Below, one piece after another: positions 1 to 64,000 of a stretch of 64,000 bases of DNA. This DNA comes from Candidatus Bathyarchaeota archaeon (GTDB lineage: Archaea > Thermoproteota > Bathyarchaeia > TCS64). Numbering within the stretch: position 1 is the stretch's first letter; each line of letters begins with the position of its first letter. The notes under the pieces were generated by a model that did not search any database, was not told where the DNA came from, and worked only from the letters and a program-made list of their open reading frames with translations. Both the position numbers and the translations under genes were made by a program. The stretch is from NCBI GenBank assembly GCA_963769425.1, contig CAVYLP010000006.1:480001-544000 (forward strand), in the 5' to 3' direction.

Positions 1-285
1 CAGCTAGGCCATGACCTCTACGTGATGAAGGTGGTCCCGTTCCCCCATATAGTTCTGAGGGAGCACAAGAGAATTAACGTCGCCCAGGCTGACCGTTTCC
101 AAGAGGGTATGAAGCGCCCATACGGTAAGCCCACTGGCACTGCGGCGCGCGTCAAGCGCGGCGAGCCTCTAATCGTTATCGAGGTCGAGAAGGAGGGTGT
201 TGAGGTCGCGAGGGAGGCTCTCAAGAGGGCGATGGACAAGTGCCCGCTGCCGAGCAGGATCTTCGTCAAAGAGAACACTGAATAA
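1..285 (+). CDS. rpl10e: 50S ribosomal protein L10e/L16, C-terminal part (5' truncated by window)
   Basis: Motifs PFPHIVLREHK, ADRFQEGMKRPYGKPTGTAARV and ALKRAMDKCP; frame open from base 1. Confidence 0.93.
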   Translation, partial: QLGHDLYVMKVVPFPHIVLREHKRINVAQADRFQEGMKRPYGKPTGTAARVKRGEPLIVIEVEKEGVEVAREALKRAMDKCPLPSRIFVKENTE

Positions 286-603
286 GACCGGTCCTTTCTA
301 CCAGGTCTTTTAGATTTTCCTCCTTCTAGAAATAGTAGTCGTATCGGCTTTGGCGATTTATCTAGGAAGTCTCTATTTACGTTGCCTTGTTTCTAAATTG
401 ACAAAAGACGACCTAAAAAAGGCCCTAAACACCATCACACCAAATAGATCCTTCCGAAACCGAGACCCTGAACTCACCCAAGAGACGACAAATCCAGCGA
501 GGATCTTAAACTAATTCATCGGCATCACTCCTCCTCACCTGCACCACACAGGCTTCCCAGTAAATCCCGTTGCATACTCCCCCACACACTCAGCTATATA
601 TAG

Positions 604-1016
604 TGACGTCGTCGGGGACGCGTCGCCGGAACCATCTGAAACGTGTCCAAAACCATTGAATAACTACTGAAAACCGTTGCATTCCAGATGCCTTCAACAA
701 TCATTGAAAGGAGTGGATCGCGGTTCATTGAACGATGTGAATGTAGGCGCTGTGAGTTGGCGCCATTCAATCTAAGGCGTAACACTCTTTGGATGTGTTC
801 ATTCATCGGTGTGAAGGCGTCCCGCGGAAACACCTTATTAGTGGTTACCACTTATGGGGGAAACATCGTGGCGAGTGGGTTAGCGAGGAAAGCTCGAGGA
901 GTTGATCCTCTCAACCGGTTGTGGGGGGTTATGGCTGTTTAAAACCAGTATTATATAATAAAGGGACTTGGCAGCGCGAGTTCACTGGAAGAGGTGGCAG
1001 TACTTCGCCGCCGCCA
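604..1016 (+). ncRNA. Candidate ~400-nt structured non-coding RNA of unknown family
   Basis: TATATATA at 595-602, a series of adjacent stems with G-U pairs on the + strand, a T-run at ~1056, and no credible ORF. Confidence 0.4.
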
Positions 1017-1135
1017 TTATTTCAGGATATTTTGGCCGATTTCGTGATTTGGGACTTTTTTCTGGCTCTGTTGGCGACGAAAATGCACGGATGCCCATCG
1101 ATTAGAGCACCCCGCTAAAAATGGAGGGTCCTTAG

Positions 1136-2513
1136 TTAGATTTTGCCATACTCCCAGAGGAACGCAGCGCTCATCTTAGCCGTAGTGAGGAACTCCTCGA
1201 CGCCTATCCACTCGTTTGGGGCGTGCGCGTAGTGTGGGGGCATGGCGTCGCTCCCTGAGGAGGCGGAGACCATCCTTAGTGGTGGGGCCGTGTAGTACAT
1301 GCTGGGGCTCGTGCCTCCACTCATCGGGTAGATGAGTGGCTCGTTGAAGCCTAGGTCCCGTATCGCGGCTCTGTGCGCAGCGACTATCCTCGTGTCAGCG
1401 GCGCTCCTGTGGGCGTTCGCCTTCCAGCCGTTGAGCCTTAGCTCGACGTCTGTGAAGCTGTGCGTCTTGAGGTGGGTCTCGACCTTGCCCCAGACATCGT
1501 CAGCGTCCATGCCGGGGACCAGGCGGATGTCCATGTTCACCTTAGCCCACGGCGGATTGATGGTGTATGCGGCGGGTCCGACGTAGCCGGACTGGAGCCC
1601 GTTTATGGTCAGGGTTGGCTCGAACATATAGGCCTGTATAAGGTCCGCGCCGTGGAGGCCACGCATGAAGCCCTTGACACCCCACTGCCTCTTCATCTTC
1701 TCCTCCTCACCCGCTCTCGGCGAGCTTTTCGAGTAGCTCCCTATCGCCGGGCTCGGGTCCCTTTACTCCGTCGTAGAAGCCTTCGATGGCGATCCGGCCA
1801 TCTTCGCCCTTCATACTCTCCAGCGCCCAGACGAGGCGCCAAGCGGGATTCTCGACGACTGGGGCGCAGCTGCTGTGGACGGGCCCGCGATTGTGGTCGC
1901 AGACCAGCTGGAGGTCTATGCACCCTTTCCCTCCGAGGGTGATCCTCGTATCCTTATATGCGGTGCTGAAGGTGCTTGGGCACCACTCGGCCTCGGCTTT
2001 GAGTATCTTCTCCGGGTGCTCCTTTAGGAATCGGCGCAGCTGCCAGCTACCGACTTCCTCCTCGCCGTCGAAGGTGAAGACTATGTTGACGGGGATGCCA
2101 ACGGTCTCGCGGAGAGCCTTGATGGCCATGAGCTCAGCGACGAGTGCCCCTTTGCTATTGATGGCGCCGCGAGCGACTATCTTATCGTCCACTAGCTTCG
2201 CCTCGAAGGGGCCGCTCGCCCACTTGTCGAGTTCGCCGACGGGCTGGGTGTCGTACATTTGATACGCAGTCAGGGTATGATGCGCACCGGGGCTCAGCAG
2301 CTTGCCGTACACCACCGGGTTGCCCTCCCCCTCGACTTGGACAAGTTCGGTTTGGGCCCCAGTTTCCTGGATCATCTCGCGCACCATCTCGGCGCACCGG
2401 TAGACGTTCTCCCGCTCCATCGAGACGCTCGGCTGCCGGAGAAGCTCCTGGCAACGACGAACGTATTCGTCGCGGTTGGCGTCTATCTGTCTGAACACGT
2501 TTTCTAGGGACAT
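1136..2513 (-). pseudogene. M20/M25/M40 metallopeptidase (DapE/ArgE-like dipeptidase), split by a frameshift near 1705-1712
   Basis: ORFs 1707-2513 (YDTQP, ARGA, DGEEEVGS) and 1136-1696 (PTLTINGL, DIRLVP, HAPNEW) are consecutive halves; removing one G from AGC-GGG-TGA joins them; may be an assembly error. Confidence 0.8.
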
Positions 2514-2576
2514 CTTTTCCCGATGCCATTCCTCCCCCGGAGCCTATTTTAACGTTACAACCCATCGTCTAGTTGC

Positions 2577-3579
2577 ATGTACGAGCTCGAGCTTGAGAAG
2601 GTCGTAGCCGAGATAGGGAGGCGGGGAGCGAGGAGGGTCCTCCTACAGCTGCCAGACGGTATGCGCCCGTTCGCCTTCCAGATAGCAGATTACATACGGA
2701 AAGCTACCCCTGTCGAAGTGATCATAAGCGGCGACTCCTGCTATGGAGCCTGCGACCTTGCATCGAGGCAAGCATCGGAGCTCAGTGTCGATCTCCTGAT
2801 CCATTATGGCCACGCCTCTTTCGTTACCGACGTTGGCATACCCGTCCTCTACGTGGAGGCGAGAATTCCGATCGACGTCTCGAAGATGGTTGAGGCGGTC
2901 CTCCCTAGCATCGAAGGAGTGGGGGAGGGTCGGTTTGACGAGTACTGTACAACACACCCCCCAGCTCAGGGAGGTGGCAGAGGCCCTAGACCAGAAGGGG
3001 ATCAAAGCCCTTGTCGGTGAGGGGGCGGATGAGACCCCCGAGGCGGGGCAGGTCCTCGGATGCAGCTACTCCGCCGCAACAAGGCTCCCGGAGGATGTCG
3101 ACGGATATATATTCATAGGCGGTGGGAGGTTCCACGCGCTCGGCCTCGCCCTGACGACGGGGAAGCCGATCATCGTCGCCAACCCCTACAACGGAAGCGT
3201 GACGAGGCTCGACGAGTCTGAGCTCATGCAGCTCGCCAAGAGGCGGATGGCCTCCATAAACGCCGCCAAGGCGGCGAAGATGATCGGAGTGCTCGTCAGT
3301 TCAAAGCCGGGGCAGCGCGACCTAGCCGAGGCCATGGTCATAGCCGAGAAGCTCGGGGACAGGGAGAAGACGGCTTTCCTCATCTACCTCGATGAGGTGC
3401 GGGCCGATCAGCTGAACAACTTCACAGAACCCGAGGCGTTCATCGAGACGGCCTGCCCCCGCATAGCCATAGACGGCGTCGCTGGGGTCGAACGCCCCAT
3501 ACTCACCGCCGCTGAGGCACGCGTCCTGCTCGGGGAGAGGACCTGGGAGGAGACTTGGGGCCGCGGCTATCTAGGCTAG
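2577..3579 (+). CDS. dph2: Diphthamide biosynthesis protein Dph2, frameshifted near 2911-2925
   Basis: LQLPDG, CYGACD and HYGH in ORF 2577-3020; QVLGC, GRFH, KPGQ and TACPRI in ORF 2806-3579; conserved position before csl4. Confidence 0.88.
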
Positions 3580-3595
3580 GAAGCTTCACCAATCA

Positions 3596-3606
3596 GTTTA
3601 TTAAAA
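3596..3606 (+). promoter_or_regulatory. Probable TATA box for the csl4-rpoL transcript
   Basis: GTTTATTAAAA about 80 nt upstream of the csl4 ATG. Confidence 0.45.
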
Positions 3607-3684
3607 AGCGGGAGCATAAACAGGGTCGGTCCCTAGGGGATCGGCTCGTAGTGCGGCGGTTTCCGACGCAGCAGGCGCGATGAA

Positions 3685-4263
3685 ATGTCTAAGGCAGGAA
3701 ACATCAAGAGGAAGGTCTTCCCCGGCGAAGAACTCGCGGTCATAGAGGAGTACAACAAGGGGGAGGGCAGCTATCAGGATGATGGGCTGGTCCGATCCGA
3801 GGAACTCGGCGAGACGAGGCTCAACAGGGAGAAGAGGGCCCTAGAGGTCAAGAAGGTAACCAAGCCGCTCAACCTACCCGTCGAGGGCTCTATAGTGATA
3901 GCCGAGGCCGGCTCGATCACCCGAAGGGACGCGAGGGTCGACATCTTCCGTATAAACGGCAAGAAGATCCAGCCCACATACACGGGTGTCATCCACATAA
4001 GCGACGTCGCCCGCGAGTTCGACAGGAACCTGGAGATGGCAATCCGCAGCGGCGACATCGTCCGCGCCGTCGTCGCGAACACGAAGAACACGATCATACA
4101 GCTCAGCATAGCTGGCCCCGAGTTCGGCGTCGTCTACGCCTACTGCAGTAGGTGCGGCGGGATCCTCGAGAACGAGAAGGGTCGCCTGACGTGCCCCAGT
4201 TGCAAGCGCGTCGAGCGCCGCCAGTACGCAAAGAGCTACGGTAAGGAGGATATATCGTCTTGA
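3685..4263 (+). CDS. csl4: Exosome RNA-binding protein Csl4
   Basis: VFPGEEL..EEY..GEG, S1 domain (IHISD, GDIVRA), GVVYAYCSRCG..CPSC..E.R zinc ribbon. Confidence 0.93.
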   Translation: MSKAGNIKRKVFPGEELAVIEEYNKGEGSYQDDGLVRSEELGETRLNREKRALEVKKVTKPLNLPVEGSIVIAEAGSITRRDARVDIFRINGKKIQPTYTGVIHISDVAREFDRNLEMAIRSGDIVRAVVANTKNTIIQLSIAGPEFGVVYAYCSRCGGILENEKGRLTCPSCKRVERRQYAKSYGKEDISS

Positions 4264-4553
4264 AGCTCAACATAATCAAGGAAGAGGAAGGCTACGTCGA
4301 GGTGGAGTTTGGTGGCGAGAGCCACACGCTCCTCAACCTCCTGCAGTCGAGCCTCCTAGAGGACCCCGCCGTCGAGATGGCGGGCTACACACGTCCACAC
4401 CCCCTGATGGACAGGAGCAGGCTCTTCATCAGGTTCAAGGGGAAGAAGGCGAACCCGATGGAGATACTAAAGAAGGCAGCGGATAACGCCGAGGCTAAGC
4501 TTAATGAGTTTGACGAGGGCCTGAAGAAGGGCGTCTCCACCCTTAAGAAGTAA
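4260..4553 (+). CDS. rpoL: DNA-directed RNA polymerase subunit L (Rpo11)
   Basis: GESHTLLNLL..L..DP.V..AGY..PHPL signature; 4-nt overlap with csl4. Confidence 0.95.
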   Translation: MKLNIIKEEEGYVEVEFGGESHTLLNLLQSSLLEDPAVEMAGYTRPHPLMDRSRLFIRFKGKKANPMEILKKAADNAEAKLNEFDEGLKKGVSTLKK

Positions 4554-4580
4554 ACAGCCCATCTTATTATCGAAGGTAAC

Positions 4581-5066
4581 TTGACCCTTCAGAGGCTACG
4601 CCAGATCAAGAGGGAGATCAGGGTACTAGGCGTGGCTGCTAGGCAAGGCTCCGACGGCTTCACCATCGTCGGTGTAGTCTACAGAGGAAATCTTTGGCTC
4701 GACGGTGTTCTGAGGGCGTACTCCGAGGAGATGGACATCACCGACGCTCTCGCTAAAATGCTCTTCGATTCGCCTCACGCTGGGCAGGTCCGAGTAATAA
4801 TGCTGAGCAAGGAGAACCTACCTAAAGAGGTTCGCATCTCCCTTGAGGAATTAAGCACGAAGACGGGTAAGCCCGTTATCTTGCTGGGCGATATAGTAGG
4901 AAACATCTTCACGTGGAATAGTGGTGATGAGAAAGTAACCTTTTCCGTGGTGGGTCTCAGCCGCTGGTCCGCCGAAGGGGTCCTGAGGGCGTCAACGCGC
5001 GAAGGAGTCATCCCGGAGGCCCTACGGGTGGCCGCCTTGACACTATCCGCGCTACCCGACGGGTAA
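4581..5066 (+). CDS. DUF99 family (endonuclease V-like) protein, divergent
   Basis: IK.EIRVLG, VGVVYRG..WLDGV, QVRVIML, IPEALRVA; usual position between rpoL and tfs. Confidence 0.8.
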   Translation: MTLQRLRQIKREIRVLGVAARQGSDGFTIVGVVYRGNLWLDGVLRAYSEEMDITDALAKMLFDSPHAGQVRVIMLSKENLPKEVRISLEELSTKTGKPVILLGDIVGNIFTWNSGDEKVTFSVVGLSRWSAEGVLRASTREGVIPEALRVAALTLSALPDG

Positions 5067-5125
5067 GATGCATAAGGTATTAATACAGCCCATCCGGGTT
5101 ACAGGCTGTGATGGAGGAGTAAAAA

Positions 5126-5446
5126 ACGAAATTCTGCTCTGAGTGCGGGACAATGTGCACCGTCGACCACAAGAAGAGGTGCTACGTCTGCCCCAAGTGC
5201 GGTGCCGAGCAGCCGATGACAGAAGAAATGAAGATAACGCGCGAGACCAAGGAGACGGATAAGATCGTCGTCATTGGCAAGAAGGAGCAGAACCTCCGAA
5301 CCACGCCCCAGGTCAAGGCGGAGTGCCCCAAGTGCGGCAACGACAAGGCGTACTGGTGGATGGTCCAGACCAGGGGCATAGACGAGTCGAGCACCCAGTT
5401 CTACAGGTGCACGAAATGCGGCCACACGTGGCGCGACTACAGCTAA
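5126..5446 (+). CDS. tfs: Transcription factor S (TFS/RpoM family)
   Basis: FCSECG..CPKCG N-terminal ribbon; CPKCG..QTRGIDE..T.FYRCTKCGHTWR C-terminal ribbon; N-terminus extends to ACG at 5126. Confidence 0.93.
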   Translation, partial: TKFCSECGTMCTVDHKKRCYVCPKCGAEQPMTEEMKITRETKETDKIVVIGKKEQNLRTTPQVKAECPKCGNDKAYWWMVQTRGIDESSTQFYRCTKCGHTWRDYS

Positions 5447-5594
5447 ACCACACTAAACGACGGTTTATCACACATCCTATCCCGCTAAACGGTTCTTCGC
5501 ATTTTCATTCGGGAGCATCTGGGATGGTGAATATCCTTTTATTCCCTCTGGTCCTAGGCTAAGACAACCAATTCCAATCTAAGGAGACATTGAT

Positions 5595-6347
5595 TTGTTC
5601 GAGGTAGAGGTTTCCAGTATTGATCCGTTCCGCAACCTGATCAAGGCACTAAGCGTCATAGTCGAGGAGGGCACGTTTGTGATGAACGAGGCCCAGATCA
5701 AGCTCCTAGCCATGGACCCGAGCCACGTCGCCATGGTAGACTTCGAGCTACCCGCCGACTTCTTCGACGCCTACAAGTGCGAGGGGGAGCCCCACCTCAG
5801 CATAAACATAAAGGAGTTCCTCAAGTTCCTCGACCGCGTCGACAAGGACGAGGAGACCTGGATACGCCTCGACGAGGAGAAGGCCAGGCTGGTGATCCTC
5901 TGCAAGCGCGGCGGCCACAGCAGGCGCTTCGAGATGCCCATCCTCGAGCCCATCGACGACGAGGTGCCCCAGCCGAAGATATTCTTCAAAGCGAAGGCGC
6001 GCCTCATCACGGACAGCCTTCGTAATGCTATTCGAGACGCGAACCTTGTCAGCGAGCATGTTAAGGTCGCCGTCGAGGGCGAGATGCTGAAGATCAGCGC
6101 TAACGGTGACATGGGGAGTGCCCACAGCGAGTGGGAGAAGGGGAGCGACGACCTCCTCGACCTCAAGGCCGAGGAGGACAGCAGCGCCACCTTCACCCTA
6201 AGCTACCTCAACGAGATAGCCAACGCAGCGGGCAGCAGCAGCGAGGTCGCCACCATCGAGCTGAGCACAGACATGCCCATAAAGATGGACTTCGAGCTCC
6301 CGAAGGGGAAGCTCGTCTACTACCTCGCCCCCTGCATCGGCGTCTAA
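5595..6347 (+). CDS. pcn: DNA polymerase sliding clamp (PCNA)
   Basis: AMDPSHVAMVD motif, C-terminal YYLAP, 250 aa. Confidence 0.96.
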   Translation: MFEVEVSSIDPFRNLIKALSVIVEEGTFVMNEAQIKLLAMDPSHVAMVDFELPADFFDAYKCEGEPHLSINIKEFLKFLDRVDKDEETWIRLDEEKARLVILCKRGGHSRRFEMPILEPIDDEVPQPKIFFKAKARLITDSLRNAIRDANLVSEHVKVAVEGEMLKISANGDMGSAHSEWEKGSDDLLDLKAEEDSSATFTLSYLNEIANAAGSSSEVATIELSTDMPIKMDFELPKGKLVYYLAPCIGV

Positions 6348-6364
6348 GAATAGCAGCGGGGCCC

Positions 6365-6961
6365 CTACAGCATCTTTTTCATGGCCCCGTATCCCTTCTC
6401 GAAGGCCCTGTTGTTGGCTTCTAAGAACCTCTTCGACAGGGACTCGCTCATGGCCTTCAACAGAGATTCCATTGATAGGATATTCTCCCCAAGGGCTGCG
6501 TAGGCTCCCAGGATGACGATATTTAGGCTAGCCGGTGCGTCCACGCTTAAGGCGAGTTCGCGGGCATCGACCCTGTAAACCCTACAGCCGATCCGCTCTA
6601 GCGCAGAGGTAACCTTTGATAGTTCCGGATATGCGGCCTCCTTGAGGAGAACTGGTATTGGGTAGACGGGGGCGGTGCTGAGGATGACCCTCGTCCCCGG
6701 GCTTAAGTATTCAGGCGCACGCACGGCCTCGGAGGGCTCGAGGCTGAGGAGGACGTCACATCTCCCCCTCGGTATCAGGGAGCCGTGGACATCCCCGCCT
6801 ATCCTGACGTGGCTCTGGACGGAGCCACCCCGCTGGGCCATTCCAAGGGTCTCCCCGACCCTGACGTCCAAGCCCTCGTCGAGTGCGGCGTGGGCGAGGA
6901 TGCGGGCCAAGGCTATACCACCCTGTCCCCCTATGCTGGTTATGAGGATGTTGTGCTCCAA
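6365..6961 (-). CDS. iorB: Indolepyruvate:ferredoxin oxidoreductase beta subunit
   Basis: IGGQG, ETLGMAQRGGSV.SHVR, N.RAFEKG; likely TTG start at 6961 immediately after the iorA stop. Confidence 0.9.
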   Translation of the reverse strand: MEHNILITSIGGQGGIALARILAHAALDEGLDVRVGETLGMAQRGGSVQSHVRIGGDVHGSLIPRGRCDVLLSLEPSEAVRAPEYLSPGTRVILSTAPVYPIPVLLKEAAYPELSKVTSALERIGCRVYRVDARELALSVDAPASLNIVILGAYAALGENILSMESLLKAMSESLSKRFLEANNRAFEKGYGAMKKML

Positions 6962-6962
6962 G

Positions 6963-8825
6963 TCACTCCCCCTCCCCGATGGCGTGGACTGGGCAGACCT
7001 GCGAGCAGAGCCCGCAGCCTGCGCATGACGCCTCATCTATTACCATCTTTCCCCCCTCGACGTTCATCGCGGGGCAGCTGAGGGTGCGGATGCAGACGAG
7101 GCAACCCGAGCACTTCTCCACGTCAACCCTGCGGGGTAGGCTGAGGGACCTCTGCCGGCCCGCGACGAGGGAGCAGACCCTCCTAAGAATGACAGCTGAA
7201 GGCACGTCGCGGAGTATCGCGTCCTTGAAGGCGTCCGTGCTCGCCCTCAGGTCGTAGGGGTCCACAACAGCGACCTCCTCGATCCCCGAAGCTCTGAGCA
7301 TATCCTCGATCTTGACGGACGGTTGCCCCGACGAGAGTGAGGCTGGCGAGGGCTGGTGGCCCGTCATTCCTGTGATCTGGTTGTCCAATACCGCGATGAC
7401 GAGGGGTGTTTCCCTCCACCCGGCGTTTATGGCGGGAGGAATCCCGGCGTGAAAAAACGTCGAGTCCCCTATGGTTGCGATCACCGGCGTCTTGACGCCC
7501 GCGTACTTGAGCCCGATGGCGTTCCCGATGGAAGCGCCCATGCTCACCTCCGTCCAGCAACTGTTCCACGGCGGATACATCCCGAGGATCGTGCAGCCTA
7601 TGTCACCCGTGACGATGACCTCCTCCTTCTTGAAGCCCAGCTCCCTGAGGGCGTTGGTCAGGGCCGTGTAGGTCCCCCTGTGTGGGCAACCTGCACAGAA
7701 GGGGAGGCTCCGAGGAGGAGCGAGCGCCCTCGCTTCCTTCCGTGCTGAGTCGAGGCTAGGGTCACTCTCGGTGGGGGTCTTATTTGTAAGGGAGTCCATC
7801 GCGCCTTGGACTAGCTCGTTATCATACTCCCCTATCCGGGGGAGGGCGTCGTCCAGCTTCCCAATCACCCTTACCCCGCCGCCTATGTCGGCTACCATAG
7901 CCTTGACCTGCAGCTCCACAAAGGGCTCAAGCTCCTCCAGCACGAGTAGAGAATCTACGTGATTCAACATCCTCCGGATCATTCTCGATGGAAGGGGGTT
8001 CACGGTCCCGATCTTCAGCGTGGAGACCCTGTAATCCCCTGAGGCGAGGACGTCCTCCAGGTAGCCCCATGTGGCCCCCACTGCGATGACGCCGAGCCTC
8101 GAATCAGACATCAGTTCGAACCTGTTGAACGGCGAGGACTCGAACTCTCCGCGCACCTCCTCGATGCGCTCATTGAGCACCCTGTGCTGGTTCTTCACCC
8201 ATAGGGGGGAGGCACGGGTGAATCGGCTTATGTCCTTCCTCAGGTGGAGCTTTGACTCGACCTTTTTGATCTCCCCGAGGCCTACTGGGGCCTTCCCATG
8301 GGCAACTCTTGAGGTTGATCTAACTAGTACGGGTATCTTGTGCCTTTCGGAGAGGTCGAAGGCGGAGACGATCATATCCTTCCCACTCTGGGGGTCGGAC
8401 GCGTCGAGCATCGGGAGAGGGCAGGCCGAGGTGAAGAGCCGGCTGTCCTGCTCCTCCATCCCAGCGTGGGCTCCGGGGTCGTCGGCCACGTAGATCACGA
8501 GTCCGCCGACGACGTCCCCGTAGGCCACCGACATTATCGAGTCCGAGGCGACGTTGAGTCCCGCGCTCTTCATCGTGACTAGGCATCGGGAGCCGCCGAA
8601 GCTGACCCCCGTCGCGATGTCGAAGGCGACCTTCTCGTTGACCGCCCACTCGGCGCGGACCCCACTCTCTCCGGCTCCTTGTATGAGTGTCTCGATGACC
8701 TCCGTCGAAGGGGTCCCCGGGTAGCCTACAGCGAACTTGACGCCCGCCTCGAGGGCCCCACGGGCCACCGCCTCGTTGCCCATGAGGAGATGAATACGGT
8801 CCGCTCCATGTACCACAAACCTCAC
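6963..8825 (-). CDS. iorA: Indolepyruvate:ferredoxin oxidoreductase alpha subunit
   Basis: LMGNEAVARGA, YPGTPSTE, NEKVA, CAGCPHR, GDIGC, IGDSTFFH, C-terminal 2x[4Fe-4S] motifs. Confidence 0.95.
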   Translation of the reverse strand: MRFVVHGADRIHLLMGNEAVARGALEAGVKFAVGYPGTPSTEVIETLIQGAGESGVRAEWAVNEKVAFDIATGVSFGGSRCLVTMKSAGLNVASDSIMSVAYGDVVGGLVIYVADDPGAHAGMEEQDSRLFTSACPLPMLDASDPQSGKDMIVSAFDLSERHKIPVLVRSTSRVAHGKAPVGLGEIKKVESKLHLRKDISRFTRASPLWVKNQHRVLNERIEEVRGEFESSPFNRFELMSDSRLGVIAVGATWGYLEDVLASGDYRVSTLKIGTVNPLPSRMIRRMLNHVDSLLVLEELEPFVELQVKAMVADIGGGVRVIGKLDDALPRIGEYDNELVQGAMDSLTNKTPTESDPSLDSARKEARALAPPRSLPFCAGCPHRGTYTALTNALRELGFKKEEVIVTGDIGCTILGMYPPWNSCWTEVSMGASIGNAIGLKYAGVKTPVIATIGDSTFFHAGIPPAINAGWRETPLVIAVLDNQITGMTGHQPSPASLSSGQPSVKIEDMLRASGIEEVAVVDPYDLRASTDAFKDAILRDVPSAVILRRVCSLVAGRQRSLSLPRRVDVEKCSGCLVCIRTLSCPAMNVEGGKMVIDEASCAGCGLCSQVCPVHAIGEGE

Positions 8826-9009
8826 CCGCAGATGAAGATATTAGCCCCTCACATGGTATAATTCAGTTGCGAGCATGAATCGAATAAGCGGGTAAAACGA
8901 TTGGAAGATGGTTCCGACTCCGAAATCTACTACTAAGCACTTCCTAAATATCGAATTGAATGACAAACCCAGTATCCACTGGGGGTGTTTGCTTCTAAGA
9001 AGTGTGAGA

Positions 9010-9062
9010 AGCCGTGGATCAGGTTCCGATATCTCCTGTAGGATCGAGTCATGAATGCTGAC
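9010..9062 (-). other. 3' arm of the 23S pre-rRNA processing stem (pairs with 12063-12111)
   Basis: GAAGCCGTG..CAGGTTCCGA..GTCATGAATGCTGA is complementary to TCAGCATGAC..TCGGAACCTG..CACGGCTTC. Confidence 0.75.
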
Positions 9063-9065
9063 ATT

Positions 9066-12058
<2,993 letters not shown>

Positions 12059-12245
12059 TATATCAGCATGACCCGGTCCCACAGCTGGAGTCGGAACCTG
12101 TGCACGGCTTCATAGCCTCTTCGAGGGATTCCATCCCCCCGTGGCTCGCCCTTAGCCCCGCGAGCTGTGCTCGGGAGCCGCATATTGTGAGATTGATTTG
12201 GGTCGGGTAGTTACTTCCCCCGCATTCACTGCGTCGTTCTTTCTT

Positions 12246-13743
<1,498 letters not shown>

Positions 13744-13961
13744 GAATCCGCAAGTCTGTTAACACAGGAATGCGGGAGAGTTCTGTACCTACCCGACCCA
13801 TATCCGACCCGAAGGGGTGTGACCCCTTTGCTCAGGTCGTCATACCTGTTTCCGCCACTGGAGCCGATCCTTCATCCTGAGGCCAAACGCCTCTGTCGGA
13901 TCGAAGCCGCCGACTATGGGCGGAAGACGCTCGACGCGCCAACAGCCATACATCTGGCTGT

Positions 13962-13972
13962 AGATAAAAACG
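13962..13972 (-). promoter_or_regulatory. Probable rRNA operon TATA box
   Basis: TTTTTATC on the minus strand ~220 nt upstream of the 16S 5' end, before a hairpin-rich leader. Confidence 0.45.
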
Positions 13973-14331
13973 TTATGTTTTCGAAATAAGGTCCACATCC
14001 CCCTACACTCCAGTGAATCTGAAAGTGAGCAGCACCTTTCAACAGTGTTTTTAAGGGACCCAGCCGGGTAGCGGAGGCACGAATATAAACCAGGGAGAAA
14101 TCGAGGGCAAACCCCCCTCATTTAGGAGAAAGCCGAGTGAACGTATCAATAATATTTTCATGTTAAGAAATTGATTAAAAAGTGATAGTGGGAGGTTGAA
14201 TCGGGAGCCTGTTTTGTATGAGGGAAGCAAGGCAAAAATGCTCCGAAATCGGGTTAGTTTCTATGAAAATTTCACTAGAAGAGCAGTATCTTTAATTAAA
14301 AGAGTGGTTTTGATTAGATACGAGATTTGAA

Positions 14332-14679
14332 TTGTCTAACAATGAGACTAAAACCGATGTGAGCCTCGGGGACCAATTCACGGTCCTCGTCTTGAAGGGC
14401 AAAGCGGATAGCCTGATTAGCAGGATGAAGGACGGGCGCGTAATTCTCTTTAACCGCGAGAACCCGATCTTTGGTGACCTTGAGCCGGGTATGCTCGTCG
14501 AGGTGAGGGTGAGCTTCATCGCACAGAACTACATAATAGTCGACCCCGTGGCGCCTCCTGAGAGCGGTGTCGAGGCAGTCAAGCTAGGTCTCCAGATGGT
14601 CTCAGAGACAGAGAACTGGGAGAATGCTGTGATGGCTAGAGCACTTCTCCACGTCATCGAGCAACTTGAGACCGATTAA
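14332..14679 (+). CDS. Hypothetical protein with a TRAM-like N-terminal beta domain
   Basis: GDQFTVLVL..G....DGRVILF....LEPGMLVEVRV pattern resembles TRAM; genome-typical codon usage. Confidence 0.55.
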   Translation: MSNNETKTDVSLGDQFTVLVLKGKADSLISRMKDGRVILFNRENPIFGDLEPGMLVEVRVSFIAQNYIIVDPVAPPESGVEAVKLGLQMVSETENWENAVMARALLHVIEQLETD

Positions 14680-14901
14680 TCCACATTTTTATTTTCATTT
14701 TTTTTAAATCACCCGATAGAATTGCTTGATGCGTTGATCGTATTAAATTACAAAATGACTTTCCTATGGGTTTACTCACTGAGTTGTTCATTTTTCTTGC
14801 TGAGTTAAAGTGAGGGGTAGATATCACCGATCCAGCCTCCTGATCGGGGCAATGTGATCCGGGTAAAAACCGGGTAAAAACAGGGTATCATGGACTCTCT
14901 T

Positions 14902-15075
14902 GTTCCAGGTAACATGGTACATGTTCCTAGTAGCGTGGAACAGATCGTTCCCAGTAGGGTGGAACATGCGGGTCCTTGATGCACGCGTGGTGTTCCGGGT
15001 AAGGTGGTACGTGTTCCTGGTAGCAGGGTACAATTGTTCCTAGCTAGATGGAACATGTTCCTAGTAGGACGGTAT
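14902..15075. repeat. Array of seven 19-bp quasi-palindromic units GTTCC-N9-GG(T/A)AY
   Basis: Units start at 14902, 14923, 14947, 14992, 15013, 15036 and 15057. Confidence 0.9.
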
Positions 15076-15230
15076 ATTGGTTTATCCACGTTTTTCATAA
15101 TTTTTCCTTACCCCTTCCAGTCGCTGCACCAGTAGAGGTGGGCTTTAGGCTGCCCGAGGACTGCGAGGTTCTGAAGGCATCTGACTAGCTATTCTCGTTT
15201 CGAGGCGTGCGGTTTTGTGAGGTGATGCGG

Positions 15231-15380
15231 TCAGAACGGTGTACCTACACTTGATCCAAACAGTTGGTTGATCAACCAGTTGGCCCCAGAGAGTAACATG
15301 AAGACCAAAACTGCGAAGGCTACAACGCCTACGACTGCGACGAGGGCTGGAACGAAGTGGCTTTCTCTCTCCTTGTTCAT
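15231..15380 (-). CDS. Small (49 aa) single-TM membrane protein, below the ORF-track cutoff
   Basis: MNKERESHFVPALVAVVGVVAFAVLVFMLLSGANWLINQLFGSSVGTPF; follows the upstream gene on the same strand. Confidence 0.5.
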   Translation of the reverse strand: MNKERESHFVPALVAVVGVVAFAVLVFMLLSGANWLINQLFGSSVGTPF

Positions 15381-15410
15381 GGCGATATTATCATGAGGGG
15401 AGGAATGGTT

Positions 15411-16453
15411 TCAAGGTTTCTGATCTGGGTCCGTTCCTATCGGCGTAATTGGTAGTCCTATATGTTTCATCCGTGACTGGATTTTCAAGCCTAGGTAGGT
15501 TAAGGCGATGATAGAAGCGAGTCCCACTAATATCATACCAGTGGTGTTGTCCTTCCTTGACTTGTCTAGTTCTTGGAAGAAGGCGAAGACGACGAAGATA
15601 ATGAGGGACCCTACGGTTAAAGCGAATCTATGGAGATCATTGACCTCCCTCCAGTTGTATCTTGTCAGGAGTTGGATGAGCCCGAAGATTATAGCGACAC
15701 CGAGGGTGATGACGAGCAGGGGCAGGGGTTGGAGGTTCGGGACAATTAGGAACGTGGTACCAGATGCGACAGCACCTATACCGGCCACCGTTGCATAGAA
15801 CCGTGGTCGCCTCATCTGCTTAGTTCCCCGACGGGCCCAGTCGGCTGGGAGCTGCCTCGCGATAACTGCAAACACGATCACCGCGGCGGGGCGATGAGAA
15901 ACTGAGGAATGGAAGGCGTGTAACCGAGCAGTAGCCCGAAAAGCACGAATCCGACGATGACGACGTCCACAAATAGAATGGTGCCGACGGCCTTGAACCA
16001 CCTATCGCAGACCCAACGATCACGCTTTCGATCTGGGAAGGCTAACTCCACCAGCAAAACGGGGACTGTGACGCTGACTATGGCGTGGTACATAGTGAGC
16101 TCAGCCGCCCAGACCCAGTTCACCCCGAGCCAGCGCCCGAAGACGCCGAGGATACCTAGGTCGGGCCAAGCTGGGTTGAACCAGCTCGCCACCATGACCC
16201 CTTCCTCGAGGGCGCCGTAGGCAGCGCCTAGGAGTAGCAGGCTGCCCATCCCCCTCCCCCACCGGACTTTGAGCTCCCTCGCGAGCACCGCCCCACTCCC
16301 GTAGAGGCCGAGAAGCATCGTTAGCCCGAAGGGCGTGAAGAACTCTGCCGGCGGGGAGGAGCCAAGGAGAAGCTCGCCGATGGCTGGGGATAGTAGGAAT
16401 AGTATGAGGGCGGGGTTACCCCGGACCTTGAAGGGTAGCTTCGAGGGCGTCAC
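15411..16453 (-). CDS. Multi-pass membrane hypothetical protein, frameshifted near 15888
   Basis: ORF 15878-16477 (LSPAIGELL.GS, AYGALEEG..SWFNP) continues into hydrophobic ORF 15411-16001; GTG at 16453 overlaps the upstream stop. Confidence 0.7.
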
Positions 16454-16911
16454 CCGTTTTCCTCGATAATGTCCCACGCGATGCCGGTGGCGGAGAGGAT
16501 GTACCTAGTGCAGTTGTGGAGCCAGAGGTTTCTCCTGTTGTACTCCTCGTATTCCTCCGGTTTTGCTATGTCGAGGCCGAGGAGGGCTGGGCAGCGTATT
16601 TCCCCGTGCTCCGCGTTGAATCGCTTGAGGAGATCCGTGGCGTACCAGTATGGGCGGCGGTCCTTGATCGGCTCGACTTTGTCCCTACCGTACCTGAAGC
16701 TGAGCCCCATGATGGCCCCAGTCACGGCGCCGCATGTCTCGCCGCTCCTCCCAATGCCTGCACCAAACCCCGTGGCGATCCTCGGAATCAGTGGGCTTTC
16801 CAAGCCCTGGCACTTCGCGAGTGCCATCAGGCAGGACTCGGAGCAGAGGAACCTCTGCCCTGCGTAGGTCTCCGCAAGCTTGAGAGTTTCATCCCGTGAG
16901 AGCATAGGCAT
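16450..16911 (-). CDS. C_GCAxxG_C_C family putative redox protein
   Basis: CSES, GFGAGIG..GETCGAVTG, C..LLG, C..Y. Confidence 0.85.
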   Translation of the reverse strand: MPMLSRDETLKLAETYAGQRFLCSESCLMALAKCQGLESPLIPRIATGFGAGIGRSGETCGAVTGAIMGLSFRYGRDKVEPIKDRRPYWYATDLLKRFNAEHGEIRCPALLGLDIAKPEEYEEYNRRNLWLHNCTRYILSATGIAWDIIEENG

Positions 16912-16949
16912 CGGTGTTGGGAATGCGCCGCATGGGAAATTGTTTGCGG

Positions 16950-18698
16950 CTACCAGACCGCAGGGACAGGCTGACCGGTCCTCACGTTGACGAGGCCACG
17001 GTCGGTCAAGACGATGCCCCATGGGAAGCAGGTGAGGAAGATGAAGGTCTGGGTGTCCACAGGGGTTAGCCCTAGGAGCTTCCCAGGGCCCAGCTTGGCA
17101 GCCTCCTCGTTGACCCTTTCTAGGCCGGCGACGACCTCGGGGAGGGGTCTGTCGGTCATCAGCCCTGCGATGGGTAGGGGCACCTCAGCCTTAACAACGC
17201 CATCCCTTACCACTACTATGCCTCCACCCATCTCTGCGACGCGGTTCACAGCCCTGGCCATGTCCGAGTCGGTGGCGCCGACGACGCTGATGTTGTGGGT
17301 GTCGTGGAGGACGCTCATCGCCACGGCCCCGTGCTTGTAGCCTAGCTCCCAGAAGCTGAGCCCCATTCCTCCACCGTCGCGGCGGATGATAGCAACCTTG
17401 TTCACGTCGTTGGCGAGGTCCCGCTGGACGAGGCCGTTCTCGACGGGTAGTTCCCTCGTTATCGGGGGGAGGTCGGCGCTGAAGTAGTAGGGACGCAGGA
17501 CCACGGCTTTGACCTTGGAGCTTTTTGCGGGTGCCTCTACATTGAAGTCTTTGGCGGTGAGGGGTTTCCTGAGCTTGATCGTGTTGCGGACGTAAGCGGG
17601 TGCGGGCCTTATCGGAATGTCGACTATAAGCCTGCCCTTCTCCGCCACAATTTCCCCATCCGCCATCACCCTGTCGATCTTGAAGGCTTTGAGGTCGGTG
17701 AGGAACAGGATGTCGGCGCGCCTTCCGGGGGCGATTATCCCGACCTCGTGCTCCTTCCTCCAGTGGCGTGCATTGTTGAGGGTAGCGAGTTGGATTGCAG
17801 TGACGGGGTCGAGTCCCTCCTCTATGCAGATTCGGAGCTCGTAGTCTAGGTGGCCTAGCTGGCTTATCCTCTCGGCGGGGCGGTCGTCGACGCACATCCC
17901 AACCATTTGCCAGTCGATGCCCATGGCGACGAGTTCGCGTATCGCCTGCCTGCTGTCCCGAGGTTTTAGTTCGAGGAAGCAACCCCTCTCGAGGAGAGCG
18001 ATGGCCTTCTCGCCGTCTCCGGAGAAGTGGGTTGATGAGACACCTATTGCGAGGAAGGCGTCTGCCTGAGGAGGGGATGGAACTCCGTGCCCCTCGACAA
18101 CCTTCCCAGAGGCAAGCCCCGCAGCAATTACGGCGTGTAGCCGCTCATCCCCCTTGAAGAGAGCCGTGTAGTCCATGACCTCATCGACCCCAGCGACGCC
18201 CTCCAGTTTTAGCGCCTCCTCCGCCTCATTTCCCCCGATGTAGGCGCCAGCAGTCTCATAGGGAGTTGGAGGCGTGGCTGAGCTTAGCCCGACAAATATC
18301 TTCTGGGGGAGCCCCCTCGCCTCTTCGAGCATGTATCTGACACCGTCGAGGCCGAGGGGGTTGCATATCTCGTGGCTGCCCTCGAAGAGGGTGGTCGTGC
18401 CGTGAGGGAGGGTGATCTGGGCGTGGCGTCGCGGGCTCAACCGGCTACTCTCTATGTGGTAGTGGGCATCGACGAGCCCCGGGGCTAGAAAAGCGCCATT
18501 AGCATCGATGATCCTTGTCTTCGGGCCTGCCTTCTGCATCTCTTTCGATATCGAGGCGACCCTGCCCCCGCTAATGGCTATATATACGCCGTTGACGAGC
18601 ATCCTCGTGGCAACGTCGACGAGCACACCATTCTCGATGATGGCGTCAGGGGGGACCTGACCCAACGCGACTTCCATAAGCTTGCGGCGTCCATCCAA
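16950..18698 (-). CDS. ade: Adenine deaminase
   Basis: PGLVDAHYHIESS, GTTT...HEI.N, ATLN.A, IAPGRRAD, HDTHNI, LPIAGLM. Confidence 0.9.
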   Translation of the reverse strand: MDGRRKLMEVALGQVPPDAIIENGVLVDVATRMLVNGVYIAISGGRVASISKEMQKAGPKTRIIDANGAFLAPGLVDAHYHIESSRLSPRRHAQITLPHGTTTLFEGSHEICNPLGLDGVRYMLEEARGLPQKIFVGLSSATPPTPYETAGAYIGGNEAEEALKLEGVAGVDEVMDYTALFKGDERLHAVIAAGLASGKVVEGHGVPSPPQADAFLAIGVSSTHFSGDGEKAIALLERGCFLELKPRDSRQAIRELVAMGIDWQMVGMCVDDRPAERISQLGHLDYELRICIEEGLDPVTAIQLATLNNARHWRKEHEVGIIAPGRRADILFLTDLKAFKIDRVMADGEIVAEKGRLIVDIPIRPAPAYVRNTIKLRKPLTAKDFNVEAPAKSSKVKAVVLRPYYFSADLPPITRELPVENGLVQRDLANDVNKVAIIRRDGGGMGLSFWELGYKHGAVAMSVLHDTHNISVVGATDSDMARAVNRVAEMGGGIVVVRDGVVKAEVPLPIAGLMTDRPLPEVVAGLERVNEEAAKLGPGKLLGLTPVDTQTFIFLTCFPWGIVLTDRGLVNVRTGQPVPAVW

Positions 18699-18756
18699 GC
18701 CTATACCATCGCCTCAGAAATGTCAGGGTTAGCGAATAAGAAGTTACCCCGAGTAT

Positions 18757-19452
18757 CTACCACCAGAGCTCGTAGCGCATCTGCTTTCTCCGGATGCCGA
18801 GGCCGCGGAGGGTGTTGACCTGCTCGTGGATCATATCTGTTGGCCCGCAGATGTAGTAGAGGGCCTCGGGATCGACCCCGGCCTCGCGTATGAGGTCTGC
18901 GTCGATCTTGCCCACGCGCCCGCCCCAACTCCTCGCCTCGTCGGTGACAGTTAGGAGTGCCCTCATCCGAGGGTCGCGTCGGGTCGTCTCCTCGATCTCC
19001 TCCCTGAAGAGTAGCTCGGATGGGCTGTTGGTGCTGTAGACGAGGGTTGCTGACGCTGCTGGGTCGCCCCCAGCTATGTATCGAAATATGCTTATGTGAG
19101 GGGAGATGCCGATGCCATCCGCGAGGAGTATCACGTTCCTCGCTTCGCCGGCCTCGTAGAATATCTGTCCGTTCCCGCCGTCGACGTGGACGATGTCCCC
19201 CTCCTTGGCCTCGGTGTGGATGTACCGCGTGACGGGGTTCTCCCCCATCCTCTTCACGGCGAGGTCGAAGTGGCCCCGTGTAAGCGGTGAGCTCGTCATC
19301 GAATATCCAGCGACTTTCCGCTCCCCGGCGATGTCAGCGTAGAAGTCTATCCACTGCCCAGCCTTGAAGGTAAACTCTCCCAGTGGTTCGATGTGCAGAG
19401 TCTTGATGGTGGGAGTTGCTTGTGTGATGTTCCTGATAACGGCGGGGATCAT
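18757..19452 (-). CDS. FAD/NAD(P)-binding oxidoreductase (FNR-like)
   Basis: FKAGQW, YSMTSSP, GIGISP, YICGP. Confidence 0.85.
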   Translation of the reverse strand: MIPAVIRNITQATPTIKTLHIEPLGEFTFKAGQWIDFYADIAGERKVAGYSMTSSPLTRGHFDLAVKRMGENPVTRYIHTEAKEGDIVHVDGGNGQIFYEAGEARNVILLADGIGISPHISIFRYIAGGDPAASATLVYSTNSPSELLFREEIEETTRRDPRMRALLTVTDEARSWGGRVGKIDADLIREAGVDPEALYYICGPTDMIHEQVNTLRGLGIRRKQMRYELWW

Positions 19453-19492
19453 GTGTTTGAGATGCCCTTGCGGGTAAAAAAAGTGTGAGTGC

Positions 19493-20659
19493 TTAGCCTA
19501 ACTTCTCTGTGGCTGCCTCGATCCTGTCGAGGGCCTCCTTCATGATCGCCTCGCTCGTGGCGATGCACATCCTGAGGTGGTCCTCCCCCTTGGCGCCGAA
19601 GCCGGTACCAGCGGAGAGGCCGACCTTGTACTCCTTCTGGAGTGTGTCCGCAAGGTCCTTGCTATTCAAGCTGAGGTCGAATCGCGGGAACGGGACGTAG
19701 GTCCCCTCGAGGGTGGGAAAGGTTACGCCGTTCATCTTGTTCATGCGGGTAGCGCAGAGCTTTCTGATCTTGGTTATGTGCTTCATCATGTCGCGGCGCC
19801 ACCAGTCGAGTGTTGAATCGAGCATGACGGGAGCTATCGCCTTCGCGAGGGTGGAGGAGCCGCGCTGTATCCCCGTGGCCTGCTTCCTCATGTCCGCCAT
19901 TGCCTCCTTGTTCGTCGTCGCCATGTAGCCGAGCTGGAGCCCGGCAACGCCGAAGGTCTTACTGAAGCCCCAGCTCGTCAGGGTGAGGTCCCCGATCTCG
20001 GGGCTGAGGCTGGCTATGCTGACGTGCTTCCTGTCGTCGAAGACTATGTCCTCCCAGAGCTCGTCCGAGACGACGTTGGTCTTCCTGTCGACAGCGACGT
20101 CTGCTATGCCCTTGAGCTCCTCCTTAGTCATCACACGCCCAGTCGGGTTATGGGGATTGCAGACGCCGATGAGCCTCGTCCTCTTTGTGAAGAGTTTCTT
20201 CAGCCTCTCGACGTCGAACCTGTATCCATTCTCCTCGTCCAGCTCCCAGAGGACCGCCTTAGCTCCGGAGGCGTCGAGGACGCTCTTGAATGGGGCGTAC
20301 ATAGGGTCGGTGAGGATGACCTCGTCCCCAGGCTTGCAGGCGTGCCTAGCGGCGAGCCAGAGGCTCGGGTCCACGCCCTGTATGACCGTGACATCGTCTG
20401 GGGTGACGGGTATCCTGTTGAATCGGCTGATCTTCTCCGCCATCGCGGCTTTGGCTGCTGTGTCGGTGTTGTAGAAGACGTCCTCGGCCTCGACGGCGAC
20501 GTGGAGCGCCTGCTTTATCTCGGGGGCTATCGGGAAGTCGGGCGCCGCTATCCACATGGGTATGACGTCCGGTGGGTTCGTGTGCCACTTGAGGTTGGGC
20601 ACGCTGAGCATAGACTCTACTGTGGCGGAGTTGAAGACATTCTTCCTAGGCATAGGCAT
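19493..20659 (-). CDS. PLP-dependent aminotransferase class I/II (MalY/PatB-like)
   Basis: KW, PMWIA..DF, CNPHNPTGR, SDE, SKTFGVAG. Confidence 0.88.
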   Translation of the reverse strand: MPMPRKNVFNSATVESMLSVPNLKWHTNPPDVIPMWIAAPDFPIAPEIKQALHVAVEAEDVFYNTDTAAKAAMAEKISRFNRIPVTPDDVTVIQGVDPSLWLAARHACKPGDEVILTDPMYAPFKSVLDASGAKAVLWELDEENGYRFDVERLKKLFTKRTRLIGVCNPHNPTGRVMTKEELKGIADVAVDRKTNVVSDELWEDIVFDDRKHVSIASLSPEIGDLTLTSWGFSKTFGVAGLQLGYMATTNKEAMADMRKQATGIQRGSSTLAKAIAPVMLDSTLDWWRRDMMKHITKIRKLCATRMNKMNGVTFPTLEGTYVPFPRFDLSLNSKDLADTLQKEYKVGLSAGTGFGAKGEDHLRMCIATSEAIMKEALDRIEAATEKLG

Positions 20660-20701
20660 CGTGTAAGGAAAATGCGCTATGCGTTAATAACAGGTGCCGC
20701 C

Positions 20702-21418
20702 TCAGCCACGCATACTCCACCAGAGGCGAAGGGCCGCCGACCCCATCCTCCACGAGTCCCGGAAGAGCTTCACCTTCGTCCCACGCCCCTCGGACCACTC
20801 GACAGGTATCTCCACCACCCGGAGCCCGCGCCCGGCCCCCCTGATGAGGACCTCGGTGTCCCAGAACCAATGGGTGTCCTCGACCTCGTCCATGTACTCT
20901 ATCAGGCTCTCCCTCTTGAACGCCTTGAAGCCGCACTGGTGGTCGTGAACGGGGGTGCGGAAGAGGAGCCTGATCAGGGTGTTGTAGCACCACGATGCGA
21001 AGCTGCGGCGCAGCGACCTCTTTACCCTGCTCCCGGGGAGCATGCGGGACCCAGTGGCTATATCCGCCCCACCCCGTATAGAGTCGATGAGAGCCCGGAG
21101 CTGCGTGATGTCAGAGGCGAGGTCCACGTCCATGTATACGAGGATGGAGCCTCGGCTCTCCTTGAAAGCGATGTTCAGTGCCCTGCCTCGCCCGAGGCGC
21201 TCGGCGCTGTGTAGGTGGCGGACCTCCGGGTGGGCGGCGGTGATGCGATCCGCCTCGGCGTCGGTGCCGTCGCTACTCCCGTCCTCGGCGATAATGATCT
21301 CAAAGGAGGAGGATGTCTTGCGAAGCTCCACGAGTGCCGCTTCTACGGCGTGCCCTATGTCCTCCACCTCGTTGTAGGCGGGGAAGACCAGGCTCACTTC
21401 GGTTTCAGATTGGCTCAT
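20702..21418 (-). CDS. GT2 glycosyltransferase, dolichyl-phosphate hexose synthase-like
   Basis: VFPAYNE, EDGSSDGT, MDVDL, GSR, DHQCGFKAF, WFWDTEVL. Confidence 0.88.
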   Translation of the reverse strand: MSQSETEVSLVFPAYNEVEDIGHAVEAALVELRKTSSSFEIIIAEDGSSDGTDAEADRITAAHPEVRHLHSAERLGRGRALNIAFKESRGSILVYMDVDLASDITQLRALIDSIRGGADIATGSRMLPGSRVKRSLRRSFASWCYNTLIRLLFRTPVHDHQCGFKAFKRESLIEYMDEVEDTHWFWDTEVLIRGAGRGLRVVEIPVEWSEGRGTKVKLFRDSWRMGSAALRLWWSMRG

Positions 21419-21428
21419 TTTGATCGCC

Positions 21429-23087
21429 TCAGAACTGCCACCCTCTGAACCAGCGCAGGTATTCGACATACCAATGAGGAATAGGGTAGCCGGAGATGAC
21501 GGGGTAGAACGCGGCGAAGAGGACGCATGCTACCGCGATGAATATCACGACGTACCTCCTCTGCCTAGGATTATACCATGCTTCGTGGAGGATCCCCGCC
21601 AAGGCGAGGCATATGATCGGCACTTCGGCGTAGTAGTGGTAGAGGAAGAGGTAGCGCTGGATCAGCGCGTAGGGGAGGAGTTGAGTAATGTAGATTACTC
21701 CGAGGAAGAGGTAAGGCCACTTCTTATGGACTCCCTCGACGAGTGCCACTATGATGGCGACCATTCCCCCCCACCAAATGATTGGGTTCCCCATCGCCGA
21801 TATTGTAGAGGAGAGACCGCCAGGTAGCTGCCTCAGGTAGATCCAGAGCGGGACGAGTATGGTAGGCCACTGCCACCAGAAGGACTCGTTAGGGTGGGTG
21901 AACGCTGCCATCCCGCTGTGGTAGGCGAGCATCGACCACTGTGCGTTGTAGATGTCGACGAGGCTGTGACCGATGAGGGCGTAGGGTATGAATGAGGCGA
22001 GGTAGATGCCGCCTGCGACACCCACGATCATGGTGGCGATAAGCGCGACTGGCTTGATGAGTGAGCGCAGACGTGCGCGGAGGCCAGCCGAGGTGGAGGG
22101 GCCGATGAACCATACACCAAGGAACAGAATCGCTTCCCCCACGAGCCCGAAGAGTGCGATCCACTTTACGGAGAAGGCGAGGCCGAAGCATGCCACCCCG
22201 AGTAGGATGAACCGATAATCGGGGTCGGATCCGCTCACCATTTTCTCATAGCTCAGGTAGAAGAACAGCGTCGAGAGCAGGATGAAGAACACCAGATAGG
22301 TGTCGGCGGTGCCCATTCGGCTCATGGTGAAGTGCATGAAGTCGAGGGAGAGTAGGGATGCCGCGATGGTGGCTGCAGCGCGTGTCTTGAAGAGTGCGAG
22401 GCCGAGGGTGTAGATCACGGGGATCATTAGCGTCGCGAATATGACACCCATTATCCTCCAGGAGAAGGGGTTGAAGCCGAAAGCATCCAGCCCCGCCGCG
22501 ATGATAAGTTTCCCCAACGGCGGGTGTGTCTCCTCCGAGACCGGCTCATTCAGGCTCAGATACTGCTTAGCGGCGCGGACGAAGAGGTCCTCGTCGAAGT
22601 AGGTCTCGGACCGGTATGTGGGGGGGTTCTCGACGAGGACTTGCTCGTCGACGAGCCTCGACACGGTTGGGTCCCCTGCGTCGGATTTTATGCTCTTTAT
22701 CCCCACCAGCGACTGGTTGGAGTCTACGACGGCTATCTCGAGGATGTCGTCCGCGGGGAGGTAGAAGTGGAACCTAACACGGTCCGTCGTCGCGTTAATC
22801 GTGGCGTTTAGCCAAAGGTAGTACCCGTTCTTGTTGAATCCGGTCCTCGCCACCCAGCCCAGCTCGCTGGGGGTCGAGATGCTGACGGTCACGTCCCTGT
22901 CGGTGTTCACGAGCATGTAGACGGTTGAGACCGTCCTGTTACCGTCAAGGGTCAGAGTCACATAGTCTTCCTGAACCCGCCAGGCCGACGAGGGTATTGT
23001 GAGTTGGCCGAGGTTGAAGGCGGCGACGAGAAAGAAGAGCGCCGAGATGGCGATGATGATCGCCGCGTCTCTCCTGTCCAGACTCAA
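21429..23087 (-). CDS. Dol-P-mannose:protein mannosyltransferase family (PMT/GT39-like) membrane protein
   Basis: YFDE, HPPLGK, FNPFSWR, SR....D, VKW, HP.ES.WWQWP, GNP..WW, FLYHY. Confidence 0.85.
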   Translation of the reverse strand: MSLDRRDAAIIIAISALFFLVAAFNLGQLTIPSSAWRVQEDYVTLTLDGNRTVSTVYMLVNTDRDVTVSISTPSELGWVARTGFNKNGYYLWLNATINATTDRVRFHFYLPADDILEIAVVDSNQSLVGIKSIKSDAGDPTVSRLVDEQVLVENPPTYRSETYFDEDLFVRAAKQYLSLNEPVSEETHPPLGKLIIAAGLDAFGFNPFSWRIMGVIFATLMIPVIYTLGLALFKTRAAATIAASLLSLDFMHFTMSRMGTADTYLVFFILLSTLFFYLSYEKMVSGSDPDYRFILLGVACFGLAFSVKWIALFGLVGEAILFLGVWFIGPSTSAGLRARLRSLIKPVALIATMIVGVAGGIYLASFIPYALIGHSLVDIYNAQWSMLAYHSGMAAFTHPNESFWWQWPTILVPLWIYLRQLPGGLSSTISAMGNPIIWWGGMVAIIVALVEGVHKKWPYLFLGVIYITQLLPYALIQRYLFLYHYYAEVPIICLALAGILHEAWYNPRQRRYVVIFIAVACVLFAAFYPVISGYPIPHWYVEYLRWFRGWQF

Positions 23088-23200
23088 TAAGTCAGCCCCG
23101 TAACCCTTTCCGCGCTGTGGGCTCTATTCACCCAACCGCTCTTAAGACTAACGAGGTCGCGTGGGCATGATATTTAGGGCGCGTCGCGGATAAGGGAACC

Positions 23201-23455
23201 ATGATAGTTCAGGTCGAACATCCACTCTCGAGCCTCCTGCTGCAGCGGAGGGTGAGGGAGGAGACGGGGGAGGAATATCTCCTCATCACGCAGATCAACA
23301 ACGTCCACTTCACGAAGTTGAGCGAGTTCGAGTCCTACTTCAACGAGGTCAACAAGGGGGGCGCCTCCCCGAGCGCGACGAGGCGTATAGTCGACTCGAA
23401 CTTCGTCGTCGTCCCCCTGGGCGTCGTGCGCGGTTTCCTAGAGAACCCCGATTGA
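23201..23455 (+). CDS. Hypothetical protein
   Basis: Clean ORF with genome-typical codon usage, co-oriented with the next gene. Confidence 0.55.
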   Translation: MIVQVEHPLSSLLLQRRVREETGEEYLLITQINNVHFTKLSEFESYFNEVNKGGASPSATRRIVDSNFVVVPLGVVRGFLENPD

Positions 23456-23507
23456 CTCCGCGGCGAGGGGAAGGTATAAAAAGTAACAGAGTGGATTAGA
23501 CGAGGAA

Positions 23508-24065
23508 ATGGATTCATGGGCGCCCTCTTTCACTGATTACCTCCGGAAGGCAGAGGTGAGACTCAGCGGCGCCCTGGGTGGGGCCTGCAGGGTCGCAGTC
23601 TACCACGAGATGAACAGGGACATCCTCAAGATTATAAGCCAGATAGAGGACGAGCGCTTCAGGAGCGAGCTAAGGTACAGCGAGAGGGAGCTGACGATCC
23701 GCTCGAAGAAGCGGGGCTTCACCTGCTTCATAGTCTACCTCGGTGAGAGGCCGGTGGCCTTCGTCTTCGGCTTCGACGATCCCGAGGAGGAGGCCTACTT
23801 CTCCGACAGCGCCGCCACCCTCATCGAGAGGAAGGGTGTCGGCTCGATCCTGACTGCTCTCGAGGCGCTGTACTGCCTCGAGAAGGGTTACCGCTCTGAG
23901 AAGATGATCACCGAGGACCTCGACGAGTCGGGTCGGAGGCTCGTGGAGTACTGGGCGAGGTTCGGCTTCCGCGTAACAGGGAGGAATCCGAAGATTGGCG
24001 TTGAGATGAGGCTGGAGCTGACGCCGGAGACTGTAGGTCTCCTCAGCGGCAAGTACCTCCCGTGA
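23508..24065 (+). CDS. GNAT-fold hypothetical protein
   Basis: RKGVGSIL motif A-like segment; YWARFGFRV. Confidence 0.6.
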   Translation: MDSWAPSFTDYLRKAEVRLSGALGGACRVAVYHEMNRDILKIISQIEDERFRSELRYSERELTIRSKKRGFTCFIVYLGERPVAFVFGFDDPEEEAYFSDSAATLIERKGVGSILTALEALYCLEKGYRSEKMITEDLDESGRRLVEYWARFGFRVTGRNPKIGVEMRLELTPETVGLLSGKYLP

Positions 24066-24068
24066 GGC

Positions 24069-24848
24069 TCACTGGGCAACGTACCCGCCATCGATTAGGA
24101 TGTCTGTCCCCGTTATGTAGCTAGCCTCCTCCGAGCAGAGGTAGACGGCTAGCTTGGCAACGTCTTTTACGTCGCCCCAGCGGCCGAGGGGGATGCGTGA
24201 GATGAGGTTTTCGTTTGCCTCCGGGTTGCTCCATATCGGCTTTGTCAGTTCTGTCTCGAACCAGCCGGGGCTTATTCCGTTGACGGTGATCCCCTCGGGG
24301 GCGAGTTCGATGGCGAGTGCTTTAGTGAATCCGAGTAGACCCGCCTTGCTTGCGGCGTAGGCGGTTCGGTTCGCGGTGGCCACGTGGCTCATCGTCGAGG
24401 TGGTGTTTATGATCCGGCCGTAGCCCCTCCCCTTCATGTGGGGGACGAAGGCATGGCACATGAGGAACGGGCCGATGAGGTTTGTGTCGATGACGCTCCT
24501 CCACTCGCCTGTCGTGAACTCGGTTATGGGCTTTCGGATGTTGATTCCAGCGTTGTTGACGAGGATGTTCACCTCACCGAAGTGCCTAATCGCTGCTTCC
24601 CTGAGGTGCTCAACGTCCTGCTCCCTCGACACGTCAGCTTGAAAGGTCTCAGATACTACTCCGAGGGTTCCAGCCTCCTTCGAGACCTCTCTCAGGCTCT
24701 CCTCGTCCCTTGAAACGAGTGCTAGGCTCGCCCCCGCCTCGCCGAGGGCGATGGCCATAGACTTTCCCAATCCTCTGCTCGCGCCCGTGACTAGGGCGAT
24801 TTTACCGGCAAGTCTCTTGTGATCGTCGGGGGACATGCTACCACTCAA
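24069..24848 (-). CDS. SDR family oxidoreductase (gluconate 5-dehydrogenase-like)
   Basis: TGASRGLG, NNAG, YAASK, PG.FET. Confidence 0.92.
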   Translation of the reverse strand: MSGSMSPDDHKRLAGKIALVTGASRGLGKSMAIALGEAGASLALVSRDEESLREVSKEAGTLGVVSETFQADVSREQDVEHLREAAIRHFGEVNILVNNAGINIRKPITEFTTGEWRSVIDTNLIGPFLMCHAFVPHMKGRGYGRIINTTSTMSHVATANRTAYAASKAGLLGFTKALAIELAPEGITVNGISPGWFETELTKPIWSNPEANENLISRIPLGRWGDVKDVAKLAVYLCSEEASYITGTDILIDGGYVAQ

Positions 24849-24889
24849 TTCTGTGCGTGGTTGACCGTTTATAATTGGCGGTCTTCGGG

Positions 24890-25147
24890 TTACGGTGCTC
24901 CGCTCCTACGGGAGGCGATGCGATCCTGGACCGTCTTTAGCCGTTCCTCGGAGAGGTAGTACTTGTCGCCGACCTTTACGAATAAGCCGAGCTGGCCGAG
25001 ACGCCTGTCCATTGCCTCGTCAAATCGAGGTGGGAGCCCCAGTTCCTGCGAGGTCATCGCCTTCTCTGGTGTGGTGGCACCCTTCTCCCGGAACCTTTCG
25101 ACGATCTGCTGGATGCGTCCCCGCTGGTTGGGTTGTCGTCTGAACAT
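24890..25147 (-). CDS. Small hypothetical protein (possible winged helix)
   Basis: FREKGATTPEKAMT..ELGLPPRF...GLFVKVGDKYYL. Confidence 0.6.
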   Translation of the reverse strand: MFRRQPNQRGRIQQIVERFREKGATTPEKAMTSQELGLPPRFDEAMDRRLGQLGLFVKVGDKYYLSEERLKTVQDRIASRRSGAP

Positions 25148-25256
25148 GGTTTGATTGGATTGATCGGCATGATTTACAGGTGATGCAGATGATGGTCTTC
25201 GTGGTTGCGGCGGAGGCCTAGATTCTCACGTTTAAATGTCGGTCAACGAGTAAGAT

Positions 25257-26072
25257 ATGCTTGAAAGCGTTTTCTCAGCTAGGTGTTGTGCTTTGGATTC
25301 CCCCAATGTTGTGGCCCTCGTGGAGGCTTCGGAGTTGGACTCGGAGCGCCTCGCGGAGATGGCGAAGAGGGCGTTCGATTCCGACGTGGAGGTCGGTGCG
25401 CCGGGCCCCGGTGGGCCGCAGGGCTACGACTCCCCCGTGTTCTACACCCGGTCCCTCAAGTTCCTCAGCTGCTACGTGATCCTGCTGGGGGAGGAGACGG
25501 TGGGCGGCGTCTTGGTGAACGTGGGTGGGGCCCACGGCGTCTTGGAGAGGATATTTGTTGATCCGAACCACCACAGAGAGGGGATAGGCTCGAAGGCGAT
25601 GGAGCTCGTCATGGGTAGGTACCCAGACGTCTCCCTCTGGACCCTCGGCGCCCCAGAGTGGAACACACGCACGACAGCGTTCTTCGAGAAGCTCGGCTTC
25701 AGCCAGGTCGGCTGGGACCAGACAGAGCCCGGCGCAAAGAATAGGTGGTACGAGAAGTTGACTGGCGACGCCGAGGCCATCATGCCCATAGGCTCCCTAA
25801 GGGACGGTCTGAGCAACGTCACTGTGGAAGGAAAGGTGGCGGAGAAGTCGTACCCACGCATGGTGAGGTCGAAGAAGACCGGGGGGACACTCACTGTTGC
25901 CAACGCGGCGCTCGAGGACGCCACCGGCAGGATAGTGATGGTTCTCTGGGAGAAGCAGTTCGAGGTCGTGAAGGTCGGGGCGCGGCTCAGGGTGGAGAAC
26001 GGGTACACGAACTCCTATAGCGGCGTGACGCAGCTAAACGTCGGGTACGGGCGGCTCATAACACTCATCTAA
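25257..26072 (+). CDS. GNAT acetyltransferase fused to a C-terminal SSB/RPA-type OB fold
   Basis: IFVDP.HH.EGIG, WN.RT.AFFEKLGF; C-terminal NVTVEGKV..ANA.LED.TG.I..VLW..RVENGYTNSY.G..QLNVG. Confidence 0.8.
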   Translation: MLESVFSARCCALDSPNVVALVEASELDSERLAEMAKRAFDSDVEVGAPGPGGPQGYDSPVFYTRSLKFLSCYVILLGEETVGGVLVNVGGAHGVLERIFVDPNHHREGIGSKAMELVMGRYPDVSLWTLGAPEWNTRTTAFFEKLGFSQVGWDQTEPGAKNRWYEKLTGDAEAIMPIGSLRDGLSNVTVEGKVAEKSYPRMVRSKKTGGTLTVANAALEDATGRIVMVLWEKQFEVVKVGARLRVENGYTNSYSGVTQLNVGYGRLITLI

Positions 26073-26186
26073 TTAATAGTGAATCAAAGAAGAATGCTTC
26101 GTGGTTTACGAAAATTTTCAGTTGCCTCGACCATAAGACTGTTGAGAAAGGGAGATTTTAGTTGGTAATTTTTAAGAATCGTGGGG

Positions 26187-26354
26187 TGCTCAGGCGAGGT
26201 CACCGCGCTGACAACACTTTGGCGTTATCAGCTGGGAAGTGTAGGTTTCCCGGCCAGCCAAAGCCAGCCAAGTTCCTTCGCAGCCCGCTCCTCACGGTTC
26301 CGCGGCTTTCAGGTCCTCCACTGCTTCGACCTTTCGTCCGCTCCCACCTGAGCA
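26187..26354 (-). ncRNA. Candidate ~170-nt structured ncRNA of unknown family
   Basis: 12-bp terminal stem and internal 11-bp and 7-bp hairpins whose G-U pairs favour the minus strand; TTATA box at 26376-26380. Confidence 0.55.
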
Positions 26355-26568
26355 AAGCAATCAAAGTCGCCGGAGTATAAGCGCGTTCCATTGTATTCAG
26401 CTATCAATTAGCGGTTTCTAGACCGCTGATTATGCCATTTAATGCGCCGTATAAGCTAAGTATTATCATGAGCCGAATGTCACTAATTAATTGCGTCTGA
26501 TGGTGTTGTTTAAGGTTCAGTACTATCCGGGTGAGCTTTTTCCTACCTTCTGAGATGCTCGCGTGAGT

Positions 26569-27423
26569 TTAGGTGAGAGGGCATCCACCTGTCGTTGTCC
26601 TTACCCTGTAGATGCTTGTCTGTGCGGTTATGTACAGGGTCTTGAGGTCAGCGTCGCCCCACGCGACGTTCGAGGAGACCTCGGGGGTTTCGACAACGCC
26701 GAGTGGTTCGCCGGATGGGTCTATGACCCATACGCCGCCGGAGCCGGTGCAGTAGATGTTGCCGTGGACGTCGACCTTCATGCCGTCTGGGTTCCCCGGC
26801 TTGGGTCCTTTGAGCTCTGTAAATACCCCGCCATTGCGTATTGACCCGTCTCTCTGCACGTCGAAGACCCGGATGTGGCGCCTAGCAGTGTCGTCGACGT
26901 ACAGCTTGGACTCGTCCGGGCTGAAGGCGAGGCCGTTCGGGCGATCGAAGGAGTCGTCCAGGAGGGTCAGCTTCCTGCGAACCCCGAGCCTGTATACACC
27001 CTGATAGGGCAACTCCTTCCCCTCCAGCCTATCGTTGAGGCCGTACGGCGGGTCCGTGAAGTAGATGGCGCCGCTCCTAGCCACGACGACGTCGTTTGGG
27101 CTGTTTAGTCTCCTGCCTTCGTAGCTCTCGGCAAGTACCTTCACGGTGCCGTCCCGTTCAGTGCGGGTGAGTCGCCTGTCGTGCTCGCAGGCTATTAGGC
27201 GACCGCTTCTGTCGAGGGTGAGTCCGTTACTTCGGCCGCTGGGCCTCCGGTAGACCTCGGCGTGATCGGTGCCGGGGGTCCAGCTGTATATCGTGCTCGC
27301 GGGGATGTCCGAGAAGAGTAGTCTCCCGTCCACCCAGAGGGGGCCCTCCGTGAATTGGAATCCGCTGAGAACCTTCTCGATCTTTGAGTCGGGGATGATT
27401 TTTCCTAGCTTTGATCCCGGCAT
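26569..27423 (-). CDS. SMP-30/gluconolactonase family protein
   Basis: FTEGPLW, NSPND, PNGLAFSPD, PDGMKVD. Confidence 0.92.
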   Translation of the reverse strand: MPGSKLGKIIPDSKIEKVLSGFQFTEGPLWVDGRLLFSDIPASTIYSWTPGTDHAEVYRRPSGRSNGLTLDRSGRLIACEHDRRLTRTERDGTVKVLAESYEGRRLNSPNDVVVARSGAIYFTDPPYGLNDRLEGKELPYQGVYRLGVRRKLTLLDDSFDRPNGLAFSPDESKLYVDDTARRHIRVFDVQRDGSIRNGGVFTELKGPKPGNPDGMKVDVHGNIYCTGSGGVWVIDPSGEPLGVVETPEVSSNVAWGDADLKTLYITAQTSIYRVRTTTGGCPLT

Positions 27424-27472
27424 GGCTATCGGGGTCTATGGGTGGCGTCAGGATTTAATGGGTGCGACTAAG

Positions 27473-28141
27473 TTACTCAACGATCTCCTGCAGGACCCGG
27501 GCAACTAAGGCGTTCGAAAGGATGACTGGTTTCCCCGTCGCCTCCCTGACTATCTGCTTCATCTCGTGGGTGAACCCCATACAGTCGAGGAACACCAGAT
27601 CCACGTTCTCTTTAGAGATCCTTGCCGCCATCTCCCTGAGCTCGGTCTCCGATCCGTACGGGGAGGCCGTGTCGTAGTAGACGTCGACGTCCTTACCGAA
27701 GGCGTCCGTCTTCGTCTTGGGTATCTGCTCCTTTGCGGGTACGACGACGGCCAGCTTGCCGCTCCTTAGGGACGCGGTGACCGTCCCCCTCACGATCTCC
27801 GAGGGCTGGACGACGAGGTGCTTGGACTTGAACTCTGGGAACTTGCCAGTGCACAGGAGGAGGGTGACGTCTATCTTTTTCCGCTCTAGATAGTCGATGC
27901 CCTTCTGGAGGTTGGAGATGACGAGGTCGTGCGAGACCTTGATCTCCTCTCCGTCCCTGAGTTTTGTGACGAGTATCCTCTCCCCAGGGGCTACTTTCCT
28001 CCTCCTCAACTCCTCGACAGAGTAGTCGTCGAGCGCCCCCCTCTCGATTATCTCGTAGTCCCTGCCGAGGACGCGCAGGAACTCGCCGATGACGTCCGGC
28101 CGGGGGGACTGCCCGATCGTCAGTATCCCTATTTTCTTCAT
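27473..28141 (-). CDS. AroM family protein
   Basis: TIGQSPRPD, LVTKLRDG, LLCTG.F, ASPY, DCMGF. Confidence 0.88.
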   Translation of the reverse strand: MKKIGILTIGQSPRPDVIGEFLRVLGRDYEIIERGALDDYSVEELRRRKVAPGERILVTKLRDGEEIKVSHDLVISNLQKGIDYLERKKIDVTLLLCTGKFPEFKSKHLVVQPSEIVRGTVTASLRSGKLAVVVPAKEQIPKTKTDAFGKDVDVYYDTASPYGSETELREMAARISKENVDLVFLDCMGFTHEMKQIVREATGKPVILSNALVARVLQEIVE

Positions 28142-28288
28142 GTTACATGGAACGCTCGACCCGTGGTTTATATCATTATTCATCGTGCCACAGGAAAGTG
28201 ATTCTTACTAGTGATGATTCATGAGAGTATAATAAACTGCTAAAATCAATGTTCTGAATCGTTATATACATTATCGATGCTGGCATAA

Positions 28289-29545
28289 GTGGTAATACTG
28301 ATGAAGTATCTGACATTAGAGGATGTCTTAGATTATCAGATTGGTTGTACGGCCCTCTCGACGGGGGGCGGAGGCGTCGCGCCCTCCCTTGAGGAGGTAG
28401 AGGCGATGGTCCAGAAGGTCCTGGACGAGGGGCACAAGCTGAAGTTCATCGATCTGAAGGAGGTGCCCGACGAGGAAATCGTGTTCTCTGCCTGCGGGAC
28501 AGGCGGCGGCATCCAGACCCCGATGAAGATGAAGTGGGTGGCCAACCCTAGGAGCAAGCTCACTCGGGAGCCTAGGTATAAGATCGATTGGAGCGCGAGA
28601 CTGAGGGACCAGATAATGCAGGCGGACAGAGAGTGGTGCCCGCTTAACACTTGGTCCCAGATACCCGATGCCAACTTCCAGGATAACACCGAGAAGAGGC
28701 TCTCGCAGCTCGTCGGCCGTGAGTCATACACGAACGTGCAGTTCGAGGTCGCGCCCGGGTTCGTGAGCCAGCTCCTTGCCATGGCTAGGAAGGACAAGCC
28801 CTTTGTCGACGCCACCGTCGTCGGCCACAGGGCGGCCCCCGAGATAAGCCAAAATGGGCTCAACCTCGAGAACGTCAATTGCACCCCGGCGGTCTGGACC
28901 ACGATTATGGGGGACTTGCTCGTCTGCGAGAGGGTGCTCTGCTTCCAGAGGATGGAGGAGCTCGTCGAGGGCATCTCAATATACTCCGGCGGCTCCATCA
29001 GGGGCCTGCACGCGGTGAGGGGTAGCGACATGAAGAGGTCCGCCTTCCCCGGCTCCGAGTCCCTCGCCATGAAGGTCGGCAAGGGCATCAGGGGTGCCCT
29101 GAAGAAGGGCGCGCCCCCAGCCGACGCGGCGCTCAAGGCCCTCGGCCCGATAGGCTTCAAGCTCTTCGAGGGGGAGATATTCGACTTCTGGCAGGACGAG
29201 GAGTACTCATTCATGACGGGGACGACGAAGATAAAGGGCACCGACGCCTACGCGGGGCACGACCTGCGCATCTGGTTCAAGAACGAGAACCACCTCTCTT
29301 GGCTCGACGGCGAACCATACGTCACGAGCCCAGACGGTATAAACGTCGTCGACTCCGAGACGGGATGGGGCCTCGCCAACTTCTGGTCCGCCGAGTGGGA
29401 GCCGGGGAGGAAGGTCACCGTACTCGGCGTCGAAGCCGAGAAGAGGTGGGAGACGCCCATGGGCCTCAAGCTCTTCGGCCCCCGCCACTTCAGGACGGAC
29501 ATCCAGCACGTCCCCATGAGGAAGGCGTACAGGGAGTTCAGCTAG
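28289..29545 (+). CDS. DUF917 family protein
   Basis: G...L.TGGGG, RAAPE, LFEGEI, FKNE...PD.I, FGP..F. Confidence 0.8.
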   Translation: MVILMKYLTLEDVLDYQIGCTALSTGGGGVAPSLEEVEAMVQKVLDEGHKLKFIDLKEVPDEEIVFSACGTGGGIQTPMKMKWVANPRSKLTREPRYKIDWSARLRDQIMQADREWCPLNTWSQIPDANFQDNTEKRLSQLVGRESYTNVQFEVAPGFVSQLLAMARKDKPFVDATVVGHRAAPEISQNGLNLENVNCTPAVWTTIMGDLLVCERVLCFQRMEELVEGISIYSGGSIRGLHAVRGSDMKRSAFPGSESLAMKVGKGIRGALKKGAPPADAALKALGPIGFKLFEGEIFDFWQDEEYSFMTGTTKIKGTDAYAGHDLRIWFKNENHLSWLDGEPYVTSPDGINVVDSETGWGLANFWSAEWEPGRKVTVLGVEAEKRWETPMGLKLFGPRHFRTDIQHVPMRKAYREFS

Positions 29546-29663
29546 CCTGTCACCCATCAAACTCCATCGTAGCAAGAAAAACTCGCAAAACGGCCTAAAC
29601 TGGAAAAATGACTAAAATAACCTGAATCGCGTTGTTGTTACTACTATCCCAACCATGCGTTAG

Positions 29664-30794
29664 GGTGGTCGGTGTGCCGTTCGTAGTATTTCGATTTGAA
29701 GATATACTTTCATTTTAAACATAGCGACAAACCGACAAAGACCTAATCATAGGAAAAATATTATCAGACCGAAATCGGGTGACCAAACAAAAGGTCTAGG
29801 AAAAGAATGGCAGAAAAACTACGAATACTATCTAAACATAAATAAACTCCTAAAAAAATAACGAGGCCAAAATATATTCCCATTATCAATTCAGAACCCG
29901 GAAAATGGTTGATTAGAAGAAGGAGATAGTTCTAGAGCCTTTAGAATATTATATATTCTTGAGAAAATATTGTTTATTCCTAAGAATATTAATCAATATT
30001 TCTACACTAAAAAAAATAATATTTTATACATTTATTGAGGTTCCAATGAATATATTGGGACGCAATAAAACCGCTGTGTATTATTCCCTTAAATATAAAA
30101 ACGGGTGTGCTACCCGAGCCCTCTGAGCATATATGGATCAGATATTAGCCAAACTCAGCTGTCATATTTAGCGGAAAAATTGACAAACCTTTTAGAGGGA
30201 TTCAGAAACATCAAGAAAAATGAACAGGGACTCCACTCCCGGTCACGAGGTATCATTCCAGAGTACAATGAGAAAAAACCCTTGTTTCGGGAAAAAAGAC
30301 TCGTTTGTCAAAAAAGAGCCTTTTTATAAAATGCCACAAGAGGTTGTTTCTCTCCCAATTTTTAGGATCTTGTACTCGAGCTTGGAGCCAGCTTCTTGGG
30401 TGAATTTGCATGATTATAATTACCTTTTCTTCTCAGTGTAACTGTAGATCCTGCTATCCTCCCTGTAGCCTGGTATAGACCACTCTATCTTATGCACCTA
30501 AGCATAGTTCCCATAGGCTATCGCCAAATTCCTCTTGTAACCCTCATTCCTCTCAAGCCTAGCCAGAAACCCTCGATCTGACTCAGGATCAGAGAGATCG
30601 GCATTCTATAAGAGTGCCTTCAGGAGATTGGCGTTGTTTCTAATTGTGTCTTCTCTAAGCCCCTTCTTCCTCATCTCCACAGAACTTGGAAAATCTTCTG
30701 ATCTAGAAGTGATCTAGATTCAGATTCCTAAGTGTAGTCGGTATTCCGGTAAACGGTCGGTATACCGTTGTAGGTGGTCGGTGTGCCGGTCGTA
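29664..30794. mobile_element. Decayed integrative element inserted at the 3' end of rnpB, bounded by 22-bp direct repeats
   Basis: GGTGGTCGGTGTGCCG(T/G)TCGTA at 29664-29685 and 30773-30794 (21/22 identical); AT-rich interior; integrase relic. Confidence 0.75.
30420..30700 (-). pseudogene. Tyrosine recombinase/integrase N-terminal relic
   Basis: QKIFQVLW/MRKKGLREDTIRNNANLLKALL*NADLSDPES..FLA...NEGYKRNLAIAYGNYA*VHKIEW..P.Y resembles the N-terminus of archaeal integrases; two TAG stops; no catalytic domain. Confidence 0.65.
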
Positions 30795-31082
30795 ACCCAC
30801 CTTCTGTTCTAGGCGGCATTCAGCTATACGGGCTACCCGCGCCCCCTGCAGGAGGGACCCGGCGCCTATTCGCCCTTTCACCCCGCGGGTCGGCCGTCTC
30901 AACCCTGCCACCCGGCGTCCTCGCCCCTGACCGGGGCTCACAGCATTTGCCGGGGGAGGTACCGTTTCTGTCCGGAGCCGACGCTCTCGCGCCACGCCTC
31001 GCGGCGTCGCGGTCCTGCTCGGTGGATGGAGTTTCCTCAGACCCTTGCGGGCCCGGCGGCCGCTCACCGGCTCACCGACCAC
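30774..31082 (-). ncRNA. rnpB: RNase P RNA (archaeal type A)
   Basis: P1 GTGGTCGGTGAGCCGGT/ACCGGCACACCGACCAC; GAGGAAACTCC, ACAGAAAC and AACAGAAGGTGGGTTA conserved regions; TTATA box ~31105-31109. Confidence 0.95.
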
Positions 31083-31126
31083 GTGACAAGGGAGAAACGG
31101 GCTCTATAAGCCTACCTGAGGAGCTT

Positions 31127-31852
31127 TTACTGGTTGCAGCCGCAGGGGTCCCTCATCTGCTTGCCCCCCAGCATGATGTTCTGGCCGAAGCGGTCCCTCT
31201 TCGCCTCGAAGTATCGCTCGTTGAACTCCGTCACCTCCGCCTGGATGGGTATGATGTCCCTGATCTTCACTCCGTATCTCCTCAGTGCCTCCACCTTCGC
31301 CGGGTTATTCGTTATGAGGCGGATGTCACCGACGCCCACCTTCCTCAGCATCGCGGCGGAGACCTCGTAGTCCCGCTCGTCGGCGGGCAGCCCGAGGGCT
31401 ATGTTAGCATCGTATGTGTCGAGGCCCTTGTCCTGAAGCTGGTAGGCGCGGAGCTTGTTCGTGAGCCCTATCCCCCTCCCCTCCTGCTGCATGTAGATGA
31501 GGACGCCGAGCCCCTCCTCCTCGATCATCGTCATGCTCTTCCTGAGCTGTGGGCCGCAGTCGCAGCGGAGGCTGCCCAGCGAGTCCCCGGTGAGGCAGCT
31601 GCTGTGGACCCTCGTTAGGACACTCTCCTTGCCCGAGACGTCCCCCTTGACGACCATCGTGTGGTCTTTCCCATCCTTGTTGTTGGTGAAGCCGATTATG
31701 TGGAAGCGCCCGAAGAGGCTGGGTAATTCCGCCACGGCGACGAGTTGGACGCAGAGCGTCTTCGTGCAGCTGGCGCAATCCCACTTCAGTGGACACGTCT
31801 CGTGCTCCGCTGCGTCCACGTCGAGGACCCGGTGATAGCTGAGCTCCTCCAT
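31127..31852 (-). CDS. ribA: GTP cyclohydrolase II
   Basis: RVHSSCLTGD..GS.RCDCG.QL, QEGRGIGL.NK, TNNP.K. Confidence 0.95.
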   Translation of the reverse strand: MEELSYHRVLDVDAAEHETCPLKWDCASCTKTLCVQLVAVAELPSLFGRFHIIGFTNNKDGKDHTMVVKGDVSGKESVLTRVHSSCLTGDSLGSLRCDCGPQLRKSMTMIEEEGLGVLIYMQQEGRGIGLTNKLRAYQLQDKGLDTYDANIALGLPADERDYEVSAAMLRKVGVGDIRLITNNPAKVEALRRYGVKIRDIIPIQAEVTEFNERYFEAKRDRFGQNIMLGGKQMRDPCGCNQ

Positions 31853-31906
31853 GGGTGTGATCCGAGAACCGGCGGATATGAATGATTAGAGGGTGACAAG
31901 TTTTAT

Positions 31907-33145
31907 GTGGGCATGGAGCGCATATCCCCCGTCTTGGAGAAACAGAGACGCCTAGCCCTGATGATACTCGCGGCGGTGTGCCTGACCTACTTCGTCGAGA
32001 ACTTCCTGCGGAGCGCGGCCTCCGCCCTCACCCCTGTGCTCATCGTCGAGCTGGGGATAAGCCGCGCCGCGATGGGGCTGCTCATCACTGGGTACTTCCT
32101 AATCTACGGGATAATGCAGCTTCCCGCCGGTGTGCTCACAGACGTGCTCGGACCCAGAAAGTCGATACTCTGGTTCACCGGCCTCACGTGTATCGGCTGC
32201 GCCCTCTTCTACCTTAGCTACAGGTACGAGCTCCTCCTCGCCGCCCAGATCATAATGGGCATCGGAACCAGTGTCTTCTACATAAACGCCGTCACTGTCA
32301 TCATCCGCTGGTTCCCGCCCGAGAGGAAGGCCACAGCGATAGGCGTACTGAGTGCCGCCAGTGGAGTGGGTGGCTTCGCGAGCTACATAGGGTTCCCCCT
32401 CATCCAGTCTATCCTCGGGAACTGGAGGGATCTCTACGTCGTCATGCTCGTCCTCCTCGTCGCCAACTGGGGGATAAACATCTTCGTCCTCAAGGACGGC
32501 CCTACGCCAGTTGTGTCCGTGAAGAGAGAGCCGCGCAACATCGTCGCCTCCTTCAGGCAGACCCTCTCTGACAAGAGGTTCGCCCCTATGCTCTTCATCT
32601 ACACGCTGCTTGGCTTCAACTACGTCCTGCTCTCGTGGGGCACGCAGTTTCTGATCGAGTCGAAAGGGCTGACCTACGTGGAGGCGGGGTTGGTGACGAG
32701 CCTCGGCACCGTCGCAGGTTTCCTCGGCTGCCTCTCAATGGGTGTGATCAGTGACAGGCTCAGGAAGCGGAAGACCCCCATCATAGCCTTCTTCGGCCTC
32801 TACCTCCTCTCTCTCGCCGGGGTCGTGCTGATGCCCGGTGGCCTAAGCGTAGCCCTCTACGCAGGCCTCTGGTGCCTAATGGGCTTAGGCAATAGTGTAT
32901 GGGTCATCTACTTCAGCATGGTTGGTGAGGTCCTCCCAGTCCGCAAAGTGAGCATCGGCCTCGGACTACTAAACGGCGCGAACATAGTCTTCTCAAGTTT
33001 AATGACGCCTCTCTACGGCAGTCTCGTCGACCAAACGGGAAGCTTCTTCATCCCCGGCCTCATCAGTATCGGCGTGGCAGCCGTAACATTCGCCGTTCTC
33101 CTTCTCTACACGAAGGAGACTTACGGCAACGTCATCAAGGAGTAG
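31907..33145 (+). CDS. MFS transporter
   Basis: About 12 TM segments; G.LTD.LGPRK, WFPPER, ISDRLRKRK. Confidence 0.9.
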   Translation: MGMERISPVLEKQRRLALMILAAVCLTYFVENFLRSAASALTPVLIVELGISRAAMGLLITGYFLIYGIMQLPAGVLTDVLGPRKSILWFTGLTCIGCALFYLSYRYELLLAAQIIMGIGTSVFYINAVTVIIRWFPPERKATAIGVLSAASGVGGFASYIGFPLIQSILGNWRDLYVVMLVLLVANWGINIFVLKDGPTPVVSVKREPRNIVASFRQTLSDKRFAPMLFIYTLLGFNYVLLSWGTQFLIESKGLTYVEAGLVTSLGTVAGFLGCLSMGVISDRLRKRKTPIIAFFGLYLLSLAGVVLMPGGLSVALYAGLWCLMGLGNSVWVIYFSMVGEVLPVRKVSIGLGLLNGANIVFSSLMTPLYGSLVDQTGSFFIPGLISIGVAAVTFAVLLLYTKETYGNVIKE

Positions 33146-33184
33146 TTGCAAACCGTTTTAGACGCATACATCCGATCCTAGTGT

Positions 33185-34528
33185 ATGTGGACGGTCAACT
33201 CAGAGTCGGGCAGGCTCAACGCGGTTCTTATCCAGGATAGCGTCGAGTCCTTCTGGGAGAAGAGGCTCCCTTTCGAAGGTGTTGAGTCGAACCTGCAGTA
33301 TTTGCCGCGGTGCGTCCATCCCCAGATGGAGGGAGGGCACAACGAGTGGCTTCAGCTCCCGAAGATGCTGGGGGAGGAGGGCGTCAAGGTCTTCGAGGTC
33401 ACTAGTATAATGGGGAAGGCGCTTGAGAAGGCCACTTTTAAGGAGAAGAAGGCGATCATCAAGGAGATCTGGGAGGGCTTCCCCGCGGCGCCGAAACCGG
33501 AGGAGTTCAAGCTAGAGCACCTCATCTACGGCTACCCCGAGGCACCCTACTACGATGCCAAGCAGGATAGGGTGGTCCTCCCCGACTTCCGCCGAGTCGC
33601 GTGGCCCTACAGCAGGGACACCAGCTTCACGACTCAGGTGGGGACCGTCATCTGCAATATGCGCCGATACAGCAGGCGCCAGGAGGTCAGGGTGGTGAAG
33701 CTCGCCTATGAGCTTGACCCAACGCTATCGAAGCACGTTGAGGTCATCTGGGACGCGAACGAGGCGGGGGGCGTCACCACTGAGCCGCCGAACGTGGAGG
33801 GGGGTGACACGCAGATTGTGGATGCTGAGACGGTCGCCATCGGTATGGGGCAGAGGAGCACCCTCACCGGAATCAAGCGCTGTGCAGAGGAACTCTTCAG
33901 GCACGACCGCGAGGGCAAGATCAGGTACGTCTGCGCTGTACAGCTCCCCGACTACCCCGCCCTCGACTACATGCACCTCGACGTGACCATCAACTACCCG
34001 GACAAACAGCGCGCCCTCGTCATGCCCTACGTCTGGGACACCGAGGTCGTCAAGGGGATGCCACCCAAGAAGCTCCTGCTTAAGACGCTAGAGGCGCTGC
34101 GGCAGCAGAGCGACGCCGACTACCGCCCTATGGGGCCGATGATCCACCCCGACGGCTTCAAACACGGGGGAAGGACGACGATCTACGTCAACAAGGGGGG
34201 GAAGCTCGAACCTCTTCGCACAGAGGTGAGCCTCATCGACTTCCTAGTCAAGGAGGGCAAACTCGACGCGGACGGCATCATGTACGTTGGGGGGTTGCCC
34301 GAGAAGGAGAACGATGTGGGCCACCTCTACGCCGCCTTCCTCGAGCAGGCGCGCGGCGCGGGGAACATAGTCGCCACCCGGCCCAAGTCGGTGATCGCCT
34401 ACCAGAGGAACAAGAAGACCATCGGTGTGCTCAGGGAGAACGGGATAAAGGTCCACGAGTGGGAGGACAGCTACCTCGACCTACTCGGCGGGCCACACTG
34501 CAGCACGAGCCCGCTGAGCCGCGACTAG
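33185..34528 (+). CDS. Arginine deiminase/amidinotransferase family protein
   Basis: VNSE.GRL, SRD, EGGD, MHLD, GGPHC.T.PL.RD. Confidence 0.85.
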   Translation: MWTVNSESGRLNAVLIQDSVESFWEKRLPFEGVESNLQYLPRCVHPQMEGGHNEWLQLPKMLGEEGVKVFEVTSIMGKALEKATFKEKKAIIKEIWEGFPAAPKPEEFKLEHLIYGYPEAPYYDAKQDRVVLPDFRRVAWPYSRDTSFTTQVGTVICNMRRYSRRQEVRVVKLAYELDPTLSKHVEVIWDANEAGGVTTEPPNVEGGDTQIVDAETVAIGMGQRSTLTGIKRCAEELFRHDREGKIRYVCAVQLPDYPALDYMHLDVTINYPDKQRALVMPYVWDTEVVKGMPPKKLLLKTLEALRQQSDADYRPMGPMIHPDGFKHGGRTTIYVNKGGKLEPLRTEVSLIDFLVKEGKLDADGIMYVGGLPEKENDVGHLYAAFLEQARGAGNIVATRPKSVIAYQRNKKTIGVLRENGIKVHEWEDSYLDLLGGPHCSTSPLSRD

Positions 34529-34764
34529 CGTCTCGTTTTCCGCGTCACTACGCCGAAGCCCTTTACACCCTGGAAGCTGGAGCCGAGGAGGAAGCTGCTC
34601 CCCACCAGCCCCGTGTTAGTGACAACGGAGATGACAATCTCCCCGGCTGCCTCGAGGGACTCAAGGTACTCACCGAAGCTCTGCAAGTCCTCCTCGAAGG
34701 ATTCGATCGGGTAGTAGTATATCCTGAGACTTGGTCCGTCGTGTTTGATTTGTGGCTCGGCCAT
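34525..34764 (-). CDS. Hypothetical protein
   Basis: Short ORF convergent with, and overlapping the stop of, the upstream gene. Confidence 0.5.
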   Translation of the reverse strand: MAEPQIKHDGPSLRIYYYPIESFEEDLQSFGEYLESLEAAGEIVISVVTNTGLVGSSFLLGSSFQGVKGFGVVTRKTRR

Positions 34765-34809
34765 GTCCTGCGCCTCACTTTCGTGGGTAGGGGGCGCAGA
34801 TAAAGGTGG

Positions 34810-35598
34810 TCAGTGCACGCTCTTGATGAACTTGGCGACCTCACCGTAGAAGTAGTCTGGGTTGTCGCTCATCATTACATGCCCCGCCCCGGGGACGTAG
34901 ACGAGGGGGAATAGGGCCGCCATCTTCTTCTCGCTAGTCCAGAGACCCTTGTTCTTCTCCCCGTAGACGACGAGTGTGGGGACCTTGAGCGCCTTCAGCT
35001 CCCCCGCGAGCTTGTCCTCTTTGCTGACCTTGACGAGGTCTTCGCTGCTGCGGTACATGGTGACGGCTCCAGCCTTCCTTTGGCTCTCCATCATACTCGG
35101 GGCGTAACCCCTCTTCACCATGCCTTCGAGGTCCTTCTGGAATCCCGTCTTCGCATACTCGTCGAACGTGTACTTGGTGATGACGAGGTTGCTCCCGAAG
35201 CAGTCGTCGAAGTCTATGTTACCCTCGCAGTAGACGATGCCCTTGACGCGTGGGCCGAGTAGCTCCGCGAGGTAGACGCCTATGGGGCCACCCATGCTGT
35301 GTGGGATGAGGAGCACGTCGCCCTTGATGCCGACCGCGTCGATGAGCGCTTTGACAGCCTGCGCCTGCTCTCTCATCGTGTACTTGAAACCCTTCGGCGC
35401 GGGCTTGGAGTCGCCGAATCCGACGAGGTCGGGGATTAGTATGCTGTACTGCGAGAGTTCGGGGTAGTCGTGTATCGGCTGCCAGTAGTCCTTCGAGCCG
35501 CCAAGCCCGTGGATGGGGACTATGGTCATGGGCTTCTTGCCCTTGTGGTATGTGTAGGAGAAGGTGTATCCACCCGCCTTGATCGTCTCGCTCTTCAT
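34810..35598 (-). CDS. Alpha/beta hydrolase
   Basis: HGLG, DLVGFGDS, HSMGG, GAGH. Confidence 0.9.
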   Translation of the reverse strand: MKSETIKAGGYTFSYTYHKGKKPMTIVPIHGLGGSKDYWQPIHDYPELSQYSILIPDLVGFGDSKPAPKGFKYTMREQAQAVKALIDAVGIKGDVLLIPHSMGGPIGVYLAELLGPRVKGIVYCEGNIDFDDCFGSNLVITKYTFDEYAKTGFQKDLEGMVKRGYAPSMMESQRKAGAVTMYRSSEDLVKVSKEDKLAGELKALKVPTLVVYGEKNKGLWTSEKKMAALFPLVYVPGAGHVMMSDNPDYFYGEVAKFIKSVH

Positions 35599-35637
35599 GG
35601 CTAGCGGGTGTGTGGAGGAGGTATATGAGAATGGGGG

Positions 35638-36702
35638 CTAGAAGTGGCGGAAGCAGCGCTCGTCCGTGAAGGCCATTGCGATGCCGAACTCGTTGCACGC
35701 CGCTATGACTTCGTCGTCCTTTATGCTTCCCCCCGGCTGGCAACACGCCTTGATGCCGTACTTGGCGAGGGCGTCGATGCTGTCGCGGAACGGGAAGAAG
35801 CCGTCGCTGGCTAGGACGGCGTCCTTGAGCCTGTCCTTGTGGCCACGCTCCTCCGCCTTCTGGAGGGCCTGCCTCACCGCGATGACGCGGTCCTGCTGCC
35901 CCGTGCCGACGCCGAGGGTCTGCCTGTCGTCAGCGAGGACGACGCCGTTGCTCCGGACGTTGAGGTTCACGTACCAGGAGAAGAGCAGGTCGCGTGTCTC
36001 CTTCTCGGTGCCCTTCCTCTCGGTGACCCAGCGGAAGTCGTTGACACTCCTCATTCTCGTGAGCATGGGTGCGCTGAGGACGAAGCTGCCGTCCGTCATG
36101 GTGCTTATGACGAGCGGCCACGGGTCCTCCCCGACGAATCGGCTGCCGGCGTAGATGTTGTCGACCTGGATTATGCGTATGTCCTTCTTCTGCTCGAAGA
36201 CGGGCATCGCCTCGGGGGCGAAGCCGGGTGCCACGACCGCCTCGACGTAGTTGCTCATTATTTCCTCGGCGGTCTCCTTGTCGACGGGCTTGTTGAAGCC
36301 GGCGACGCATCCGAAGGCGGCGACTGGGTCGCTCTCCCACGCCCTCTTGAAGACCGCCTTGAGACTATCACCCTTCCTCGCTGCTGCTACCCCACTTGGG
36401 TTAACATGCTTCATTATGGCGCAGGCAGCCTCGTCGAAGTATCGCACTATGTTGCAGGCGTTGTTCATGTCCTCGATGTTCGTCTGGCTGAGGCCGCCCT
36501 TGCCCGTCTTGAGGATCTTCATGGCGCCGACGGTGAGCTTGCCCTCCTTCGGGGCGTAGTACGCCGCGGGTTGGTGGGGGTTCTCGCCGTACCTGAGGCT
36601 CTGCGCCTTGTGGTACTCGATCTCCTGGTCCCCGAGGGTGATCTTGATCTTCTCGGGGAAGCTCTCCTCGAGCTTAGTCCTGTATAGCTTCTTTATGCTC
36701 AC
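35638..36702 (-). CDS. purH: PurH C-terminal part (AICAR transformylase domain)
   Basis: LRYGENPHQ, KH.NP.G, SN.VV, GQQDR, SDGFFPF.D, PGGSIKD, R.FRHF. Confidence 0.9.
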   Translation of the reverse strand: MSIKKLYRTKLEESFPEKIKITLGDQEIEYHKAQSLRYGENPHQPAAYYAPKEGKLTVGAMKILKTGKGGLSQTNIEDMNNACNIVRYFDEAACAIMKHVNPSGVAAARKGDSLKAVFKRAWESDPVAAFGCVAGFNKPVDKETAEEIMSNYVEAVVAPGFAPEAMPVFEQKKDIRIIQVDNIYAGSRFVGEDPWPLVISTMTDGSFVLSAPMLTRMRSVNDFRWVTERKGTEKETRDLLFSWYVNLNVRSNGVVLADDRQTLGVGTGQQDRVIAVRQALQKAEERGHKDRLKDAVLASDGFFPFRDSIDALAKYGIKACCQPGGSIKDDEVIAACNEFGIAMAFTDERCFRHF

Positions 36703-37304
36703 TTCTTCTTCCCCTCCTTCTCTAGGTATGTCGTTATGGCTGAGTCGTAGGCTGATGTGCGACGGAAGGCCGCCTCGGCGAGTTCCCTGACGAGTTTCTT
36801 GGGTATCTCGCCCTTGTTCTCCTTGAGTGCCTTGATGATCTCCGGATACTGCTTGGGGTCCGTGACCACGGTGACCTTGCCGTAGAGTAGCGCTGCCTTT
36901 GCGGCGCTGCGTATCATGGTTGGGCCTCCGATGTCGATGTTCTCGGCAGCCTCAAGTAGCTCCGCGCCCTTGGCGACCGTCGCCTCGAATGGGTAGAGGT
37001 TGACGACGACCATTTCGAACGGCTTGATGCCGTGCTTGTCCATGAACTCTCTGTGCTCGGGCACGTCCCTGCTGAGTAGGAGGCCGCCGTGTACACGTGG
37101 GTGGAGTGTCTTTAGGAGGCCGCCGGGGCTCTCGGGGTGGCCCGTGTAATCGCTCACCTCGGTGAGCTTCGTGTATCCGAGTTCGTTGATCTTCTTGGCG
37201 GTGCCGCCGCTGCTCACTATCTCTGCGCCGATGGCGCCGAGGGCCTTGACTAGATCCTCTAAGCCGGATTTGTCGGAGACGCTTATGAGGGCGCGCTTGA
37301 TCAT
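36699..37304 (-). CDS. purH: PurH N-terminal part (IMP cyclohydrolase, MGS-like domain)
   Basis: ALISVSDK, SSGGT, KTLHP.VHGGLL, NLYPF, ENIDIGGPTMIR. Confidence 0.9.
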   Translation of the reverse strand: MIKRALISVSDKSGLEDLVKALGAIGAEIVSSGGTAKKINELGYTKLTEVSDYTGHPESPGGLLKTLHPRVHGGLLLSRDVPEHREFMDKHGIKPFEMVVVNLYPFEATVAKGAELLEAAENIDIGGPTMIRSAAKAALLYGKVTVVTDPKQYPEIIKALKENKGEIPKKLVRELAEAAFRRTSAYDSAITTYLEKEGKKK

Positions 37305-37398
37305 GCCTTTCGACTTCCTTGCTGGGGTAGGCTCCGTGTCTCGTTATTAGAACTTGCCCTCAAACGGAGAGCAGAATTAACAGGTTTAGTTAAAAAGT

Positions 37399-38859
37399 CT
37401 AGAGGAGACGGTTAGGGCCGGGCATCATGATGTCGTGGGGCGCGATCTCCTGGTAGCCGCGCTCCGTTACGAGTGCGAGCCTCGCCCTGTCCCACATCTG
37501 CTGGATGTCGGAGGCGCCTATGTAGCCCATCGCGGCCTTGAGGCCGCCGACGTACTCGTGTATGATGTCGGCGACGGGGCCCCTGTAGGGGACCCAGCCC
37601 TCTACTCCCTCGTTTATCGCTTTGCTGGGTTGGCTGTAGCGGTCTTGGGCATAGCGTTTCTTTCTCGCCCTGGCGCTGCCCATACCGTAGTACTCCTTAT
37701 AGTAGCGGCCCTCCATGGCGACTAGGCGCCCAGGGGATTCGCTGCACCCGGCGAAAACGTTGCCCATCATGGCGGCGTTGGCGCCGACGCTGAGGGCGAC
37801 GGCGATGTCGCCTGGGTTGCGTAGCCCGCCGTCCGCGATGACACTGATCTTGGCCTTGTTGTTCCTCACGGCGTCCGCGGCGTTACTGGTGGCGTATAGT
37901 GTCGGTGCACCCGCTCGGGTGACGACGCTTGTGGAGCAGATGGAACCGGAGCCGATTCCGCATTTCACACCTGCGATGCCGTCGAGCTTGGTTATGCAGT
38001 CCTCGGCGGCTTGGTAGGTGCCTATGTTGCCGACTATGACTTCGGCGCTCATCTCGTTGATGAGCTTCTTGGCGGCATCGAAGCAATTCTTGTTGTGGAA
38101 GTGGGCGACGTCGGTGAAGATGATGTCGACGTATTTGTCAAGCGCCTTGGCGCGTTCTAGGTCGAACGGGCTTACCGCTGCGGCGCAGATGAGGCGCCCC
38201 TCCTCGTCTCGGATGGCGTCGGGGAAGTCGCCCTTGAGGGTGATGTCCTTCATGGTGATCAGTCCCTTAACGTGGCGATCATTGTCGACGATGGGGAGCT
38301 TCTCTATCTTGTGCTTGTGAAGCACTTGTTTGGCCTCGTCGAGGGTTATGTCCTCGGCGCCTGTGATGACCTTCTTGGTCATTATGTCGCGGACTTTGAG
38401 GGTCTGCTCGGCAAGGCGTACGTCGCGCCATGTTGCTATACCTACGAGCTTTCCCCCGCGTCCTACGACGGGGAAGCCCTTGATGTGGTGCTCCTCCATG
38501 AGTTTGAGGAGCTCGCCGACGGTGGTGTCGGGTGTGACCGTCACCACGTCCCTGATTATTACCGCCTCGGCGCGCTTCACGCGGCGCGCCATGTCCACCT
38601 CCTCCTCCGCCGAGCAGTTCCTGTGGAGGACGCCTAGTCCGCCGTTGCGTGCCATGGCTATGGCCATGTCGGACTCGGTGACTGTGTCCATCGGGCTGCT
38701 GAGGAAGGGGGAGTTGAGCGTGATATTCTTCGTTAGCCGGGTTACGACCGTGGCCTCGCTTGGTTCGAGGGTCGTCCAGCCGGGGAGGAGAATCACGTCG
38801 TTGAAGGTGAAGGCGGTGTCCGCGTCTTTGAACTTGTCACGGAAACCCATCACTAGCAC
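37399..38859 (-). CDS. guaB: IMP dehydrogenase with CBS pair
   Basis: SSPMDTVTE, GIGSGSICST, ADGG, YYGMGS, EGVEG. Confidence 0.96.
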   Translation of the reverse strand: MLVMGFRDKFKDADTAFTFNDVILLPGWTTLEPSEATVVTRLTKNITLNSPFLSSPMDTVTESDMAIAMARNGGLGVLHRNCSAEEEVDMARRVKRAEAVIIRDVVTVTPDTTVGELLKLMEEHHIKGFPVVGRGGKLVGIATWRDVRLAEQTLKVRDIMTKKVITGAEDITLDEAKQVLHKHKIEKLPIVDNDRHVKGLITMKDITLKGDFPDAIRDEEGRLICAAAVSPFDLERAKALDKYVDIIFTDVAHFHNKNCFDAAKKLINEMSAEVIVGNIGTYQAAEDCITKLDGIAGVKCGIGSGSICSTSVVTRAGAPTLYATSNAADAVRNNKAKISVIADGGLRNPGDIAVALSVGANAAMMGNVFAGCSESPGRLVAMEGRYYKEYYGMGSARARKKRYAQDRYSQPSKAINEGVEGWVPYRGPVADIIHEYVGGLKAAMGYIGASDIQQMWDRARLALVTERGYQEIAPHDIMMPGPNRLL

Positions 38860-39130
38860 CTATATTTTAGAAGGCATCTCACCTTACGCATCTTATATAC
38901 TTTTGGTTTATCAGAGCGCTGATGTTTGACATAATCTTGTTAAGTACGGATGGTTTTGGATGATCCTCTCATCCCTTTTTTGGGTCGGAGATGGGTCAGA
39001 AGGAAGCGAGGGAAAACTCCGACAATTAAGATCATTTACGCACTTTTGTAAATATTCGATATTAACGGAGATCTATTTTAGCCCTATTTTTTCAAGTGGA
39101 GCCTTTTTGAGCAAAGAGGCGAGTTCTCCC

Positions 39131-39733
39131 CTATTTTTCGGATATACGACGTATGTATTCTAGATCCTTGGCAGTGTCGACATCCATGAGGGATTTCAGG
39201 TTGGGATCAATGGCTCTAATCTCGTCCATTGGGACTCGCGTAACGTCAGGTAGAGTGTCAAGGATTAACCTGAGTCTCTTCTCCCCCGACTCGATTAGTA
39301 CTAGGGCAGCGTCGGATGCCTTCCTCGACCTATAGACTGAGTGGAGGGGTTCGACCCAGCCGTTCGGCCAGTATGGCGTAGCTGCATCGTGCCCTGCAGC
39401 CTTAGCGAAGAGAAGCTCGACGACGCGTGGGTCGATGAGGGGTTGATCACCGCCGGTGAGGAAGGTGTACTCGCCGCGCGCCTCTTTTAGGCCAGTATAT
39501 GCTCCGACGAGTGGTGAGCCTCGGGGGAGGCGATCGGCGACGACTCTTGCACCGAAGGACGCGTAAGCCTCCTTCTGAGCCTTTGAGCCAACGACTATTA
39601 CAATATCTTCGACGATGGGTTTGAGCCGCTCAACAATGTGGGTAATTATGGGTTCCCCGTTAAGGATTATTAGCCCCTTATCTCCGCCCATTCGGCTGGA
39701 TTTTCCTCCCACGAGGACCACGGCTGAGCGCAT
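39131..39733 (-). CDS. mobA: Molybdenum cofactor guanylyltransferase
   Basis: VLVGGKSSRMGGDK, PL.G.YTGL, D.P, EPLHSVY. Confidence 0.9.
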   Translation of the reverse strand: MRSAVVLVGGKSSRMGGDKGLIILNGEPIITHIVERLKPIVEDIVIVVGSKAQKEAYASFGARVVADRLPRGSPLVGAYTGLKEARGEYTFLTGGDQPLIDPRVVELLFAKAAGHDAATPYWPNGWVEPLHSVYRSRKASDAALVLIESGEKRLRLILDTLPDVTRVPMDEIRAIDPNLKSLMDVDTAKDLEYIRRISEK

Positions 39734-39996
39734 TACAACTCTTCTTATTGATGTATGCGGTGAAAAAGATTGCATATAGCCTACGGTTTTGTAGTTGATT
39801 AGCGAGCTGTAAATGGTTGCGATCTAGATATCCAGAAGTAGAGAATAGCTAAAACCAGGGGATGTTTCTGTACCTCTAGCACGCAAACTGTACCCTATGG
39901 GAGAATATTTGGTACCCGGTAGGAGGGTATAGCGATTTCTCCACATTTAATCTCAACAGGGGGGATTACACGCACTGTGGTGTAACCCATGTTTGA

Positions 39997-40405
39997 TTAT
40001 TGGCTGAACGTTAATCTCATCTCGGCGACCGCGCCGGCCTTATTGCGCCCCTGTCGGGTAGGCCAAGCCTCCACGCTGGCGCCCCGGTCATCTTGTGGAC
40101 GGCCTCGGGGAGCGAGAGGGCGTCCCCACCCACGTAGCGCTGGAGGACGCGTGGGAAGGTGCCGAAGCTCCTCGGGTGCACCGGGGAGGTCAAGCCACCC
40201 CGCTCGGATGTCCCATCGGAACCTATCATGACCGCCTCGTGCCTCATTAGGACCCTGATGTCGTCCTCGAGGCCGAAGAGGCATGAATGGGACGTTATCG
40301 TCCTCGGTGACGATGATGTCGTATGCGGTGTCGATCGGGTCTCGCTTCAGCTCGTCTGCTATCTGCTTGACCGTCTTTCCGCTGTATGCCCGGTATGCTT
40401 CGCTC
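39997..40405 (-). pseudogene. N-acyl-D-amino-acid deacylase (D-aminoacylase) fragment
   Basis: GKTVKQIA..DP.D and MIGSDG..HPRSFGTFPRVL.RYV..LSLPEAVHKMTG.PA.RLGL.DRG.I in different frames; 5' part missing. Confidence 0.8.
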
Positions 40406-40426
40406 TCCAGGTAGCATGTTAACCAT

Positions 40427-40640
40427 GTGCCTGGTAGCTGGGTACCGGCGGTACCCACTAGCAGGGTACATGGTACCTAGTAGCAGGGTACAGGTGCACA
40501 TATCCGTGCAAGTTGGTACCCAGTAGGAGGGTACCACGGTACCTAGTAGCAGGGTATACGGTACCCTGTAGGGGGGTACGCGGTACCCAGTAGGGGGGTA
40601 TAACGTTTTTTCATTGTCTCTGTACCATGTAGCAGGGTAC
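40427..40640. repeat. Array of eight 19-bp quasi-palindromic units GTRCC-N9-GGTAY
   Basis: Units at 40427, 40451, 40473, 40516, 40539, 40561, 40583 and 40622; outliers at 39912 and 40764. Confidence 0.9.
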
Positions 40641-40859
40641 CGCAATTTTCCGCGTGTCTGTTCCCCGTCGGGAAGGTGTGGTGCGTAGCTGGTTGTGTGT
40701 GTATTCCTCGTAGTTTAGGTATCGAAAAAAAACGCCATTTTTGTACCTGCCAATAGGAATCAGATTCCTAGTAGGGTGGTATGGCTCATTGGCTGAACTC
40801 AATTAATTCTATCACATCGGACAATATCCTTAATCCGGCTGATAGGCTCATAGACCTCA

Positions 40860-41237
40860 ATGTCCAGGATATTTAACGTGAATGAAGCTCGGAAGTCCAT
40901 GAATCCAGGTGTTAGCGACATGTACTGGCTTGTCGACAAGGACCTCGGTGCATCAAAGTTTATGACGGTTCTCTACGAGTACCAGCCTAACTTCTCTACA
41001 AAACGTGTCCACTACCACGAGAAGCGCGAAAGTGCCTATATAGTCCTCGAAGGGGAAGCCCGCATCCATCTTAATGGCGAAGACCACATCCTACATCCAG
41101 GTGATGCTGCCTACCTCTCACCAATGGATATCCACGGCGTTGTCGGCTCAGGGCCAAAGGGACTCAAGATGATTGAGATATGGGCACCGCAAGAGAAGGA
41201 TGTCATCTACCTCGAGGACGGCAAGGTAGTAGAGTGA
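40860..41237 (+). CDS. Cupin domain protein
   Basis: HYH...E.AYIVLEG..G....L.PGD..Y.....H. Confidence 0.88.
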   Translation: MSRIFNVNEARKSMNPGVSDMYWLVDKDLGASKFMTVLYEYQPNFSTKRVHYHEKRESAYIVLEGEARIHLNGEDHILHPGDAAYLSPMDIHGVVGSGPKGLKMIEIWAPQEKDVIYLEDGKVVE

Positions 41238-41416
41238 AACTTAACAGGATCCCCGAAATCTGATTATCGTACCCGTGGAAACCTACCCCATGAATAGCTG
41301 GGTGTATCTCACTTTCGTGTACTCGGGATGAAAACATGGTTGCCTATACTTGGGATGAACCTGGTCACGGGGATCATTAGAGCCAGGATATCGAGTTGGA
41401 AAAAAAGGGGCCTGCT

Positions 41417-42388
41417 TCATTTCTGATATTGTAAAATTACGAATGTGTTTGGCAAGATCGGCGGGCGAGGCCTCGGTTGCTCGACCGTGGGTTCAGGCGT
41501 CGGGCCGTATTCTGCGGTTGGTAGAAATAGAGCATGTGTCCTAAGGTCGATTGTCATGGTTCGCGCCCCACGCTGAGTCGCGATCGTATCCAGAATGGAG
41601 AAGCTATCCGGAGAATCCTCTCTTACGATCGTCAGGGTTCCCTCCCCGTTGGACGCGAAGACAAGTTTCCTCTCGGGGTCAAACATGCAGCCATCGCAGC
41701 CGCCGCCAATCGGTAACGAGGCGAGTACGCGCCCGTCGTCGGCGTCTAGCACGATCATGAACTTGTTGCGGGTCACCGAGAAGAGGCGCCGATTCTTCAA
41801 GTCAATGGCGAGCCCAGTGGGGGACTCTCCGGGTGCGATAGGCCACCTTGATAGGACCTCAAGCGTCTTCGAGTCGATCACCATGACCTCACTCGTGTCC
41901 TCGTTGTTGACGTAGACGTGCCCCAGACCGTCCGCGACGGAGAACTCGGGTTTGCCGCCGAGGGGAATGGTCGCTATGACCTCTCCGGTCGCCGCGTCAA
42001 TGACGGACGCATCGTGGCTAACGCCGTTGAATACGAAGACCCTCTTCGAGGACGAGTCGAAGCGGATGGCGTCCGGGTTTTTACCCACGGCTACCTCCTT
42101 CATGACCTTCAGGGTATTAAGGTCGAAGATGCTCACCGTCGAAGCGCGTCCGTTGCTCGCGAAGCCTCGTCCAAGCTCGCTGGCAATCGCCACCCCGTGC
42201 ACCCCCTCGGTCTTGAAGACCACGCCGACCACATCGAGTGTGTCCGCGTTTAGGACGTGGACCCTGTCGTTGTGGGTGACGTAGAGGCGACGCGCCGCTT
42301 CGTCGACTACCAGGTAGTCCCATCCTCCCTCGCCACCTATGAGGAGTTTTCTAGTCAAGTGGTAACCCGATGGTGATTTGCCCGCCAT
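41417..42388 (-). CDS. YncE/YVTN-family beta-propeller protein
   Basis: GGWDYL, GVHGVA, GKNPDAI, GKPEF, GARTM repeats. Confidence 0.85.
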   Translation of the reverse strand: MAGKSPSGYHLTRKLLIGGEGGWDYLVVDEAARRLYVTHNDRVHVLNADTLDVVGVVFKTEGVHGVAIASELGRGFASNGRASTVSIFDLNTLKVMKEVAVGKNPDAIRFDSSSKRVFVFNGVSHDASVIDAATGEVIATIPLGGKPEFSVADGLGHVYVNNEDTSEVMVIDSKTLEVLSRWPIAPGESPTGLAIDLKNRRLFSVTRNKFMIVLDADDGRVLASLPIGGGCDGCMFDPERKLVFASNGEGTLTIVREDSPDSFSILDTIATQRGARTMTIDLRTHALFLPTAEYGPTPEPTVEQPRPRPPILPNTFVILQYQK

Positions 42389-42575
42389 TTTGTGTCAACA
42401 GCTTGGGGTTCAAGCGGGGATATAAGACGTGACAGGAGATTTGTTGAAAAGTATAGATGAAAAATGTGAGCCGTTTCAGAAAACAAGTGCACGTTTGAGC
42501 CTTTTCTCGATATACAAAAACGGGGTCTGGGAGTCTAGACAAAATTGTTATGCGGTGTGAGGGGGGTAGAAGGGC

Positions 42576-43784
42576 ATGGCGAACAAGGGTGTAAAGGTTC
42601 CCACATTGTTGTGGTATGGGAAGAAGGAACTGACCCTCTCCTTCCCGCCGGAGTGGAATATTAATGTTCTAAGGATGGACGGTCACGATGACAAGAAGCT
42701 GAGTGGAGGGGGAATCGAGCACGCCTTCTCAAAGCCCATCGGCTCAAAGCGGATCCGCGAACTGGCCAAGAATCGCAAGGAGGCCGTCATCATGTTTGAC
42801 GACATGACCAGGCCGACCCCGATCAGTGAACTCGTGCCCTACATCTTGAAGGAGTTGAATGAGGGGGGCATCTCCAACGATCACGTAAGGTTTGTCTCGG
42901 CTCTCGGTGCCCACGCCCCCATGGACCGGGAGGACTTCGTCAAGAAGCTCGGGGAGGACATTGTCGAGGAGTTCCCGGTCTTCAACCATAACCCATTCGG
43001 TAATTTGACGGACCTCGGGAAGACGACGAGGGAGACGCCGGTCAGGATCAACAGCGAGGTCATGGGCTGCGACCTGAAGATAGGCGTTGGCCTTTGCTGC
43101 CCCCACACGCAGGCGGGCTTCGGCGGCGGGGGCAAGGTGATACTACCGGGCGTCTCCTCGATTGAGACGATCATCGCCAACCACAAGCTCGCAACGAAGT
43201 GGGGGGCGATCGAGGACTGCCTTTTCCGCCTCGATATCGAGGAGACGGCGAGGATGGCGGGACTGGATGTCAAGGTCGACACAATTGTGAACGAGAAAGC
43301 AGAGCTTACGGGAATCTACGTCGGGGACTTCATCGCCGAGCACAGGGAGGCCGTCGAGAGGGCGAAGAAGGTCTACGCCATCCACCCCCAGAAGAAGTAC
43401 GACGTAGTCGTCACAAACGCCTACATGAAGCACAACGAGGGGCTGCTCGCCGTACGGCTGATCAACAACATGATCAAGCCCGGGGGAACGGCGGTGTTCG
43501 TCGAGGACGATCCGAAAGGGCCGGTGTGGCACTATCTCGAGGGAAAGTTCGGAAAGGACTCCGGTGGCCCCTTCTGCGCCCTCCACAGGCCCATGAGAGA
43601 CGTTGGCAAGGTGATAATCCACTCACAGTACAAGATGAAAGACCCCTGGTACCCACTATACGACCCGGATAATCAGGTCTGGATGAAGAAATGGGACGAC
43701 GTGGTCGAGGAGCTTCGAAATAGGCATGGGGACCACGCGGACGTCGCCGTGATCCCGGAAGCCACCATCACCATACCCGGATAA
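42576..43784 (+). CDS. Lactate racemase (LarA) domain protein
   Basis: PIGS..L, DDMTRP, ALGAH, HN, PH..AGFGGGGK..LPG. Confidence 0.85.
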   Translation: MANKGVKVPTLLWYGKKELTLSFPPEWNINVLRMDGHDDKKLSGGGIEHAFSKPIGSKRIRELAKNRKEAVIMFDDMTRPTPISELVPYILKELNEGGISNDHVRFVSALGAHAPMDREDFVKKLGEDIVEEFPVFNHNPFGNLTDLGKTTRETPVRINSEVMGCDLKIGVGLCCPHTQAGFGGGGKVILPGVSSIETIIANHKLATKWGAIEDCLFRLDIEETARMAGLDVKVDTIVNEKAELTGIYVGDFIAEHREAVERAKKVYAIHPQKKYDVVVTNAYMKHNEGLLAVRLINNMIKPGGTAVFVEDDPKGPVWHYLEGKFGKDSGGPFCALHRPMRDVGKVIIHSQYKMKDPWYPLYDPDNQVWMKKWDDVVEELRNRHGDHADVAVIPEATITIPG

Positions 43785-43819
43785 TTGTGGAAGTAGAGTG
43801 AAGAGTTCAGTTTTTAATA

Positions 43820-43895
43820 TGGAGCCGGGCGAGGGATTCGAACCCCCGTAGAGCTGCTCTGCAGGCAGCCGCCTAAACCGCTCAGCCAACCCGGC
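43820..43895 (-). tRNA. tRNA-Cys(GCA), intronless, CCA encoded
   Basis: Cloverleaf GCCGGGT..GCCCGGC-T-CCA, anticodon loop CT-GCA-GA, GTTCGAATC, U73. Confidence 0.95.
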
Positions 43896-43948
43896 GCGCA
43901 AGAGAGAAAGGAGAAGGGGGCTGAATATAACTTTTCAGCTACCCGATC

Positions 43949-44284
43949 TCAGTGCGCCTTCGAGGTCTTACGGATAAGCTCGACGGCCTTCTCGTCGCCG
44001 TGGCGGGCTCTGTACGCTTCTATCCCAGCCCTGTAGACGGCACTCCTCCTCCCCTCGGGGTCGTTCGGGTCGAACATCTCCACGAATTTGTCGCAGGGGA
44101 ACTCACCGCAGGCGCCGCAGTGCTTCGCCTTGTGCTCCTGCGCGCAGGTGTAAGTCGGGCATGTCCCCCAGAAGGGCTTGCCCTTGATCTCCGTGCAACC
44201 AGCGCAGCTCGGCTGCTTTTCCCCCGTGTGCCACTCGCATGAGCCACAATCTAAGCCGCATGGACTCATCATCGTTTTAGTCAT
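43949..44284 (-). CDS. DUF3795 family Cys-rich protein
   Basis: CGLDC..C, C.GC, C..Y.C, CG.C.EFPC. Confidence 0.85.
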   Translation of the reverse strand: MTKTMMSPCGLDCGSCEWHTGEKQPSCAGCTEIKGKPFWGTCPTYTCAQEHKAKHCGACGEFPCDKFVEMFDPNDPEGRRSAVYRAGIEAYRARHGDEKAVELIRKTSKAH

Positions 44285-44358
44285 AACAACACCGATCGCC
44301 TTGAGGCTTGTCGGTTTAAAAGTGGTTCGAATAATCGTCAACTGGTGTTGGGTGAATG

Positions 44359-44437
44359 TGGTGGGACCGCCCGGATTCGAACCGGGGACCACGCGGGCCC
44401 AAGCCGCGTATCTTAGACCAAGCTAGACCACGATCCC
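44359..44437 (-). tRNA. tRNA-Pro(TGG), intronless, CCA encoded
   Basis: GGGATCG..CGGTCCC-A-CCA, anticodon loop CT-TGG-GC, GTTCGAATC. Confidence 0.95.
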
Positions 44438-44601
44438 AGCACCCGGTTAATCGTAGCGGCTGCGTTTTATCTTTATCCCCCCGCAGGGGTTGTCTTGGGA
44501 ATTTATTTGACAGTGAAAGCTAAAAAGAGGGGGTGTAACTAGATTATTTGGTGTATTCGTCGAGTGGCGTTGTGCCCCGGGCAGGGTTAGGTGGAGAGAG
44601 A

Positions 44602-45111
44602 ATGGGTCCTATAATCGGAGTTGAAGCGGTGAGGATGCTCAACGAGGGTTCATTCAATTTGATGACCACCACCGAACTTGACGAGATGCCCTTTGGCCCC
44701 CATTCGAGGAGGATACTGGACGAGGTCACCTTCTCCCCCATCAGGGAACCGGTAAAGGTCAAGCTAATTGCTCGCAAGGTTGGGCTCTCGGAAAAGCAGG
44801 CAAGTCTAAGCCTCGAGTGCATGGTCAACAGGAGAGATCAAGTCTTCACTAAGTTCAAGGACCCCGACCTCATCAAGTACTCTATTCAGGCACAAACCCT
44901 CCGGACGCCTGTGAGAACGGGTTGGCTCAACGAGGCTCTAAGCGACCTCACAGTAGCAATCGACGAGTTGGGAGAGAGTTATCTGGCGACGAAGCTGGAC
45001 AGGCTCTTCGGAAGCTACAACAGGCTCCCTTGGAATTATATACCACTTATAAAGTTCAATGAGCAGCCGATCTACGCGCAGATGCAGCTCGCAGCGATGA
45101 AACTTCTCTAA
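44602..45111 (+). CDS. Hypothetical protein
   Basis: Long ORF filling the tRNA-pgk gap; ATG at 44602 after a GGAG; start uncertain. Confidence 0.6.
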   Translation: MGPIIGVEAVRMLNEGSFNLMTTTELDEMPFGPHSRRILDEVTFSPIREPVKVKLIARKVGLSEKQASLSLECMVNRRDQVFTKFKDPDLIKYSIQAQTLRTPVRTGWLNEALSDLTVAIDELGESYLATKLDRLFGSYNRLPWNYIPLIKFNEQPIYAQMQLAAMKLL

Positions 45112-45119
45112 GCGTGGGC

Positions 45120-46340
45120 TTAACCCCACCGTTTCTTCGACTTAGCCATGGCTTCTATAACGGGTAAGTCCTCGCCTGCGAGTAGGCTTAACATGGCTCC
45201 GCCGCCGGTACTGACGTGCTTCATCTTGTCGTCTATTCCGAGCATGCTGGAGAGGCCGCCCAGGTGGCCTCCGCCGACTACGGTGTAGCCGGGGGCTTCC
45301 GCTATGACACGTAGGAGTTCCTTGGTTCCGACGTCGAAGCCGCGGCGCTCGAACATGCCGAGGGGGCCCTCTGCGACGACGGTGCCCGCCTCCCTGATGA
45401 ATTTGCTGAACTTCGCAACCGTGTTGAGGCCGATGTCGTAGATGTTTGTCTCGTCGGTGATCTGGCTGGTGAGGACCTCGATGCGTCCGCCCTTGGTGTC
45501 TAGGGCGACGTCGACGGGGAGCTCTATGTTCTTCTTGTACTTCTTGAATATCGCCCCTGCCTCGTCGACGAGCTTCCTGTCCTCCGGCTTGAGCGCCGCG
45601 TAGCGCTCGGGCATTGCGCCTCCCGCCATGTGGAAACTGTCGCGTATGAGTCCGCCGATGAGTATGTGGTCCGCGATCTTGTCCTTGAGGACGCGGTTGA
45701 TGACGGGGATGCGGTCGTCTACCTTTGCGCCGCCTAGGAGGTAGACGGTGGGGCGGGCGGGGTTGTAGATGACCTTGTTGAGGGCGCTGAGCTCCTTCTC
45801 CATGAGGCGCCCCGCCACCATGGGCATCACCTCGCCGAAGGCGGTTAGGCTCGCTGAGCCCCTGTGGGCTGCGGCGAAGGCGTCGTTGACGCAGAGGTCG
45901 AAGTAGGGGGCGAGGGTCTTGACGAGCCCCGTCTCCGCCAGTTTCTCGGGGGGCGCGTCGAGGTTCTCATCCTTGTGCATGCGGAGGTTGTTGAGGACGA
46001 GTATCTGGCCGGGTTCGAGGGCCTTTATGGCCTCCTGGGCCTTGGGCCCGTCAATGTCCTCTACGAACTTCACCCTCCCGTTGTTATACATCTGTAGGAC
46101 CCTCGTGTGGGCTTCGAGGTTTGTGAAGTCGTACTTTCCGGGGCGGCTCTGGTGTGCTCCGAGCACCACCTTTGCCTCCCTGAGATCCTTTAGGGTTGCC
46201 TCCGTCGCCCGTATCCTCGCGTCGTCGAGTATCCTCTTCGAAGCCGGGTCGAGGGGGCTGTTTATGTCCACTCTGAGGAAGACGCTCTTCCCCTTCACGT
46301 CTACGTCGTTTATCGTTAGAAAGTCGAACATTATGGGCAC
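45120..46340 (-). CDS. pgk: Phosphoglycerate kinase
   Basis: RVDINSP, HQSRP, NDAFAAAHR, GGAK, STGGGA. Confidence 0.96.
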   Translation of the reverse strand: MPIMFDFLTINDVDVKGKSVFLRVDINSPLDPASKRILDDARIRATEATLKDLREAKVVLGAHQSRPGKYDFTNLEAHTRVLQMYNNGRVKFVEDIDGPKAQEAIKALEPGQILVLNNLRMHKDENLDAPPEKLAETGLVKTLAPYFDLCVNDAFAAAHRGSASLTAFGEVMPMVAGRLMEKELSALNKVIYNPARPTVYLLGGAKVDDRIPVINRVLKDKIADHILIGGLIRDSFHMAGGAMPERYAALKPEDRKLVDEAGAIFKKYKKNIELPVDVALDTKGGRIEVLTSQITDETNIYDIGLNTVAKFSKFIREAGTVVAEGPLGMFERRGFDVGTKELLRVIAEAPGYTVVGGGHLGGLSSMLGIDDKMKHVSTGGGAMLSLLAGEDLPVIEAMAKSKKRWG

Positions 46341-46419
46341 TCCTCGTGGGGTCGCCTCTACTCAAACCTTAGCATGCCGTATAAAAGAGGTGTCGCCCGG
46401 ATTATGCCACATTTGGGGC

Positions 46420-47371
46420 TTAGACGCAGGTGAGCCGGAGGAGGGTGTCGCCCTCGTTTACGGTGAAGTGGGTGCGGAGGAATGTGACGGTACCGTCGTA
46501 GGGTGCCTTTACTTCCTGTAGGTTGTCACCGACGAGGCTGTAGACGGAGCCGAGTAGCTGCCCCTCCTTCACCTTGCCGCCGACGTCGACGAGCTTCCTC
46601 CAGACCCCGCCGCGGGTGGCGTGGAGTCGCCTCGACTCCGGGTCGACGGGCACCTTCCTCACTATGGGGTCGCCGGGGCTGATGCCGAGGTGGCGCATGA
46701 GGTTGTAGACGCCCTTGGCGAACCACCAGGCGTCCTTCTCCCTGATCGGGTAGGGGGCGCCCGCCTCCGTCATAACGCATGGGATACCCAAGCGGGGCAC
46801 GACCTCGCCCGTGTTGCCTGCGACCGCCGCTGTCTCGATGTAGTCGACGTCCCAGCAGCCTGCCATCTCCAGCATCTTACTCCGCAGTACCTCGTCATCA
46901 GTGTTGAAGACGAAGACGCTTCTCGTCGCGTCCTCACCGAGATCGGCTGAGTGGGCGTCGACGACGGCGTCCGCCTTGCTCAGAAACTCGGTCCAGACGG
47001 CGTGGGCGACCCTCTTCGTGAGGGGCCCCTCCGGGTCGCCGGGCCAGACCCTGTTCTGGTTGAGGTGGTCCCACGGGTTATCATATGGGGCACGGGCCTC
47101 GAAGCCGGTTGTGTTTACGACTGGGACTATGATGAGCCGACCCATCAGCGTGGATGGGGTCAAGCTCCTCGATTATCCTCATCAGCCCCTCGATCGGGGT
47201 ACACTCGAGGCTGTGGACGCCTCCTAGGACGCAGAGTGTGGGACCCGGGAAGAAGCCGTTGAAGGCCACCCATGGGACCCTGACCTCGTGGGTCGACGCC
47301 TCGGAGACCCTGAGGTATCCCTTGCCCCGGGTCCCCGGCTGGACCTCGACCCCAGCTATGCTCAGCGACAC
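46420..47371 (-). CDS. Succinylglutamate desuccinylase/aspartoacylase (M14) family, frameshifted near 47157
   Basis: GPTL..LGGVHSLE in one frame, then VPVVN..F, NRVWPG, DAHS, EAG and a lipoyl-like tail; one extra C in CCCC joins them. Confidence 0.8.
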
Positions 47372-47381
47372 GACTCGGCAC

Positions 47382-48539
47382 CTAGAGGGTGTAGTTGGCG
47401 ACGTAGGGGGCGCGCCAGTCCTTGTACCAGCCCACGACGAGTGGGCCGTCCTCCTCGATGAAGACGGTGTCGCTGCTCCAGAGAAGTTCACCCTCTGGGC
47501 CCTCAACAACTGGCCGGAGCACGATTGCCATACCCGGGCAGAGGACCGTATCGTCCTTCGCCGAGATGTACGGTGCCTCTACGTCAGCGACTCCGATGCC
47601 GTGTCCCAGGGCAAGCTTCTCGACTATCTTAATGCCCCTGTCCTTCGCCGCGGCCTTCATCGCCTTGTAGACGTCGCTGCACTTGGCGCCGGGCTTCATG
47701 CAGGATAGGGCGGCCTCCCTCAGGGCGACGAGGTGGTTGTACGCCTCCCTCTGCTCCGTCGTGGGGTAGCCCTGGGTCATAAGTCGGCTCCCGACGCCCC
47801 AGTAGCCGTCGAGGCTGTACCGGGCCTCCATCCTCACGTACTCCCCCGGCATGAGCTTCTTCTCGTGGCCTATGCCGTAGTAGGGGGCGCGTGGCCAAAA
47901 CTTGGCCGCGTTGGGGCCGCTGGCCCCCTGGCTGACACTGTGCCCGCCGACGACATCCAAGCCACGTTCTAGGCAGTGGACCCTCATCTCCTCGCTGAGG
48001 CTCATCTCGCTGCGTGTGCTCGTGATAAGGACGTGGTGCTGGGTGCCGAAGATGCCGTGGTCGACCTTGTATGAGACATCCTCAAGCAGCTCTAGCTCCT
48101 CGTCTGTTTTGACGGCGCGTAGCTCACGAATGAGTCCGTCGCAGCTAGCCCATGTGGCTCCGGGGAGACGCTTCTTTAGCAACTCCAGGGTGGCCTCGGG
48201 GACCCTGAGGAGATCGATGCCTATGCGGGCTTCCTTCTTGGTCTTGAGGAGGCTGCCCACGGCTTCGGCGAATGCGTCTACTCCACCCGAGTAGGTCTTT
48301 GCCTTCTTGACGCTGCTGAGGGCTACGACTGTCTCCTCCCACTCCTCGGGGGCGATGATTGTCGGGTCGCCCCTTTTGGGCCAGAGGACCGCCACCGGTG
48401 AATCTGGGTAGAGCACTAGGAAGGGGATCGCGGCCCCTGCCATGTAGGCGAAGTTGTCGGCACCCGTCACGAGGACGGCGTCGAAGGTCGAGCCCTTCAC
48501 ACCCGCGCATATCTTATCGTAGAGTTCCATGTCATTCAT
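47382..48539 (-). CDS. M24 family (creatinase/Xaa-Pro peptidase-like) protein
   Basis: Creatinase-N-like domain, R.VKT.EE, GY, PGA.C.DVY, GHGIG..EAP. Confidence 0.82.
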   Translation of the reverse strand: MNDMELYDKICAGVKGSTFDAVLVTGADNFAYMAGAAIPFLVLYPDSPVAVLWPKRGDPTIIAPEEWEETVVALSSVKKAKTYSGGVDAFAEAVGSLLKTKKEARIGIDLLRVPEATLELLKKRLPGATWASCDGLIRELRAVKTDEELELLEDVSYKVDHGIFGTQHHVLITSTRSEMSLSEEMRVHCLERGLDVVGGHSVSQGASGPNAAKFWPRAPYYGIGHEKKLMPGEYVRMEARYSLDGYWGVGSRLMTQGYPTTEQREAYNHLVALREAALSCMKPGAKCSDVYKAMKAAAKDRGIKIVEKLALGHGIGVADVEAPYISAKDDTVLCPGMAIVLRPVVEGPEGELLWSSDTVFIEEDGPLVVGWYKDWRAPYVANYTL

Positions 48540-48544
48540 CCTCC

Positions 48545-49693
48545 TCAGTGGACGGCCCTGAAGCCGATCACCTCGTAGATCGTCTCCCAGTTGCGGTACC
48601 AGCTCAGCTTTCTTGAGCCCTCGTTTGTGATCTCGTAGACGTCCCTGTCGACATATATCTCCCTGCGTGGGCCGAGTGTCGGGACGCCGAGCGCGACGAC
48701 GTTACCCGCCTTAAGCTCCTCGGGGTACCCCTCGACTATGTAGGGGGCCTCGAAGTGGCTGCAACCGACGCCATATCCGATTATGGGGCCGTGGAGCTTG
48801 ACTCCCATCTTCTCAGCCTCGGACTTGACCTTCTCGTATATCTTGTCGCACCGCGAACCGGGGATGAGTAGGCTCTCGGCGAGGAGCTTTAGCGCCTGGT
48901 TCTCCTCGTAGGCGTCCTCGACCTCGATCGGTGCGTAGCCTGTGTACGCCATCCTGCTTATGCTCGACCAGTAGCCCATGCTGCTCGTCGTCATGTCGGT
49001 GCGGATCAGCAGGTCCTCGTCGACGTCGCCGCGGTGAGGTGTATACTCGAGGCGGGTGTCGTCACCCATCGTCACGGCGAGGTGGCCGACGCCGCTCGCG
49101 CCGCTCTCGAAGGCGTGGACCCTAACGCGCTCCGCGAACTCGGGGACTGTGTAGCCTGGACCCCAGAGGGTGCCCTCGAGGTGGTTGAGGCCGTGGATTA
49201 TGCCCCTGTCGGCGAACTCGCAGCTGCTCTCGATTAGGGCGACCTCCGCGGGCGTCTTCGTGAGCCTCGCCTCGGCTAGCACGCCGTCCACGGGGGTTAG
49301 CTTCGCCTTCGTCGAGGCCTTGAGGGCCTCGACTATGCCGGCGGGGGTGCGCTCGGCATCGTACCCGAGGGTCCCCTTGTTGAGCCCCATCTCGGTGAGG
49401 GTCTTCGCTAGTGTCTTGACGAAGGCGGCTGGGTGCGGCCCGTCGTTCTCATCATACGCGACGGCACCCTCCATCCAGCCCTGGTCTTTCACGGCCTGGA
49501 GCCAATCGGCGGGGGTGACAACGGCGCAACTGTTCCCCTCGGATGGGATTATCGCCGCAGCGCGCCTCTCCGGGTAGTTATCCGCGAATGGGAGGGTTGC
49601 GCCGGTGAGGTACCGGAAGTTATCCGCCCCGAATGCTACGAAGGCGGAGCACCTGCTCGCGTCGACGAGCCTTCTGACAATGGTTTCATCCAT
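48545..49693 (-). CDS. M24 family protein, second paralogue
   Basis: NFRYLTG, RLTKTPAEV, GYW, GYGVG..EAPY. Confidence 0.8.
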   Translation of the reverse strand: MDETIVRRLVDASRCSAFVAFGADNFRYLTGATLPFADNYPERRAAAIIPSEGNSCAVVTPADWLQAVKDQGWMEGAVAYDENDGPHPAAFVKTLAKTLTEMGLNKGTLGYDAERTPAGIVEALKASTKAKLTPVDGVLAEARLTKTPAEVALIESSCEFADRGIIHGLNHLEGTLWGPGYTVPEFAERVRVHAFESGASGVGHLAVTMGDDTRLEYTPHRGDVDEDLLIRTDMTTSSMGYWSSISRMAYTGYAPIEVEDAYEENQALKLLAESLLIPGSRCDKIYEKVKSEAEKMGVKLHGPIIGYGVGCSHFEAPYIVEGYPEELKAGNVVALGVPTLGPRREIYVDRDVYEITNEGSRKLSWYRNWETIYEVIGFRAVH

Positions 49694-49764
49694 GGTGTAC
49701 TTCTCCTATTTAGAACGAGTTAGAGTATCGGGACCGGGCGTTAAGAAACTATTCCCGGAGGCGC

Positions 49765-51090
49765 CTACCTGATCTTGACGTACTCGTAGGCCTTCGTGGC
49801 GTTCTCGAAGCAGAAGTGTACCTTCTCGAAGCCGCTGCGCAGGTCGGCCACGTCCGCCTGGACCTTCTTCGGGTCCTCGCCGTCGACGACGACACGCTTC
49901 ATCAGCTCCGCGACCTCAGTCATCTCGCCCTCCTTCATGCCGAGGCGAGTGAGCTCGGCGGTGCCGAGGCGTATGCCGCCGGGGTTCATGTAGTGGCGCC
50001 CCTCCTTGACGTCCCATGGTAGGAGGTTGCGGTTGATGATTATCCCCGCCTTCTCCAGGCTCTTCTCAACCATTCCGCCGTCGCCGTACTTCGTGATGTC
50101 GATGAGGAGTATGTGGCTCTCCGTGAATCCCTTATGCTCGGCGAGCACTTTGAAGTTCCGCTCGTAGAGCGCCTGCCCCAGCGCCTTGCTGTTCTTGATT
50201 ACTTGGGTGGCGTAGGCTTCGCCGAACTGGATCATCTCGGCGCTGGCGATGGCGACGCCGGCGAGGGCGTGTAGGTGGTGGTTACTGACGAGGCCGGGGA
50301 GTGTCGCCTTTTTGATGGGCTCCGAGTACTTGTCCCAGCTAAGGACGGTGCCGTGCTGTGGGCCGAAGAAGGTCTTGTGGGTGCTGACCGTGACGGTGTC
50401 GACACCCTCCCTGAGGGGGTCCTGGAACCTCTTCCCGGCGATGAGGCCGCTGACGTGTGCGCTGTCGTAGTGGATCATGGCGCCGGCGTCGTGGAATACG
50501 CCCGCGAGTTCCTTCACCGGGTGGGGGAAGGGGAAGACGCTGCCCCCGAAGATGACGAGCTTCGGGGCCTTGCCCTCCTCGACCAGCTTCATGAGTCTCT
50601 GCGCAGTCTTGTCGACGTCGATGTTCAGCTCGTCGTAGTCGAGGGGCAGATACTCGACCTCGAGGCCTGTGACGGCGCCGGCTGTTCCTCCGAGGTTCTT
50701 CCTACCGTATGTTATGTGGCCTCCGCATGTGATTGGTAGGGCCATGATGGTGTCGCCAGGCTCCGTGAATGCGGTGTAGACGACGAGGTTTGAGACGACG
50801 CCGGAGATTGGGCGGGGGTCCACGAACTCTGCTCCGAATAGCCTCTTCTCAAGCTCGATGCACGTGGCCTCCACGCGGTCTATGTACTCGCACCCCGCGT
50901 AGACGCGCTCGCCGACCCAGCCCTCCGCGTACCTGTTACCGAAATCCGTGGTTAGGGCTTCGCGAACAGCTGGGCTCGGGATGTTCTCGCTCGCTATGAG
51001 GGGGATGTACCTGTTGAACGCTTTGTGGTGTTCCTGCAGTGTGCCGAGTATCTCGTCGTAGTACTGGCGTGGAGTCTTGACACTCATCAC
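49765..51090 (-). CDS. glyA: Serine hydroxymethyltransferase
   Basis: LIASEN, RYAEG, GGH, STHKT.FGP, GIRLGT. Confidence 0.96.
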   Translation of the reverse strand: MMSVKTPRQYYDEILGTLQEHHKAFNRYIPLIASENIPSPAVREALTTDFGNRYAEGWVGERVYAGCEYIDRVEATCIELEKRLFGAEFVDPRPISGVVSNLVVYTAFTEPGDTIMALPITCGGHITYGRKNLGGTAGAVTGLEVEYLPLDYDELNIDVDKTAQRLMKLVEEGKAPKLVIFGGSVFPFPHPVKELAGVFHDAGAMIHYDSAHVSGLIAGKRFQDPLREGVDTVTVSTHKTFFGPQHGTVLSWDKYSEPIKKATLPGLVSNHHLHALAGVAIASAEMIQFGEAYATQVIKNSKALGQALYERNFKVLAEHKGFTESHILLIDITKYGDGGMVEKSLEKAGIIINRNLLPWDVKEGRHYMNPGGIRLGTAELTRLGMKEGEMTEVAELMKRVVVDGEDPKKVQADVADLRSGFEKVHFCFENATKAYEYVKIR

Positions 51091-51151
51091 GTATCCAGAT
51101 GAGCCATGAAGCCGGAAATTTATGCTTTACCAAACGACACCGGTTTTGGGC

Positions 51152-51517
51152 TTAGTAGAAGTGCTGGATCTCTATGACGTAGCCCTCCGGGTCCTTGAGC
51201 ATGAATTGACGGAGGTTCATCCCTGGCTCGTCATGGGGCTCGTTCATCGTTGAGACGCCAAGTTTCTTGAAGTGGGCGTACCACGCATCTACATCGGGGA
51301 CTAGTATTGTGACCATGACGGGTTTATCCCTGCTAGGCCTCAGGCTCCCCTTCTTACCGTCAACGAGCCCTACGTTTGCAGTATCTGTAAGCTTCAGTAT
51401 CTTTGCCCAGCCCTGGTCAACGATGACTTTGAGGCCCATAGTCTCGGTGTAGAATTTCGTGGCCTTCGCGAGGTCGTCGTAGTATAGGAAAGTGACTAGA
51501 CCGTCGATCTTCGGCAT
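51152..51517 (-). CDS. VOC/glyoxalase family protein
   Basis: DL.KA.KFY...G, DVDAWY, DPEGYVIEI. Confidence 0.88.
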   Translation of the reverse strand: MPKIDGLVTFLYYDDLAKATKFYTETMGLKVIVDQGWAKILKLTDTANVGLVDGKKGSLRPSRDKPVMVTILVPDVDAWYAHFKKLGVSTMNEPHDEPGMNLRQFMLKDPEGYVIEIQHFY

Positions 51518-51825
51518 GTGACATATGTTCCTATTTTGTGCTCTTTAATTGTCTGTTTCTATTGCGTTATGATATGAGGTTAATTCGCTCTTTTAAGTTG
51601 TAACTTGGCCCCTATTTGGCCGGGGGGAGTTGGAGGCGTTAAACGTTCCTGTGGCTGGTTAATTACACCTCGCTACCCGACATGAGGAAAAATCATGGAA
51701 TGTGCTACCCTAACTAGGAATAACGTACTTAGTCCTTGATGGGGGGAAGCGGTTATATTCTTTTATCGGTGACTGACACTCGATAAGTGTTATAATTCCG
51801 GGTACCGTTGATCTCATTGATTTCT

Positions 51826-52695
51826 ATGGTGGATGAGCAGAAGGGTAGCGGTAATCTGAGGTGGGTCTCGACGGCTTGGCTGGAGGAGCACCTTGGAGAC
51901 GATCTGACGATTCTTGACACGCAGCCGGACTGCCACGACTACTTCCAGGCGCACGTCCCGGGAGCAGTGGCGTTGGAGGAGAAGACGCTGCGCGCCCCGC
52001 TGAGGGGGCTTCCCGCCGTCATACTCCGCCCCAGCTACGTCGCATCCCTATTCGGCAGGGTGGGGATAAGCAACGACAGACCGGTCGTCGTCTACACCGC
52101 CAAGGGTGGGTGGAAGGGCTGGGGGGACGGACTGGAGCAATGCATGGTCGCCTATGTCCTCCTCAGGATGGGGCACGGGAAGGTCTACCTCCTCGACGGC
52201 GGCATGGATAAGTGGATAGCCGAGGGGAGGAAGACGAGCCAAGTCTTCCCCAAAGTGAAGCCGGCCACGTTCAGACCCAAGCTCCGCGAGGACTTCTACT
52301 TAACCATGAAGGAGGTCAAGGAGTTTAAGGAGGAGAAGGGGGTCGTCCTCCTCGACGCACGTCCACCGAACATCTACAGGGGGGAGGCGGGGCCCTGGAT
52401 AAAATCGGGGCACATCCCCGGGGCCGTCAACCTCCCGTGGGCGAGCCTCATGGATGATAACAACAAGGCTCTGCTCAAGCCCGTGGCAGAGATCAAGAGG
52501 CTAGCCGATGCCATCGGTGCCACGAAGGAGAAGCGGATAATCTGCAGTTGCGGCACCGGCAGGGAGGCGACCAACGAGTTTACTATCTTCAGGCACCTCC
52601 TCGGGTACCCCAACGTCAAGGTCTATGAGGGGAGCTGGACGGAGTGGAGCAGCAGGCCGCGCAACCCCGTCGCCAAGGGGCCGAACCCGAGGTAG
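51826..52695 (+). CDS. Tandem-domain rhodanese/sulfurtransferase
   Basis: VSTAWL, HVPGA, LDGG..W, GHIPGA, CGTGRE active loop, YEGSWTEWS. Confidence 0.92.
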   Translation: MVDEQKGSGNLRWVSTAWLEEHLGDDLTILDTQPDCHDYFQAHVPGAVALEEKTLRAPLRGLPAVILRPSYVASLFGRVGISNDRPVVVYTAKGGWKGWGDGLEQCMVAYVLLRMGHGKVYLLDGGMDKWIAEGRKTSQVFPKVKPATFRPKLREDFYLTMKEVKEFKEEKGVVLLDARPPNIYRGEAGPWIKSGHIPGAVNLPWASLMDDNNKALLKPVAEIKRLADAIGATKEKRIICSCGTGREATNEFTIFRHLLGYPNVKVYEGSWTEWSSRPRNPVAKGPNPR

Positions 52696-52701
52696 AAGCT
52701 A

Positions 52702-54075
52702 ATGAGGCTAGAGGCTGTCAAGGACCGCGGCATCTCCCACATGAGCTACTACCTAAGCGAAGGTGGGGAGGCCGTCGTCGTGGACCCGAGGAGGGACGTT
52801 GAGGTCTACATTAACCTCGCTAAGGAGGACTGCGCCAAGATCAAGTACGTCCTCGAGACCCATCGGAACGAGGACTACGTCGTCGGCAGCCTCGAGCTCA
52901 AGAAGGTGTCTGGAGCAGAGATTTGCCACAGCAAGGACCTCCCATTCGGCTACGGGGACCACAACCTCACGGAGAACGAGGTCATCAGCATCGGGAGGCT
53001 AAGGATCAGGGCCATCGCCACACCGGGGCACACCTTCGACAGTTTCTGCTACGCCGTTGTGGACTCGAAGTTGGGGCAGGAGCCGACTATGGTCTTCACG
53101 GGGGACACCCTCTTCTCCGGTGACGTGGGGAGGACCGATCTCGCCGGGCCCGAGCATCAATCAAACCTCTCCGGGTTACTCTTCGACAGCCTCCACGATA
53201 AGATACTCCCCCTTGGGGACCAAGCCATCGTCTACCCAGCACATACGGCTGGCAGCATCTGCGGGAGCAGGATCAGCGACAGGGATGTGACCACTGTTGG
53301 CATCGAGAGGAAGACGAACTCACTCCTTAACCTTGACAGAAAGGAGTTCATAAGAAACAGGGTCGAGAATCGCATGCTCCGGCCCCCCTACTTCACCCGG
53401 ATGGAGGAGTGGAACCTCAACGGCCCACCCCTCCTTCGGTACGCCACAGAGCCCAAGCACATACAGATAACGGACTTCGACTCCCTCTGGAGGCAGCCCG
53501 ACATCATCGTCATCGACACGAGGAACCCGGACGCCTTCGCCGCGAGTCACATACCCGACTCACTCAGTATCTGGCTCGAGGGCTCATCCTATCACCCCGG
53601 CTGGGTAGTTGGCCACGACAAGAGAATAATCCTCGTCGTGGAGAGGAGAGAGGACGCGGAGAAGGCGACAGCGTACCTGAGGAGGATAGGGCTCGACAAA
53701 GTGGTTGGCTACCTCTGTCCAGGTATCGACGGATGGAGGAACAGGGGGCGCCTAACCGAGTCCTTCGGCGTCCTCACTGCCCAAGACCTGAAGGACGTCC
53801 TCGGCAGGGATGCCGTGACCCTCATTGATGTTCGTGACCCAGAGGAGTACGCCTCGGGACACATACCTGGGGCCGCCAACATTTACGTAGGTAACATAGA
53901 TGCGGAGGCGGGAAACATCTCAGGCGAGAAGCCGGTCGTCGTCACCTGCAGCTGGGGCGGCAGGGCGAGCCTAGCCACCAGCATTCTGAAGCGCCGCGGC
54001 TTCAAGACCGTATCCAATCTCCTCGGTGGGATGAATGCTTGGAGGTCCCTGAACTACCCTCTCGAGAAGAGTTGA
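52702..54075 (+). CDS. MBL-fold hydrolase with two rhodanese domains (persulfide dioxygenase/CstB-like)
   Basis: DPRRD, ETHRNEDY, TPGHT, GDTLF..GRTDL, YPAH.AGS.CG, C-terminal CSWGGR. Confidence 0.88.
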   Translation: MRLEAVKDRGISHMSYYLSEGGEAVVVDPRRDVEVYINLAKEDCAKIKYVLETHRNEDYVVGSLELKKVSGAEICHSKDLPFGYGDHNLTENEVISIGRLRIRAIATPGHTFDSFCYAVVDSKLGQEPTMVFTGDTLFSGDVGRTDLAGPEHQSNLSGLLFDSLHDKILPLGDQAIVYPAHTAGSICGSRISDRDVTTVGIERKTNSLLNLDRKEFIRNRVENRMLRPPYFTRMEEWNLNGPPLLRYATEPKHIQITDFDSLWRQPDIIVIDTRNPDAFAASHIPDSLSIWLEGSSYHPGWVVGHDKRIILVVERREDAEKATAYLRRIGLDKVVGYLCPGIDGWRNRGRLTESFGVLTAQDLKDVLGRDAVTLIDVRDPEEYASGHIPGAANIYVGNIDAEAGNISGEKPVVVTCSWGGRASLATSILKRRGFKTVSNLLGGMNAWRSLNYPLEKS

Positions 54076-54112
54076 TCTAAGAGGGTTAAATCCCGCGGTT
54101 CAAAACTGTGGA

Positions 54113-54589
54113 GTGATGACTATGGTTGAAGTAGGCGTCAAGGTTCCAGAGTTCACACTCTTCGACTACGAGCTGAAGAAGCGTAGCCTCAAGGAGTTTA
54201 GGGGAAAGAAGCTGGTTCTCGCCTTCTTCCCAGGGGCTTACACAGGGGTCTGCGATAAGGAGATGTGCACCCTTCGAGACGCGTTGGCGAAGCTGGGTAA
54301 GTTAGATGCCCAGGTTATTGCCGTGAGCGTGAATGACCCATTCGCCCTGAAGGGCTTCCACGAGGATAACGCCCTAAACTTCCCCCTACTCAGCGACTAC
54401 ACCCGCGAAACCGTCAAGGCCTACGGGGTAGAGCTACCCGACTTCGCGGGGCTCAAGGGATACACCGTCGCCAAGAGGAGCGTCTTCATACTCGACGCCG
54501 ACGGCGTACTCAAGTGGAAATGGGTATCCAATGACCCAGGGGTTGAGCCCGACTACACCGAGATCGAGAGGCAGCTCAAGAAGTTCTGA
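54113..54589 (+). CDS. Peroxiredoxin (BCP/AhpE-like)
   Basis: FFPGAYTGVC..EMC, FPLLSD, RSVF. Confidence 0.9.
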   Translation: MMTMVEVGVKVPEFTLFDYELKKRSLKEFRGKKLVLAFFPGAYTGVCDKEMCTLRDALAKLGKLDAQVIAVSVNDPFALKGFHEDNALNFPLLSDYTRETVKAYGVELPDFAGLKGYTVAKRSVFILDADGVLKWKWVSNDPGVEPDYTEIERQLKKF

Positions 54590-54653
54590 GCGGGGCTAAA
54601 AACGGGCCAAATTTTATTAAGATACACTCCTCAGCGTACATGAGGTTCTATAA

Positions 54654-55004
54654 ATGAGGAGTTATGTCAGAATCTACGGCCCGCCGCTTCTCAAGGCCCT
54701 CAGGGCCCTCGAGAAGTTGGCGATCAGCACGTCGGAGGTGTGCATCATGGACTCGATGATCGAGACGGCTGCGCCCCAGTTCAACACGCAGGAGGGTATC
54801 ATGAATTACTTCTCGGCCGTCGGTGGCATCCCGGAGAAGCGCTGCGGCACGATACTCGCCAAGAGCGGTATAAAGATGGGTGACGTCGACTTCGTCTTCG
54901 AGTGGTTCAAGGAGCCGAAGGTCGAGCAGATCAACATGCTCATCGGGCAGATTGATGAGGTGTTGGCGCCGCTCGGCGTACAGTACACCATTGCAACGAA
55001 GTGA
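54654..55004 (+). CDS. Hypothetical protein
   Basis: Clean ORF with genome-typical codon usage, AT-rich promoter-like upstream and T-run downstream. Confidence 0.65.
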   Translation: MRSYVRIYGPPLLKALRALEKLAISTSEVCIMDSMIETAAPQFNTQEGIMNYFSAVGGIPEKRCGTILAKSGIKMGDVDFVFEWFKEPKVEQINMLIGQIDEVLAPLGVQYTIATK

Positions 55005-55059
55005 GGGGGCTTTCCTCTCTTCTTTTTTTAGAATCCCCCAATAGATAGAGCGTACTGAT

Positions 55060-56442
55060 TTATTGGCTGTTTTGCCCCGGTTTCTGGAGGTGCCAGACGC
55101 ACCGCTGCACGACCTCGGATAGGGCCGGATGGATGTGCATCGAGTCCACGAGGGGGTAGACCGAGCCGTCGCCCGCGTTCATCGCGACTATGACCTCGTG
55201 TATGAGGATGGGGGCCTGTGGGCCGACTATGTGGCAGCCGAGTATCTTGTATGTCTTCTCCTCGACGAGCATCTTAACGAAGCCCTCCTTATCCCCCATC
55301 GCGTCGCCGTATGCCGTATCTGAGAATGGGTAGACGCTGACGAGGTACTTCAGACGGCGCTTAGCGGCCTCCTCTTCGGTTATGCCCACGCCGGCGACCT
55401 CGGGCCAGCTGAAGACCGCGTAGGGGACCTTGTCGTAGTCGAGCGCTTGCCTGTGGCCGTCCTCGTAGGCGTGCCAAACGAGCTCTGCCTCCCTGTTTGC
55501 CACGTGTTTGAACATGGCCTTTCCCGTTGCGTCACCGAAGGCCCAGATGCGGGGCTTCGAGGTCTCGAAGAACTCGTTCACGGTGATGTAGCCGCGGTCA
55601 TCCGCCTTCACCCCTGTTTTCTCGGTCTTGAGGATGTCTGAGTTTCCCCTGAGGCCCGAAGCTATGAGGAGGGTTTCGGCCTCTATGGTCTTCTCGCCCT
55701 TCGCATCGGCGACGGTCACCGCTTTAATTCCCCTCATTTCGGTGACGCTCTTCACCTCGGTGGATGTGAGGATGCTCATGCGTGTGCCCAGGGCTCGTGT
55801 GATGGTCTCGCCTATCTCTGGCTCGGTTTGGCGGAGGAGGGTTGGACTTCGGCTGATTATCGTGACCTCAGCACCGATGGCGCTGAAGAAGTGGGCGAGC
55901 TCGCACGAGATGTACCCCCCGCCTGCTATGATCATGCTCCTCGGCGGAGCCTCTAGGTCGAAGACGTTCCTGTAGGTGAGGTACGGCACGTTCTCGATGC
56001 CCTTGATCGGGGGAATCTCCGGTCTCGCCCCGGATACGAGAAAGATATCCTTCGCCTCGATGGTGTCCTCCCCCACCTTCATCTTATAGTCGCCGACGAA
56101 TTCGCCCTGCAACGGGTAGTAGGTTAAGTTAGGGACCTTTGATACGCTCTCCTCCATGTGGTGCCTATCGTGGCCGACGCTGGCGCGCATCCTCTCCATG
56201 ATGGCTTTGAAGTCTATCTTGTCGATGGTCGCTTTGACGCCGAGGGCGGAGACACGTCTCGCTTCCTGGACGACGTCAGTGGGGTAGATTATCATCTTGC
56301 TGGGGATGCAGCCCCTGTTGAGGCAAGTGCCGCCGAGTGGGTCCTTGTCGACGAGGGCTACCCTGAGCCCCTTGTTTATTGCACCCTCAACGATGGTCAT
56401 GCCTGAGCCGGAGCCGACCACGAGGACGTCGAAGCGCTCCAT
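55060..56442 (-). CDS. Dihydrolipoamide dehydrogenase-family flavoprotein disulfide reductase
   Basis: GSGSG, GGTCLNRGCIPSK, GGGYI, HIHPALSE. Confidence 0.9.
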   Translation of the reverse strand: MERFDVLVVGSGSGMTIVEGAINKGLRVALVDKDPLGGTCLNRGCIPSKMIIYPTDVVQEARRVSALGVKATIDKIDFKAIMERMRASVGHDRHHMEESVSKVPNLTYYPLQGEFVGDYKMKVGEDTIEAKDIFLVSGARPEIPPIKGIENVPYLTYRNVFDLEAPPRSMIIAGGGYISCELAHFFSAIGAEVTIISRSPTLLRQTEPEIGETITRALGTRMSILTSTEVKSVTEMRGIKAVTVADAKGEKTIEAETLLIASGLRGNSDILKTEKTGVKADDRGYITVNEFFETSKPRIWAFGDATGKAMFKHVANREAELVWHAYEDGHRQALDYDKVPYAVFSWPEVAGVGITEEEAAKRRLKYLVSVYPFSDTAYGDAMGDKEGFVKMLVEEKTYKILGCHIVGPQAPILIHEVIVAMNAGDGSVYPLVDSMHIHPALSEVVQRCVWHLQKPGQNSQ

Positions 56443-56478
56443 GGCTCTGGGAGTGGAGGGGCGGATAAAATAGGTTGT

Positions 56479-57714
56479 CTACTCCAGCTTTACGGCGCCG
56501 TACTTGTTGTAGTAGTCGAGCCAGAGCCTCTTCATCTCGGGGTCAAGGCCATCCTTGATGAGGCCGTAGATTGTTTTAATGTTCTGTATGCTGAAGACCT
56601 TGATTCCGAGGGTTTCCTCGATGCTCTCGCTTGGGGTCTTCTCCTCTATGTGCTCGGCGTCACCCATCTTCTCCTGCCTGTCGACGGCGATGACTAGGCC
56701 CACGACTTTGTGGTCCTCCAGCAGGTGGAGCTTCTCGAACGTGTCGATCTTCGTGGCGCCTGTGGTGATGGTGTCGTCGACGACGAGGATGCGCTGCCCT
56801 GGCTTGTAGTAACCGGCGCCGACGATTACCTTGTCGGCGGTCATGTCGCCGTAGCTCTTCTCCTCCTTCCTGTCGTACATGAAGCGCTTCTTCATGCCGT
56901 AGAGTTCGCGGAGCCCCTCGCAGGTAAGGGCTGCTAGGCTGATGCCCTTGTAGCTGGGGCCGAAAACGTAGTCGAAGTCGTGTATCTCACCCTTCTCGAC
57001 CTGCAGGGCGATGTAGCTTGCGAAGGCCCACTTAAGCTTGGCGAGGCTCTCGCCGTCTGTGAGGGCGCCGAGGTTTACGAAGTAGGGGCTCTTGCGTCCG
57101 CTCTTCAGCGTGAAGGGCTCCTTGGGGGTGGGCTGGAACCGGAGTGCGCCACCCTTCACGAGGGCGTCGAGGAGGACTCTCTCTATCTTCTCTTGGCTGA
57201 CCAACCCGCTGCCCTCCATAGCGATTCCGTCTTTGGTGAGTTGTTCGAGTATAGGGCCGTAGTAGGTGACGCTACCACAGTATGTACAGTTGAGCTTCGT
57301 CTCCTCGATTCTTTCACCTTTCTCGACCTTGAAGATGGTCTTGGGGGGCGTGTAGGGAGTGTTCGTCGGGCAGAGGGGGTTGGGGCACCTGAAGATGCCC
57401 TCGACCTGTTTCGGGAGTTGTATCTTCCTCTTCTCTTTTACGTCCCAGTCCTGGATTATGTTCAATGTGGCATCTGGGGCCAGGAATGCTATGAGGTCTA
57501 TCTGCCTGTTAGTTAGGTACGTGCCCTCGACCTTAATGAGGTCCTTACGTCCCATCGTCTTACTGTCCACGTTTTGTGCTATGAATGCCTGAGCATCCGG
57601 CTCTATCTTCAGAAGGCGAAGTATTTGGAAAGCTTTCCCCGCGGGGATGTGATCTATGACGATGCCGTTGTCTATCTTACTGACGAGGAGCTCCCGCTTG
57701 CTCGTAGAATCCAC
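56479..57714 (-). CDS. pyrI-pyrE: Fusion of aspartate carbamoyltransferase regulatory chain (PyrI) and orotate phosphoribosyltransferase (PyrE)
   Basis: N-terminal NGIVIDHI.AG, KD.IKVE, CPNPLCPTN, CTYC; C-terminal FTLKSGRKSPYF, GPSYKGI, DRKEEK.YG, VDDTITTG; single continuous frame. Confidence 0.9.
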   Translation of the reverse strand: MDSTSKRELLVSKIDNGIVIDHIPAGKAFQILRLLKIEPDAQAFIAQNVDSKTMGRKDLIKVEGTYLTNRQIDLIAFLAPDATLNIIQDWDVKEKRKIQLPKQVEGIFRCPNPLCPTNTPYTPPKTIFKVEKGERIEETKLNCTYCGSVTYYGPILEQLTKDGIAMEGSGLVSQEKIERVLLDALVKGGALRFQPTPKEPFTLKSGRKSPYFVNLGALTDGESLAKLKWAFASYIALQVEKGEIHDFDYVFGPSYKGISLAALTCEGLRELYGMKKRFMYDRKEEKSYGDMTADKVIVGAGYYKPGQRILVVDDTITTGATKIDTFEKLHLLEDHKVVGLVIAVDRQEKMGDAEHIEEKTPSESIEETLGIKVFSIQNIKTIYGLIKDGLDPEMKRLWLDYYNKYGAVKLE

Positions 57715-57813
57715 CCGGTTCAATCCCGTGGCAGATATGTAAAAACTTATCTGATGCCCGCTGGGGGTTTGAGGGTTTAAATTAGTGGTCCGCATTGGTA
57801 TCGGCGAGCCCCG

Positions 57814-59013
57814 TTGAAGCCGGAGACTCGAGAATACGTCCTGATGATCATCGGCGGGACGCTGACTATGTCCGCGGGAGGCATAGTGCAGCCGGTCTTC
57901 GCTCAGTTCGTGAGCTGGGAGTTCTCTGCACCAATCTTTCTCGTCGGACTCGCCGTTTCCGGTTACTTCGTCGTGAGGATGCTGGCGGAGTTCCCGATCG
58001 GAGTGCTGAGCGACAAGATCGCGCTGAGGAAGCTCCTCATTGCGGGCGTTTCTTCGGGATCGCGGGCGCCATAGCCTGCTACTTTACGAGCAACATCTAG
58101 GTCCTGATCGTGGCACGTGCCCTCTGGGGGTTGGGGGACGTGAGCTTCTTCTGCATAGGCATGACCTATGTAGGGAGCCTTCCCAAATACAACGAGGGGG
58201 AGGTACCTTGGCATCTTCCAAGCGGTGGAACTGACGGGAAGCTTTCTGGGTCAAACGGCTGGTGGGTTTCTCGCCTCAGCAATCGGGATTCGACCCGACT
58301 TCTTGGTCAGCACCGCCGTGGGTTTCACGGCTCTAGGTGTTGTGTTTTTTATTCGTGGCAGTGGGTCGCAGCCGAAGCTCGGTCGCCTTTCCTCATTACT
58401 GCCAAGCCGCTCTGTTTTTAATCGGTTGTTTAACAGGACCCTAGTCGCGTGCTGCCTCATCAACTTCGTCTGTATGACGATGAATAATGGTCTCATGTGG
58501 ACACTGATGCCTCTTTATGCGACTGGGCAGCTTGCCTTCAGCCTTGCCGGTTATGGAGTCCTTGTTTCTTTGAGCACTATATGGAATGTCTTCGGGAGCT
58601 TCTCAGGGGGACTCTCTGACAAGTTCGGGAGGAGAAGGGTGTTAGCCGGTGGGTTCGTTATTGGAGCACTCAGTTTAATCGGCCTTGCCTTAACGGCTTC
58701 GTTTGATGCGATGCTTCCACTTATGTTCGTGAATGGGCTTTTCTGGGGGATAGTTTATGGTGTGACGCCTGCCTTCATAGCGGACTCAGTCCCTGGTGAA
58801 TACAGAGGTATGGCCATCGGTACCTACTGTACATTCTTCGACTTCGGGGGGGTTGCTGGTCTTATTATTTACTCCTCTTTATTGACATTCGTGAGCCCAC
58901 CCTTCGGTTACGTTCTGGCGTTCTATTTTGGAGCAGCGACCCTAATGCTCAACTTATTGCTCGTACTTCAATTGAAGGAAAATTTGAAACCTCAGGATAT
59001 CGGTTCTGCGTAA
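57814..59013 (+). pseudogene. MFS transporter pseudogene
   Basis: Three fragments in different frames plus an in-frame TAG at ~58098; G.LSDK motifs in both halves. Confidence 0.78.
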
Positions 59014-59032
59014 AACGCTAATGAAAATCTTG

Positions 59033-59809
59033 TCACCAGGCTGTATAGCCTCCATCGATCAGGATTGTCGATCCTGTCACGTAGCTGGAGGCTTCCGAGG
59101 CGAGAAATATCGCAAGTGGCGCTAATTCCTCTGGTTTACCGGGGCGTCTCATGGGTATGCTCTCTATCCAAGTGGGGCCATACGCGGGGTCGTCGAAGGC
59201 TTTGTGAGTCATCGCGGTGTCCATGTAGCCAGGAGCGATAGCGTTGACCCTGATGTTATATGGCGCCCATTCGACGGCGAGGCTCCTAGTAAGATGGATG
59301 ACGGCGGCTTTGGAGGTGTTGTAGCTAGCTTGCGGCTGAGGGTGGTTTACTATGTAGCCTGACATGGAGGCTATGTTGATGATGCGGCCTCTTCGCTGCT
59401 TTATCATCTGACGCCCTGCGGCTTGGCTGCAGTAGAATAACCCATTGAGGTTGACGTTGATGACGTCTTCCCAGTCCTTCTCTGTTACGGACTCGGCTGG
59501 GCACCATTTCGTGATGCCCGCATTGTTCACAAGGAAATCTAAATGCCCGAATCGCTCAACTGTCTTCTCAACCATCGCCTCAATGCTTAATCGGTTCTTC
59601 ACATCGGTCTCGACGAAGAGGGCCTCACCGCCGTTTGTTTCGATCTCCTTGGTGGTCTCTGGGCCTGTGTCTGGGTTGAGTTCAGCGACTACAACTTTGG
59701 CCCCCATTTCAGCGAATGCTAGGCTGAATACCTTGCCGAGTCCTTGTCCTCCGCCCGTGACTACGCCTATTTGTCCCTTTAATGAGAACTTGTCTAATAG
59801 AGCTCCCAC
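59033..59809 (-). CDS. SDR family oxidoreductase (sugar/polyol dehydrogenase-like)
   Basis: TGGGQGLG, NNAG, SMSG..VN.PQ.Q..YNTSK. Confidence 0.92.
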   Translation of the reverse strand: MGALLDKFSLKGQIGVVTGGGQGLGKVFSLAFAEMGAKVVVAELNPDTGPETTKEIETNGGEALFVETDVKNRLSIEAMVEKTVERFGHLDFLVNNAGITKWCPAESVTEKDWEDVINVNLNGLFYCSQAAGRQMIKQRRGRIINIASMSGYIVNHPQPQASYNTSKAAVIHLTRSLAVEWAPYNIRVNAIAPGYMDTAMTHKAFDDPAYGPTWIESIPMRRPGKPEELAPLAIFLASEASSYVTGSTILIDGGYTAW

Positions 59810-59856
59810 GTGGAGTTCACCTAATATATTTGTGCCTATCTTGTTGAAAAGGTGAG

Positions 59857-60726
59857 CTAGTCCGCATCGCTGTGAGCTCTTGGTGGCTCGACGTGTATAG
59901 TGAGGCTGACCTCGGGGAGCTCCTTGTGGAGATCCTCTTCTAGGTGTTTAGTGAGGTCATGGGCCTTCTGAACGGTAATGTTGGGGTCCACGGTGAGGTG
60001 GAGTTCGGCGAATACTTTGTTCCCACTTCTTCGGGTCTTCACATTGTGGTAGTCGACGAACTCTGGGTGATGCTCATTGAGGAGTTCCTCGATCTTCCGC
60101 TGCTCTTCATCCGCAGCCTGGTCGAGCAGACCGCTGCCCGCCTTTAACACTAGGTCGGTTCCCATCTTGAAGACTAATATCGCCACTACAAGAGCGAGGA
60201 GTGGGTCTAGTATCGTCCATCCCGTGAGGCTCGCTATGAATAGACCGATGACAACGCCGATTGATGAGACGACGTCGGAGAGTAGGTGTTTTGCGTCGCC
60301 TTCGAGTGCCATCGAGCCATGTTTCTTGGATGATCTCATCAGGTACATCGAGAGACCGGCGTTTGTGGCTGTTGCGAGGATAGAGATAGCTAGTGCGAGA
60401 TCTAGGCTACCTAGCTGAACGGGGTTGAAGAGCCTACCTATCGCTGTGTAGGCGATTAGTAAGCCGGCTACTATGACGAGTGCCCCTTCAATGAAGGCGG
60501 AAATGTTCTCGACCTTCTGGTGACCGTAAGGATGATCCATGTCCGCGGGTGTTCCTGAGATGCGTACGGAGATGACCATCATGAAGGAGGCGATGATGTT
60601 CACTATCGACTCCAGGGCGTCGGATAATAGGGCTACGGATCCAGAGAGGAAGAATGCGGCTAACTTAAGGCAGAATACGATGAAACCGCCGATGACGGCC
60701 ATCGTAGCTGACTGGTTCTTACTCAC
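59857..60726 (-). CDS. Cation diffusion facilitator (CDF) transporter
   Basis: SVALLSDALES, D.DHPYGH.K.E, HLLSD, HVEP. Confidence 0.93.
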   Translation of the reverse strand: MSKNQSATMAVIGGFIVFCLKLAAFFLSGSVALLSDALESIVNIIASFMMVISVRISGTPADMDHPYGHQKVENISAFIEGALVIVAGLLIAYTAIGRLFNPVQLGSLDLALAISILATATNAGLSMYLMRSSKKHGSMALEGDAKHLLSDVVSSIGVVIGLFIASLTGWTILDPLLALVVAILVFKMGTDLVLKAGSGLLDQAADEEQRKIEELLNEHHPEFVDYHNVKTRRSGNKVFAELHLTVDPNITVQKAHDLTKHLEEDLHKELPEVSLTIHVEPPRAHSDAD

Positions 60727-60840
60727 CCTTTTACACCTAACGGTAGCTTAGTCTCTCCCCAAGGCGTGGTAAAAAGATTGTTATCTTCCAAATCCATAAG
60801 AGGGATATAGGAAATACAAGGGTGTAGTGCTGGGTTGGTC

Positions 60841-61620
60841 ATGGGGAAGGCTAAGGTTGATTCCCTCGAGGATCTGAGAAAGGACCTAGCTGAAAGTGAG
60901 CGTAGATACAACGAGTTACTCGCCGATGTCGAGCATCGCGCTCATGAGATAGCTGTATCTGATTTCCAGACCGAGATGACTCGGGTCTCATCAGAGTTAG
61001 CTCATGACCTCAGAGGACCCCTACAGACAATTACGAACAGCCTATTCCTCATGGAGCGTAAGCCTGGGGATACAACGTACTTCCCTAAAATAGGTGAGGC
61101 ATTGAAGCAAGCGACCTCCCTGCTCGACGCCTTCAGGGAGTACTATCGGGGTTATGAAATAACACCGATGCAGGGCGACATCAACAAGTTACTAGAGAAG
61201 GCACTTGAGGATTCAGAGATCCCATCAACCATCAAGGTTTCGACTGATCTTGGTCAAGGTCTTCCACCGGCTATGCTGGACCTCATAAAGGTTAAACGAG
61301 TATTCTCGACAATCATCAAGAACGCCGTGGAGGCAATGCCTGACGGTGGTAGCTTAAGCATATCAACAAGACTTGTAGGAGACAAGATCCTATCGTCTTT
61401 TAGTGACACAGGGATTGGTATCCCGGAGGCGGCGCGTGAAAAGATTTTTGTGGCCTTCGGTCAGAAGAAGAAGGGCGGGTTCGGACTCGGGCTCGCAGCT
61501 GCGAAGAGGATAATCGAGGCCCACGGTGGTTCTATAACATTTGAGAGTGAGACGGGTAGGGGGACTACGTTCACAGTAGCTATGCCCGTTGGAAAGCATG
61601 AGTTACCGCGAAACATTTAG
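60841..61620 (+). CDS. Histidine kinase (HisKA + HATPase) without an obvious sensor domain
   Basis: AHDLRGPL, KNAVEAM, DTGIGI, GFGLGL, GTTF. Confidence 0.9.
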   Translation: MGKAKVDSLEDLRKDLAESERRYNELLADVEHRAHEIAVSDFQTEMTRVSSELAHDLRGPLQTITNSLFLMERKPGDTTYFPKIGEALKQATSLLDAFREYYRGYEITPMQGDINKLLEKALEDSEIPSTIKVSTDLGQGLPPAMLDLIKVKRVFSTIIKNAVEAMPDGGSLSISTRLVGDKILSSFSDTGIGIPEAAREKIFVAFGQKKKGGFGLGLAAAKRIIEAHGGSITFESETGRGTTFTVAMPVGKHELPRNI

Positions 61621-61647
61621 AAGCTCGAAAGTCCCCTGCTGAAATCC

Positions 61648-62712
61648 TTGGTCTCGATACCGAGTTCTGAGGCGCTCCGGAAAGCGATTCCGGGCGTTGC
61701 TTACTGTGTCGTAGTCGCACTTGCATCATTCCTCATCTGGGGTTTCTATAAACCAGTTAGCCCGTTGATGTGGGCATTCGTAATCAGCATCGCGGTCGCC
61801 AACGTCATTGGGTTCAGGAGCTCGATGAAGACGGGAATTGGTTTTTGCTCCGGGCAGCTATTGAGGTTCGGGGTGGCCGTCCTCGGTTTTGTGACGAGTG
61901 CTCTAATCTGGACGAGGGTTGGTGTCGGAGTCGTCGCAGCCTTCGTTGTGATCATTGCGGCGTTGAGCCTGAGTCTCTGGCTCGGCTCTAGGTTGGGGCT
62001 CGGCCACCGGCTTGCATCGCTGATTGGCGTTGGTACGGCGATCTGTGGCGCCTCGGCCATCGCTGCCCTAACTCCCGCGATCGGCGCCAAGGAGGAGGAG
62101 TCTGGCCTCGCGGTCGCTGGTATAACCCTGTTCGGGCTCGTCTCGATGTTTCTCTACCCCTTCCTCTTCCTCAACACGCCGGTAAATGGACTCCTTGGAG
62201 GGAATTTGAATGCCTATTCCATCTGGGTCGGAGCAGGTGTGCATGAGACAGCGCAGGTAATCGCTGCGGCGGGGGCGGTCAACGAGGCAGCTGTTCAGGC
62301 GGCGATGCTGATCAAGTCTGTGAGGATATTCATGATAGGACCTGTTGTCTTCCTCCTGTCGTGGTACTGCTCAACATGCGAGAAGAAGGTTGGTGGGGCT
62401 AAGTCTTTCGTCGTCCCCCTTTTCGCCGTGGCCTTCACAGTTGGGTCGTTGGTCTGCGCCTTCCTGGACGTGAACACAGCCTCGCTTCTGGGTGCGGGCA
62501 TCGACTGGGTGGCCATAAAGGGCTACGTCTCGGGAACTCTCCTCCCCTTCTTCTTTGCTACCGCCTTCGCAGGGGTCGGCTCCAAGGTGAGCTTCAAGAG
62601 TATAGCCGCTTTGGGAGCTAAGCCGATACTCGTCGCGGCGACGGTTGCCGTGACCGCGGGTGTGCTCGCCTTCGTCACAGCGGTCCTTCTCCTGCCCTAC
62701 ATCGCCGTCTAA
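61648..62712 (+). CDS. YeiH/PSE (putative sulfate exporter) family membrane protein
   Basis: LLRFGVAVLG, GTAICGASAI, G..VHETAQV, K..R. Confidence 0.88.
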   Translation: MVSIPSSEALRKAIPGVAYCVVVALASFLIWGFYKPVSPLMWAFVISIAVANVIGFRSSMKTGIGFCSGQLLRFGVAVLGFVTSALIWTRVGVGVVAAFVVIIAALSLSLWLGSRLGLGHRLASLIGVGTAICGASAIAALTPAIGAKEEESGLAVAGITLFGLVSMFLYPFLFLNTPVNGLLGGNLNAYSIWVGAGVHETAQVIAAAGAVNEAAVQAAMLIKSVRIFMIGPVVFLLSWYCSTCEKKVGGAKSFVVPLFAVAFTVGSLVCAFLDVNTASLLGAGIDWVAIKGYVSGTLLPFFFATAFAGVGSKVSFKSIAALGAKPILVAATVAVTAGVLAFVTAVLLLPYIAV

Positions 62713-62768
62713 GGGCTCCGGCTTCGATAGGCGTTTATCACGCAACGCCCTGATATTTCCTGATCCTC

Positions 62769-63545
62769 ATGGTCACCGTTTCTAATCGCCTCATCTTCAA
62801 TCACCTGGAGGAGCCCCGCGTCCGTCGCGTATTCGAGTTACTCGAAGGGGACACGGAGGTGCAGACCTACCTCAAGATGTCGAATGAGATGGTCGTCAAG
62901 AGGTTGAACTATAATGACCACGGCCCCGTCCACGCGAGGATCGCTGCGGGGAGCAGCCTTGAGATCCTAGACTTAGTGGGGAGGGAAGCGGAGCCGACGA
63001 CGGTTGCTAACGGGATTTGTGACTTGGAGGGGGCGAAGCTCGTCACAATGGTGGGCAGCTACCTCCACGACATCGGTAACAGCGTCCACAGGGCAGCGCA
63101 CATAATGCACAGCTGCTACCTCGCCGCGCCCATCTTGGAGCGGTTGTACTCCGCCGTCTACCCGGGTGAACACGAGCATGTGCTGAAGATGAAGTGCGAA
63201 ACTCTCCACGCCATCTACGCCCACGAGGACCCGATTCAGGCCCTGAGCATCGAGGCGGGTGCGGCGAAGGTCGCGGATGGCACTGATATGGCTGAGGGGC
63301 GGGCAAGGATACCTTACCGGGGCGGGAAGGTTGACATGCATAGCATCTCGGCGACGGCAATCAAACGTGTTGATCTTGAGGCGGGGAAGGAGAAGGCGGT
63401 CAGCGTGAAGATCTACATGGATAATCCCTCGGGTGTCTTCCAGATCGAGGAGGTAATCGGGAAGAAGGTGGAGACCTCCGGGTTATCTAAGTATGTCGAG
63501 CTGGTTGCCATCGAGAATGGCAGGGAGATAAAGACGGTGGGTTGA
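62769..63545 (+). CDS. HD domain phosphohydrolase
   Basis: YNDHGPVH, LHDIGNSVHR, ADGTDM..GR.RIP. Confidence 0.88.
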   Translation: MVTVSNRLIFNHLEEPRVRRVFELLEGDTEVQTYLKMSNEMVVKRLNYNDHGPVHARIAAGSSLEILDLVGREAEPTTVANGICDLEGAKLVTMVGSYLHDIGNSVHRAAHIMHSCYLAAPILERLYSAVYPGEHEHVLKMKCETLHAIYAHEDPIQALSIEAGAAKVADGTDMAEGRARIPYRGGKVDMHSISATAIKRVDLEAGKEKAVSVKIYMDNPSGVFQIEEVIGKKVETSGLSKYVELVAIENGREIKTVG

Positions 63546-63655
63546 GCCCCGTTTCGGTTGGCTTGTAAGCGGTAGCTGGTAATAACGTGTTCACGGCCTC
63601 CCTTGCTTGTTAGTTGTGAGGCTGTAATTTGTTTGGTTGTAGAGTGTTCTATTTT

Positions 63656-64000
63656 TTAAAAGGGTTCTTGGTTGAATTGGAGGATCTTCTCACACCAAGA
63701 CGCGACGCCTAGGAGACTTGCCTCGCCGTGGGGTCTACCCACCAACTGAGCACCTAGAGGCAGACTTTCTTCGTTTAGCCCGGAGGGGATGTTCACCGTT
63801 GGGAACCCTGTGAAGCTCCAGGGGACGTTGAAGGCGGCGTCGCCTGTTGATGTGAGGCCTTTTAGGGGAGGGGTTATGGTCGCTGGGGTGAGAAGGGCGT
63901 CGACTCTCTCCATCGCAACGAGCATTTCCCGCCTGAATATCCCGCGTATCCTCTGCGCGTGGAGGTAGGTCGACGAGGGTATAATGAGCCCCGAGTAGAC
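63656..64000 (-). CDS. Amidase (GatA-like signature family), C-terminal part, truncated by window
   Basis: D.LLTP, FN.PWSFTG.P.VNIP.G....LPLG.QLVG....EA.LL. Confidence 0.85.
   Translation of the reverse strand, partial: VYSGLIIPSSTYLHAQRIRGIFRREMLVAMERVDALLTPATITPPLKGLTSTGDAAFNVPWSFTGFPTVNIPSGLNEESLPLGAQLVGRPHGEASLLGVASWCEKILQFNQEPF

Follow-up and report, generated by a model that had tools for sequence, protein, structure and literature searches.

Upstream of the 16S-23S rRNA operon in the genome of an uncultured archaeon, a cluster of short quasi-palindromes raises the question of whether it marks a chromosomal replication origin or a centromere, encodes an RNA, or has another source. In the window (the whole stretch of DNA analyzed, 64,000 nucleotides), direct reading bore out the seven units at positions 14902, 14923, 14947, 14992, 15013, 15036, and 15057, with the letters quoted for them in an earlier sequence-only reading, as well as the claimed arm spacing of 9 nt and the start-to-start distances of 21, 24, 45, 21, 23, and 21. 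The oriented core N-R-G-T-A-R was likewise found on the plus strand in six of the seven spacers; unit 6 (TAGCTAGAT) is the only one whose spacer lacks it on that strand. The seven 19-bp units (14902..15075, plus strand) conform to RTWCC-nn-GTAG-nnn-GGWAY and are arranged as a pair, a single unit, a 26-nt gap, and two further pairs. A repeat search of the window returned a 25-nt unit in six copies and a 42-nt two-unit repeat in three. The tandem (CCGGGTAAAAA)x2 that had been noted ahead of the array was found at 14859..14880 and is part of a repeated element of 322 bp (14859..15180), which comprises this 11-mer pair, the seven-unit array, an A/T box, and a gene stub.

The pattern GTTCC-N9-GGWAC gave 10 matches in the window, counted on both strands with palindromes scored on each, against 0.30 expected, and none of 100 shuffles reached 10. 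The distinct sites are six in the array and one at 55966; unit 7 ends in GGTAT and therefore falls outside the pattern. When the spacer was varied genome-wide from 0 to 20, a spacer of 9 gave 43 matches, whereas each of the other lengths gave 2–16. The motif is thus commoner than expected by chance, a check that had been set beforehand, and its clusters (see below) are far more numerous than those in shuffled sequence. The window also holds a second, composite array of the same family (40420..40810, plus strand), which consists of eight GGTACC-armed units, a AAAAAACGTTATA box, and further modules.

The array had been placed about 1 kb upstream of the rRNA promoter. The 16S-23S operon occupies 9054-13743 of the minus strand, with the 5' end of the 16S rRNA at 13743, and the array does begin 1159 nt upstream of that end. 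However, a conserved plus-strand gene (14332..14679) sits between the array and the 16S gene. This host gene encodes 115 aa, lies outside the element, and forms the left edge of the insertion site; in Pfam, its product gave only a weak match to TRAM (E 0.19). The array is neither tied to the rRNA operon nor unique in the genome.

In the genome under study (2.55 Mb in 6 contigs, 91% complete), a blastn search showed that the 322-bp element is 95% identical to C1:235535-235856, and that weaker copies (72–74%) are present at C4:9727, C4:107731, and C6:260094. The core pattern CC-nn-[GC]TA[AG]-nnn-GG formed 17 clusters of at least three units, as compared with 0, 0, and 1 in three shuffles, and 35 clusters of at least two units, which merged into 30 loci. 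A blastn census of this genome with ten family members as queries yielded 29 loci, 10,682 bp in total. Each locus measures 47–881 bp, so none is long enough for a gene or an enzyme. The genome-wide motif scan that the sequence-only reading had called for thus returned many clustered arrays, at about 30 loci rather than at one site.

About 100 clustered units gave the logo RTWCC-ta-GTAG-srk-GGWAY, with GTAG at the third and fourth core letters in 95 of 100 units. The arms vary among the arrays (GTTCC, GTACC, GATCC, ATTCC) and the core is constant. The start-to-start distance between neighboring units was 21–24 in 41 of 82 cases, 39–45 in 20, and 64–66 in 13, indicating a period of about 22 bp, or two helical turns. 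The arrays contain 2–14 units each, and in five other arrays the order of the units is the same as in the window array. The strands of the two-unit pattern, 29:2 forward to reverse, derive from a few large arrays, and when tallied by locus the orientation (about 17 versus 9) is not significant.

The window array is an insertion relative to related genomes and occurs only in a narrow lineage. Of 17 congeners searched, 10 have the gene at 14332-14679, with 83–98% identity, and three of these ten loci (G008, G012, and G015) also align with the right flank of the window; the array is missing from the syntenic site in all three. In G008, the same two genes lie 277 bp apart, with flanks 77–88% identical and a spacer devoid of the array, and the corresponding gap of G012 and G015 holds a dehydrogenase-like gene on the opposite strand. 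Searches of article text on proviruses, MITEs, and insertion sequences of Bathyarchaeia found no such arrays, nor did a term look-up in PMC11697101 and PMC10848311. Among 41 genomes, many of them fragmented assemblies in which repeats often get lost, the adjacent-unit pattern had 31 matches in the genome under study (G000), 3 in its congener G002, and none in the remaining 39, and the reversed control pattern had 1 match in all.

In metagenome contigs, a stricter two-unit pattern found six loci. One of them, L180, is orthologous to the array at C6:260 kb and has one unit fewer, and the other five proved to be GGTACC/GGTAGG simple repeats. The contigs of three of four DNA runs skip 66 bases (14945 to 15012), and in one metagenome contig the 11-mer occurs only once, 11 bases being omitted at 14859; at 85% likeness, the run contigs may represent paralogues or relatives. 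A three-unit pattern matched six loci in viral contigs, all unrelated coding or simple repeats, and at least 117 stretches in genome contigs, which were mostly bacterial among the matches listed.

A chromosomal replication origin with ORB-like sites, or a centromere, as the sequence-only reading had proposed, is hardly tenable in light of these results. The cumulative GC skew has a shallow local minimum at 490–500 kb of the contig, but this dip, with a depth of 0.1, does not exceed other fluctuations of the curve and falls where the minus-strand rRNA operon lies. Archaea are known to have captured extrachromosomal origins. Here, the array is absent from all three syntenic sites, its relatives occupy 29–30 loci, and the only Cdc6_C match of the genome (C1:24396-24674) lies on another contig, in agreement with the claim that the window has no Cdc6/Orc1 gene. 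No unit-like motif was found around that orc1/cdc6 gene, in C1:21501-28000 (about 3 kb on each side). The arms have the letters TTCC and GAA in common with mini-ORBs, which PMC1904270 presents as 13-bp dyads (e.g., TTCCAGTGGAACT) with TTCC and GAA close together, and both occur as several clustered copies. However, the mini-ORB spacer given there is about 3–4 nt, whereas that of the units is 9 nt, which places TTCC and GAA 10 nt apart and agrees with the earlier remark that the array recalls an ORB with a longer spacer. Unlike an ORB, the array is not beside orc1/cdc6, and its position is not conserved. For the centromere, bioRxiv 10.1101/2025.02.07.637068 describes SegB sites as TCTAGA-S-TCTAGA, with a core AGA-s-TCT, mostly single and inside genes. 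Such sites resemble the units in being palindromes scattered over an archaeal chromosome, but the units form intergenic arrays that lack this core, as AGA[GC]TCT was not found by direct reading of 14857-15075.

A repeat within a protein-coding gene has a negligible probability. A minus-strand ORF of 97 aa (14805-15098) spans the array; however, it has no Pfam match at E up to 1, the 23-nt step between units breaks the frame, homologous arrays differ by 1-nt deletions inside the units, and the arrays elsewhere hold only short overlapping ORFs on both strands. The array was rightly said not to be a CRISPR, since its units are 19 bp with linkers of 2–5 nt, as compared with identical repeats of at least 24 nt and unique spacers of about 30 nt, and a crude k-mer scan detected no CRISPR array in the genome.

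To assess which positions are retained, six homologous arrays were aligned, with position categories taken from the unit coordinates of the sequence-only reading and identities calculated between the window and four distant copies. In the arms, 54 of 70 columns were invariant and the identity was 0.89, followed by 0.77 for the short linkers and 0.68 for the GTAG core. The identity was 0.45 for the other spacer positions, 0.46 for the central 26 nt, and 0.50 outside the array. The conservation of the arms fits double-stranded dyad sites to which a dimeric protein would bind along one side of the helix, and gene conversion among units, rather than selection, could be an alternative source of their likeness. 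The substitutions between pairs of copies were mixed (arms plus core, 0/84, 3/84, 3/98, and 9/98; elsewhere, 6–25%), in a test biased by the fact that the units were defined on one sequence. Of the proposed cooperative protein-binding array, the phasing and probably the binding of a protein stand, but its identification as an iteron, ORB, or centromere is not supported.

The flanks of the arrays point to a probable source. At 15117..15194 on the minus strand, the element carries a pseudogene stub consisting of the last ~26 codons of a gene, hereafter Y; the stub contains an in-frame stop and lacks a start codon. The order along the minus strand is the Y stub, an A/T box, the units, and, at other loci, a stub of a second gene, X; the window copy has the truncated Y and no X, and its C1 twin has both stubs. 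In tblastn searches, the window stub shares 62–65% identity over 26 aa with Y of related genomes (E 1e-5 to 1e-3). Y stubs of 21–57 aa, ending at different points, were found at no fewer than 9 loci, and X stubs or X genes, which start with MRxYIFTxxERRxL, at 7 loci. As the stub ends differ from locus to locus, both a clean mobile unit and simple decay explain the pattern poorly.

In the related genomes, Y encodes a 506-aa fusion of an ABC-ATPase with a GNAT acetyltransferase (ABC_tran, E 7e-12; Acetyltransf_1/10, E 2e-4; phrog_293, E 3e-36), and is followed by X (81–100 aa), an 85-aa coiled-coil protein (CC), and the terminase large subunit (TerL; Terminase_6N, E 3e-9; phrog_2, E 3e-35). The order Y-X-CC-TerL was observed in G006, in G018, and at five f4 loci. 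The ABC/GNAT genes of Salmonella phage SSU5, which are followed across the record ends by a gene for a DNA-binding protein and by TerL, share 40–42% identity with Y over about 70% of its length. In the genome under study, tblastn with Y of the relatives found no intact Y. One stand-alone X-CC-TerL island is located amid host genes on C2, with no such array upstream of it. A second TerL, on C6, is broken in two pieces; a resident provirus at this site was rejected, as 13 neighboring ORFs have no structural-protein match.

The intact elements of the relatives also contain a dyad. In the congener G006, an intact Y is followed by ~50 nt with CGTTATAA and one dyad, ATGGG-CTA-CCCAT, and then by X-CC-TerL. 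In G018, which belongs to another genus of the same family, GGAATTACA-AGCTACC-TGTAATTCC is located ~49 nt before X. In G002, a frameshifted, almost complete Y is followed by the A/T box, 1–2 CTAC units, and X. The five f4 loci have a 26-bp perfect palindrome or TGGAAAA-A-TTTTCCA at a like distance before X, and CTAC is absent; there, the gap between Y and X is only 11 nt and the differing dyad sits inside the 3' end of Y. In family f1, the dyad is centered on CTAC. These results indicate that the elements consistently have a dyad about 50 nt ahead of X. Judged by sequence, the dyad is lineage specific in its letters, and the arrays of the genome under study are multiplied versions of the CTAC-centered type.

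The A/T box, AAAAAACGTTATACC in the direction of X, directly precedes the first unit at 7 loci and lies one unit further in at 4. In the window, boxes facing the array on the minus strand (15071..15107) align with this family motif: GGATAAACCAATATACC, with GGAAAAATTATGAAAAAC just upstream of it. They match the BRE/TATA consensus and resemble the boxes upstream of the tRNA genes of the same genome (e.g., GAAACGTTTAAAT and GAAAAGTTATATT), suggesting that the A/T box may be a promoter, and its TATA-like part overlaps the arm of the first unit. An operator array would be consistent with the ~22-bp period, the box adjoining the first unit at no fewer than 11 loci, and the start of X beyond the array at 7.

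A promoter-like box on one side of the array also brings in the possibility that it is transcribed. On the minus strand, the 11-mer pair at 14859-14880 presents two T5 runs on the side of the array away from the box, which may act as an archaeal oligo-T terminator, so that in the window copy and its C1 twin the array lies between box and T runs. A minus-strand transcript of ~200 nt, from the box to the T5 runs, would then carry CUAC repeats that titrate a protein. The folding z-scores, -3.0 and -3.4 for the two strands, favor such an RNA, but similar values on opposite strands are what any palindromic DNA would give. In the minimum-energy folds of either strand, the arms of different units pair with each other and no 5-9-5 hairpins form; only 48 of 100 units have arms that pair at the middle position, which is T·T in 32; Rfam gave no match for 14600-15300 at E up to 1; and the other arrays have no T runs. 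A non-coding RNA is distinctly unlikely, and the multi-hairpin RNA sponge that the sequence-only reading had offered as its second option was not borne out.

The best explanation, which we hold with moderate confidence, is that the array is a relic, one copy of a lineage-specific family of short non-coding repeats derived from the control region between Y and X, and that the units are multiplied operator- or packaging-like dyads bound by a protein. The source would be the intergenic region between the phage-type ABC-ATPase/acetyltransferase gene Y and the small gene X, which would head the X/CC/TerL cluster of a head-tail virus-like element. The single dyad that precedes X by ~50 nt in the intact elements of the relatives would have been multiplied in the genome under study into phased arrays of 2–14 units, just downstream of the BRE/TATA-like box. 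Each unit would be a site at which a dimeric protein of the element binds, the nearest candidates being X itself and the C-terminal end of Y, and this protein, seated at two-turn intervals along one side of the helix, would either occlude the promoter, as at an operator, or mark the DNA for packaging. The window copy, with no X and a truncated Y, probably has no host function. As the family apparently stems from the control region of a virus-like packaging cluster, it is probably not a chromosomal origin or centromere.

Some observations count against the relic reading, namely X, in which no DNA-binding fold was recognized, the f4 relatives with their 11-nt gap between Y and X, and the intact X-CC-TerL island that has no array. 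In addition, this reading does not account for the survival or spread of one junction at ~30 sites, and to as many as 14 units. The unexplained persistence and expansion of the arrays leaves room for a selfish repeat or for a role in trans, as a decoy or in packaging.

The packaging side of the proposal can be taken further. The units might be a terminase recognition site, pac or cosB-like, bound by a small packaging component, with the chromosomal copies being leftovers or pseudo-pac sites. The array position, in a packaging cluster with the ABC/GNAT gene immediately on one side and the small genes ahead of TerL on the other, agrees with this, as do the remnant flanks kept in the genome under study and the like gene order in phage SSU5, whose linear record ends in this interval, although the start of that record is possibly arbitrary. 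Weak matches to Terminase_7 (small subunit) were obtained for 3 of 70 members of the X family, but the best of them (E 0.05) is far below the curated cut-off, and the intact elements hold one dyad rather than an array. We consider a recognition site of this type unlikely.

A selfish, non-autonomous mobile repeat of the MITE or REP type, in which the units are sites for a transposase or recombinase and the Y and X stubs hitch-hike, is possible but rather unlikely. In its favor, the ~30 short non-coding loci are limited to two congeners, and the window array is inserted relative to the related genomes. In addition, the composite loci stack their modules in one orientation, the number of units varies (the 66-base skip in three of four runs and the unit missing from a metagenome contig), and 5 of 30 loci lie within 2 kb of tRNA genes against 1.9 expected, a weak excess (P 0.04). 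A unit can also be re-parsed as GTAG followed by the palindrome GGWAC-nn-GTTCC, which recalls the layout of REP elements, in which GTAG heads a stable imperfect hairpin. However, the unit hairpins are weak, the stubs vary in length, and every locus is too short for an enzyme gene. Each type failed tests of its hallmarks. For a MITE, the ends of the window/C1 pair have no terminal inverted repeats or target duplications, and the stubs (21–57 aa) are ragged. For REP/BIME elements with a RAYT, the Y1 transposase of the RAYT/IS200 type (PF01797) has no match in the genome under study, and the one match in G002 is located in a 2.9-kb locus without units.

It is highly unlikely, as a last alternative, that the host keeps and expands the arrays because they act in trans, either as decoys that titrate a regulator or terminase-recognition protein, thereby conferring immunity, or as packaging entry points through which the stand-alone X/CC/TerL island would package host DNA, as a gene-transfer agent does. 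The decoy-immunity idea is set in a genome in which the CRISPR scan found no array.

For the relic reading, the candidate binding proteins were also examined. The X family has at least 310 cluster representatives, and X has no family match in Pfam, PHROG, or NCBIfam and no usable match in the protein atlas; in a PDB profile search, the best match (FADD, E 0.089) was not credible. The model of X (pLDDT 84) shows an extended N-terminus and two helices, and the best matches by Foldseek (E 6.4) and by VIA-align (Z 4.1) were generic helical hairpins, with no known DNA-binding fold among them. Pattern searches for relatives of X gave 27 matches in viral contigs and 292 in metagenome contigs, none of which was confirmed. 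The C-terminal 119–120 aa of Y have no Pfam match, and the end of Y (L-x-x-L-x-V-L-[SG]-Q-x-K-A-Y-L-Y-W) might, to judge by the alignment, be a helix-turn-helix.

Overall, the analysis removes a tempting false lead, in that the array is probably not an archaeal origin or centromere next to the rRNA operon, and documents in an uncultured archaeon a lineage-specific family of phased dyad-repeat arrays. It links a chromosome-wide repeat to what is probably the control or packaging region of head-tail virus-like elements. The arrays provide a concrete DNA probe for finding the protein that would read them, and may mark past virus traffic in genomes whose repeats of this kind survive only in long-read assemblies. 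If it is true that they act in trans on incoming viruses, they would represent a new kind of defense or an aid to gene transfer.

Among known systems, REP/BIME elements and REPINs resemble the family in being dispersed, intergenic, palindromic units in arrays, with GTAG beside a palindrome once the unit is re-parsed. Unlike these, the units here have 5-bp stems with a frequent T·T mismatch, run in one direction instead of alternating, and are flanked by stubs of virus genes. In phage lambda, repeated R sites lie next to the small-terminase gene (cosB, gpNu1). The likeness to this cosB/pac arrangement is in the repeated sites before the small genes that precede TerL, as in the relatives and SSU5, whereas a single dyad is present in the relatives with intact elements, X does not belong to a recognized small-terminase family, and the sites here are defined from sequence. 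Multi-site operator/centromere arrays are represented by parC/ParR of plasmid R1 and the omega repressor heptads of pSM19035. The units differ from these in being 19-bp dyads with an oriented GTAG center, in the association with X, which has no ribbon-helix-helix or other known fold, and in copies scattered over the chromosome with broken flanking genes. They share with them, however, the phased short repeats of varying number at or after the promoter of a small gene, and cooperative binding by dimers, as in those plasmid systems, would be expected here likewise.

The array family recurs elsewhere in the window. Besides the seven-unit element at 14859-15180, there is a second array at window positions 40420-40810, a composite one in which eight GGTACC-armed units are accompanied by the A/T-rich box AAAAAACGTTATA and other modules. 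It sits immediately upstream of an ORF on the minus strand (39997-40458). A two-unit cluster of the family lies at 59221-59297. On contig C1 of the source genome, a 95% twin of the seven-unit element (C1:235535-235856) is situated approximately 370-420 bp away from two divergently oriented tRNA genes, for Glu and Met (C1:234911-235162). A crude k-mer scan for 22-mers recurring at least 4 times at 50-90-nt spacing detected no CRISPR array in this genome, which is 91% complete, so that absence is not proven.

The plus-strand 115-aa gene adjoining the rRNA operon (window 14332-14679) was present in 10 of 17 congeners with 83-98% identity. Its match to the TRAM domain was only weak (E 0.19), and no NCBIfam family was found for it.

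In relatives of family f4, dyads also precede X, the small gene located before a coiled-coil gene and the terminase large subunit (TerL) gene. Three of these loci (L003, L006, and L008) carry a perfect 26-bp palindrome (TCATGTTAATGGA / TCCATTAACATGA) about 51 nt before X, within the ABC-ATPase/GNAT gene at its 3' end, and L002 and L007 have TGGAAAA-A-TTTTCCA at this same position. The dyads before X in the five loci are fixed in position and lineage-specific in sequence.

The source genome itself contains a stand-alone set of X, the coiled-coil gene, and an intact 498-aa TerL gene (C2:93766-95196; locus L037, 8275-10194). Its neighbours are ordinary host genes encoding cytochrome-c-maturation-like membrane proteins, and no portal or capsid gene was found nearby. 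This set is possibly domesticated, or else the last remnant of a provirus. A second TerL gene, split into two ORF pieces, lies at C6:24122-25423 (locus L183, 12122-13423), and none of the 13 other ORFs in the 20-kb stretch around it gave a virus structural match.

In Salmonella phage SSU5 (NC_018843.1), the relatives of gene Y, the phage-type ABC-ATPase/GNAT gene, are ABC-ATPase and acetyltransferase-like genes with 40-42% identity. In this region of the phage (99817-103237 and 134-2034), two ParB-like genes are followed by the ABC-ATPase/acetyltransferase-like genes and then directly by the genes for a DNA-binding protein and TerL. This gene order is common to enterobacterial phage-plasmids and the archaeal elements.

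Follow-up and report, generated by a model that had tools for sequence, protein, structure and literature searches.

Does the repeated 3′ end of an RNase P RNA gene mark the place where a mobile element once entered an archaeal chromosome? Bathyarchaeia are an abundant group with few members in culture, and the question is raised by a 64,000-nt stretch of DNA from Candidatus Bathyarchaeota archaeon (GTDB lineage Archaea; Thermoproteota; Bathyarchaeia; TCS64), referred to here as the window (GCA_963769425.1, contig CAVYLP010000006.1, positions 480,001–544,000 of the forward strand). [quoted passage not shown] We followed this proposal through the genome from which the window was taken (G000, 2,551,316 bases) and through related genomes, whose assemblies are mostly fragmented and incomplete, so that misjoined contigs among them are possible. 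In the labels, G stands for a genome, C for a contig, L for an extracted locus, f for a host family and P for a protein.

The rnpB gene of the window is intact. The Rfam model RF00373 matches it from model position 1 to 288 without truncation, at 177.3 bits as against a gathering score of 84 (Table 1). The 22-mer GGTGGTCGGTGTGCCGGTCGTA, which is the reverse complement of the 3′ end of RNase P RNA and thus corresponds to the last 22 nt of the gene, recurs at a distance of 1109 bp with a single mismatch (G to T at 29680), just as the sequence-only reading had it. Within the Rfam model, 14 of the 22 nt form the 3′ strand of helix P1, and the next 7 nt (30774–30780) can pair with 31076–31082, which lengthens P1. 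Inside the gene, the base change at 29680 would disrupt a G–C pair of P1; the copy attached to rnpB retains this pair. With up to three mismatches allowed, the 22-mer has two matches in the window, a number reached by none of 100 dinucleotide shuffles, and the same two matches are the only ones in the whole genome, where the reversed pattern used as a control has none. It is therefore not a common dispersed repeat. The att of the window also aligns with eight other att copies, with a common core TACG..CC.GCACACC..CCA.C. Having the rnpB 3′ end repeated directly on either side of the insert while the gene is whole is a feature of insertion into the 3′ end of a stable-RNA gene, and it is present here.

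Table 1. Features of the rnpB locus and its host flanks, in window positions
Feature	Position	Strand	Basis or remark
S-Me-THD family host gene (PF06032/PF20906), flanks the distal att	28289–29545	+	Pfam, E 1.6e-39 and 1e-13
Distal att copy, displaced rnpB 3′ end	29664–29685		One mismatch to the 22-mer
AT-rich remainder, no recognisable gene	29686–30440		GC 25–44%
Integrase pseudogene fragment, first 78 codons, N-terminal domain only	30441–30674	−	BLASTP against P0002
Integrase-proximal arm, att to integrase start	30675–30772	−	Alignable with the arms of G013, G009, G008, G185 and G077
att copy adjoining rnpB	30773–30794		Exact 22-mer
rnpB, RNase P RNA gene, intact	30774–31082	−	RF00373 on 30781–31075, plus a possible 7-bp P1 extension
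GTP cyclohydrolase II host gene, 5′ side of rnpB	31127–31852	−	Pfam, E 1.5e-63

The DNA between the two att copies differs in composition from its surroundings. Measured in 200-nt steps from 29600 to 30799, GC content is 25–46%, against 57–70% on both sides, and for the insert as a whole it is 38% compared with 60% in the flank, which bears out the AT-richness that had been noted. On the minus strand, the frame running downward from 30713 encodes an integrase-like N-terminus with five stops; two TAG codons (30606–30608 and 30498–30500) lie inside the homologous part and more stops follow beyond it. Compared with P0002, an intact 282-aa protein of G013, which is a member of the window's genus, the fragment has 37 of 78 residues identical by BLASTP (47%, E 1e-23), and tblastn gives E 1.4e-17. 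This match contradicts the possibility that the fragment has no integrase homology. It covers residues 1–78 of P0002, and Met-14 of the fragment aligns to Met-1, which defines the fragment given in Table 1; the stop-riddled integrase N-terminus that had been read at 30420–30700 is thus confirmed in kind and narrowed in extent. By itself, the fragment has no match in Pfam or PHROG and only a chance match in the PDB (E 1.3), so that its identity depends on the intact homologues in relatives. When 79 genomes of the same order were searched in six frames, two matches stood out, G013:C172:772–1047 (E 1.3e-21) and G009:C78:6906–7178 (E 9.6e-21), both of which are in long open frames directly 3′ of rnpB and in the same orientation as in the window. 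The fragment represents the N-terminal (core-binding) part of these PF00589 family members; its homology stops after 78 codons and the PF00589 catalytic domain is absent. The window copy is a pseudogene of the tyrosine integrase family and not a working member of it.

The integrase stub begins 99 nt past att. Three direct repeats of GTCGGTRT lie within 48 bp (at 30737, 30756 and 30777, the last one within att) and are putative integrase-binding sites; across the window this motif has seven matches, a count that is reached in 8 of 100 shuffles and is not significant. The remainder of the insert (~750 bp) is matched in neither blastn nor tblastx by any of the other loci that were fetched (~685 kb, 134 loci before the window's own five were dropped), and its 73–74-aa ORFs match no Pfam family. 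When 71 genomes of the family were searched with the DNA of 29686–30772, only the window itself and the 5′ part of the G009 integrase (66% identity) were found, so that the 1.1-kb spacer is not one common to all relatives. We conclude, with a probability of about 0.9, that this 1.1 kb is the decayed remnant of an integrative element that was put into the 3′ end of rnpB by a tyrosine integrase. The attL/attR-like layout that had been proposed is supported by what can be seen directly, namely the repeat, an rnpB that is whole, an insert of foreign composition, a stub with integrase homology, and relatives in which intact integrases and bounded elements have the same layout; from these we infer the recombination event, which of the att copies is derived from the element, and the path of decay.

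Intact integrases that adjoin rnpB, accompanied by a duplicated rnpB 3′ end, were indeed found in relatives, where the sequence-only reading had suggested looking for them. P0002 and P0003, the 282-aa proteins of G013 and G009, are 74% identical and match PF00589 at E 8e-19 and 2e-16, respectively, as do seven further rnpB-linked copies (1.7e-22 to 1.6e-18). P0002 aligns with XerA/XerC-type recombinases through the LRH..AT (box II) and GH...T..Y (catalytic Tyr) regions, and its relatives at E ≤1e-15 are present in 198 of 401 Bathyarchaeia genomes. We scanned 29 loci for RNA genes, comprising the 28 best-scoring integrase loci across the class and one metagenome contig. At seven of them, a full rnpB in the same orientation ends 48–105 nt ahead of the integrase start (G396, G077, G142, G229, G301, G363 and G173); together with G013 and G009, this gives nine genomes, from families f1, f11, f27 and f29, in which an intact integrase follows rnpB. 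A tRNA gene (Ala, Thr or Gln) occupies the same position at nine scanned loci. The integrase follows the end of a protein gene at two scanned loci, a conserved sequence of unassigned nature at three, and an rnpB-tail fragment without rnpB at two (G185:C19 and G177:C6).

We then built a tree of 30 integrases, made up of the best P0002-relative loci and the tRNA-linked G012 copy; L111, which is cut by a contig end, and extra copies without a recovered locus were left out. A branch with support 99/99 separates all 11 rnpB-linked integrases, nine beside a full rnpB and two beside a tail fragment, from the tRNA-targeting relatives. The target labels were assigned from the RNA-gene scan, and two of the 12 tRNA labels (L120 and L125) rest on a T-arm-like 3′ end with no tRNA call. 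Inside the rnpB-linked branch, host families f1, f11, f27 and f29 are intermixed, and the window fragment is closest to two congeneric members (G013 and G009). These intact relatives show that one branch of archaeal integrases uses rnpB, instead of a tRNA gene, as its landing site.

These results bear on whether the integrase-like gene could be a resident, vertically inherited recombinase that lies beside rnpB by chance, with the 22-nt repeat being an unrelated local duplication. The solved structures nearest to P0002 are XerA/XerC-type chromosomal recombinases (PDB 4a8e and 5hxy, E 1.9e-11 and 7.5e-11), and position and orientation beside rnpB are constant in several families, as a resident gene would have it. 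Xer proteins, however, act at dif to resolve dimeric chromosomes, and no target repeats bound them, whereas the integrase gene here occurs sporadically, within foreign DNA and in association with att duplications. An integrase or its remnant is found beside rnpB in only 4 of 28 rnpB-matched genomes (G000, G008, G009 and G013), the segments have a foreign GC content and are bounded by rnpB-tail repeats, the host families are intermixed in the tree, and the sister branches sit at tRNA 3′ ends in the manner of mobile-element integrases. We consider a resident recombinase highly improbable.

Several features of the integrase loci were noted alongside. In all 11 rnpB-linked copies (L096–L103, L109, L113 and L118), the integrase frame is open from its start back through att, and in the nine copies beside a full gene it reaches into rnpB. 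Five copies (G013, G009, G396, G185 and G077) have an F-x-V-L-W motif just before the aligned Met, and three (G009, G185 and G077) have CTG or CTC in place of ATG; given this and the open upstream frame, the true start codon of the integrase is uncertain. L104 (G353), L106 (G233) and L107 (G189) form an integrase branch of their own (support 100/100) and have in common, over the ~100 nt before the integrase start, the sequence GGGGTCTG...CAGACTGGGACGGC..CATCATCCCCC. This sequence lacks a conserved ORF and any Rfam match at E ≤0.1, and may be an undescribed small RNA gene that serves as attachment site. The window's genome contains a second integrase N-terminal stub (C1:92620–92832; L033 1480–1737), 85 aa long and 31% identical to the window fragment, which lies ~60 nt after a tRNA gene (L033 1348–1421); at the corresponding position behind a similar tRNA gene, G012 carries an intact integrase (L038). 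A frameshifted integrase converges on rnpB in L146 (G351:C14, 2259–2986), and the last 25–31 integrase codons directly follow both att copies in L139 (G201:C6, 8435–8509 and 3187–3279).

Several of the integrases that follow rnpB belong to bounded elements. A distal copy of the rnpB tail lies 6.6 kb downstream in G396 and 4.9 kb downstream in both G142 and G363, and G077 has three further copies, one of which is weak. The flank of the distal copy on the side of the element (AATTACTAAGG...) is common to G396, G142, G363 and G185, which come from three host families. In G009, three att copies bound a 5.6-kb element (42% GC), which, besides the integrase, encodes an HSDR_N-domain protein and ORFs of unassigned family, and a 1.3-kb remnant whose first bases resemble the integrase start. 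G185:C12 carries a tandem arrangement that runs from rnpB through att, an integrase, 5 kb of DNA and a second att to a second integrase, up to the contig end, and G185:C19 has the order element arm, att, integrase, which could be either an attP or a tandem junction. With intact integrases after rnpB in nine other genomes and bounded elements of 4.9–6.6 kb, the existence of a class of elements that targets rnpB, which had been suggested from the window alone, is supported.

The elements of G396, G363 and G301 share a protein of 325–344 aa with invariant W-S-P-H-x-H and Y..L.H, which may be HUH and Tyr motifs, and a Cys-rich region. It has weak leads as a putative rolling-circle Rep_1 protein: its matches to Pfam Rep_1 (PF01446) are non-significant (E 0.13–0.53) and feature-atlas matches to Rep_1 clusters score 0.96, the PDB contains no sequence match, and the structure predicted for the 344-aa protein has a pLDDT of 35.8, too low for use. 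Other cargo includes a complete TBP gene (PF00352, E 1e-61) and an AAA_15 ATPase in G142 (L128, G142:C44; 14856–15410 and 16182–17252), RNase III-like, EVE and MFS genes in G077, HEPN in G301 and a collagen-repeat protein in G396. No capsid gene was recognised in the intact elements. In G008 (L064, G008:C29, 1–7510), the 7.5 kb between the rnpB tail and a second copy contains only cell-type genes (lipoate-protein ligase, flavin reductase, FMN reductase, pyridoxamine-oxidase-like and ferredoxins) and follows a stub of about eight integrase codons (IFQVLWEM), and an att-bounded segment of G039 likewise carries only cell-type genes, AFOR and ThiS, and no integrase, so that not every duplication is a simple element. 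A different arrangement is seen in L063 (G036:C6), where two full-length but divergent RNase P RNA genes (4531–4851 and 9927–10205; 192 and 198 bits, 77% mean column identity) lie on one strand 5.4 kb apart. The DNA between them has 62–66% GC, compared with 50–56% in most of the flank on one side, and none of its ORFs has a family; the arrangement could come from an element that carries a whole rnpB, or from a misassembly.

A degenerate rnpB-tail motif, TACNNCCRRCAYRCCRRCC, was used to survey the class. It is present in 150 of the 401 Bathyarchaeia genomes, with two or more copies in 35, whereas the reversed motif matches once in all 401. The distal copy in the window is itself uncounted, since the motif allows no change at the base that is mismatched there, and 35 of 401 is therefore a lower bound. 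Many of the pairs are on one contig and strand, 0.5–18 kb apart. We fetched seven pair loci: in five, the first copy belongs to a full rnpB and the next one lies 0.72, 0.74, 1.3, 5.5 and 9.5 kb downstream, and the other two are cut by contig ends. In G339, rnpB is followed by three more tail copies. Among the 25 genomes whose rnpB loci were examined first, a further forward copy was found in five (G000, G009, G008, G015 and G039).

Att-bounded segments without an integrase recur at rnpB (0.72 kb in G394, 0.74 kb in G219, 1.3 kb in G341, 0.5 and 1.06 kb in G339, and the 1.3-kb remnant B of G009), which, along with the nearly intact state of both att copies in the window, raises the possibility that the segment in the window is a non-autonomous miniature element or cassette that can still be excised or moved in trans by the integrase of a related element. 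We regard this as improbable. A search of the window's genome with P0002 gave two matches only, the better one at E 7.7e-23 compared with E-188 for P0002 in its own genome (judged by score alone); the distal att is mismatched, and an integrase stub with stops resembles decay rather than design. Contigs of sequencing runs aligned to the locus had no joint across the segment either, though the strain is poorly represented in every run. A decayed integrative element accounts better for these observations, and the relic in the window is a fossil, unable to move by itself.

We also asked what the DNA around rnpB says about the site before insertion. The genes 5′ of rnpB (GTP cyclohydrolase II and an MFS transporter) are syntenic across the genus, with GTP cyclohydrolase II homologues upstream of rnpB in G002, G015, G003 and G013. 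The 3′ side is different in every genome examined, and the first 45 nt differ in almost all of them. None of the genes downstream in the window is next to rnpB in the other loci, and only in G015 is a homologue of the 26569–27423 gene found, ~11 kb downstream of rnpB. Some contigs stop 5–14 nt after rnpB (G010, G030 and G032; loci L003, L011 and L012) and others 230–317 nt after it (G003 and G007; loci L015 and L008); strain-variable insertions at the site may be a cause of these breaks. An empty site, in which rnpB abuts the gene that flanks the distal att, had been named as something to look for in relatives. This gene carries PF06032, presumably the former DUF917. When its end and the adjoining spacer were searched in 18 genomes of the genus, five matched and none of the matches was beside rnpB in the expected layout. 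As the gene adjoins rnpB in none of the 17 congeners, the distal flank is at most a candidate for the original flank of rnpB.

Junctions were sought in public sequence data. The best sequencing run contained a 0.14 share of the sampled words of the stretch, and no run reached half. Contigs of four runs were aligned on 29300–31200 and gave no joint, a result that is neutral on excision; loose contig ends at 30773–30792 are merely where similarity to the rnpB of other strains stops. No relative of P0002 was detected in viral contigs. In metagenomes, the search with P0002 led to a single 3.2-kb contig (L094), whose integrase is 89% identical and which is cut ~80 nt before the integrase gene, so that no att is visible. 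Neither a recombination event nor an excised circle was seen for any member in viral contigs, metagenome contigs or run contigs.

The same data speak to the idea that the layout arose in assembly or binning, perhaps through a chimeric join of contigs at conserved rnpB sequence. The genomes of the group are largely metagenome assemblies and many contigs of relatives break at or just past the rnpB 3′ end, both of which could favour such a join, but the window comes from 480–544 kb of its contig and host genes flank the segment on either side, an unrelated public run contains two 151-nt contigs identical to 30367–30517 and 30604–30754, and the same layout is present in many independent assemblies. 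An artefact is thus hardly credible. Elsewhere, the window contains a 16S–23S rRNA operon (9054–13743, minus strand) and tRNA-Cys and tRNA-Pro genes (43820–44437), all of them ordinary.

The insertion at rnpB would have proceeded as follows. A tyrosine integrase would have catalysed site-specific recombination, within at least the final 22 nt of rnpB, between the copy of the rnpB 3′ end carried by the element (attP) and the chromosomal copy (attB). Such a recombination leaves rnpB complete and carries the former 3′ end off to the other side of the insert, and the 3′ strand of P1 would thereby have been rebuilt from element DNA. The integrase gene would have started ~100 nt after att, reading away from rnpB. 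Later, all but the first 78 integrase codons, which have since acquired stops, and some AT-rich DNA would have been lost.

The 3′ ends of tRNA and tmRNA genes are classic integration targets of mobile elements. Williams, in 2002, reportedly described tyrosine-integrase islands and prophages (P4-type and others) at these ends. The rnpB insertions resemble them in that a direct repeat of the gene 3′ end bounds the insert, the gene is rebuilt whole and the integrase lies beside att, and also in their foreign composition, tandem arrays and decayed remnants; here, however, the target is the RNase P RNA gene and the host an archaeon of the Bathyarchaeia. Archaeal integrases are divided into SSV-type (type I) and pNOB8-type (type II), and in type II the integrase gene stays intact on integration. 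The integrase ORFs described here likewise are intact when integrated and start after att, which is a likeness in layout. The known archaeal type II examples target tRNA genes, to our knowledge, whereas here the target is rnpB and the elements are small (~5–6.6 kb). Because the ORFs run open from rnpB into the integrase, we also considered an SSV-type split integrase and rejected it. Integrated copies keep the whole integrase ORF of 281–289 aa, and the SSV feature of an attP inside the ORF is absent. The frame through att differs between elements, and the integrase frame has a stop immediately before att at the G185 junction, which shows that the elements are not of the split-gene type.

We know of few reports in which stable RNA genes other than those for tRNA and tmRNA are targets. 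The closest parallel is Enterococcus phage phiEf11, which integrates into ffs, the 4.5S RNA gene, and was published in 2025 as using a novel non-coding RNA target (PMC12540744). In both systems, the att core of a tyrosine integrase lies within a stable, essential RNA gene that is not a tRNA gene, and in phiEf11 it is 74 nt from the end of the integrase gene (PMC12540744); the two differ in RNA, in domain of life and in integrase lineage. In the introduction of that article, the RNA targets named as known are tRNA/tmRNA and csRNA, and rnpB is not among them (PMC12540744). Sites are classed as tRNA/tmRNA, protein-coding or intergenic in the accessible portion of the Islander/TIGER work, which does not name rnpB (PMC12424338). 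The main texts retrieved in a full-text literature search do not describe rnpB as an integration site; this search covered articles without their supplements, and the TIGER/Islander island tables might list such sites. RNase P is not mentioned in two articles on Bathyarchaeia viruses and genomes. The mechanism is thus the known tRNA/tmRNA type of integration, and the target, rnpB in an archaeal class, is new as far as the literature was searched.

A wider picture can be proposed tentatively, and we would put it at slightly less than an even chance. The rnpB 3′ end may be a class-wide landing pad with an integrase branch of its own, into which 5–6.6-kb elements, possibly rolling-circle plasmids, insert repeatedly, stack in tandem and decay to integrase-less cargo segments bounded by rnpB tails, with metabolic genes, defence-like ATPases and a TBP gene among the cargo. 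This would be a somewhat integron-like platform on an essential ribozyme gene, with each att tracking the P1 sequence of its host.

The copy in the window is itself a mere fossil of the process of integration at rnpB. With a dedicated integrase branch at rnpB in four or more families of Bathyarchaeia, archaea gain a further class of integration target. The branch also makes rnpB a new anchor for island-finding tools, by which such islands are otherwise classed as intergenic, and insertions at this site may account for the frequent breaking of Bathyarchaeia assemblies just past rnpB. As natural integrase/att pairs at a gene that every archaeon must keep, these systems could aid the development of genetic tools for these archaea.

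Follow-up and report, generated by a model that had tools for sequence, protein, structure and literature searches.

An array of phased, dyad-like units in a Bathyarchaeota genome as a probable module of a lineage-restricted repeat family

Between a MobA-like transferase gene and a cupin gene of Candidatus Bathyarchaeota archaeon lies a row of short, co-oriented units that share their geometry with a second array in the same window (the whole stretch of DNA analysed here, 64 kb at C6:480001-544000 of a 2.55-Mb genome, G000, in six contigs and 91% complete). The locus raises the question of what such a row is: a site for organizing the chromosome, as the initial annotation proposed, a regulatory cassette, a template for structured RNA or a repeat with a history of its own. 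Interspersed non-coding repeats have been well studied in few bacteria and hardly in archaea. We give somewhat better than even weight to the last reading, in which the row (array 2) belongs, as a single module, to a non-coding modular repeat family that is young and restricted to its lineage, an archaeal analogue of BIME/REP, BOX or MITE-type elements.

Array 2, array 1 and their neighbors

All eight units originally assigned to array 2 were recovered by pattern match, each on the + strand and of the form GTACC-N9-GGTAC, with starts at 40427, 40451, 40473, 40516, 40539, 40561, 40583 and 40622. The spacings recomputed from these coordinates, 24, 22, 43, 23, 22, 22 and 39, are identical to those first given. 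With up to two mismatches allowed, GTNCCNNGTAGNNGGGTA has 20 matches in the window against 1.53 expected (largest 7), and none of 100 shuffles reached 20. Outside array 2, these matches comprise the copies at 39912 (no mismatch) and 40764 (two mismatches), six array 1 units at 14902-15057 and four scattered copies with two mismatches each. Tandem Repeats Finder reports a period of 22 at 40449-40600, with 6.9 copies and 70% matches. A 21-nt non-repeat spacer divides the two blocks of units, a junction half-unit lies at 40407-40425, and BLAST alignments to other arrays of the same type (type F, below) stop at 40643. The features are collected in Table 1.

Table 1. Features at and around the two arrays, in window coordinates
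Feature	Position	Strand	Remarks
Array 1 block (module type B)	14859-15180	+	short A-run leader, seven GTTCC-type units (14902-15074), weak module end, ~100-nt tail
MobA-like transferase gene	39131-39775	-	left neighbor of array 2
Decayed module end	39860-39967	+	includes the copy 39912-39930; R1 match 39910-39967
Amidohydro_3 (D-aminoacylase-like) remnant	40019-40409	-	frameshifted, internal, truncated at array 2
Array 2 body (module type F)	40410-40600	+	seven GGTACC-type units, blocks of three then four
Module-end motif of array 2, GTATAACGTTTTTTC	40598-40612	.	BRE/TATA-like on both strands, terminator-like on the + strand
Final unit of array 2	40622-40641	+	39 nt past the preceding unit; right boundary of the module
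Two overlapping C-element fragments	40686-40795	+	BLAST to the C-element reference: C6:520686-520761 and C6:520743-520795
Cupin gene	40860-41237	+	right neighbor of array 2

Two further copies of the motif had been described as isolated. Their positions and + strand hold, but their isolation does not. The copy at 39912 sits in a decayed module end, recognized by a match to our module-end model, R1 (E 5e-6 in one search and 1.6e-4 in another), with degenerate units upstream of it when read by eye, while the copy at 40764-40781 lies inside fragments of a second repeat, the C element. An 11-nt direct repeat at 39998 and 40789 showed no extension on alignment. For window positions 39000-42500 no RNA sequencing run was listed, and ten DNA runs contained just 5-11% of the words.

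The remnant to the left of array 2 records an event in which the array took part. Its DNA is 82% identical to that of a sister genome, G002 (L019:1859-2252), and, set against the intact G002 protein of 527 aa, one of its frames covers residues 332-383 and another residues 394-463. At the site of array 2, G002 has the whole amidohydrolase gene and a 600-bp A/T-rich spacer, with no array. Since homology of the remnant stops at about 40409, within a unit, and the gene is intact in G002, comparison of the two genomes shows that a deletion with one end inside array 2 took the 5' two thirds of the gene. Elsewhere in the genome, a seven-copy M20-peptidase family (C4:135313-136755 and six paralogues, three of them at C6:892-900k) is the largest paralogue group at 60% identity or more among ORFs of at least 120 aa, and one copy ends 219 bp from an array at C6:900.2k.

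Array 1 is itself a copy: by BLAST the block, its leader and tail included, has 95.3% identity with C1:235535-235856 across 322 bp, and the flanks are unrelated. The left arms differ between the two arrays as claimed, array 2 having GTACC where array 1 has GTTCC. The accompanying claim that their flanks have no sequence in common is correct in that BLAST gives no alignment between the 4-kb regions, but the module-end motif is common to both; R1 scores 66.9 bits in array 2 (40571-40648) and a weak 16.3 bits in array 1 (15050-15095). The surroundings of array 1 include an archaeal 23S-16S rRNA operon (9054-13743, - strand), and the window also holds an RNase P RNA (30781-31075, - strand), both identified with Rfam. 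The 16S gene is about 1.2 kb from array 1, which lies upstream of it, with a small conserved gene in between. A 115-aa ORF before array 1 (14332-14679, + strand) belongs to no Pfam or NCBIfam family, and 10 of 17 genus members have it at 83-98% identity; we rejected it as a partner of the arrays because it is conserved also in genomes that have none.

Unit grammar, module ends and copying

The motif had been claimed to occur genome-wide, and it does. A two-unit pattern matches 66 times in G000, its reversed control giving 0 matches; about 26 loci were counted, and an 18-mer pattern with at most one mismatch occurs 41 times. The core CCNNGTAGNNKG is present 452 times, compared to 139-169 in three Markov-shuffled genomes, and 27 same-strand clusters of at least three cores account for 153 units. 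All 26 compiled loci are intergenic, between ORFs, and the tandem, co-oriented units of 21-24 bp number 3-11 per module across the types, 7-10 in the module as we describe it.

The module types have a consensus in common, TTCC-yw-GTAG-C-n-GG, and arms that are specific to the subfamily: GGTACC in type F (array 2), GTTCC/GGAAC in type B (array 1), TTCC with GGAA or GGTA in type A, the non-palindromic GTTCC with GGTGTC in type D, GATCC in type E and inverted GATTCC pairs in type C. Across loci the modules are joined in the orders A-B-C, A-B, A-D, C-E-F, C-F and F-C. GTAG is central in the 9-nt spacer that separates the two arms; the arm-to-arm distance is fixed and the linker is 2-5 nt long. Unit spacing is accordingly narrow genome-wide, at 21 (34 cases), 22 (24), 23 (15) or 24 bases (13), with doubles at 42-45. 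These periods are mixed within arrays, so that no reading frame persists, and a coding reading of the units was rejected on this ground.

The earlier proposal of a site grammar is borne out by the identity of position classes between aligned paralogous arrays, which indicates that the unit grammar is under constraint. Identity is 0.96 in the left arm, 0.90 in the right arm and 0.87 at the GG, against 0.75 in the linkers and 0.675 at the four N positions; the 0.93 of the core is biased upward, as this class was set on the reference copy, a bias of which the arm, linker and N classes are free. Arm and core positions are conserved while N positions drift, and the units are therefore probably protein-binding sites.

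Whether such a site acts as duplex or as hairpin can be judged in part by folding. For F and B arrays the predicted fold is far better than that of shuffles, whichever strand is taken (z -2.7 to -8.4), whereas A and D arrays are no better than shuffles in six of eight strand tests (z +1.0 to -2.5). The dyad is a tendency and no more: among 49 units of the types with a 9-nt spacer, 82% of stem cells pair, compared to 77.8% in shuffles, a level that 2 of 500 shuffles reach. Two-sided changes are seen at three of six stem pairs, but 16 of the 49 units have a broken central pair. Rfam finds nothing at gathering score in the arrays, the best sub-threshold match scoring 18 bits against a cut-off of 60. 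We read the unit as a dyad-like, predicted protein site with an oriented centre and no obligatory hairpin.

A module closes in a stereotyped manner, with a unit, then ATAACG and a run of T, then one further unit 39 nt on. The string ATAA[CG]G[AT]TTTT occurs 30 times genome-wide, and 23-24 of these occurrences close an array. In all 21 aligned ends (types A, B, D, E and F) the CC of the last array unit, a G, ATAA, a G, TTTT and the CC of the unit 39 columns on are invariant, and similarity among the ends ceases past the final unit. R1 finds 49 matches in the genome, 23 of them at E<=2e-10.

The end motif also resembles the promoters of the organism. A position weight matrix (PWM) built from the upstream regions of its 42 tRNA genes (consensus CGAAAACGTTTAAAT) gives those genes a median of 12.3 bits, the 99.9th percentile of the genome being 8.1 bits. 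On the array strand, 15 of 17 module ends score 8.0-12.6 bits and two array-1-type ends 3.4; on the opposite strand the ends score 5.5-10.3 bits, and the end of array 2 reaches 9.9 bits on the array strand and 8.5 on the other. Both strands match because the motif centre, AACGTT, is palindromic. In addition, on the + strand the run of T behind the last unit has the look of a terminator. The module-end motif thus looks like a transcription signal, whether promoter or terminator.

The site grammar had initially been set against a duplicated block, and this contrast fails, as the arrays are block copies in which the order of units is kept. Array 2 aligns over 190-212 bp at 77-79% identity with C3:290534-290744, C4:178028-178238 and C4:396486-396675, unit by unit and in the same order. 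Such alignments show that modules were copied as blocks to new intergenic places. The C element, fragments of which lie to the right of array 2, is a repeat of about 110-121 nt with long inverted unit pairs; its nine full copies, when aligned, are 78-94% alike and have a sharp right end in common. No other repeat of the set is as uniform, several copies being 92-94% identical to one another, and the C element also forms short head-to-tail runs (C3:264017-264263, C3:378756-379032, C6:437465-437665 and C4:396009-396213).

Turnover, range and the search for a partner

The arrays come and go between close relatives. The best empty site is at C4:9.4k, where the gap between the flanking genes measures 31 bp in two relatives (G015 and G003), 337 bp of unrelated sequence in G002 and 1,096 bp in G000; of the last, 707 bp are an A-B-C composite, the extra 1.1 kb including about 360 bp of unique DNA around it. 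Conversely, two G002 array sites have no array in G000, and a metagenome relative, whose neighboring gene is 84% identical in amino acids, has a D-like array with a full module end upstream of that gene where the orthologous G000 site has no array. Four site comparisons, each with the array in one genome, show that array presence differs between sister species.

Over the class as a whole, the family is abundant in G000 alone. Among 401 genomes of the class, the two-unit pattern matches 66 times in G000, three times in G002 and singly in 8 of the 399 others (the reversed control gives single matches in 7 genomes), although most relatives are short-read bins in many pieces, where repeats may fail to assemble, and absence is firm only for G015 (20 contigs), G016 (30), G021 (1) and G036 (9). 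In 60 relatives R1 returned weak, partial matches alone, the best at 7e-5. A metagenome scan with the module-end pattern gave four loci, three of them real (L155, L156 and L157) and one a chance match (L154). L155 and L156, from different records, have the same D-like array and module end, both at 48 bits with R1, and the L156 array lies upstream of a 372-aa gene that by eye resembles an archaeal fructose-bisphosphate aldolase/phosphatase. A three-unit pattern gave ten loci in viral contigs, all rejected by eye as unrelated tandem repeats; in a collection of genome contigs it gave at least 112 stretches, and among the matches listed (80) all were bacterial records, the pattern being too loose. 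No match was found among 72,556 plasmid or 50,697 phage records. In the literature, supplements aside, searches turned up no account of arrays like these from Bathyarchaeia or any other archaea.

The initial annotation also stated that the protein partner of the arrays is absent from the window. This stands, and none was found anywhere in the genome. No gene is a constant neighbor, and the recurring 'ORFs' beside arrays are spurious frames inside the arrays themselves; the genes that do flank them include IMP dehydrogenase, the MobA-like transferase, cupin, LarA-like and amidohydrolase genes. Flanking pairs are convergent at 9 of 26 loci, divergent at 5 and tandem at 12, a distribution which argues that the arrays are not gene promoters.

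Known mobilizing enzymes fared no better. Y1_Tnp (PF01797) has 0 matches in G000, with the control positive in 6 of 14 genomes. The nuclease families PDDEXK_3 (PF13366) and DUF559 (PF04480) and the TnpB zinc-ribbon domain have no match in the genome, and rve has one sub-threshold match. DDE_Tnp_1, with six matches, was rejected as an autonomous partner after two full copies were read, their ends bearing no likeness to the units; at four of the six loci, unit cores are missing from the locus and its surroundings. ArsR-type paralogues, rejected likewise, lie 1.9 kb to 177 kb from arrays. The multi-copy proteins of G000 are metabolic paralogues. A three-copy 358-aa family was set aside, its weak matches being arginine-deiminase and dimethylargininase-like (E 4e-6); its copies lie at C2:30370-31449, C3:166187-167269 and C6:171803-172921, and one G002 copy lies beside an array. 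The segment C3:170.5-176.6k, between oppositely oriented repeats, holds ordinary metabolic genes and was rejected too. At the junctions examined, neither a target-site duplication nor a clean point of insertion could be made out.

Competing explanations and known systems

We propose a model where one sequence-specific protein, probably dimeric and seated on the dyad arms, would bind each unit, with a unit spanning about two turns of the helix. The conserved end motif would serve as a transcription signal (promoter, terminator or both) flanked by bound protein, and the element could spread via an enzyme supplied in trans or since lost. Host benefit need not be assumed for that spread, and the position-specific conservation is as compatible with a role for the host as with a selfish one. 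It is tempting to go further and see in the family an undescribed archaeal mobile control cassette, in which about eight phased sites for one DNA-binding protein wrap a bidirectional BRE/TATA and T-run signal and which is copied by an enzyme outside known transposase families or by a helper virus or plasmid missing from the bin. We hold this more specific version tentatively, as a possibility that falls well short of an even chance.

The promoter-like scores of the module ends, together with the fixed distances of the units from the motif and the conservation of the grammar positions, could also be expected of host regulatory cassettes, in which one transcription factor would use the units as operators or activator sites and control the end motif as a promoter, the whole forming a regulon or a set of decoy sites. 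Some neighbors are indeed paralogous genes of amino-acid or peptide metabolism, including amidohydrolases and M20 peptidases. However, neither gene at the convergent loci could be driven by an array, orientation relative to the neighbors is about half and half, the matrix fits both strands about equally on a motif that is terminator-like as well, orthologous promoters in sister species have no arrays and no regulator gene is linked; we regard this alternative as unlikely. The same promoter-like end, and the T-runs that trail array 1 on either strand, might instead belong to a transcription unit for GUAG-loop hairpins, acting as a protein sponge or being processed. The folding of F and B arrays and the covariation of arms by subfamily (GTACC/GGTAC, GTTCC/GGAAC, GATCC/GGATC and GATTCC/GGAATC) are in favor of such RNA arrays, yet A and D arrays do not share the folding, the central pair is often broken, Rfam finds no match and G-U is just slightly above A-C (112 versus 73), all of which leads us to consider this explanation quite unlikely.

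The chromosome-organizing system first suggested, made of polar, phased binding arrays for organization, segregation or replication, draws on the number of arrays, their two-turn phasing, the oriented unit and the single orientation of all six C4 loci. Polarity relative to replication was not found: orientations along C6 run -,+,-,+,+,+,-,+,+,+, those on C3 are interleaved too, and no GC-skew switch accompanies them. The motif map shows irregular rather than regular spacing between loci, and origins would not be expected at as many as 26 loci. The family is abundant in G000 alone among the 401 class genomes, near-absent from 399 of them, with locations that differ between sister species, and the archaeal SegB motif is different; we judge such a system very unlikely. 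Least probable of all, in our opinion, are relics of iteron-type replication or partition regions from integrated plasmids or viruses. Tandem co-oriented units of about 22 bp beside an A/T-rich motif would resemble iteron origins, but the neighbors are housekeeping and metabolic genes with no rep, par or integrase gene among them, no plasmid or phage record matches, and the ten matches in viral contigs are unrelated tandem repeats.

The repeat-family reading gives the locus its wider interest. The family is modular, is under position-specific constraint and carries a sharply conserved 60-nt end motif like the organism's own promoters, and it appears to have spread recently in one lineage with almost no recognizable transposases. 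It may therefore be a tractable case in which to study how repeats move without a known enzyme, and whether or not they carry portable transcription signals. The repeats account for large intergenic regions that change fast and for the truncation of at least one gene, and short-read assemblies of related genomes will break at them. For the chromosome-organizing idea the outcome is mostly negative, with nothing indicating a conserved system of that kind.

Among known systems, the iteron and centromere arrays of R6K, P1, RK2 and R1 parC consist of 17-22 bp direct repeats, spaced by about two turns of the helix and accompanied by an A/T-rich segment or a promoter. Our arrays too are blocks of direct repeats at about two turns beside an A/T-rich segment, but they sit on the chromosome, at about 26 loci where neither a rep nor a par gene is close by, and match no plasmid or phage record. 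Archaeal segregation sites offer no closer fit. The excerpted account of the SegB motif of Sulfolobales gives a 13-bp palindrome, TCTAGA-S-TCTAGA, in single sites mostly within genes (10.1101/2025.02.07.637068), and SegB sites were rejected because the unit consensus and layout differ and the arrays are all intergenic. A CRISPR array was rejected as well, the units recurring every 21-24 bp with linkers of 2-5 nt, and so was a type III toxin-antitoxin locus (ToxI-like), as there is no conserved gene on either side of the arrays. MITEs are similarly non-coding and scattered over intergenic sites, with a presence that varies between close relatives. When composites are read by eye, forward units come first and a reversed unit last, giving an imperfect inverted terminus of about 15 bp; unlike in MITEs, tandem direct repeats dominate the interior, and no autonomous element has matching ends.

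REP elements are short imperfect palindromes with GTAG 5' of the stem, and they typically flank the gene of an associated Y1 (HUH) transposase. The arrays resemble REP and BIME elements in their short, imperfectly palindromic intergenic units, present in many copies, assembled into mosaics, specific to a lineage and containing GTAG. They differ in that GTAG is central in the dyad, the arrays are long and co-oriented rather than alternating pairs, and hairpins are not maintained in two of six module types. In the excerpted source, RAYT transposases are the partners of REP/BIME elements and REPINs (PMC12306157); the Y1/HUH transposase is absent from our genome, and membership was rejected because of this absence and because GTAG is not 5' of the stem.

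With BOX the likeness is one of build and not of sequence: distinct modules, one of them tandem, are found in the arrays as well. The internal boxB is 45 nt long, versus 21-24 nt for the array units, and we know of no sequence relation between the two, which are set apart here by description and not by aligned sequences. As excerpted, BOX of Streptococcus pneumoniae and S. suis is a composite modular repeat whose internal module is tandem in variable number, and effects on neighboring expression have been proposed for it (PMC3049150). The arrays share with that excerpted description composite intergenic modules of tens to about 640 bp, clustering with other repeats and sometimes disrupting genes (PMC3049150). 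BOX is bacterial, and its terminal inverted repeats and target-site duplications, as given there, have none shown to correspond in the arrays; the unit-ATAACG-T-run-unit end, in turn, has no counterpart in the excerpted BOX description (PMC3049150). The family looks new, belonging to none of the families tested and standing nearest to BOX and BIME in build.
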